Part shown: positions 1-11,192 of the stretch, piece after piece
How the letters are laid out: every line of letters begins with the position of its first letter
Position numbering within the stretch: the stretch's first letter is position 1
Source of the DNA: an uncultured archaeon
GTDB lineage: Archaea > Asgardarchaeota > Lokiarchaeia > Sigyniarchaeales > SOKP01
Direction of reading: 5' to 3'
Assembly (NCBI GenBank): GCA_964508365.1
Contig: CAZDTP010000091.1
Location: 1 to 11,192 of the forward strand
Length of the DNA stretch: 11,192 bases
The notes under the pieces: generated by a model
What the model saw: the letters and a program-made list of their open reading frames with translations, nothing else
Database searches by the model: none
Told to the model about the DNA's origin: nothing
Position numbers and translations under genes: made by a program

Positions 1-142
1 GGTAAAGGATTATAACAGTCTAAAAGTATAGTAGGAAATTACTATGGTCAAAACTTATTGACTCAATACGAGAAAGCTCATAAACTCAAATCAATTAGAC
101 TTAAGAAATTAAATAGAGTAAATAATTTGTTAGTGAAACTTA

Positions 143-173
143 TGCAAAAAATTATACTATATTTGTTTAAATA
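143..173 (+). promoter_or_regulatory. Conserved upstream motif copy 1 plus TATA-like box
   Basis: TGCAAAAAATTATACTATA at 143-161 (16/19 to consensus); TTTAAATA at 166-173 (+23); 85 nt before the start at 228. Confidence 0.7.
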
Positions 174-227
174 TAAAAATTTTCGATACTTTTCTTAAGA
201 AAATTTCGTTAAAGAAGCGAGATAGAA

Positions 228-506
228 TTGTTGTTTGAAGAAAAGAAGAAACCAGAAAAGAAGAAAAAGAAATTTGGAAAGACCAAATTGATTGCTTTCC
301 TTATTTTGCTGCCTATAGTATCGTTATTAGTCACTTTGCTGATCTTAGCAATCCCTTACGGTATTGCTACTAGGTTGGGGGTGGGGATGGAAGATTACTG
401 GACATATATTTTCCAAAATGGGTATTTCTGGCCTACCTTTGGTGTGGTTTTACTCGTCTCTCCTATAATCACAGCTATCTTGTGGATGGTCGTAGCGAAT
501 TATTGA
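228..506 (+). CDS. Small two-TM membrane protein; stand-alone copy of the C-terminal module of the LRR protein at 8324-10468
   Basis: 92 aa, TTG start, Lys-rich N-terminus then two hydrophobic helices. TKLIAF...SPIITA is identical to the end of the 714-aa protein. It has its own copy of the upstream motif. Confidence 0.7.
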   Translation: MLFEEKKKPEKKKKKFGKTKLIAFLILLPIVSLLVTLLILAIPYGIATRLGVGMEDYWTYIFQNGYFWPTFGVVLLVSPIITAILWMVVANY

Positions 507-605
507 TTTTAAAACGAAAAATGTCCTAATACCAAAAAAAATCAGAGAAACTAAGTTAATTATGATTGAAATCAAAATTATTGAGTAAAAATTCGTCAAA
601 CTTAC
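285..605 (+). repeat. Left copy of long direct repeat (partner 10247-10567)
   Basis: 285-466 matches 10247-10428 at 181/182 nt (one synonymous C/T at 309/10271). 467-605 stays collinear without gaps at about 72% (39 mismatches in 139 nt, hand count). Confidence 0.97.
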
Positions 606-890
606 GAAAAAGAATGCAATTGCTCCCAAAATGGTGAATGTAATGTCGCTTCCTGAATTTACTACACTATCTTTTTTTTTATTAAATTTTACATAAGCTC
701 TCAAGAAATTGCTATTTTCGATTATTTCCCATAAAACACTTATGAACAAAATTAATAATAAGCTTATAAATAATGGGATAAAGAGGATGAAGAAAATCAT
801 GTGTAATACATAACCTTTGAGAAAATGTCCCAAGCTAAAAGGGTCAACTGCCGCAATGCCGTAGTCTTCCTTGGTCCGTGCGATAATCAT
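450..890 (-). CDS. DUF2585-like integral membrane protein
   Basis: 146 aa, about 4 TM segments, with D-x-x-S-x-x-H (DPFSLGH), WE-x-x-EN (WEIIEN) and DS-x-x-NS-x-x-D (DSVVNSGSD) motifs as in DUF2585 (recognised by motif, not searched). 3' end overlaps the 228-506 gene by 57 nt. Confidence 0.8.
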   Translation of the reverse strand: MIIARTKEDYGIAAVDPFSLGHFLKGYVLHMIFFILFIPLFISLLLILFISVLWEIIENSNFLRAYVKFNKKKDSVVNSGSDITFTILGAIAFFFVSLTNFYSIILISIIINLVSLIFFGIRTFFVLKSIIRYDHPQDSCDYRRDE

Positions 891-930
891 GCTATATCCT
901 TTAAATTTTAATCCATTTTATACCGTATTG

Positions 931-961
931 TGCAAAAAATTCTACCTTATTTTTTTAAATA
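931..961 (+). promoter_or_regulatory. Conserved upstream motif copy 2 plus TATA-like box
   Basis: TGCAAAAAATTCTACCTTA at 931-949; TTTAAATA at 954-961 (+23); 77 nt before the ATG at 1008. Confidence 0.8.
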
Positions 962-1007
962 CATAACTTACTATGATTTATATAAAGAACCTTAAGTTGT
1001 TTAAAAA

Positions 1008-2411
1008 ATGTATCGAAAACACAAAATAATAAAAATTGCCTTCATTGGATTGCTTTTAGCAGTAGTATTTGGTCTAGCGAATAATCAATTAATTAGATGC
1101 GAAGGTGAAAAGCAACCATCCGAAAATTTTGAACTACAAACAGCAAATTCAGGAAATTCAGTTCAATATGAATGGAATCGTACATGGGGAGGTGTTGATG
1201 TTGATGATGGTTGGGTTGTGGCGGTTGATTCATCAAAAAATATATATCTTGCGGGAGAGACAATGAGTTATGGGGTCGGAGAACAAGATATGGTACTAGT
1301 GAAATATGACGGAAACGGCGTGCAGCAATGGAATCGTACGTGGGGTGGAGTAAATTTTGATCGGTGCTTAGGAGTCGCGATAGATTCGTCTGATAATTTG
1401 TATCTTGCAGGATTTACGTATAGTTTCGGGGCGGGAGATTCAGATATGGTACTTGTGAAATATGACGGAAATGGCATGCAGCAATGGAATCGTACATGGG
1501 GTGGAGTTGGTTCCGAAGTTTGTGTTGGGGTAGCAGTGGATTCCTCAAATAACACATATCTTTCAGGATATACCAATAGTTCTGGGGCAGGATTTGACGA
1601 TATGCTTCTAGTGAAATATGATCTAAACGGTGTGCAGCAATGGAATTGCACATGGGGTGGAAATAATGATGACTTGGCTTATGAAATAGCATTAGATTCT
1701 TCAGATAATATTTTTGTCGTAGGGAAGACAGAAAGTTTTGGAGCAGGAGGCGAGAATATATTTTTAGTTAATTATGATGGAAACGGCGTGCAGCAATGGA
1801 ATCGTACATGGGGCGGAGATGATGATGATGCTGCCTATGGAATAGCTTTAGATTCTGCAGATAATATTTATATATCGGGAAAAACAGAATCTTTTGGTGC
1901 GGGACTTCGGGATTTTGTTCTTGTCAAGTATGATAGTTCTGGTATTCAACAATGGAACCGCACCTGGGGTGGAGGCTTACCGGATTATAGCAATGGAGTA
2001 GTAACAGATTTGTCTGGTAATGTATATCTTGTAGGAGACACATTTAGTTATGCCCTAAATCCAGGAAGTAGCGATATTGCTTTAGTGAAATATGATGGAA
2101 ACGGTGTAATGCAGTGGTATCGCACGTGGGGCGGAGATTCCTGGGATTTGGGTAAAGCAGTGGCGATAGATTCATCTGGCAATGTATATATTGGAGGATT
2201 TACTTATAGTTTCGGAGTTGGAGCTTGCGACATGGTTTTAATAAAATATAAAGCAGAATCTACTTCTACAGGCATTTCAAGTTATAATCTAGTCATAATT
2301 TTAGGAGTTTTAAGTATCAGCAGTTTTTTCTTGGTTAAAAAAATAATGTCCAAAAAAACTAAATTATCGAGATTAACAGCCCAGATTATAAACTTTTATT
2401 CGTCTCGGTGA
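1008..2411 (+). CDS. Surface protein with seven SBBP-type beta-propeller repeats and a Loki-CTERM-like C-terminal anchor
   Basis: 467 aa. N-terminal basic plus hydrophobic signal; seven repeats of W-N-R-T-W-G-G...D-S-S-x-N-x-Y-x-x-G-x-T-x-S...D-x-x-L-V-K-Y-D; C-terminal ISSYNL, TM helix and KKIMSKK (from 2271). Confidence 0.95.
   Translation: MYRKHKIIKIAFIGLLLAVVFGLANNQLIRCEGEKQPSENFELQTANSGNSVQYEWNRTWGGVDVDDGWVVAVDSSKNIYLAGETMSYGVGEQDMVLVKYDGNGVQQWNRTWGGVNFDRCLGVAIDSSDNLYLAGFTYSFGAGDSDMVLVKYDGNGMQQWNRTWGGVGSEVCVGVAVDSSNNTYLSGYTNSSGAGFDDMLLVKYDLNGVQQWNCTWGGNNDDLAYEIALDSSDNIFVVGKTESFGAGGENIFLVNYDGNGVQQWNRTWGGDDDDAAYGIALDSADNIYISGKTESFGAGLRDFVLVKYDSSGIQQWNRTWGGGLPDYSNGVVTDLSGNVYLVGDTFSYALNPGSSDIALVKYDGNGVMQWYRTWGGDSWDLGKAVAIDSSGNVYIGGFTYSFGVGACDMVLIKYKAESTSTGISSYNLVIILGVLSISSFFLVKKIMSKKTKLSRLTAQIINFYSSR
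1173..2249 (+). repeat. Seven intragenic tandem units, 156-bp period (propeller blades)
   Basis: The TGG of the W-N-R-T-W-G-G motif starts at 1173, 1329, 1485, 1641, 1797, 1953 and 2115 (five 156-nt steps, then 162 nt). Confidence 0.95.
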
Positions 2412-2482
2412 TAATAGGAATAATTGCGCTGATCGGAATCGTCACGATTATAGTTTGGAATAAAAGATCTCGATCAAATTAG
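2363..2482 (+). pseudogene. Startless out-of-frame relic of a C-terminal membrane anchor
   Basis: The -1 frame relative to the SBBP gene reads IIEINSPDYKLLFVSVIIGIIALIGIVTIIVWNKRSRSN* between TAA (2360-2362) and TAG (2480-2482): about 21 hydrophobic residues, then a basic tail. Confidence 0.7.
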
Positions 2483-2489
2483 TTAATCC

Positions 2490-2497
2490 TTTTTTTT
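2490..2497 (+). terminator. Oligo-T putative archaeal terminator
   Basis: T8 tract 8 nt after the relic anchor stop codon. Confidence 0.5.
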
Positions 2498-2599
2498 AAA
2501 TTTTAGTTAATTCTAAGAATAAATAATCAAAATCTAAATTCTCTGAAAATCCGTAGTAATTAATTATATGAATGGGCTTTATAGCAATTTTCTTTTTAA

Positions 2600-2632
2600 T
2601 GCAAAAAATTCTACCTTAACTTTTTTTATATT
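2600..2632 (+). promoter_or_regulatory. Conserved upstream motif copy 3 plus TATA-like box
   Basis: TGCAAAAAATTCTACCTTA at 2600-2618 (identical to copy 2); TTTTTATATT at 2623-2632; 141 nt before the ATG at 2741. Confidence 0.75.
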
Positions 2633-2740
2633 ATAGGTGGATTAATTCAAGTAAAGAATTAGATTTTTTTAATTCTCTAAATATAAATTAAAAACTCTGA
2701 AAAAAGTGAAATCTAAGCATATTAAAATGAAGTCTTATAT

Positions 2741-3250
2741 ATGGCTCAAATCGAGAAGAAAGCTAGGCCACAATATCTCGGGAAAGTAATGAAGGGAGTT
2801 GGCGTTTTAACTCTGTTAAGTATAGTTCTTCCATCAGCTGTTCAAACGGGATCTGGAGTATGGAATTTATTGTGGTATATTGGTATTTTTTGGGGAGGAA
2901 CTGTTTATGGTGAACAATTTATAGGTTTTATTAATGATGCTTGGTACATGCCAATTGGAGTAATTACAATGGTTTTATTAATTATCGCATTAATATTTAT
3001 CGCTATATCAGCTAGAAATATAAACAAGGAGAGAAATTACAAATTAGCCACAGGAATGAGTTTATTTGGCAGTATTTTAGCCATTATTAGTCCAATTGTA
3101 TATTATTTCTATTTGAATGCAGAAATGTTTTGGGATCTATATCTTCCTGTAAGTATATTTCTTTCAATCATAGCAGGAATCTTAGGAATCATATGTGCTA
3201 TCATGGTTGGGTTTACTTCTAAATTAAGATCAAAATCAGGTGAAAAGTAG
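2741..3250 (+). CDS. Four-TM membrane protein of unknown function
   Basis: 169 aa, four hydrophobic segments, basic N- and C-termini, longer aromatic/Gly-rich loop after TM1 (WNLLWYIGIFWGG). Confidence 0.85.
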   Translation: MAQIEKKARPQYLGKVMKGVGVLTLLSIVLPSAVQTGSGVWNLLWYIGIFWGGTVYGEQFIGFINDAWYMPIGVITMVLLIIALIFIAISARNINKERNYKLATGMSLFGSILAIISPIVYYFYLNAEMFWDLYLPVSIFLSIIAGILGIICAIMVGFTSKLRSKSGEK

Positions 3251-3268
3251 AATAAAGAGGAAATTATA

Positions 3269-3305
3269 ATTGGGATTTTTCCCAATACCTTTTTTTAATT
3301 TTTTT
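3269..3305 (+). terminator. Hairpin plus T-tracts downstream of the 4-TM gene
   Basis: ATTGGGA-TTTT-TCCCAAT (7-bp stem, 3269-3286) followed by T7 at 3290-3296 and T7 at 3299-3305. Confidence 0.65.
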
Positions 3306-3412
3306 ATGACCATAGAATTTGAAAATAAATATTTAAAAATTAAAAGTTAATTTTATGGCTTAAAAAATCCTAGTAAAATGGTGATTAGTACCATTATTAA
3401 TCATGTAGATAA

Positions 3413-3443
3413 TGCAAAAAAACCTACCTTATTTGATTATATA
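3413..3443 (+). promoter_or_regulatory. Conserved upstream motif copy 4 plus TATA-like box
   Basis: TGCAAAAAAACCTACCTTA at 3413-3431 (17/19); ATTATATA at 3436-3443 (+23); 83 nt before the ATG at 3496. Confidence 0.8.
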
Positions 3444-3495
3444 GCTAATATGATTAAAGTTGATTAATAATAATTAAGACATACTAGGATAAATA

Positions 3496-5730
3496 ATGAA
3501 AATGAAAAGAGATAAAAAGAAAAATTTAATCACATTCGCAATGATGATATCTTTATTAATTACGATTATGTCACCAGCTTTCTTTACAAATGAAGAAAGA
3601 GAGCAGGATTTATTCAAATTCGGGGGTGACGGAGGGATGAAGCCAAAAACATCTTATTATGAGTGGTACCAGACTACTATGAATGTTCACTCCTATGTTA
3701 CTGGATTTCATGTTGCAGACGCTAATAATGATGGTTACAATGATCTTGTACTTGCTAACGGAAATAATAAAACAGCTTCTATTTTAATATGGAATGAATC
3801 AATGCTTTCTTGGAATGAAGAAATAATAAAAGAGTTTGGAGAAACGGTTGATGCTATTATTATTGAAGATGCAGATAATGATGGTTATAATGATTTAATT
3901 GCAAGGAACTCTGATAATTTAACAATATTATTGTGGAATGATATTTCAAAAGACTGGATAGACAAGATCCAATTTCAAATAGAAATCTATATTGTATATA
4001 ATTATATAGATAATTTCGCTGTAGAGGACGCAAATAATGACGGTTATAATGATATAGTTGTGAATGACGAGTATGAAAGCGAAATATTCTTTTGGAATAA
4101 TACAATTGATGATTGGAATGATCCCATTTTCGATGATGGTCTTGGAATAAGTTTAAATATAAAGGATGCAAATAATGATGGTTTTAATGATTTAATCGCC
4201 TATCACCCATGGAACGGTAATCCTGGTAGGAATAGGGTTATTATAAGATTGTGGAATTCTTCAATAGGGTATTGGGATCCTGAATTTAATATCACGGTAG
4301 CAGAGGATGATATTTCAAGTCTTTTTGTTGAGGATGTTAATAACGATGGCTATAATGATATTATAACTACTAACTACGAGCACTCTTTTCCATCCGAAAA
4401 CAAAATTTCCATTCGACTTTGGAATGAACATACTCAATATTGGGATCCTCTATTTACGAAACCAATTGAAGAAGCTAGTTCGATCAGTTCTGGAGATGTT
4501 AATAATGATGGCTATAGTGATATTATATTATATGGTGAAGCTTATATAAATTACCACTGGGAGGATGTAATTTTCATTTTAATATGGGATGACGAAATTA
4601 AAAACTGGAAAACTCCTGTTAATAAGATCATAGACAACCCAGAAGTTCGTCCTGGTCCAATAGTTACGGATGTGGATAATGATGGAGATTATGATATTGC
4701 TTTTTTAAGCTCTGGTAATGACGAGATCACTTTCATTTTATGGGAATTTTTCGATGTGTATAGTCCCATTGTTAATATACATGATCCACTCGATGGAGAT
4801 GTCTTTTATTACGGTCCACCGAGTTTTTTTGTAGAAGTATCAGATAGTAACTCCTCTATTGATTCAATGTGGTATAGTCTTAATGGAGGAATTACAAATT
4901 ATACATTTTATGATAATGGGACTATAAGCCTAGAAGCATGGGAGGCTGTATTGGATGGGACTGTTAAAATTACATTTTATGCAAACGATACAGAAGGAAA
5001 CATAGGGTTTAATGAAGTTACTGTATATAAAGACATGCATCTTCCCAGTCTACAATTTAATTCTCCATATTGGAATATTACCTACTCAAATTTCTTGCCT
5101 ATAGATTTTTCCTTTAATGATGACACTTTAGATGAAATCAGAATTATTATGGATAATTCACCAGAGGTTAATTATTCCGTATATCCTTATTTAGATTATG
5201 CTAATATTCTCGGAAGATGGCAAAATTTAGATGACGGACAAATTAGTATCGAATTTCACGCAAAAGATATACTGGGAAAAGATAACATATATGTTTTTGT
5301 TGTCAATAAAGACACTACTGCTCCTGTTATTACAATCAATTCTCCAAAACAATATGATAAATTTTGGGAGGATTCTCCTCATTTTGATATATCTATTGAA
5401 GAGCCTAATTTGGATAGTGTGTGGTATGAAATAGAAATATTTTATTATAAATCTGCTAATTTTAGTATAACAGAATTAACTGGAAGTGTTGATAAAGGTT
5501 TCTGGGATTCTTTAGGCGATAATTACCTTGGTTCATCATGCAGAATAACTTTTTATGCTAACGATACCCTTGGACATCTGAGTTCTAAATCTGTAGTGAT
5601 TAATCGAGAGGTTCCAGGACCATCTCTTTCTGAACTAATTATCTTGAGCTCTATTATTGGTGGAGTAGTGGTAATAAGTATCGTAATTTACTTTTCGATA
5701 AAACAAAGGCTTAAGAAAAGAAAAACATAA
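3496..5730 (+). CDS. Surface protein: seven FG-GAP/VCBS-like repeats, three Ig-like domains, C-terminal TM anchor
   Basis: 744 aa. Signal segment; seven D-x-[ND]-N-D-G-x-x-D motifs; three repeats of about 95 aa of the type P-x-I-x-I-x-x-P...W...DG...ITFYAND-x-x-G; TM helix and KQRLKKRKT. Confidence 0.95.
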   Translation: MKMKRDKKKNLITFAMMISLLITIMSPAFFTNEEREQDLFKFGGDGGMKPKTSYYEWYQTTMNVHSYVTGFHVADANNDGYNDLVLANGNNKTASILIWNESMLSWNEEIIKEFGETVDAIIIEDADNDGYNDLIARNSDNLTILLWNDISKDWIDKIQFQIEIYIVYNYIDNFAVEDANNDGYNDIVVNDEYESEIFFWNNTIDDWNDPIFDDGLGISLNIKDANNDGFNDLIAYHPWNGNPGRNRVIIRLWNSSIGYWDPEFNITVAEDDISSLFVEDVNNDGYNDIITTNYEHSFPSENKISIRLWNEHTQYWDPLFTKPIEEASSISSGDVNNDGYSDIILYGEAYINYHWEDVIFILIWDDEIKNWKTPVNKIIDNPEVRPGPIVTDVDNDGDYDIAFLSSGNDEITFILWEFFDVYSPIVNIHDPLDGDVFYYGPPSFFVEVSDSNSSIDSMWYSLNGGITNYTFYDNGTISLEAWEAVLDGTVKITFYANDTEGNIGFNEVTVYKDMHLPSLQFNSPYWNITYSNFLPIDFSFNDDTLDEIRIIMDNSPEVNYSVYPYLDYANILGRWQNLDDGQISIEFHAKDILGKDNIYVFVVNKDTTAPVITINSPKQYDKFWEDSPHFDISIEEPNLDSVWYEIEIFYYKSANFSITELTGSVDKGFWDSLGDNYLGSSCRITFYANDTLGHLSSKSVVINREVPGPSLSELIILSSIIGGVVVISIVIYFSIKQRLKKRKT
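3718..4700 (+). repeat. Seven FG-GAP-like Ca2+-binding repeat units
   Basis: Motif starts at 3718, 3868, 4027, 4165, 4333, 4495 and 4669 (DANNDGYND, DADNDGYND, DANNDGYND, DANNDGFND, DVNNDGYND, DVNNDGYSD, DVDNDGDYD); similarity is also visible at DNA level. Confidence 0.92.
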
Positions 5731-5739
5731 CTCAACAAC

Positions 5740-5756
5740 TTTTATTTTTTTATTTT
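5740..5756 (+). terminator. T-rich terminator between convergent genes
   Basis: TTTTATTTTTTTATTTT in the 33-nt gap between the stops at 5730 and 5764. Confidence 0.55.
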
Positions 5757-5763
5757 GGAATAC

Positions 5764-7068
5764 CTATAAATCTAATTTTTTAGTTTCAGAATCAGATTCA
5801 TTTTCAAGAGCTTCGTCCTTCTCTTTCAATTCTTTATAAAGCTTTTGGAAGTCTTCTGTAGTTAAGAACGGAGATTTAGCAAGCTCGAGTTTGATCTGTT
5901 CATATTCTGTTTCATCTGGGATAATGTTTTTTAATTCGTTTTCTAACTGTTTAGGTATATTAACCTGACTTTTTAAAAGCAAAGGTTGCCTGTAGCTTGT
6001 AAACATCCGAGATGGAAAATTAGAAAAGTACTTTTGAACAAGCGTATAAGCGTTCTTATATTTACTCGTATCCTTTTCGTTAGAAATTAGTTGTTTTTGG
6101 AACATTGATTCAAACTCTAACGCAAACCCACTCAATGCGTCTCTAACTAATTTTGAAGATTTTGACGAAATAAGCCCAATTGTAATGTATTTTGATTCGT
6201 GCATTAAAAGTACGCCCTCCTGAAGATGGATATCCAATAGCCCTCCTTTATGTAAAACTTCTTCACTCATGATCTGAATAGCATTTATGAATCCCGCGAA
6301 CATGACTTCACTCACGTCAGATTCGGACCAATGGTGATCGAAGAGCAAAAAACCCTCTTGATCCTTTACAGATATTCGATATAAAGTGAAAGGGAGGACA
6401 TAAATCAGTTGTGGTTGATACACTAACATGGAAGCAACAATCAGCGCTCCTACTCCAATGGAGAGGTTAGAAAAATGGATGAGAAATGGAAAAAATACAT
6501 TCATTAAATAGAAGATGGTAGATCCAATTGATGCAGTGCAAGTACCAATAAAAAAGATAGCTGATTCTCGCTTAATTAAGAAAGGAGAGTTCTTCCAGGT
6601 AATATAGCCCCAGTATAGGAGATATATCGGTAATATTGTCGATATGATTAACGCTATAATTTCAAAAGGACCTCTCCACGCAATAGTTAGAACCCCTTCT
6701 TCGATCACAATGACAATCGATTCAGGTTGGAAAACTAGATAGCAATATAAAACGACGATTCCAAACACTAATATCAACCCTCTTGAATAAATGATTTCTT
6801 TCTTAACATAATTAATGCAAAAAATAAGAAATAGGGTGGGAAAAATCAGTGTGAGTGCGTGAATGATGTTGATCGTCTTGTTTAAAAACAGATTAGATAA
6901 CCCCTCTATATAAAAAAATAAGGCTAAAAAGTTCCATGTTAACCGAAGGAAGAATATGGCTCGTATATTTCTCAGTTCCTTAGACCGAAATGTGTATATA
7001 GCCGTGAATAGAAGAATACTCCCCGTGATAAAAGTTGAGATTACATAAATAGTCCAGTTCAACACCAT
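5764..7068 (-). CDS. Seven-TM protein with cytoplasmic longin-like domain
   Basis: 434 aa. Seven hydrophobic helices in residues 1-220, then a beta-beta-alpha-beta-beta-beta-alpha pattern typical of longin-like folds (RISVKDQEGFLLF...FAGFINAIQIMSEEVL...LISSKSSKLVRDALSGFALEFESMF), then a charged helical tail. No H-box or ATPase motifs. Fold call is by pattern only. Confidence 0.85.
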   Translation of the reverse strand: MVLNWTIYVISTFITGSILLFTAIYTFRSKELRNIRAIFFLRLTWNFLALFFYIEGLSNLFLNKTINIIHALTLIFPTLFLIFCINYVKKEIIYSRGLILVFGIVVLYCYLVFQPESIVIVIEEGVLTIAWRGPFEIIALIISTILPIYLLYWGYITWKNSPFLIKRESAIFFIGTCTASIGSTIFYLMNVFFPFLIHFSNLSIGVGALIVASMLVYQPQLIYVLPFTLYRISVKDQEGFLLFDHHWSESDVSEVMFAGFINAIQIMSEEVLHKGGLLDIHLQEGVLLMHESKYITIGLISSKSSKLVRDALSGFALEFESMFQKQLISNEKDTSKYKNAYTLVQKYFSNFPSRMFTSYRQPLLLKSQVNIPKQLENELKNIIPDETEYEQIKLELAKSPFLTTEDFQKLYKELKEKDEALENESDSETKKLDL

Positions 7069-7071
7069 TTT

Positions 7072-7764
7072 TTAGGCCTCCTTCTTGACAATAGCTAATT
7101 GAGAACCTTCAAAGACTGATTTTAACATTTGGTGGACAGTGGTACTAATACATATCAAACCATTATCCTTAGTTACCAGTAGACCACAATTTTCTAATTC
7201 CTTCAAGTGGTAATATATGGTTTCACGGGTTTTTCCCAGTTTTTCGTATATTAAGAGCTTTTCAATGCATTCCTGATCAATAAACAAATAAAAAATATTT
7301 TTGTTAGTATTATCTCGCAATAAAAAATACAAAAGTCCATGTTCATCATCAATATTACTAGGAACGAATATACTATAATTTTTAAAAGAAATTTTTTTGA
7401 TATAATTGAATTTAATTAACATGTCGAGATGCCAAACCAATTGACCTGTGCTTCCCATCTTTTTAGCGTAAAATTTTCTTTTTAGAGCGGAAAAATGAAT
7501 CCCTTGATTATAAAGTATGATCTGGAATAAATAATTTCTAAATTGATTGTCTAAAACCGAATCCCGCGTAAATTTGGAACCATCAACCAGAAATTTATTA
7601 TCAATCAATAATTGAATGATTTGCAAGAGTCCTTTTCTCGGTATTTTTAACCTTCTTTTTGCTCTTTGATATAGGGTATGTGTGTCGAGAAATTTATTTT
7701 CATTCGCAATCTCTTCTGCGATTTCTAATACATCTTGCACGCTGGGATGTTCCAAAGAGAGCAT
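7072..7764 (-). CDS. Winged-helix transcriptional regulator with multiple wHTH domains (COG3398-like)
   Basis: 230 aa. N-x-G-I-H-F-S-x-L...GQLVWHLDML and RETIYYHLKELENCGLL resemble the two HTHs of COG3398, plus an extra N-terminal helical domain. The stop is 3 nt from the ATG of the 7TM gene, so they are probably one operon. Confidence 0.85.
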   Translation of the reverse strand: MLSLEHPSVQDVLEIAEEIANENKFLDTHTLYQRAKRRLKIPRKGLLQIIQLLIDNKFLVDGSKFTRDSVLDNQFRNYLFQIILYNQGIHFSALKRKFYAKKMGSTGQLVWHLDMLIKFNYIKKISFKNYSIFVPSNIDDEHGLLYFLLRDNTNKNIFYLFIDQECIEKLLIYEKLGKTRETIYYHLKELENCGLLVTKDNGLICISTTVHQMLKSVFEGSQLAIVKKEA

Positions 7765-7843
7765 GATACACCACAGAGAAGGAAAGATTGAATTTTACTA
7801 GTTAGTAATAGTTGACTTTTTAGTAAATAATTGAATTTAATTC

Positions 7844-7851
7844 TATTTAAA
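7844..7851 (-). promoter_or_regulatory. TATA box of the regulator operon
   Basis: The minus strand reads GCAAGAAAGC-TTTAAATA (purine-rich BRE-like run then TATA), 80 nt upstream of the ATG at 7764. Confidence 0.5.
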
Positions 7852-7858
7852 GCTTTCT

Positions 7859-7889
7859 TGCAAAAAATCCTCCCTAATGAATTTAAATT
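7859..7889 (+). promoter_or_regulatory. Conserved upstream motif copy 5 plus TATA-like box
   Basis: TGCAAAAAATCCTCCCTAA at 7859-7877 (16/19); TTTAAATT at 7882-7889 (+23); 60 nt before the ATG at 7919. Confidence 0.75.
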
Positions 7890-7918
7890 AGCTTAATTTA
7901 ATCACAAGTTAACTGAGA

Positions 7919-8167
7919 ATGAAAAAACACGTTAATTATCAATACTTCTTCAGTTTAATTTGTACGGTATTCGTTGTAGTTGTAGCTATTTTCATTCTTT
8001 CCTTCACCATCTTGAGTTCTTTCAGTCAGTCTAGCGAATACCCTGCCATTTATGGATACAATTTGGAAATTCTGATATTTATTTTCTCCCTAATTTCCAT
8101 TATAACCATACTCTATTGCAGATCAAGAATTAAATATTCACCACCCAATATCAACCAATATCAATAA
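7919..8167 (+). CDS. Mini-protein: N-terminal TM/signal fused almost directly to a Loki-CTERM-like anchor
   Basis: 82 aa. Hydrophobic helix, short linker (SFSQSSEY), PAIYGYNL, second helix, CRSRIK basic tail; has its own upstream motif. Confidence 0.75.
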   Translation: MKKHVNYQYFFSLICTVFVVVVAIFILSFTILSSFSQSSEYPAIYGYNLEILIFIFSLISIITILYCRSRIKYSPPNINQYQ

Positions 8168-8186
8168 ATTTGGAGTTAAAGAGTAA

Positions 8187-8219
8187 TGCAAAAAATCATA
8201 CCTTATAATTATTTATACA
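8187..8219 (+). promoter_or_regulatory. Conserved upstream motif copy 6 plus TATA-like box
   Basis: TGCAAAAAATCATACCTTA at 8187-8205 (17/19); TATTTATACA at 8210-8219; 137 nt before the TTG at 8324 and only 20 nt after the previous stop. Confidence 0.75.
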
Positions 8220-8323
8220 AATATGTAATCCTAATGTGTAAAAAACACTAGTTAAAATATATCTAAAATGAAGTATTAAAAAAAAATCAATTTTAAAGTA
8301 AATATTTAGGTAGATTTTCCATT

Positions 8324-10468
8324 TTGAAAAGAAATATAAATAATTTAGTCTTGGTTGTTATGTTCTTTGGATTTTCCCTACTATTCATAAGTTCGTCATT
8401 AATCCTCAAAAACTATGAGAATAAACCACCATTTCAACCGATTGCTAGTGCGGGTGAAATTACTCTCCTTACTCCCGAGAATATCACCTATATAACTGGA
8501 ATGGATGGTTATTTTGCAGGCACCTATAGTTTCGAAAATGAAAATATCGGTTTTAATCCTTCAAATTGGAATGTATTTGAAGATGGTGGCTACGTGAATA
8601 TAAAGGATTCCTATTTAGGACATAATGAGGTGGTAGAATTATGTAAGAATTCTGGTGGAATTGTAAGTTGTCGAAATTTATTTGAAAACAAGACTAGTGG
8701 ATTAATTGAATTTTGGTTTTGCTCAAATAGAACAGATCAGGAATTTTTAATAAGGATCAGTGATGGAGAATTTTATGGTGGCAGGATTGAAATCAAATTT
8801 GGGGATGATGGTCAATTAAAGGTACTTGATGGTATTCAAATCTCGAATATTATTTCATATGTAGGAGATACTTGGTATCACTTAAAAATTGAGTGGGATA
8901 TTTTTCAGGGAGATTTTGATTGGAACTTAAGTTTGAATGATACAGAGGTTGGAACTTTTTCTTTTTACGGTAATCCTTTTAATCTCAATAGGATCATATT
9001 TAGTAGTGATATAAGTTCTCCTTCTGAGAATGCATATTTTTACATAGATGCAGTTGGTTATTCTTGGGATCAAGAATACGAAATTGGGGATAATCTATAT
9101 GAAGGATTATTGGTAAACTTTGAAACAACTTTGAGTTTTGAAACATTTTGGTGTGAATTAGATGGTATTCATTACAAGAATTTTATAGGGAACCATACAA
9201 TTCCAATGATACAATATGGCTCCCATTCCCTACAGGTTTTTGGAACCATATCTTCTACAACCTACTCTTCAAACATCGTTCATTTTACAACCTTGGTGGA
9301 TAGGTGGGGTCCATCAATAATCATTAAATCACCAGGTGAAAATAGTATCCATATCTTTAGGCCTCCTATATGTGAAATTGAAGTAAATGATCCCAATGGA
9401 GTAAATGCGACTTATTACATGCTCACATATGGAGGGGTATCCTCTTCACTAACGAAATGGGAAGGTTTTATCAATTCAGATGTCTGGAATTCAGCACCTG
9501 ATGGAGAGATAACCATTACTTTTTATTCTCAAGATGACCTTGGAAATTGGTCATGGAAAAGTATCACGGTAATAAGAGCTCTTAAGTTATTGATTCTAAT
9601 CATTGGATTACCCTTATTGGTTTGTATAGCATCACTAGGGATTTGGTTATTTTTGCGAAAAAGAAAGAAACTACGGGAAACTGTGGAAAACATGAGATAT
9701 GAGGATCTTCAAGAAAACATGGTGATCGTGAAAGGAAAGAAGTACAAAAACAAATCATTGGAAGGACTAACTTTGCGCAATCTTAAGATTTCCTATGTAG
9801 GTGAAATATTTGGGTTCGAACAGCTTTCAGAACTTAAGAAGTTAAACTTAGCTCAGAATAACCTGACCTCTATTAAGGAACTGGGACATAGCGAGAGCCT
9901 AACAGAATTGGATTTATCCCAAAACAAGATAGTAAACTTGTCAGGGATTGAGAAACTTACTAACCTGAAAGTTCTCTATCTAGATGAAAATAAGATTGTA
10001 GATATCTCACCAATATCGGGGCTTTCCCATCTTCAAATACTTCATATCAGACATAACGATCTTCCCACTTTGGATCCCTTATACGACCTAATTAACTTAA
10101 GTTCCCTTTGCATAGAAGGAAATTATAAGATCGTGTATTCTTGGGAAAATACCTTGTTCAAACGTCTTCGCTATCTTGATATCAGGCCAAAACCGACAGT
10201 TAGTTATCAAGAAAGCGATAAAGTAAAGAGTAAGAAAGGGAATACAAAATTGATTGCTTTCCTTATTTTGTTGCCTATAGTATCGTTATTAGTCACTTTG
10301 CTGATCTTAGCAATCCCTTACGGTATTGCTACTAGGTTGGGGGTGGGGATGGAAGATTACTGGACATATATTTTCCAAAATGGGTATTTCTGGCCTACCT
10401 TTGGTGTGGTTTTACTCGTCTCTCCTATCATCACCGCCTTTTTGTGGTTTGTTGTACAGGATTATTGA
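8324..10468 (+). CDS. Receptor-like membrane protein: extracellular LamG-like and Ig-like domains, TM, cytoplasmic leucine-rich repeats, C-terminal two-TM hairpin
   Basis: 714 aa, TTG start. N-terminal TM; about 390-aa beta-rich region; TM at about 9587-9655 followed by RKRKK; six LRRs at about 9758-10130, four of them exact 22-aa SDS22-like units (e.g. LTELDLSQNKIVNLSGIEKLTN); two more TM helices. Confidence 0.93.
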   Translation: MKRNINNLVLVVMFFGFSLLFISSSLILKNYENKPPFQPIASAGEITLLTPENITYITGMDGYFAGTYSFENENIGFNPSNWNVFEDGGYVNIKDSYLGHNEVVELCKNSGGIVSCRNLFENKTSGLIEFWFCSNRTDQEFLIRISDGEFYGGRIEIKFGDDGQLKVLDGIQISNIISYVGDTWYHLKIEWDIFQGDFDWNLSLNDTEVGTFSFYGNPFNLNRIIFSSDISSPSENAYFYIDAVGYSWDQEYEIGDNLYEGLLVNFETTLSFETFWCELDGIHYKNFIGNHTIPMIQYGSHSLQVFGTISSTTYSSNIVHFTTLVDRWGPSIIIKSPGENSIHIFRPPICEIEVNDPNGVNATYYMLTYGGVSSSLTKWEGFINSDVWNSAPDGEITITFYSQDDLGNWSWKSITVIRALKLLILIIGLPLLVCIASLGIWLFLRKRKKLRETVENMRYEDLQENMVIVKGKKYKNKSLEGLTLRNLKISYVGEIFGFEQLSELKKLNLAQNNLTSIKELGHSESLTELDLSQNKIVNLSGIEKLTNLKVLYLDENKIVDISPISGLSHLQILHIRHNDLPTLDPLYDLINLSSLCIEGNYKIVYSWENTLFKRLRYLDIRPKPTVSYQESDKVKSKKGNTKLIAFLILLPIVSLLVTLLILAIPYGIATRLGVGMEDYWTYIFQNGYFWPTFGVVLLVSPIITAFLWFVVQDY

Positions 10469-10567
10469 TTTTAAAACACTATATGCCCTAATACTGATAA
10501 AAAGCAAAGAAATTAGTCCAAGTATGAGAGAAATCACGATTATCGCAACGAAATTCATCAAACTCAC
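10247..10567 (+). repeat. Right copy of long direct repeat (partner 285-605)
   Basis: Constant offset of 9962 nt with no indels across 321 nt. Confidence 0.97.
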
Positions 10568-10603
10568 ATAAAATAATACTAGCATAAAGAGAAACGATAA
10601 CTC
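10412..10603 (-). pseudogene. 5'-truncated paralog of the DUF2585-like gene (or a 57-aa small protein from the ATG at 10585)
   Basis: Not in the ORF track. Reads MLVLFYVSLMNFVAIIVISLILGLISLLFISIRAYSVLKSIILYNKPQKGGDDRRDE*, 31/57 identical to the C-terminus of the 450-890 protein with the stop at the equivalent position. In-frame stop at 10604-10606; all conserved H/E/D motifs missing. Confidence 0.8.
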
Positions 10604-10736
10604 TTACAATAACAATTCATACGGACGACTACGACTATACCGTTAAAAAAGCTTCATGGGATTAAATTAAAAAAAAACTACTTTTTACCTTATTTCTTCT
10701 TAATAATTTGAAATTTATGAAGGTTAAATCATCTGA

Positions 10737-10767
10737 ATTGATAAATTCTACCTTTTTTGGATATAAT
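10737..10767 (+). promoter_or_regulatory. Degenerate seventh copy of the upstream motif
   Basis: ATTGATAAATTCTACCTTT (13/19, right half intact) with GATATAAT at +23; no sizeable ORF follows before 11165. Confidence 0.35.
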
Positions 10768-11164
10768 CCAAGATATTTAATTTAATTAATAAAAAGAAAG
10801 AAATAAAAAAGTATTTCTCCATTTCCTATTTTCAACAACTCCTAATATTTCAATCAATTAAAAGATAACTACTTTTATATAAATTGAATCATATAATAAT
10901 TAAGAAAAATCCTTAAAGTAAATCAGTGAATAATCTTGAGCGAGGTTACTATATTCTTTGTAATGGGAACCAAGGATATTCCACTAATTCCAAGTAATAG
11001 ATATATTTAAGAATTGGTTATGTAATCGAAGAGATCAAAAAATTTTTAAAACATCTATCTACACTTTCACAAAACGAACAAATAAAAAACAAGGTTATCT
11101 CCTAAAAAAGATGACCCCAAAGAATTACAGTTAAATTAAAAATAGAAAAGAGTGGAGGAAACAA

Positions 11165-11192
11165 ATGGGAATAGAATGTCCAAAGTGTAAAG
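11165..11192 (+). CDS. 5' end of a probable zinc-ribbon (CxxC) protein, cut by the window edge
   Basis: GGAGG-AAACAA-ATG then MGIECPKCK; only 9 codons visible. Confidence 0.55.

Follow-up and report, generated by a model that had tools for sequence, protein, structure and literature searches.

Contig C91 of a Loki-type Asgard archaeon carries six copies of a short promoter module, each in front of a plus-strand gene, and in its midst two minus-strand genes for a winged-helix protein (wHTH) and a seven-helix membrane protein (7TM). On balance we favour the interpretation that this contig is a small regulon island of ~11 kb, in which the box of the module would act as operator of the local winged-helix protein, the 7TM protein as sensor, and whole units as the items gained and lost. 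The six plus-strand genes code for unrelated membrane and surface proteins. The window, i.e. the whole stretch of DNA that was analysed (11,192 nt), is the entire contig, so that the island's ends are out of view. The genome is a 4.07-Mb draft in 149 contigs with an estimated completeness of 100% and an estimated contamination of 3.65%, and the composition of C91 is typical of it. The names of homologues are consistent with the Asgard (Lokiarchaeial) origin assigned in an earlier note on this DNA.

Box and TATA module of the six plus-strand genes

The module spans ~32 nt and consists of the box TGCAAAAAAWYMTMCCTWAT followed by a TATA box. Six copies were found, one for each plus-strand ORF:

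143..174, plus strand: box + TATA module 1, 29.8 bits, preceding the 92-aa hairpin ORF
931..962, plus strand: box + TATA module 2, 41 bits
2600..2631, plus strand: box + TATA module 3, 34.8 bits
3413..3444, plus strand: box + TATA module 4, 36.9 bits
7859..7890, plus strand: box + TATA module 5, 33.8 bits
8187..8218, plus strand: box + TATA module 6, 33.8 bits

The box can be written TGYAAAAAAWYMTHCCTWAT, and at the six promoters 3 to 5 nt separate its end from the TATA box. The regular expression TGCAAAAAA[AT][ACT][ACT]T[AC]C matched seven times in 4.07 Mb, six of these on C91. With a position matrix the six sites scored 30–41 bits and the best other site of the genome 17.2 bits; this runner-up lies directly after a paralogous wHTH–7TM pair on contig C88. 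As the genome is a draft with some estimated contamination, the finding of only six sites is valid for the assembled sequence. Because of the rarity of the box in both searches, a chance origin of the six copies is excluded. The earlier note had described a common motif and TATA box opening all six genes and had asked whether the motif precedes most genes genome-wide; the former was confirmed and the latter is not the case.

The genes of the window are as follows:

228..506, plus strand: 92-aa ORF (TTG start), K-rich N-terminus and two-helix membrane hairpin
450..890, minus strand: DUF2585 membrane protein, full length 146 aa (PF10755, 37.2 bits versus a cut-off of 25)
1008..2411, plus strand: 467-aa anchored surface protein with N-terminal helix, SBBP beta-propeller (52-residue repeats) and C-terminal anchor
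2741..3250, plus strand: 169-aa protein with four to five membrane helices
3496..5730, plus strand: 744-aa anchored surface protein with N-terminal helix, seven FG-GAP repeats, three Ig-like modules and C-terminal anchor
5764..7068, minus strand: 434-aa membrane protein (7TM) with an N-terminal half of about seven helices, a predicted longin/roadblock-fold domain (residues ~228–330) and a charged helical tail
7072..7764, minus strand: 230-aa protein with three tandem winged-helix domains (wHTH), the proposed box-binding regulator
7919..8167, plus strand: 82-aa two-helix membrane protein, first unit adjoining the regulator, conserved in relatives (G010:C43, L289, L293)
8324..9718, plus strand: 714-aa protein, N-terminal part, with signal helix, lectin/CBM-like domain, Ig-like modules, anchor (residues 422–440) and RKRKK stop-transfer
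9719..10468, plus strand: 714-aa protein, C-terminal part, from internal Met 466, with LRR domain and membrane hairpin

Pfam matches well above the cut-offs were obtained for SBBP in the 467-aa protein (90.1 versus 20.5), which has congener homologues at 50–53% identity, for FG-GAP_3 in the 744-aa protein (72.2 versus 26.9) and for LRR_4 in the 714-aa protein (60.8 versus 27); a search of Pfam with the 169-aa protein found no family match. The reuse of parts proposed earlier holds for the N-terminal helix and C-terminal anchor, which are common to the 467-, 744- and 714-aa proteins, and for the Ig-like modules of the latter two, which are homologous (28–30% identity, E 3e-9), but not for the propellers, which belong to two families, SBBP and FG-GAP. 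T-tracts follow only the 467-, 169- and 744-aa genes (genes 3, 4 and 5), in agreement with the three units reported to end in such a tract; that of the 169-aa gene comprises a hairpin and T7 tracts, and the 744-aa gene is followed by a T7 tract at 5745.

Both divergent spacers of the window contain one box flanked by two back-to-back TATA boxes. Module 2 lies between those of the DUF2585 gene (minus strand, and convergent to the 92-aa ORF) and the 467-aa gene (plus strand). Module 5 sits 94 nt upstream of the start of the wHTH gene on the opposite strand, with a minus-strand TATA box 6–7 nt from the 5' end of the module.

It is also conceivable, if quite unlikely, that the genes share no dedicated regulation and that a strong promoter segment was copied during local duplication or recombination, the copies not having decayed. 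Such copying would fit the likeness of modules 1 and 2, which extends over 71 nt, up to about position 210, as well as the duplication, conversion and deletion seen at the locus and, in a relative (G041:C61), four copies of a ~100-nt variant module with 77–82% identity beside a wHTH–7TM pair. However, the other similarities between copies are confined to the box and TATA box: five of the six share nothing more, their flanks differ and the start codon follows at distances of 60 to 141 nt. The genes downstream are not related to one another, and in different species the box has been retained in front of homologous as well as non-homologous genes. Such retention argues for selection on the box itself.

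Putative regulator genes and boxes in related genomes

The wHTH and 7TM genes are separated by 3 nt, and the operon placed by the earlier note inside the array was thereby recovered, together with a longin/roadblock fold in the predicted structure of the 7TM protein. The structure predicted for wHTH contains three tandem winged-helix units (pLDDT 90, pTM 0.80). Its Pfam scores fall below the curated cut-offs (PF24266, 25 versus 31; HTH_5, 18.4 versus 22), and a precomputed match to PF24266 is also listed. The 7TM half gave 18.2 bits with PF16927 (HisKA_7TM-like; cut-off 28.6), and hydropathy indicates six to seven helices within residues 2–217. The elements of the 7TM tail are predicted in the order beta-beta-alpha-beta-beta-beta-alpha (E7-14, E19-24, H32-51, E55-60, E63-69, E73-79, H84-106). 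The mean pLDDT of this model is only 68, with core blocks at 80–94. Structure searches matched it to zeta-COP, AP2 sigma, sedlin, roadblock and MglB (E 1e-4 to 5e-3, target-normalised TM-scores 0.5–0.68), and no longin or roadblock Pfam family was matched at E up to 0.1. From the model we predict a longin/roadblock fold for the tail.

The exact-pattern scan covered 41 congeners; since a T-for-C variant of the box falls outside the exact pattern, a matrix built from 12 sites was then applied to the relatives' loci with a threshold of 13 bits. Among 19 non-training wHTH–7TM loci (~335 kb), 12 contained matches of at least 13 bits, 16 in all, where ~0.25 would be expected from the background of the own genome (3 per 4.06 Mb). 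Eight control loci lacking the gene pair (~116 kb) gave no match at this threshold. The placement of the box is stereotyped: it lies either on the strand opposite the wHTH gene, 70–160 nt upstream of it, as in the window and in L046–L049, L053 and L062, or directly after the 7TM gene (L050, L052, L057, L058, C88). In most relatives it is a single copy at the divergent promoter of the regulator. Non-training matches to the exact pattern likewise adjoin wHTH genes (G056:C6, G006:C25, G041:C6, G024:C30), and the targets are mostly secreted or membrane proteins, among them SBBP, CBM96 and anchored proteins. No match was found at seven of 22 paralogous loci (the window, C88 and 20 fetched pair loci); one of the seven, L063, has a variant module scoring below 13 bits. 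Three variants of the box track wHTH clades, with 7 label changes on the tree compared to 14.4 in shuffles (none of 200 shuffles was as low), although such co-variation is weak evidence because loci of common ancestry share both regulator and neighbouring promoter.

An orthologous array was found in metagenomic L289/L290, where a pair 66–68% identical to that of the window is accompanied by four box-headed units. Its first unit is retained and codes for a small membrane protein, the box standing 60 nt before the ATG; the later units differ, with genes for a 107-aa membrane protein and two SBBP propellers. Comparable arrays, which likewise favour the regulon interpretation, are those of G010:C4 with four units and of G041:C61 with its four variant modules beside a pair. 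Thus the synteny proposed as a check on the locus shows units varying while the regulator persists.

The box could be genuine and yet be read by another factor, such as a TFB/TBP paralogue or an unlinked regulator, with the wHTH–7TM operon a mere member of the regulon that perhaps has a membrane or trafficking role. We consider this unlikely, though it is the most probable of the alternatives. The nearest structural analogues of wHTH include tandem winged-helix proteins that are not transcription factors (SelB, ESCRT-II, ScpB), so its architecture fits these too, and its Pfam HTH matches are sub-threshold. In addition, G010:C4 has four box-headed units with no regulator gene nearby, no 7TM match was found in genome G010, and the closest orthologous pairs, L293 (78–79% identical) and L294 (76%), show at most a degenerate box in the orthologous spacer. 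Against it, the box keeps its position beside wHTH genes at many paralogous loci whose neighbours are otherwise unrelated, its variants follow the wHTH clades, and genome G010 has its own wHTH gene of the matching clade, next to a box (L252). Exclusivity of the box, its linkage to paralogous pairs and the orthologous array support, at the level of sequence, the view of the earlier note that the surface and membrane proteins of this island are co-regulated and linked with a built-in regulator pair, and the box variants beside such pairs in relatives point to an undescribed kinase-free sensing system.

Traces of rearrangement

The block of genes is bounded by a direct repeat, as noted before, and two gene remnants lie in the window:

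276..615, no strand: direct repeat, left copy; core 284–466 identical to 10246–10428 at 181/183 positions, flank 467–615 72% identical
10238..10577, no strand: direct repeat, right copy, pairing with 276–615
2363..2482, plus strand: orphan anchor in another frame, 39 codons and stop, a membrane helix then KRSRS, no start codon
10412..10585, minus strand: truncated DUF2585 paralogue, last 57 codons only

With its 72% flank, the repeat goes back to an old duplication and has received a recent conversion tract (181/183). The 92-aa ORF duplicates part of the LRR-hairpin gene's tail: it shares 74 of 86 residues with the end of the 714-aa protein. The pairing of DUF2585 and LRR-hairpin genes is conserved in relatives. 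The orphan anchor, followed by a T8 tract at 2490, is probably the 3' remnant of a lost gene for an anchored protein. Five congeners have the C-terminal part of the 714-aa protein as a stand-alone LRR-hairpin gene of 246–253 aa, which makes the 714-aa protein a gene fusion.

Of four traces of part swapping listed previously, the duplicated hairpin, the orphan anchor and the truncated paralogue stand and represent about three events. The 82-aa "empty anchor protein" was rejected as a trace, being a conserved gene whose homologues carry the same box in other genomes. Homologous recombination without a recombinase had also been proposed: in agreement, no recombinase family match was found among the nine ORFs of the window, and homologous recombination is shown in one case, the conversion tract.

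That the repeat with its near-identical core and the 714-aa fusion are artefacts of metagenome-bin assembly is the least probable of the alternatives. In its favour, the contig is a short one among the 149 of a draft, and mis-joined reads could produce a near-identical stretch of 183 nt. However, the repeat copies are set in from the contig ends by 245 and 615 nt and have unrelated outer flanks, which rules out a circular overlap; the diverged flanks indicate two real paralogous copies; the reading frame of the fusion is intact; and the six boxes are independent of the repeat.

The earlier note had further suggested breakpoints at the motif. Those mapped (276, 615/10577, 2363–2482, 9719 and 10968) all lie elsewhere; the behaviour of the box is therefore that of a promoter or operator and not that of a joint for recombination. 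This bears on an explanation we regard as very improbable, in which units are shuffled by an integron-like cassette system with the box as its recombination site. The units are compact and back to back (module 6 begins 20 nt past the stop codon of the 82-aa gene), and array content differs between the window and L289, as such a system would predict, but besides the positions of the breakpoints and the want of a recombinase, the box is fixed in orientation and spacing relative to the TATA box and is a single copy at the divergent promoter of the regulator in most relatives.

Proposed circuit and comparison with known systems

In the regulon that we favour, the triple winged-helix protein would bind the box, and its activity would be set by its operon partner, the 7TM protein, whose cytoplasmic longin/roadblock-fold domain would belong to the sensor; kinase, receiver and cyclase domains would play no part. 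The output would be coordinated expression of three small membrane proteins and three large anchored surface proteins, i.e. the SBBP propeller, the FG-GAP propeller with Ig modules and the lectin-Ig receptor fused to the LRR-hairpin. The regulator operon and the DUF2585 gene are probably also controlled, because both divergent spacers have one box between back-to-back TATA boxes. Over time, whole promoter-plus-gene units of the array would be gained, lost, duplicated, fused or altered by gene conversion, with the pair and the first unit kept. The sequences show that the box is exclusive and conserved and that it is linked to the regulator genes, and they yield the predicted folds and the traces of rearrangement; that the winged-helix protein binds DNA, that the 7TM protein signals, and the sign of regulation are what we infer. 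As a more tentative generalization, which may well not hold, Loki-type Asgard archaea would possess a kinase-free two-protein transmembrane signalling system in which a 7TM-longin receptor acts through a triple winged-helix factor on a TGYAAAAAA-TCCTNCCTT box by the TATA box of species-specific surface arrays, these evolving by turnover of promoter-plus-gene units.

To our knowledge almost nothing is known of environmental sensing and cell-surface control in Asgard archaea; the syntrophic contacts that run through this surface are central to models of eukaryote origin. The locus offers a concrete circuit: a candidate 7TM receptor with a longin fold, a candidate DNA-binding partner, a defined 20-nt putative operator and a short list of targets. 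The box can be used at once for regulon prediction in any genome of the group and as a probe for binding assays with recombinant protein, for which no cultivation is needed.

Like integron cassette arrays, the locus has compact one-directional units whose content differs between relatives; unlike them, it has no integrase and no structured recombination site, its units share a promoter box, and its breakpoints lie elsewhere. The longin fold is otherwise familiar from eukaryotic trafficking and GTPase regulation. The 7TM tail resembles longin/roadblock domains (zeta-COP, AP sigma, sedlin/TRAPP, MglB, LAMTOR, Asgard roadblock proteins) in predicted fold and order of elements, but it is fused to a 7TM membrane domain and has no Pfam match. 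There is no GTPase gene in the window, and Ras-like genes occur near three related loci. The polysaccharide-utilisation loci of Bacteroidetes, with ECF sigma/anti-sigma or hybrid two-component sensors, similarly combine a local membrane sensor-regulator with species-variable neighbouring surface glycan-binding or propeller proteins, but their parts are entirely different, and the present locus has an archaeal host and is devoid of transport and enzyme genes.

ArnR and ArnR1 of Sulfolobus are membrane-bound HTH activators of the archaellum promoter, and with them, too, an archaeon governs a surface structure from the membrane by way of boxes that immediately precede the core promoter. ArnR is, however, a single polypeptide with its own membrane helices, whereas here the proposed sensor and DNA-binding protein are separate and the sequences are unrelated. 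BlaR1-BlaI and MecR1-MecI (Staphylococcus, Bacillus) likewise consist of a membrane sensor and a winged-helix DNA-binding protein that are co-transcribed, and in both cases the operator, a putative one here, lies in a spacer common with a divergent target gene, so that the pair here is probably self-regulating. In contrast to those systems, the proposed sensor is a 7TM protein with a predicted longin/roadblock-fold tail in place of penicillin-binding and protease domains, the putative regulator has three winged helices, and the promoters are archaeal, TATA-dependent and directed at six or more targets.

Gene content and a shared upstream module

The window spans contig C91 (11,192 nt) in full. 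The genome holding this contig comprises 4.07 Mb in 149 contigs with a GC content of 31.8%, and homologues of the window's regulator bear names such as Promethearchaeota and Lokiarchaeota. A foreign or mis-binned origin of the contig was set aside, as its tetranucleotide composition is typical of this genome (r = 0.982, rank 5 of 22 among contigs of 8-15 kb). Rfam and tRNA scans across the window gave no match. The window contains nine credible genes, six on the plus strand and three on the minus strand.

Credible genes in the window
228-506, plus: 92-aa two-helix hairpin protein
1008-2411, plus: 467-aa SBBP-propeller protein with an N-terminal helix and a C-terminal anchor (gene 3)
2741-3250, plus: 169-aa multi-helix membrane protein
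3496-5730, plus: 744-aa protein with seven FG-GAP repeats, three Ig-like modules and an anchor
7919-8167, plus: 82-aa two-helix protein (gene 8)
8324-10468, plus: 714-aa protein
450-890, minus: DUF2585 membrane protein
7072-7764, minus: 230-aa winged-helix protein, in an operon with the 434-aa protein, 3 nt apart
5764-7068, minus: 434-aa membrane protein, in an operon with the 230-aa winged-helix protein

Six copies of a module of about 32 nt begin at positions 143, 931, 2600, 3413, 7859 and 8187, all on the plus strand and one ahead of each plus-strand gene. Only two elements are common to all six: the box, TGCAAAAAAWYMTMCCTWAT, and, 3-5 nt beyond it, a TATA box; spacing to the start codon ranges from 60 to 141 nt. 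A regular expression for the first 15 nt had seven matches genome-wide, six of them within the window. Scored against a 12-site position matrix, the modules of the window reached 30-41 bits, and the runner-up in the 4.07 Mb scored 17.2 bits; this site lies on contig C88, immediately after a paralogous regulator pair. The earlier note had considered that the motif might precede most genes of the genome, which is clearly not the case. Because matches outside the window are nearly absent, we conclude that the box module is not a general promoter of this genome.

Both divergent spacers, DUF2585–gene 3 (891-930) and winged-helix gene–gene 8 (7838-7858), contain a TATA box on the minus strand at a distance of 6-7 nt from the box's 5' end. 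The position of the DUF2585 TATA box predicts a leaderless transcript.

The regulator pair and its linkage to the box

Structure prediction gave three tandem winged-helix domains for the 230-aa protein with high confidence (pLDDT 90), and its Pfam matches to HTH families were below the cut-off. No whole-length match was found among solved structures, the nearest being the tandem winged-helix proteins SelB, SarS, ESCRT-II, Rpc34 and ScpB. The tail of the 434-aa seven-transmembrane (7TM) protein was predicted with moderate confidence to have the order beta-beta-alpha-beta-beta-beta-alpha, and it structurally matches zeta-COP, AP2 sigma, sedlin, roadblock and MglB; the 7TM-longin label proposed from the sequence thus holds at the level of the predicted fold. 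A Pfam search of both proteins identified no kinase, receiver or cyclase domain. Small GTPases are the usual partners of longin and roadblock domains. The window contains no GTPase gene. Ras/Rab-like small GTPase genes are found no more than a few kb away from related regulator loci (L061 8562-9101, L252 2914-3468 and L289 372-530, in coordinates of the fetched loci), accompanied in two of the three by large TPR-like proteins.

The two-gene module occurs as two further pairs in the same genome, and pairs were found in 38 of 40 relatives sampled. An exact-pattern scan of 41 congeners yielded only scattered chance matches. This null result is misleading because the pattern required C at position 3 and M at position 14 and was blind to T variants; local alignment of intergenic regions revealed that the boxes of relatives carry T at position 3. 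Searching genome and metagenome contigs with the exact 19-nt pattern returned single chance matches only, among the matches listed, and a related-locus search seeded with the 7TM protein found none. In DNA of 32% GC, a 9-mer count and a first local-motif family finder gave too much noise and failed to pick up the module of G041:C61 (contig 61 of relative genome G041).

The position matrix was then applied to 19 pair-centred loci outside the training set (~335 kb). Sixteen matches of at least 13 bits were obtained, spread over 12 loci, where about 0.25 were expected from the background of the window's own genome; eight control loci of relatives lacking the pair (~116 kb) gave none. Placement of the box is stereotyped, with two recurring positions: on the opposite strand from the winged-helix gene, 70-160 nt upstream of it (at -94 in the window; also L046-L049, L053 and L062), or directly after the 7TM gene (L050, L052, L057, L058 and contig C88). 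Further non-training pattern matches also adjoin winged-helix genes, on G056:C6, G006:C25, G041:C6 and G024:C30.

Three variants of the box track clades of the winged-helix protein, requiring 7 changes versus 14.4 in shuffles. This agreement is consistent with a regulatory reading. It is not decisive, since related loci inherit box and regulator jointly. No box match was present at 7 of 22 paralogous loci in the matrix scan, and at the loci of the closest orthologues (L293 and L294, 76-79% identical) the box is degenerate or absent in the orthologous spacer. Genome G010 has boxes and gave no 7TM match; a winged-helix gene from the matching clade is present there and has no 7TM partner. Overall, the proposed regulatory link between the box and the candidate regulator pair has strong comparative evidence behind it.

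Related arrays and remodelling of the locus

Closer regulator orthologues were found in metagenomes. At L289 the pair is 66-68% identical to that of the window, and four box-headed units diverge from it. The first encodes a 76-aa homologue of the 82-aa protein, its box again 60 nt before the ATG; next come genes for a membrane protein of 107 aa and for two SBBP propeller proteins. The regulator pair and first unit therefore persist while later units differ in kind and order, as the earlier note had predicted for syntenic loci. Contig G010:C4 has four box-headed units, one for a 794-aa protein with an anchor, one for a 1229-aa SBBP-lectin protein and two more. The layout of the window recurs on G041:C61, with four copies of a variant module of ~100 nt and a 38-nt gap between the regulator-pair genes. 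Other single boxes precede a CBM96 protein and further secreted proteins.

Several repeats and modules were also observed in relatives. On G041:C61 a 92-nt direct repeat, 90% identical (L063 2590-2681 and 11974-12064), brackets the regulator pair and surface-protein unit array, echoing the bounding repeat of the window. G010:C43 carries a second, different shared upstream module of ~110-150 nt (L252 827-942, 7889-8041, 8571-8716 and 10031-10176) preceding four minus-strand genes, a winged-helix paralogue among them; promoter modules particular to one locus may be widespread in the genus. Close to an SBBP gene on G013:C28 there is an intergenic direct repeat of 427 nt with 84% identity (L254 3356-3762 and 5070-5489).

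The bounding repeat of the window is a mosaic. Its core (284-466 versus 10246-10428) is identical at 181 of 183 positions, the adjoining 149 nt are 72% identical, and no similarity extends further out. Purifying selection on the core would not by itself keep synonymous sites identical, and the unrelated outer flanks rule out a circular element. The mosaic is explained by an old duplication and, after it, a recent tract of gene conversion. Five congeners have a stand-alone LRR-hairpin gene (246-253 aa) convergent with DUF2585. Residues 467-714 of the 714-aa protein match this stand-alone protein from one end to the other, which identifies the 714-aa protein as a fusion, at internal Met 466, of an anchored lectin-Ig protein with the LRR-hairpin gene. 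Each copy of the repeat retains one intact neighbour: the right copy has the LRR gene with a truncated DUF2585, and the left has full DUF2585 with the hairpin only, now behind a box module (module 1) that resembles module 2 across 71 nt.

After gene 3 lies an out-of-frame anchor without a start codon, probably the end of a lost gene. Segment 10614-10815 looks like the 3' remnant of a lost gene with its downstream spacer; it matches one place each in G048, G004, G008 and G011 at 74-88% identity and has no second copy in its own genome. A degenerate half-box (TTGATAAATTCTACCTT) is present at 10737. Non-coding positions 10802-10968 (167 nt) are 93-95% identical to G050:C80 and G041:C96, far above coding identity in the genus. 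On those contigs the stretch forms the upstream region of a gene encoding a membrane protein of 160 aa; the window's copy of this conserved region stops at 10968 with ATGGGA, similarity ends right after it, and the 160-aa gene is missing. The segment 11026-11192, 91% identical to G016:C38, comprises a conserved upstream region with a hairpin and the beginning of a double zinc-ribbon mini-protein of 44 aa (MGIECPKCK...), whose gene runs off the contig end.

No mapped breakpoint coincides with a box, contrary to the expectation that breakpoints would fall at the motif. The window encodes no recombinase gene, in agreement with the proposal that no dedicated recombinase was involved. The proposed reuse of the same parts stands as an architectural feature and not as a recent one, because identity between the Ig-like modules of the 744- and 714-aa proteins is only 28-30% and the propellers come from two distinct families.

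Proposed regulation and comparison with known systems

The box is conserved and keeps a fixed place beside a TATA box; within its genome it is confined to this island, and it is linked to the regulator genes. We infer that the winged-helix protein would bind the box and that the 7TM-longin protein would sense a signal and control the winged-helix protein, with coordinated expression of surface proteins as the likely outcome. Because of the close TATA spacing in both divergent spacers, one bound protein could act on both divergent promoters, including the regulator's own.

No description of the winged-helix/7TM-longin module or of the box was found in the searchable literature. Closest in logic is BlaR1-BlaI, which pairs a membrane sensor with a winged-helix repressor; the PULs of Bacteroidetes, which are locally regulated surface-protein clusters, are likewise close. 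The parts differ from both: the locus combines a putative sensor of the 7TM-longin type with a triple winged-helix protein and promoters of archaeal type.

Follow-up and report, generated by a model that had tools for sequence, protein, structure and literature searches.

In archaea, activators usually have their binding sites upstream of the BRE (PMC5512572). At the fla-operon promoter of Methanococcus maripaludis, for example, the dedicated activator EarA recognizes short sites immediately upstream of the BRE/TATA; these sites are tied to the promoter and not to translation, and the genes controlled encode a surface structure (PMC5512572). According to the summary in PMC5512572, Pyrococcus furiosus TFB-RF1 (PF1088) and Methanocaldococcus jannaschii Ptr2 also have sites just upstream of the BRE/TATA and act by recruiting TFB or TBP. 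The locus described here, an 11,192-nt stretch of DNA from an uncultured archaeon (GCA_964508365.1, CAZDTP010000091.1:1-11192; contig C91, hereafter the window), resembles these systems in the position of its site, in its putative surface-protein targets and in the mechanism and dedicated activator that we propose for it. EarA reads four 6-bp repeats at one operon (PMC5512572), whereas the window has a single asymmetric 19-bp site at each of six or more promoters. The proposed regulator is a predicted three-winged-helix protein with a 7TM partner and is unrelated to EarA.

The literature that we searched (Asgard promoter motifs, HVO_0163, and 7TM-longin/winged-helix pairs) contained no description of this system, nor of any Asgard regulator with a known DNA site. 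Gene control in Asgard archaea is almost unstudied, and most Asgard lineages can be neither grown nor manipulated.

Results

The window contains exactly six matches to the consensus TGCAAAAAATTCTACCTTA with at most three mismatches, all on the plus strand (Table 1). Their mismatch counts, sorted, are 0, 0, 2, 2, 3 and 3; 0.01 matches are expected by chance, and none of 200 shuffles reached six. All six copies share TGCAAAAAA, as well as T13, C15, A19 and a T at -2. The positions, the match of 16-19/19 and the invariant core given in the initial annotation are thus confirmed, and so is its statement that a copy precedes all six plus-strand genes, these being the complete ones; the partial plus-strand gene that begins at 11165 has none. 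Each copy is followed by a 3-nt spacer and a TATA-like box, assigned from its sequence, whose core octamer begins at +23 to +26, a spacing as fixed as had been claimed and a range slightly different from the +23 to +25 first given. The distance from motif start to start codon is 85, 77, 141, 83, 60 and 137 nt for copies 1 to 6, in agreement with the 60-141 nt noted before. Constant spacing to the TATA box combined with a variable distance to the start codon upholds the view that the motif is tied to the promoter and not to translation.

Table 1. Motif copies, promoter elements and genes in the window.
Feature	Position	Strand	Remarks
Motif copy 1, 3-nt spacer and TATA-like box	143..174	+	TGCAAAAAATTATACTATA, weakest copy, 16/19; ahead of ORF 228-506
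Putative target 1	228..506	+	92-aa two-TM protein; copy of the LRR protein's tail
DUF2585-like membrane-protein gene	450..890	-	Divergent from copy 2
TATA-like box	915-922	-	Faced by copy 2 in reverse; ahead of gene 450-890
Motif copy 2, spacer and TATA	931..962	+	Consensus; ahead of SBBP gene
Putative target 2	1008..2411	+	SBBP beta-propeller protein, exported, C-terminal anchor
Motif copy 3, spacer and TATA	2600..2631	+	Consensus; ahead of 169-aa membrane-protein gene
Putative target 3	2741..3250	+	Multi-pass membrane protein, 169 aa
Motif copy 4, spacer and TATA	3413..3444	+	Ahead of FG-GAP/Ig gene
Putative target 4	3496..5730	+	Surface protein, FG-GAP repeat and Ig-like
7TM membrane-protein gene	5764..7068	-	434 aa; in operon with regulator (3-nt gap)
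Regulator gene	7072..7764	-	230 aa; winged-helix domains (three in tandem) plus C-terminal helix; candidate reader of the motif
TATA box of regulator operon	7844..7851	-	TTTAAATA on the minus strand; 7 nt from 5' end of copy 5
Motif copy 5, spacer and TATA	7859..7890	+	Between back-to-back TATA boxes; ahead of 82-aa gene
Putative target 5	7919..8167	+	Membrane protein, 82 aa
Motif copy 6, spacer and TATA	8187..8218	+	Ahead of LamG-like/LRR gene
Putative target 6	8324..10468	+	LamG-like/CBM and LRR membrane protein; TTG start

Pairwise identity among the copies is 85% in the motif, 56% in the spacer and TATA box, and 34-37% in the flanks (40 nt upstream, 46 nt downstream), which shows a selected element rather than a promoter block copied recently. 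Copies 2 and 5 also face minus-strand TATA-like boxes, which lie 8 nt (copy 2) and 7 nt (copy 5) away from the motif's 5' end. The back-to-back layout at copy 5 recurs at homologous regulator promoters, and the reverse-facing box ahead of the DUF2585-like gene makes this gene a possible seventh target. No known RNA families or tRNAs were found to overlap the motif. A candidate seventh copy near 10735-10757 (ATTGATAAATTCTACCTTT followed by GGATATAAT) scored below 9 bits with the family matrix described below, had no downstream ORF and was not counted; nothing in the window beyond the six copies reached 9 bits. A 9962-bp direct repeat was considered as the mark of a circular element or an assembly overlap and rejected, being internal, 300 nt long and 89% identical, with differing flanks.

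When the 4.07-Mb genome was scanned with a matrix built from the six copies, all strong matches fell on this 11-kb contig: the window copies scored 19.9-26.7 bits, and the next best of 8.1 million positions scored 19.0 and was not promoter-like. The motif marks genes for exported and membrane proteins, as expected of the surface-protein regulon first proposed, but this regulon is local. Because it is local, the scan of other Asgard genomes with the same matrix, suggested along with a scan of this genome, finds almost nothing (at most one match in each of 59 related genomes); what is conserved there is a set of clade-specific variants. A 30-nt family matrix (motif, N3 and TATA) was assembled from 14 sites in other genomes and two on contig C88 of this genome, with the window sites excluded. 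Its seven best matches in the whole genome were four sites on C88 and three in the window, and all six window copies ranked among the top 16. The matches listed from a scan of genome_contigs with TGCAAAAAANNNTNCCTTA were isolated ones scattered over unrelated bacteria, a pattern to be expected by chance when 15 bases are specified.

A generic promoter element, an outcome that the initial annotation had allowed for, can be discarded: the motif does not stand at similar frequency before housekeeping genes or other unrelated genes. It is missing from Ig-domain paralogues of the FG-GAP protein that lie on other contigs, and 356 TATA-octamer promoters of the genome show nothing conserved at -22 to -4. 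This survey was used in place of a consensus from tRNA upstream regions, since the 14 tRNAs available gave no clean alignment. The same 356 promoters show almost no BRE signal, only an A at -3 in 53%, and the earlier argument from T-rich rather than purine-rich bases before the TATA box therefore carries little weight.

The regulator is modeled as three tandem winged helices with a pLDDT of 91. Its Pfam matches are weak (HTH_HVO_0163_N, ArsR and HTH_11); the first, PF24266, scores 25 bits against a curated cut-off of 31 (E 2e-5) and is assigned to the regulator and some homologues by precomputed annotation. No Lrp/AsnC match was found in Pfam, and a structure search returned only generic tandem winged-helix arrays at TM 0.31 or lower; by these searches the protein belongs neither to the family of Ptr2 nor to that of another characterised activator. 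A lookup by sequence identity returned no existing record. The 7TM gene directly follows the regulator gene in 20 of the 22 homologues checked, and the genome holds only two paralogous pairs, both on C88. The membrane part of the 7TM protein is modeled at a pLDDT of about 90. Residues 224-371, at a pLDDT below 50, show a beta-beta-alpha-beta-beta-alpha pattern compatible with a longin/roadblock fold; model confidence was too low to name the fold of this cytoplasmic domain. A fold model of the regulator with the 7TM tail (residues 224-434) scored 0.71, versus 0.38 for the best of three controls, with at least 58% of contacts agreeing between runs and a partner pLDDT of at least 78. Of 80 solved complexes, 58 came up to the 0.71 mark, as did 2 of 110 mismatched pairs; these counts are rough, since own alignments were used. 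The model supports docking of the predicted C-terminal helix of the 7TM protein on the regulator.

The window motif belongs, as a local variant, to an element found across the family, TGyAaAAwwTnnrTCCTwA-N3-TATA, which accompanies homologues of the regulator and its 7TM partner in Lokiarchaeial genomes. In each of the 24 same-genus regulator loci examined, one or more motif-N3-TATA arrangements lie within 3.5 kb. Their positions recur: about -100 in divergent orientation, about -410 to -450 in the regulator's own promoter, or about +2050 to +2300, just past the operon. The arrangement is also present at six more regulator loci from other genera, and at more than 40 sites in relatives, as at all six window copies, the motif ends 3 nt ahead of a TATA-like box. 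A genus-wide IUPAC scan gave 158 matches, the reversed control 95. Of the 150 matches listed, about 26 lay no more than 2.5 kb (in one case 4.6 kb) from a regulator match among the 36 listed. Genomes with the regulator averaged 4.9 matches and those without it 2.4, against a control level of 2.3. These comparative data tie the motif to the family of the 7072-7764 protein, already named as a candidate for binding tests. Motif variants follow regulator clades: in the window's clade the third-domain recognition helix reads YYHLKEL and the site is TACCTT-type, whereas this helix has YYR in most of the remaining clades and NYR in clade F, all of them with GTCCTAA-type sites. Since variant and clade are inherited together, this match is not independent evidence of co-evolution.

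Metagenomic relatives have diverged in the flanks but retain the motif before orthologous genes for SBBP, FG-GAP, LRR and small membrane proteins. Among the matches listed from a metagenome_contigs scan with TGYAAAAAATYCTACCTTR, most were chance singles, and 4 of 119 stretches had the motif-TATA geometry; two of these four, L245 and L300, are orthologous loci where the motif still precedes the counterparts of the 169-aa, FG-GAP and LRR genes. The L245 promoter orthologous to copy 3 retains the motif, and so does that of the L245 FG-GAP orthologue, despite a rearranged spacer region; before the L300 LRR orthologue the motif is the sole long conserved upstream block, and the TTG start and upstream AGGT of the LRR gene are kept there as well. 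L190, with a regulator 66% identical to that of the window, carries the motif four times: ahead of two SBBP genes, of a 107-aa gene and of a homologue of the 82-aa gene. Another homologue of the 82-aa gene follows the motif on G010 contig C43. The targets in relatives are exported repeat proteins (NosD/beta-helix, LVIVD, SBBP and Ig-like). In L193 (regulator 78% identical, same recognition helix) the site in the homologous divergent promoter is degenerate, with about 6/9 matches in the 5' half and the 3' half lost, and the short contigs L194-L197, with regulators at 76% and 66% identity, showed no canonical site; both findings count against the operator reading proposed below. G010 contig C130 carries a site with no regulator gene nearby; co-location of motif and regulator is therefore not absolute.

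Discussion

We think it probable that the 19-bp element is the operator of the 7072-7764 regulator, lies at about -52 to -34 and is activating. The analysis itself establishes the motif, its fixed spacing, its confinement to one contig, its co-occurrence with the regulator family and its retention at orthologous promoters. A non-palindromic motif with a constant direction to the TATA box would be explained if one asymmetric protein reads an asymmetric site. Transcription starting about 25 nt past the TATA box would put this site just upstream of the BRE position, the usual place for archaeal activators that recruit TBP or TFB, and the most likely role of the regulator is therefore to turn on the six exported- and membrane-protein genes downstream. 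Through reverse-facing TATA boxes it may also drive its own operon at copy 5 and the DUF2585-like gene at copy 2. The co-transcribed 7TM protein probably provides the input, holding or releasing the regulator by its predicted cytoplasmic C-terminal helix.

The same protein and site could instead serve negative or dual control, the regulator blocking TFB at the BRE position until the 7TM partner removes it; in the dual form the rightward genes would be activated and the regulator's own operon repressed. The motif ends 3 nt from the TATA box and its last bases overlap the 6-7 nt BRE position, so that a bound protein could hinder TFB rather than recruit it; the 5' end of copy 5 is 7 nt from the regulator's own TATA box; and steric hindrance at the BRE/TATA is common among archaeal repressors (PMC5512572). 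We nevertheless regard negative or dual control as unlikely, given that the 19-bp site extends for the most part upstream of the BRE, that rigid spacing in more than 40 promoters suits stereospecific contact better than simple occlusion, and that activation is the usual effect of upstream sites where these have been studied (PMC4706686).

A reading in which the neighboring regulator has no part, and the motif is an extended core-promoter signal recognized by a TFB paralogue or another chromosomal factor, seems quite improbable to us. It would account for the fixed TATA spacing, as in a core element, for the G010 site away from any regulator gene, and could draw on about nine TFB loci in the genome; none of these was found on C91 or C88, however, and elsewhere in the 4.07-Mb genome the motif does not occur. 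Nor does a TFB paralogue explain the co-location with regulator genes, at whose promoters the motif sits in all 24 same-genus loci examined, in variants that track regulator clades. A 19-bp element reaching about -52 also extends beyond known BRE contacts. Least probable by far, in our judgment, is that no regulatory protein is involved and the copies are what remains of a promoter cassette that was duplicated, or of a site at which surface-gene cassettes recombine and are shuffled. Pieces of the contig are indeed duplicated (276-575 and 10238-10537, 89% identical), and gene order around the motif differs among relatives. Yet the flanks of the copies are at background identity, the motif is always in sense orientation at a set distance from the TATA box and is retained at orthologous promoters of diverged relatives, and Pfam identified no recombinase domain on the contig; for the recombination site offered as an alternative in the initial annotation we found nothing in support.

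If the element is indeed the operator of the 7072-7764 regulator, Asgard archaea would offer a testable regulator, DNA site and membrane partner. More tentatively, and with considerable doubt on our part, Lokiarchaeia may possess an undescribed, kinase-free transmembrane signaling family of 7TM receptors, three-winged-helix factors and TATA-fused operators, with many specificity classes and insulated channels. Each receptor would hold its factor by the C-terminal helix, and release would lead to promoter activation from an operator fused to the TATA box at a fixed 3-nt distance. A class would be defined by an operator variant together with a recognition-helix variant, and this genome would have three channels (the window, C88a and C88b), each with its own surface-protein genes. 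The operator reading, if true, would also show envelope-transcription coupling without histidine kinases, how archaeal regulator families diversify specificity, and the control of integrin-like, propeller and LRR surface proteins, a large set that evolves fast and is of interest for eukaryogenesis. The locus is a compact and unambiguous test set: a small soluble protein, a 19-bp site with six natural variants on one contig, with natural specificity variants in the C88 paralogues and in relatives, and a predicted membrane partner with a defined contact helix. Should the regulator not bind, the element would still be a conserved promoter signal.

Among described systems, TFB-RF1 and Ptr2 (PMC5512572) belong to protein families other than that of the window regulator, Ptr2 being Lrp-type. 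A weak BRE cannot be argued for the window, since the generic promoters of its genome have no clear BRE either. In Thermococcales, TrmBL1/Tgr and its motif TGM, as proposed for the window, pair one regulator with one motif whose position relative to the BRE/TATA predicts the effect, upstream sites of TrmBL1 leading to activation and downstream sites to repression (PMC4706686). TGM, however, is a palindrome read by a dimer and serves a genome-wide sugar regulon (PMC4706686), whereas the asymmetric window site is always upstream and limited to a single 11-kb locus.

The predicted coupling of a membrane protein to a transcription factor has counterparts in bacteria. Membrane sequestration of transcription regulators is known from Mlc-PtsG of E. 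coli and from pairs of anti-sigma and ECF sigma factors, and ECF sigma factors, like the window family, have diversified into paralogous pairs with distinct DNA sites. The window pair differs in consisting of separate polypeptides from uncharacterised families with no sigma-like component, linked by operon conservation and one fold model. The signaling family that we tentatively propose would thus resemble the logic of ECF sigma and anti-sigma factors, built from unrelated parts.

A 19-bp element fused to the TATA-like box of six genes in the window

The sequence TGCAAAAAATTCTACCTTA is matched six times in the window at up to 3 mismatches, always on the plus strand, compared to 0.01 matches expected by chance. 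One copy lies ahead of each of the six complete plus-strand ORFs, at the distance of 60-141 nt reported in the initial annotation. The fixed spacing to the TATA box claimed there was also found, as a 3-nt spacer separates every copy from an A/T octamer of the TTTAAATA or TTTATATA type. Pairwise identity among the copies is 85% across the 19 motif columns, 56% over the spacer and TATA, and only 34-37% in the flanks, and therefore selection acts on the element itself. At two copies, a TATA-like box facing the opposite way lies 7-8 nt from the 5' end of the motif. No motif copy precedes the partial gene that begins at 11165. The ORF-free 700-nt stretch 10469-11164 contains a motif-like remnant, scoring below 9 bits, that may be a decayed promoter.

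The predicted targets in the window encode SBBP, FG-GAP/Ig, LamG-like/LRR, and small membrane proteins; those in relatives comprise one TIM-barrel enzyme alongside NosD/beta-helix, LVIVD, SBBP, and Ig-like proteins that have signal anchors. Because a 300-nt direct repeat takes in both the LRR protein's two-TM tail and the beginning of the adjoining minus-strand region, we interpret ORF 228-506 as a duplicate of that tail that stands alone and is preceded by a motif copy of its own. The window covers the whole of contig C91 (11,192 bp, 32.1% G+C), and the host genome comprises 4.07 Mb in 149 contigs with 31.8% G+C. Names given to homologues of the window proteins include Candidatus Lokiarchaeota and Promethearchaeota archaeon. 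TFIIB cyclin repeats occur at about nine loci of the genome (contigs C16, C20, C21, C22, C23, C25, C38, C49, and C60), giving it unusually many TFB paralogues.

Positions and sequences of the motif and associated features
Feature	Location	Strand	Sequence or context
Motif copies	window 143, 931, 2600, 3413, 7859, 8187	+	match to TGCAAAAAATTCTACCTTA
Reverse-facing TATA-like box at copy 931	window 915-922	-	ahead of minus-strand DUF2585 gene
Reverse-facing TATA-like box at copy 7859	window 7844-7851	-	ahead of minus-strand regulator operon
Motif-like remnant	window ~10735-10765		ATTGATAAATTCTACCTTT then TTTGGATATAAT
300-nt direct repeat	window 276-575 and 10238-10537		89% identical, 9962 bp apart
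TTG start and upstream block, LRR gene	window 8300-8326; L300:1040-1067		AAATATTTAGGT
Related elements on C88			TGTAGAATTTTAGTCCTTA, TGTATAAATTTAGTCCTAG, TGTAGAATTTTGGTCTATA, TTTAGAAATTTGGTCCTAA, each then N3-TATA
C88 (L138/L139) features	about 540-800, 3290-3320, 4558-4590		
Motif copies in L190			TGCAAAAAATCCTACCTTA twice, TGTAAAAAATCCTACCTTG, TGCAAAAAATTCACCCTCA
Near-consensus site in L124 (G010:C130)	1501-1519	-	TGCAAAAAATCGTACCTTA
Divergent region with palindrome	L194:980-1635		TTGCCC CAAAGTTA GGGCAA
Loci with post-TATA block	L171:10176, L173:10645, L174:311(-), L175:2376, L177:10113(-), L179:2151(-), L183:10544		consensus GGAGA-k-AATTA-r-AAATAGAGGGCT

Specificity of the motif

The motif is not a generic promoter element. 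When a matrix built from the six copies was run over the whole genome, as the initial annotation had proposed, those six were the top matches (19.9-26.7 bits); the next-best match scored 19.0 bits and has no TATA-like box behind it. No conserved upstream block was found in 356 TATA-octamer upstream regions of the genome, which share only an A at -3 (53%). A degenerate motif pattern gave at most one match per genome in 59 related genomes (36 congeneric), and the Ig-like surface-protein paralogues encoded on other contigs have no motif site.

Association with a regulator family

The window encodes a 230-aa HTH protein (7072-7764), followed 3 nt downstream by the gene for a 434-aa 7TM protein. 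The sole close paralogues of both in this genome are two pairs on another contig, C88, at 42-44% identity, and related elements with the same N3-TATA arrangement are found there. The two C88 pairs lie back to back, each with its own putative operator variant, and tandem double sites precede an LVIVD-repeat exported protein. Homologues of the regulator are present in 23 of 42 genomes of the genus, with identity never above 52%. We fetched 20 congeneric loci and examined 24 regulator genes, including the three of this genome; at least one motif-N3-TATA lies within 3.5 kb of all 24. Site positions recur at about -100 (divergent), about -410 to -450 (own promoter), and about +2050 to +2300 (past the operon), or, in the absence of the 7TM gene, at +800. 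The same element was seen at loci of other genera in the family.

A 30-nt matrix whose training sites all came from outside the window placed its top seven matches in the genome on C88 and the window, with all six window copies in the top 16. Across the genus, an IUPAC scan returned 158 matches compared to 95 with a reversed control, and about 26 of the 150 matches listed adjoin a regulator gene; in regulator-less genomes the count was at control level. At locus L124, on contig C130 of genome G010, a near-consensus site precedes a beta-helix exported protein and no regulator gene lies near it on the contig; the regulon may therefore be dispersed in some genomes.

Conservation and clade-specific variants

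Among closer relatives, L190, a metagenome contig whose regulator is 66% identical, carries four motif copies in the same orientation with unrelated flanks, ahead of two SBBP genes, a 107-aa gene, and a homologue of the 82-aa gene. A copy is kept ahead of the 169-aa and FG-GAP gene orthologues in L245 and of the LRR orthologue in L300 (55% protein identity), where the motif is the sole long conserved upstream block shared with the window. Counting against such conservation, the site at the corresponding position of L193, whose regulator is 78% identical, is degenerate, and no motif site was seen in the short contigs L194-L197. The regulator of L194 is 76% identical to the window's, and its divergent region, lacking the 19-bp motif, holds a palindrome preceding a 110-aa gene of unknown function. 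Between the diverged orthologues of the LRR gene, both the TTG start and a block some 10 nt ahead of it are conserved, which supports this start as well as a Shine-Dalgarno-like signal.

In a maximum-likelihood tree, the 24 regulators fall into well-supported clades that each have a motif variant of their own. The sister of the window regulator is G064:C9a, where the site is TGTAAAAAATCCTACCTTG. In the third winged helix, members of the window's clade have the recognition-helix sequence YYHLKEL in common; in place of YYH, YYR is found in most other clades and NYR in clade F. The second-domain helix is hydrophobic and nearly invariant. The match between clades and variants agrees with regulator-motif co-evolution but is not proof of it, because kin share both features. 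At seven loci, namely all six of one regulator clade and L183 of a second, a conserved block lies about 70-85 nt past the TATA of the divergent motif-TATA, usually with a T-rich run behind it (not in L183). Behind the motif, four of the seven lack a nearby ORF, and the block may represent either a leader with a terminator or a small RNA.

Regulator, 7TM partner, and possible mechanism

The model of the regulator is confident (pLDDT 91, pTM 0.82) and shows three winged helices in tandem along with a C-terminal helix; in the PDB it matches only generic winged-helix arrays, such as those of Rpc34, SelB, ScpB, and MarR. The 7TM gene lies directly behind the regulator homologue in 20 of 22 cases checked; its product was modeled well in the membrane part and poorly in the cytoplasmic domain. 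Complex prediction for the regulator and the 7TM tail scored 0.71, compared to 0.38 for the best of three controls, and so passed; this mark was reached by 58 of 80 solved complexes and 2 of 110 mismatched pairs, counts that apply only roughly because own alignments were used. At least 58% of contacts agreed between runs, with partner pLDDT of at least 78, and residues ~406-421 of the tail are predicted to contact regulator residues 104-118 and 129-131. This prediction supports, rather than shows, binding of the tail to the regulator.

With the TATA at +23, the site would span about -52 to -34. Archaeal activators typically bind upstream of the BRE (PMC5512572), and upstream sites of TrmBL1 lead to activation (PMC4706686). 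Given this position and these precedents, we favor activation, in which one asymmetric regulator molecule would contact TBP or TFB, a contact that the rigid 3-nt spacing would fit. Repression or dual control by the same regulator is possible. It is also possible that a TFB paralogue reads the motif, as the genome has about nine TFB loci, but co-location of the motif with regulator genes would then be left unexplained. If the regulator activates, positive autoregulation could be part of the circuit, and input from the 7TM partner could complete it.

Relation to known systems

In the literature searched, the regulator family, the fixed motif-TATA fusion, the 7TM partner, and the clade-specific variants are not described. 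The element itself is of a known kind, a predicted transcription-factor operator.

Follow-up and report, generated by a model that had tools for sequence, protein, structure and literature searches.

A convergent gene junction present as two copies with a near-identical core in an archaeal draft contig

The window analysed here is the entire contig C91 (11,192 nt) of an archaeal draft assembly, and it carries a direct repeat that is real and lies where the 3' ends of two convergent genes meet, a two-helix membrane hairpin gene and a minus-strand DUF2585 gene. On balance, we favour the reading that the two copies are old paralogous junctions whose helix-coding core underwent conversion, that a loop within this core was collapsed by the assembler, and that the block between the copies is not mobile.

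The repeat and the genes at its two copies

The coordinates, identities and gene content given in this section are observed directly, as are the synteny, the protein variant in IMG and the behaviour of repeats across the assembly described below. A sequence-only reading had described a near-identical core inside diverged homology, and a script run on the window reproduced this in full: positions 285–466 match 10247–10428 at 181 of 182 sites, after which identity drops abruptly to 100/139 (72%) over 467–605. The alignment is gap-free over 276–605, with the copies offset by 9962 nt. Just ahead of the core, 276–284 match at six of nine sites and differ at 278, 281 and 284, which are third codon positions of the plus frame, as had been claimed; one of these differences alters the residue (AAG/AAT, Lys to Asn). 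The sole core mismatch, at position 309 (C/T), is synonymous (Leu). Upstream of the core, 228–284 show 21/57 identical sites, which is the random level, and at the other end homology of the minus-strand protein extends to about 632. Across the whole 4.07-Mb assembly the repeat is present in these two copies only. The features of the locus are as follows.

143..172, plus strand: locus-specific promoter/operator motif, copy 1 (repeat family D7/D8), upstream of the free hairpin gene
228..506, plus strand: free two-helix membrane hairpin gene, left copy, 92 aa, TTG start (ORF list, stand-alone orthologs)
276..632: left homologous segment, comprising hairpin codons 17–92 and, on the opposite strand, the final ~60 codons of DUF2585
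285..466: left near-identical core (181/182)
381..395, plus strand: loop codons VGMED, with 71 identical bases on either side; the JGI/IMG left copy (P0001) has MELENND
450..890, minus strand: intact DUF2585 membrane-protein gene (Pfam PF10755, E 3e-9; homologs in genus relatives)
467..605: left tail, diverged (72% identity with the right copy)
8324..10468, plus strand: LRR protein with a hairpin C-terminus, right copy, 714 aa (ORF list, domain analysis)
10238..10594: right homologous segment, counterpart of left 276..632
10247..10428: right near-identical core, counterpart of left 285..466
10412..10594, minus strand: DUF2585 3' fragment, 53% aa identity to DUF2585 residues 87–146

At the left copy, the intact DUF2585 gene converges with the hairpin gene and the two overlap by 57 nt (450–506). 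The 714-aa protein at the right copy is composed of an N-terminal surface module, a transmembrane helix, cytoplasmic LRRs and the C-terminal hairpin. A 702-aa protein found in both NCBI and IMG (P0011) matches it identically over residues 440–714. The frame of the DUF2585 fragment is still open over 63 codons (the ATG ORF encodes 57 aa). Strict matches to the promoter/operator motif number eight genome-wide, six of them on contig C91, and the motif and its placement are also kept in a metagenome contig, L057. The 9962-bp block is ordinary chromosomal DNA that encodes surface and membrane proteins as well as a regulator pair.

Divergence of the copies and origin of the junction

Judging from its substitutions, the tail is old, and both it and the DUF2585 part are near synonymous saturation. 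The dS of the tail is 0.69–0.85 in the DUF2585 frame and 1.3 in the hairpin frame (dN/dS about 0.4), and the resulting age estimate for the duplication is based on about 140 nt. Ortholog-calibrated rates predict ~20 differences for the core, against a single one observed (Poisson P about 3e-8); the excess of identity is therefore real, and it persists if the core is taken as two 71-nt runs only (P about 5e-8). Core identity also significantly exceeds that of the flanking homology (181/182 versus 100/139). Because synonymous sites are homogenised too, the single core difference being itself synonymous, selection at the protein level is not the cause of this identity.

Comparison with the single ortholog, from L057, over about 130 sites is consistent with conversion. 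Within the core, left and right copies are 99% identical, versus 85% for left and L057, and the informative sites join left and right against L057 at 28 positions, versus 1 and 0 for the other groupings. In the tail, the left, right and L057 sequences are roughly equidistant, with identities of 70, 61 and 64%, and the site counts of 26, 14 and 17 are close to a star. The best reading of the excess identity is that of old paralogs whose core would have been kept alike by ordinary gene conversion, the conversion itself being inferred. An old duplication followed by recent homogenisation had been proposed in the sequence-only reading; this fits the tail dS set against the near-identical core, but the continuity of the core is doubtful, as the loop differs in the IMG version of the contig.

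In five relatives from the genus, a ~250-aa LRR+hairpin gene converges on DUF2585 at a conserved chromosomal site, which identifies the LRR-hairpin/DUF2585 junction as an old module. The corresponding ancestral site in this genome (contig C17, MeaB to GrpE) is devoid of the module. L057, which is diverged by 15–39% from the window, has the promoter motif followed by the free hairpin gene and then DUF2585, as in the window; therefore, the left junction is old as well. Stand-alone orthologs of the hairpin (80–94 aa) are represented by P0001–P0004, P0132 and the L057 ORF. Word-index searches with the hairpin returned five stand-alone relatives and no LRR fusion other than the right copy, and an exhaustive HMMER search returned only a single unambiguous cluster of relatives (80 aa), besides two marginal matches. 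Further copies of the hairpin were found neither in the genome nor in 41 genomes of the genus and 15 more of the same order. Scans of genome contigs with the hairpin and the 7TM protein as queries gave no match, and the databases contained no ortholog of the right, LRR-fused copy.

In the favoured reading, both copies would descend as old paralogs from one hairpin/DUF2585 convergent 3' junction. The left copy would have retained DUF2585 intact and lost the LRR part, so that its hairpin gene became free-standing under a promoter of its own. In the right copy, the LRR protein would have been retained, whereas the 5' two-thirds of DUF2585 disappeared. Non-reciprocal homologous recombination, in the form of ectopic gene conversion, would have made the sequence coding for the two transmembrane helices alike again. 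The case records a two-gene module of old standing, in which LRR-hairpin faces DUF2585, in an Asgard-like archaeal genus. In this genome the module is divided between a receptor-like fusion and a free hairpin gene, and the transmembrane helices of the two stay alike. The likeness of these helices in sequence hints that both proteins may use the same membrane partner.

The loop and the assembly graph

Contig ends in the assembly overlap by exactly 55 nt, which identifies the assembly as a draft from a k=55 de Bruijn graph. Among the 67 repeat pairs that it contains, none retains an isolated difference with at least 55 identical bases on both sides (0/67), and clusters of differences shorter than 75 nt with such flanks are likewise absent. 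A perfect run next to a diverged flank is the pattern throughout the repeats of this assembly. Since each repeat has a perfect core in diverged homology, the identity step described above is no proof of recent recombination, and we caution, as the chief lesson of the case, that steps in an assembly of this kind are readable in that way only with reads.

The loop sits in the middle of a 157-nt exact run. The JGI/IMG version of the contig (11,246 nt) encodes seven other proteins identical to those of the window, and over the approximately 2,900 codons compared the loop is the only difference. The same holds for P0001 and the hairpin of the window, in which the flanks of the loop match at 63/63 residues at the protein level. 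This difference falls in the 47-nt zone 365–411, where a k=55 graph can hide differences, and a search for the IMG-type loop peptide did not find it anywhere in the assembly. metaSPAdes masks such bulges by design (PMC5411777), and the k of the JGI workflow reaches 127, i.e., more than 71 (10.1101/2020.09.30.320929). The loop difference, with flanking identity of k bases or more on both sides, would be hidden in the k=55 assembly and is visible in the other. The IMG version does not reproduce the tract as a whole, as P0001 carries another loop inside it.

From the IMG loop variant and the 71 identical bases on each side of it, we infer that the unbroken core is probably a collapsed bulge. In the k=55 graph, the copies would share one edge, and the loop patch with its 71-base identical flanks would be projected away. 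Because the contig comes from such a graph, it cannot be relied on to show that the 157-nt run is exact and continuous; the run is probably overlong relative to the truth, and the near-perfect identity is probably in part an artefact of the assembler. The true state is most likely two blocks of about 71–96 identical bases around an unconverted loop. The sequence-only reading had itself considered that the core might be an assembler collapse of two diverged copies. The loop variant in the IMG version speaks in part for this, but identical flanks of at least 55 nt cannot be created by collapse.

Alternative explanations and known systems

It is possible, although doubtful, that the window is correct and that one recent tract spans both core and loop, with P0001 representing a sister strain or a co-occurring allele in which the loop is unconverted; in that case a conversion polymorphism would be segregating. 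With 71 identical bases per side, the mechanism easily allows for a short patch of conversion at the loop, P0001 and the window agree throughout outside the loop, and the P0001 loop resembles that of the L057 ortholog, as an unconverted allele should. The IMG contig could accordingly derive from a sister strain with the unconverted allele. However, the sole difference between the contig versions lies exactly within the collapse-prone positions 365–411, and small internal differences survive in none of the 67 repeat pairs. Because the k=55 graph hides differences in this zone, the window carries no independent information on the left loop. We regard as unlikely a reading in which the free hairpin gene and the C-terminal hairpin of the receptor share a module for membrane interaction, its helices kept identical but its loops and tails different through concerted evolution that is patchy and favoured by selection, together with occasional repeat recombination that deletes or amplifies the 10-kb surface-protein block or swaps gene ends, and a segregating conversion polymorphism. 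Selection on the nucleotide sequence itself, for example through an RNA element or the antisense overlap, might be invoked for the core identity in place of recombination, as the convergent 3' ends overlap at 450–506 and the region is partly coding on both strands. This overlap reaches just 450–466 of the core, however, and the dual-coding stretch 467–506 is diverged (72%). The core sequence is free to change, since L057 departs from it at 15% of sites, and on this ground we rejected such selection as extremely improbable.

Integration of the Campbell type had also been suggested in the sequence-only reading. In this scenario, a ~10-kb circle with the LRR-hairpin/DUF2585 module recombined into a chromosomal hairpin remnant, the core being the tract of the crossover or of heteroduplex, and renewed excision of the block would be possible. 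Joining right to left would restore the ancestral LRR-hairpin facing an intact DUF2585 as in the relatives, the graph topology A-R-B-R-C equally permits A-R-C plus a circle, and the module is missing from the ancestral C17 site. Against this, neither tRNAs nor genes for an integrase, a transposase, replication or partition lie in the block; Pfam, PHROGs and NCBIfam scans covering every protein of the block found no recombinase/integrase, transposase or replication genes. The GC content of the block equals that of the genome, and plain crossover does not generate identity. The free hairpin gene next to DUF2585 is also present, with the motif of the left junction, in the diverged L057. Both assembled junctions are confirmed by IMG proteins, the left by P0001, which joins the N-terminus to the left tail, and the right by P0011, which joins the LRR part to the right tail. 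The suggestion is thus unsupported, and we consider it very unlikely. The same applies to the proposed empty site or circle junction: the assembly contains no further copies and no such junction sequence, the only related contig, L057, has the "integrated" left junction, and the hairpin was not found in the 41 genus genomes. No overlaps between the ends of C91 and other contigs were found. A-R-C plus a 9962-nt circle was rejected as the main state, given the junction combinations in P0001 and P0011 and the left gene order in L057. It is nevertheless fair to suppose, as in the sequence-only reading, that crossing over within the core might lead to loss or amplification of the block and to an exchange of the 3' ends.

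The case of old paralogous junctions with a probably converted core reveals neither a new mobile element nor a new mechanism. As in metaSPAdes bulge projection, a short variant with at least k identical bases on both flanks would be replaced by an alternative path, and the copies would read identical since one graph edge is traversed twice (PMC5411777). Unlike in a pure bulge collapse, hiding is possible only between 365 and 411, and the two identical flanks of at least 55 nt still need a biological cause.

Integration sites of prophages and other integrative elements can hold duplicated, diverged gene 3' ends, for example that of e14 in icd of E. coli. Here, too, a direct repeat of gene 3' ends with an identical core and diverged flanks bounds a block of about 10 kb. 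Unlike in e14/icd, this block is without recombinase or element genes, a diverged relative retains the left junction, and part of the adjoining convergent gene is also included in the repeat.

Ectopic gene conversion (concerted evolution) links dispersed prokaryotic paralogs, as in the tufA/tufB type. The present locus differs from that type in its unit, which is not a whole gene but the junction between the 3' ends of two convergent genes, and in its copies, a small free-standing gene in one case and the C-terminal domain of a large protein in the other; its tract is probably broken by an unconverted loop and is known from a short-read draft assembly only. It resembles the tufA/tufB type in having two same-strand copies on one replicon, in a near-identical tract that extends to synonymous sites and lies inside older diverged homology, and, judged by the one ortholog, in the grouping of the paralogs against that ortholog within this tract.

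Repeat copies and the genes they join

The window is the whole of contig C91 (11,192 nt), one of the 149 contigs of a 4.07-Mb draft genome with a GC content of 32%. Ribosomal protein S8e is present in this genome, which is therefore archaeal; it also has seven matches to the actin family, of which four score about 300–430 bits, and these fit an Asgard-type archaeon. The core of the repeat (285–466 vs 10247–10428) is identical at 181 of 182 positions, the sole mismatch being a synonymous Leu change at position 309. The adjoining tail (467–605) matches the right copy at 100 of 139 positions (72%). Between 276 and 284 the two copies differ at three third-codon positions, and upstream of 276 their identity is at random level. 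The alignment is gap-free with a copy spacing of 9962 nt, and no further copy was found in the 4.07-Mb assembly. The figures given by the sequence-only reading for core, tail, third-position differences, indels and spacing were all exact on recount. The genes at the two copies are:

228–506, plus strand: free hairpin ORF (92 aa), a Lys-rich leader followed by a two-helix membrane hairpin; the left copy is most of this ORF
450–890, minus strand: intact gene of the DUF2585 membrane-protein family (Pfam E 3e-9), convergent with the hairpin ORF
8324–10468, plus strand: 714-aa LRR protein, whose C-terminus is the right copy
10412–10594, minus strand: DUF2585 fragment matching DUF2585 residues 87–146 at 53% identity, an open frame of 63 codons

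From the make-up of both copies, the homologous unit (about 276–632) is the stretch where two convergent genes meet at their 3' ends. The hairpin and DUF2585 genes overlap tail to tail on opposite strands by 57 nt (450–506), whereas genus relatives have a gap of about 20–40 nt instead. From its N-terminus, the 714-aa protein consists of a surface module, a single TM helix, LRRs on the cytoplasmic side and the hairpin. The surface module spans residues 1 to about 450, and relatives have giant surface proteins in which its homologs recur; residues 464–714 are the counterpart of the ~250-aa LRR-hairpin gene found in relatives. The protein looks like a fusion, and no second fusion of surface module and LRR with the C91 hairpin subtype was identified in the protein collections. 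Instead of a dead remnant, the DUF2585 fragment may be a gene that is still expressed, with a small two-helix membrane protein as its product. At the local base composition a frame would stay open for 63 codons with a chance of about 0.6%, and this one has done so despite a dS of about 0.7–0.85 (dN/dS about 0.4).

Age of the duplication and homogenisation of the core

Read in the DUF2585 frame, the tail has a dS of 0.69–0.85; read in the hairpin frame, its dS is about 1.3. The dN/dS is about 0.4. We compared the left (L) and right (R) copies with L057, a related metagenome contig.

Three-way identity of L, R and L057
Region; L–R; L–L057; R–L057
Tail, 467–605; 70%; 61%; 64%
Core, 285–466; 99%; 85%; 84%

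All three sequences differ to a similar degree in the tail, which dates the duplication to roughly the time when the L057 lineage split off. When the tail divergence is scaled by the ratio of core to tail rates, about 20 differences are expected in the core, against 1 observed (P about 3e-8). Purifying selection on the protein was ruled out as the cause of this identity because synonymous sites are identical too, which argues that the core was homogenised between the copies.

Contribution of the assembly to the core pattern

Dozens of contig ends in the assembly overlap by exactly 55 nt, a pattern typical of SPAdes-type graphs whose final k is 55. In a k=55 graph one edge, traversed twice, stands for the 157-nt exact run in both copies, and differences within 365–411, having at least 55 identical bases on each side, form a bulge. 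Such bulges are deliberately masked by metaSPAdes (PMC5411777). An assembly-wide check covered 67 pairs of repeats, each at least 120 nt long; the set included one pair of 7.1 kb with 113 differences and one of 4.6 kb with 266. None of the 67 contained isolated differences or a difference cluster shorter than 75 nt with at least 55 identical bases on both flanks, and many of the longer pairs have one long perfect run adjoining diverged sequence. An identical core inside diverged homology is therefore in part a property of the assembly itself. The bin also holds duplicated near-identical contigs (C62/C101, 7.1 kb, 98.4%; C106/C107, 4.6 kb, 94%; C145/C146), which indicates strain mixtures or redundant contigs. 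Ribosomal protein S8e is on both C62 and C101, and all 113 differences of this pair lie within about 1 kb, beside a 6113-nt perfect run.

A near-identical 11,246-nt contig, with NCBI and JGI/IMG as its sources in the protein collection, encodes exact copies of the DUF2585, SBBP, 169-aa, FG-GAP, 7TM and HTH proteins. Its LRR protein P0011 (702 aa) begins at an internal start and is identical over the compared residues 440–714. Its left hairpin protein P0001 (94 aa, IMG only) equals that of the window save for the loop (MELENND vs VGMED), and the P0001 loop resembles that of the ortholog in L057. The difference maps to 381–395, midway along the exact run; the 71 identical bases that flank it on either side are more than 55 and fewer than 77. 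In the JGI workflow, assembly uses k values of up to 127 (10.1101/2020.09.30.320929). The simplest reading of these sequences would be that the left copy has in reality retained a loop of its own, the loop seen in the window being a projected bulge; alternatively, the window's loop could be a real, very recent conversion allele. Gene conversion, possibly patchy, would stand whichever reading of the loop is true, because two identical L/R blocks of at least 55 nt each, probably 71–96 nt, are improbable under the expected divergence (P about 5e-8). At the protein level, the P0001 flanks are identical to the window at 63/63 residues, where other family members differ. The proposal of an old duplication with a later conversion tract is thus borne out by the tail dS and the shortfall of core differences. 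The identity step noted with it reflects a real excess, but its sharpness was inflated by the assembler, as seen from the k=55 check and the P0001 loop.

The module in relatives and the origin of the block

Five genomes from the genus each have a ~250-aa LRR-hairpin gene that converges on an intact DUF2585 gene. This module occupies a conserved chromosomal site in the relatives examined (L051, L052, L053, L054 and L055), between MeaB with a small Zn-ribbon gene (pirin too in one genome) and a 222-aa protein with GrpE. The counterpart site in the window's genome (C17:24216–28209) is without the module, with just 360 nt between pirin and GrpE. The sole DUF2585 and LRR-hairpin genes of this genome are the diverged ones on C91, merely 30–38% identical to the relatives' versions. 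The module is old, and on C91 it is represented either by distant paralogs or by a copy that has moved and evolves fast.

A motif of about 20 nt, of the type TGCAAAAAA-N3-TAC-C/T-TTA, sits upstream of a TATA-like box ahead of every plus-strand gene in the window, and six of its eight strict matches in the 4.07-Mb genome fall in the 11-kb C91.

Motif copies in the window: 143–172, 931–960, 2600–2629, 3413–3442, 7859–7888, 8187–8216
Motif copies in L057: 149–180 and about 1542–1576

The motif probably serves as the operator for a regulator encoded nearby, for which the HTH gene at 7072–7764 is a candidate. L057 (2572 nt, 61–85% nucleotide identity to the window) carries this locus-specific motif ahead of a 92-aa hairpin ORF with the same N-terminus and apparently also ahead of an FG-GAP gene further on. 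Its DUF2585 gene beside the free hairpin gene (567–760, minus strand) has an internal gap of about 133 nt relative to the window, is broken into short ORFs and appears to be decaying. A collection of 15 billion proteins yielded no other relatives than four or five further stand-alone hairpins of 80–94 aa, and no LRR-fused copy of the C91 hairpin subtype besides the window's was found in the protein collections. The motif and ORF kept in L057, together with the stand-alone relatives, argue that the free hairpin gene is real.

The sequence-only reading had also considered Campbell-type integration, in which the 9962-nt block would be a circular segment of ~10 kb inserted by crossover between diverged paralogs. 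Joining the right copy to the left restores the ancestral LRR-hairpin gene facing an intact DUF2585 gene, and the graph permits a 9962-nt circle with a 1.2-kb empty site. The evidence nevertheless goes against this model: no integrase, transposase, replication gene or tRNA was found in the block, and its GC content equals that of the genome. Both junctions are borne out as assembled, P0001 combining the left N-terminus and the left tail and P0011 joining the LRR part to the right tail, and the presence of the left junction in L057 makes it older than a sequence divergence of 15–39%. The permuted order needs no circle, being explained by two old copies of the module that degenerated complementarily, and the repeat is no boundary of a mobile element.

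We propose that the hairpin would be made in two forms: one is a free small protein, expressed from a promoter of its own that carries the motif described above, and the other is the anchor at the C-terminus of the LRR protein. The transmembrane helices of the two would be kept similar by non-reciprocal homologous recombination between the copies, in tracts that would leave out the last 13 codons, the DUF2585 remnant and, probably, the loop. Reciprocal crossover between the direct repeats, possible in principle, would delete or amplify the block and swap the gene tails. The repeat is real and is a case of ordinary paralog conversion, an already known kind of event to which C91 adds a new instance.

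Follow-up and report, generated by a model that had tools for sequence, protein, structure and literature searches.

A probable in-frame fusion of a cell-surface protein gene and a leucine-rich repeat hairpin gene in a lokiarchaeial genome

The locus and its reading frame

The window analysed here is a MAG contig of 11,192 nt from an uncultured archaeon of the Lokiarchaeia. Its features are listed in Table 1. The central one is the open reading frame P0001, for which the public gene call uses Met13 as the start (position 8360) and yields 702 aa. The promoter-type motif upstream of this gene belongs to the direct-repeat family D7. Copies of D7 stand before the plus-strand genes of the window, and the motif is common to the 714-aa gene and the neighbouring surface-protein genes. 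Neither tRNA genes nor Rfam families were found in the window. Kyte-Doolittle analysis in 19-residue windows returned exactly four hydrophobic segments for P0001, designated TM1 to TM4. For structure prediction with AlphaFold2 (AF2), the surface half and the leucine-rich repeat (LRR)-hairpin half were folded separately; a single alignment of full-length P0001 was dropped, as short rows were smeared across the entire protein.

Table 1. Features of P0001 and of the related hairpin and DUF2585 genes in the window
Feature	Position (nt)	Strand	Residues	Details and evidence
Promoter-type motif, TGCAAAAAA..., then TATA-like box	8187..8216	+		Upstream of the 714-aa gene; direct-repeat family D7, copy six
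P0001 open reading frame	8324..10468	+	1-714	714 aa, TTG start, frame open throughout
TM1, signal peptide or N-terminal anchor	8345..8410	+	8-29	After MKRN; hydropathy, flank charges; AF2 helix 2-22
ConA/LamG-like jelly-roll, predicted extracellular	8531..9073	+	~70-250	AF2, Foldseek, Pfam, paralogue P0007
Two Ig-like beta-sandwich domains, predicted extracellular	9101..9577	+	~260-325 and 330-418	AF2 all-beta, moderate pLDDT
TM2 and RKRKK stop-transfer tail	9581..9670	+	420-444 and 445-449	Hydropathy; matches the end of stand-alone surface proteins
16-residue linker between the two putative former genes	9671..9718	+	450-465	No in-frame stop
LRR domain, almost certainly cytoplasmic	9719..10198	+	466-625	Pfam, alignments, AF2, Foldseek
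Basic juxtamembrane linker	10199..10249	+	626-642	KVKSKK at 633-638, just before TM3
C-terminal two-TM hairpin	10250..10468	+	TM3 643-665, outer loop 666-688, TM4 689-711	Hydropathy, AF2, family alignment
Copy A, stand-alone hairpin ORF	228..506	+		92 aa; basic N-terminus; own promoter motif at 143
Full-length DUF2585 (cpCone) gene	450..890	-		Convergent with hairpin copy A; sole complete copy in the genome
Copy B of the 300-nt direct repeat	10238..10537			Hairpin and 3' end of DUF2585; repeat comparison
DUF2585 remnant	10412..10585	-		57 codons; convergent with and overlapping the hairpin of P0001

The 3' end of P0001 lies in the second copy of a direct repeat, in which positions 276-575 of the contig match 10238-10537 with a near-identical core of ~190 nt. 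Both copies combine a hairpin with DUF2585 (cpCone), which we take to be a membrane protein and a predicted lipid-head-group enzyme. A DUF2585 gene is located beside the hairpin gene in all 10 of the 10 other loci examined, mostly convergent at its 3' end and in one genus convergent with a second hairpin gene. The sequence-only reading had described the last part of P0001 as mobile. The hairpin is indeed duplicated on the contig, but this last part is one end of a duplicated hairpin/DUF2585 segment and not a free-moving module. Because only two hairpin copies exist in the genome, both of them within this duplicated gene-pair segment, an independent mobile element was rejected. A complex prediction for DUF2585 with the hairpin scored 0.00 in both runs, a result that has no bearing on binding either way.

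Two halves, their families and their topology

The surface half (residues 1-449) consists of TM1, a jelly-roll, two Ig-like domains and TM2 with its basic tail. The jelly-roll was modelled at pLDDT 82-90. Foldseek aligned it to the carbohydrate-binding module of sialidase BT_1020 (5mqr) at 4e-11, a likeness at the level of the fold. The Pfam match of the ectodomain to Sialidase-like_CBM (3.8e-5, 24.1 bits) stayed under the 27-bit cut-off, and the paralogue P0007 carries PF13385. Residues 1-449 share 29-38% identity with paralogous Promethearchaeota surface proteins (P0006-P0010 and ORFs in the loci L033-L037), which have the signal helix, the jelly-roll, the Ig-like domains, the TM segment and the basic tail in common with them. 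The Ig-like segment is also present in the stand-alone surface proteins of 441-478 aa. These terminate after the TM segment and its short basic tail or add just a small cytoplasmic zinc ribbon; in contrast to P0001, none of the paralogues has an LRR or extra TM helices. Judged by these alignments, residues 1-449 correspond to an ordinary cell-surface protein of Promethearchaeota, from a family that evolves fast.

The LRR domain that follows is built from an N-cap beta-hairpin, five 22-residue repeats of the SDS22 class and a C-cap. Pfam identified LRR_4 (1.2e-16, 60.8 bits) and LRR_8 (1.4e-12, 47.6 bits), both exceeding the cut-off of 27, while NCBIfam gave merely generic internalin-type LRR matches far under the cut-offs. 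AlphaFold2 modelled the solenoid at pLDDT 90-97, and its best Foldseek matches were SDS22 and internalins including InlA, with an rmsd of 1.5-1.9 A and ~30% identity. The structure predictions for the solenoid, the jelly-roll and the all-beta Ig-like part agree with the domains proposed from the sequence alone.

The LRR domain and the hairpin belong together. Residues 465-714 matched the 247-aa protein P0019 end to end in BLASTP (2e-20, 250 versus 244 residues), and the C-terminal part of P0001 could be aligned with 27 members of an uncharacterised Promethearchaeota family of ~245-272 aa (examples are P0019 and P0062, 'leucine-rich repeat domain-containing protein') over the N-cap, the C-cap, the basic stretch and both helices. 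The multiple alignment of this family contains 17 invariant columns common to all rows, and the family comprises at least 45 clusters at 90% identity and full coverage. A profile of the hairpin finds the P0001 copy at 5.9e-15, whereas a single-sequence hairpin query (P0017) had no match in 59 relatives; the family was recovered by profile only. Residues 466-714 are collinear with the family and share with it the five 22-residue LRRs, the F(W/L)PxFG motif (FWPTFG in TM4 of P0001) and a DUF2585 gene convergent at the 3' end. They differ by a shorter linker before the hairpin and a longer outer loop, and the identity is ~30%. A chimera of three parts had been proposed for P0001. This holds in part only: the probable fusion has two parts, and LRR and hairpin are one ancestral gene.

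On the evidence of these comparisons, residues 466-714 make up a complete family member that has diverged very far; the family is small, and its proteins are cytoplasmic, with SDS22-class LRRs and the hairpin as membrane anchor. The branch of the LRR-hairpin half measures 2.21 substitutions per site versus a median of 0.14, and this half deviates at nearly invariant family positions, while the asparagine and leucine ladder of the LRRs is intact. The long branch could reflect relaxed constraint. The same hairpin was also found after cytoplasmic zinc ribbons, and it has been joined to different cytoplasmic heads over evolutionary time.

The LRRs of P0001 are almost certainly cytoplasmic. This placement is supported by the end-to-end alignment of residues 466-714 with a family that has no signal: its 27 members are without signal peptide or N-terminal hydrophobic segment and begin at the LRR N-cap. 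In P0001, by contrast, the surface protein of 449 residues and the linker come first, and the N-cap begins at residue 466. The charge distribution points in the same direction. Residues 30-419 contain 4.9% K+R with a net charge of -32, compared with 16.7% and +8 for residues 445-642, and a single Arg occurs in the 23-residue loop between TM3 and TM4. Family-wide, the 15 residues before the first hairpin helix contain a mean of 3.9 K+R versus 0.29 in the inter-helix loop, and the hairpin is placed with both termini inside. The earlier assignment of the LamG/Ig part to the outside and of the LRRs to an inner loop, based on the RKRKK stretch after TM2 and on KVKSKK shortly before TM3, is thereby supported, as is the closure of this loop by a two-TM hairpin. 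In addition, ten of the ten other LRR ORFs of this genome (those with at least 3 strict LRR motifs) lack TM segments.

It is extremely unlikely that the topology is the classical one, with the LRRs outside beside the lectin domain, as would result if TM2 failed to cross the membrane or if the hairpin were inserted the other way round. The best-matching eukaryotic and bacterial LRR proteins do include the extracellular internalins, and the LRR segment contains four N-x-S/T sequons, but such sequons belong to the LRR consensus. Moreover, at KD 2.86 TM2 is exceeded in hydrophobicity by just one of the other three segments, seven K/R occur in the 15 residues behind it, the LRR loop is basic while the ectodomain is strongly acidic, and in the hairpin family both signal-less LRR heads and zinc-ribbon heads are found on the N-terminal side.

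The junction and its possible origins

P0001 is probably specific to this lineage and the product of two complete genes joined in frame, head to tail, one encoding a surface protein and the other an LRR-hairpin protein with the LRR in the cytoplasm. The join is represented by one protein on one contig. It is absent from 41 genomes of the same genus and from an exhaustive profile search of 1.84 billion representatives, in which all 8 hairpin matches were 113-272 aa long, as well as from LRR relatives of 392-1250 aa. The junction did not recur in exact-match scans of public metagenome and genome contigs. Although the sequence does have this layout, it was found only once, so the fusion is a curiosity and not an established receptor class.

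With an 11.2-kb MAG contig carrying paralogous repeats near both ends and with no independent copy of the junction found, an artefact has to be considered. A hidden stop or frameshift, or an assembly misjoin, would then conceal a surface protein gene of ~455 aa followed by an LRR-hairpin gene of 249 aa. Only 7 to ~60 nt separate the LRR-hairpin gene of relatives from the gene upstream of it, so that one wrong base in the 48-nt spacer would suffice. We regard this explanation as quite improbable. The frame is continuous across the junction, there is no step in G+C, and the linker is coding-like at ~40% G+C compared with ~25-28% in the local intergenic DNA. The junction sequence is unique in the genome assembly; hence no repeat could have produced a misjoin between the ectodomain and the LRRs, and a repeat-mediated misjoin was ruled out.

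A less remote, though still unlikely, possibility is that the fusion is real without any coupling function. Such a neutral or decaying join could stem, for instance, from a deletion between adjacent genes; the surface protein would work as before and the LRR-hairpin part would be dead weight or made separately from Met466. That the fusion is a singleton is consistent with this possibility, as are the very long branch of the LRR half and its departures from nearly invariant positions. Met466 lies two residues from the start position of the LRR-hairpin family, and GAGGA is present 13 nt 5' of its ATG at 9719, which would allow separate translation of the LRR-hairpin part, although a spacing of 13 nt is long. 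The canonical Flavodoxin_5-like/Zn-ribbon upstream neighbour of the LRR-hairpin gene was not found in the genome that carries P0001, and the DUF2585 partner of the P0001 copy has been shortened to a remnant, two signs that the locus is rearranged. However, the frame of 249 codons is still open at a genome G+C of ~32%, the LRR ladder is intact and confidently modelled, and the core of the hairpin hardly differs from that of copy A, suggesting recent conversion or constraint.

Proposed working and relation to known proteins

In the predicted topology, the lectin and Ig part of P0001 faces outward and the LRR solenoid lies against the inner side of the membrane, to which TM2 tethers one of its ends and the hairpin the other. 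The product may act as a surface adhesin or lectin, with a cytoplasmic LRR surface near the membrane that would bind proteins. In this way, clustering or the binding of a ligand on the outside might be linked with the recruitment of a partner from the cytosol or the membrane, for which the DUF2585 lipid-head-group enzyme is a possible candidate. By gene-fusion (Rosetta-stone) logic, a natural fusion of this kind is a hint of a possible joint role of surface proteins and the LRR scaffold. P0001 has no enzymatic domain; Pfam detected neither TIR nor kinase in it, and PADLOC defence models matched none of P0001, DUF2585, P0019 and the upstream neighbour.

A receptor or signalling function of P0001 is something that we infer only, because the 'inverted receptor design' was seen just once, in a MAG contig of 11 kb, and no relatives share the architecture. 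We consider it quite unlikely that P0001 is a genuine Asgard receptor of a new design, in which the outer lectin/Ig part would be coupled mechanically via TM2 and the two-TM hairpin to a doubly tethered LRR, and in which a ligand or clustering outside would alter LRR binding and possibly regulate DUF2585/cpCone. Asgard archaea are unusually rich in LRR proteins, the functions of which are unknown (PMC13734099). Literature searches turned up no Asgard TM protein described as having its LRR in the cytoplasm. If true, the receptor reading would offer a first functional handle on this expanded LRR repertoire, and a real and functional fusion would provide a case, from archaea, of outside-in coupling that involves no enzyme domain. 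Should the fusion be an artefact or neutral, the LRR-hairpin family and its gene pairing remain a useful result: the genes of this small, conserved family, whose cytoplasmic LRR proteins are anchored in the membrane, are always paired with a DUF2585/cpCone gene in the loci examined, and this pairing points to a role of the LRR at the inner face of the membrane.

Among known proteins, the LRRC8/VRAC subunits of animals are integral membrane proteins with a cytoplasmic LRR domain (PMC8440666), and this position is the only feature that they share with P0001. LRRC8 forms a hexameric channel from a pannexin-like four-TM pore with a free C-terminal LRR horseshoe and has neither a lectin ectodomain nor a double LRR tether, whereas the TM helices of P0001 are arranged 1 + 1 + 2 around the LRR. 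Pfam and NCBIfam returned no pannexin-like or LRRC8 pore domain for P0001, and no sequence relationship between the two was seen. SDS22, a PP1 regulator, and the Listeria internalins have the same 22-residue LRR class and gave the best structural matches; SDS22 is soluble and internalins are secreted or wall-anchored, and neither has the N-cap motif, the TM clamp or the lectin ectodomain of P0001. Toll-like receptors, plant LRR receptor kinases and receptor-like proteins share the bitopic, receptor-like combination of LRR and TM segment. In these proteins the LRRs lie outside the cell and a TIR or kinase domain provides the output, whereas P0001 has neither output and its LRR is located between the positive-inside TM2 and the N-in hairpin. 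Integrins and cadherins, adhesion receptors whose tails bind adaptors and whose folds are unrelated to those of P0001, may provide an analogy in function only, as they too combine an outer binding module with a non-enzymatic cytoplasmic part that binds proteins.

Domain layout of P0001 and its gene

Translation of the open reading frame encoding P0001 yields 714 residues when TTG is taken as the start, and this start supplies a canonical MKRN n-region and h-region. The public gene call on the same contig begins at Met13 and gives 702 aa; starting at 8360, it truncates the n-region and shortens the first hydrophobic helix. The gene shares its upstream motif, the promoter-type direct repeat D7, with the other plus-strand surface-protein genes of the window. 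D7 copies begin with TGCAAAAAA followed by a TATA-like box, and every plus-strand gene, the stand-alone hairpin ORF and the fusion gene among them, has one such copy upstream.

Scanning P0001 with 19-residue Kyte-Doolittle (KD) windows picked out four hydrophobic segments and no more (8-29, 420-444, 643-665 and 689-711), with maximum means of 2.4 to 3.1. RKRKK (445-449) immediately follows TM2, and KVKSKK (633-638) is located N-terminal of TM3. The stretch 30-419 is acidic with few Lys/Arg residues (4.9% K+R, net -32), the stretch 445-642 is basic (16.7% K+R, net +8), and the loop 666-688 contains one Arg only. Pfam supports the LRRs (LRR_4, 1.2e-16; LRR_8, 1.4e-12) and gives a sub-threshold match to a Sialidase-like CBM in the ectodomain. 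The structure was predicted in two halves, 1-470 and 405-714, the latter with the family alignment. In the 405-714 model (mean pLDDT 83), a single long helix across TM2 is followed by an N-cap beta-hairpin, six short parallel LRR strands (pLDDT 90-97) and helices at 639-671, 676-685 and 689-713. In the 1-470 model (mean pLDDT 70), a well-predicted jelly-roll (~70-250) precedes two beta-sandwiches of lower confidence. In Foldseek, the jelly-roll resembled carbohydrate-binding modules of the ConA/LamG type (4e-11 for sialidase BT_1020), and the LRR resembled SDS22 and internalins (rmsd 1.5-1.9 Å, ~30% identity). Hydropathy, charge, Pfam, the two models and Foldseek thus bear out the layout of ectodomain, LRRs, TMs and basic flanks proposed in the sequence-only reading.

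Coordinates of features in the window and in loci from other genomes (L numbers)
Feature	Location	Strand	Remarks
P0001 ORF	window 8324-10468	+	TTG start
Linker between P0001 halves	window 9671-9718	+	16 residues, no in-frame stop, ~40% G+C
D7 motif, six copies	window 143, 931, 2600, 3413, 7859, 8187		~30 nt; one family in repeat finder
300-nt direct repeat	window 276-575 and 10238-10537		
Hairpin copy A	window 228-506		92-aa ORF
DUF2585 gene	window 450-890	-	
Contig right end	window 10586-11192		~600 nt, AT-rich, G+C about 0.25
Gene trio: Flavodoxin_5-like with C-terminal zinc ribbon, LRR-hairpin, convergent DUF2585	L014 814-2710; L016 868-2700; L028 3329-5191		
Gene trio, further loci	L030 3310-5206; L027 4001-5293		Asgard archaea, window's own family
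LamG/Ig surface proteins with cytoplasmic zinc ribbon past TM	L034 1486-3315; L035 1207-2529; P0010	+; -;	
N-terminal zinc ribbon + 2-TM hairpin	L039 4148-4489	-	113-aa proteins
Zinc ribbon + hairpin, further loci	L041-L045, e.g. L041 1065-1709	-	
LRR-hairpin genes of two close genomes	L039 2049-2894; L040 3105-3554	-; +	281 aa; 149 aa

Composition and reliability of the fusion

The N-terminal half of P0001 belongs to a paralogous, fast-evolving surface-protein family (29-38% identity). Its stand-alone members, 441-478 aa long, are organised in the same way: behind the TM they have a short basic tail and then stop, or gain only a small cytoplasmic zinc ribbon, as in the paralogue P0010. Given such zinc ribbons, cytoplasmic additions to the LamG/Ig ectodomain family exist beyond the LRR case. 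When the TM2-LRR segment was the query of a six-frame search across the genus, no fusion orthologue came up; the best matches were ~250-aa open frames (34-38% identity) with the LRR domain starting from the initiator Met and two hydrophobic helices at the end. Residues 465-714 align end to end with such a relative, the 247-aa P0019 (BLASTP 2e-20), and the C-terminal part can also be aligned with 27 family members. This part has in common with the family an N-cap, five repeats of 22 residues each, a C-cap (LKRxDxG), a basic stretch and then two helices, a and b, which are separated by a short loop; helix b carries F(W/L)PxFG. Met466 lies two residues off the family's start-Met position. By these comparisons, residues 1-449 make up an entire surface protein and 466-714 an entire LRR-hairpin protein. 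Since both halves match stand-alone proteins, P0001 is best described as two complete proteins joined by a linker and not as the three-part chimera initially suggested; LRR and hairpin form one ~250-aa family protein.

The P0001 cluster consists of one member from one contig. Its architecture was absent from 41 same-genus genomes and was found neither among LRR relatives of 392-1250 aa nor by an exhaustive C-cap plus hairpin profile search of 1.84 billion representatives, in which all eight matches were 113-272 aa long. Exact-match scans likewise yielded no second copy of the junction. Among 251 sampled genomes of the phylum, the hairpin was confined to the window's own family (17/54 genomes, three genera). 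No description of the architecture was found in the literature.

A repeat-driven misjoin could have made the junction, but this is unlikely because the junction sequence is unique within the assembly. It is possible that the fusion hides a stop or a frameshift. In a maximum-likelihood tree, the LRR-hairpin part of P0001 has a terminal branch of 2.21 versus a median of 0.14, a length that would fit either rapid change after fusion or relaxed constraint. The locus is clearly rearranged: the DUF2585 partner of hairpin copy B (the P0001 C-terminus) is truncated, and the usual upstream neighbour, a Flavodoxin_5-like/zinc-ribbon gene, was not found in the window's own genome.

Orientation of the LRRs

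The proposal that the LRRs face the cytoplasm is corroborated by four independent lines of evidence: the positive-inside charge pattern of P0001, the family hairpin, the zinc-ribbon heads and TM-free LRR ORFs. The 27 members of the LRR-hairpin family lack an N-terminal hydrophobic segment (maximum 15-residue KD 1.19). Their 15 residues leading up to helix a contain 3.9 K+R on average versus 0.29 in the inter-helix loop, which places the hairpin N-in and C-in. Zinc ribbons, found as heads on the same hairpin, are cytoplasmic modules. The genome has 11 ORFs with at least three strict LRR motifs, and the ten besides P0001 are without any TM segment. Hence, provided that the ORF is real, the LRRs of P0001 are very probably cytoplasmic.

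In the best-supported reading, the cytoplasmic tail of a surface lectin-like protein would have been lengthened through capture of a membrane-anchored LRR scaffold. An SDS22-class protein-binding surface would thereby be held against the inner membrane face, tethered at both ends. P0001 may couple outside to inside and may be functionally linked to the DUF2585 enzyme. LRRC8 channels are likewise membrane proteins with cytoplasmic LRRs (PMC8440666), but they contain a pore domain, and their C-terminal LRR is free. In TLRs and plant receptor kinases the LRRs face the other way, and the outputs are enzymatic or TIR. Asgard LRR proteins are regarded as function-unknown in a recent survey, which doubts a receptor role (PMC13734099).

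The hairpin and its DUF2585 partner

The 300-nt direct repeat has a core of ~190 nt with one mismatch and ~75% homology on the downstream flank. Hairpin copy A, a basic N-terminus plus hairpin, is convergent with the genome's sole full DUF2585 gene, and copy B overlaps a 57-codon DUF2585 remnant. As both copies meet DUF2585 sequence, the repeat represents one end of a conserved hairpin/DUF2585 gene pair, and the hairpin as a free module was therefore rejected. Of the claim that the last part of P0001 is demonstrably mobile, the duplication on the contig stands; what was duplicated is the end of a gene-pair segment. The contig right end contained no ORF of at least 30 aa apart from the DUF2585 remnant, no tRNA or Rfam matches and no detectable similarity to the rest of the genome.

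On an evolutionary timescale, the hairpin does join with varied heads: LRR, zinc ribbon or none. In other genomes this type of hairpin follows Pfam-confirmed zinc ribbons, also in 209-250-aa proteins with extra TM helices and a terminal PGF-CTERM-like 'PGFEPFLF...' tail, whose genes adjoin a polytopic membrane protein of ~220 aa without a Pfam match. In one genome (G072), a zinc-ribbon-hairpin gene instead of an LRR gene is convergent with DUF2585.

The conserved LRR-hairpin/DUF2585 pairing is a more durable finding than the single fusion. In metagenomes, the LRR-hairpin family comprises at least 45 clusters at 90% identity with full coverage, from Promethearchaeota or Lokiarchaeota where the organism is named. 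In each case, a DUF2585-like gene converges on the 3' end of the ~250-aa frame, a Flavodoxin_5-like/zinc-ribbon gene sits closely upstream, and DUF2585 adjoins the hairpin gene in 10/10 other loci examined. Within the trio, the 3' end of DUF2585 often overlaps the LRR-hairpin gene. DUF2585 was placed as 'cpCone-DUF2585' in the Lipocone superfamily, whose members are predicted lipid-head-group enzymes (bioRxiv 10.1101/2025.01.14.632903). Alignment revealed 20 invariant residues common to archaeal DUF2585 proteins, and the window copy retains all 20, e.g. D16, H22, W54-E55, E58-N59, D74-S75, N78-S79 and D82; this copy probably encodes an active enzyme despite the rearranged locus. The LRR-hairpin proteins of two close genomes (L039 and L040) differ in size, with identical N- and C-terminal parts and very different repeat numbers, which points to recent gain or loss of whole LRR units.
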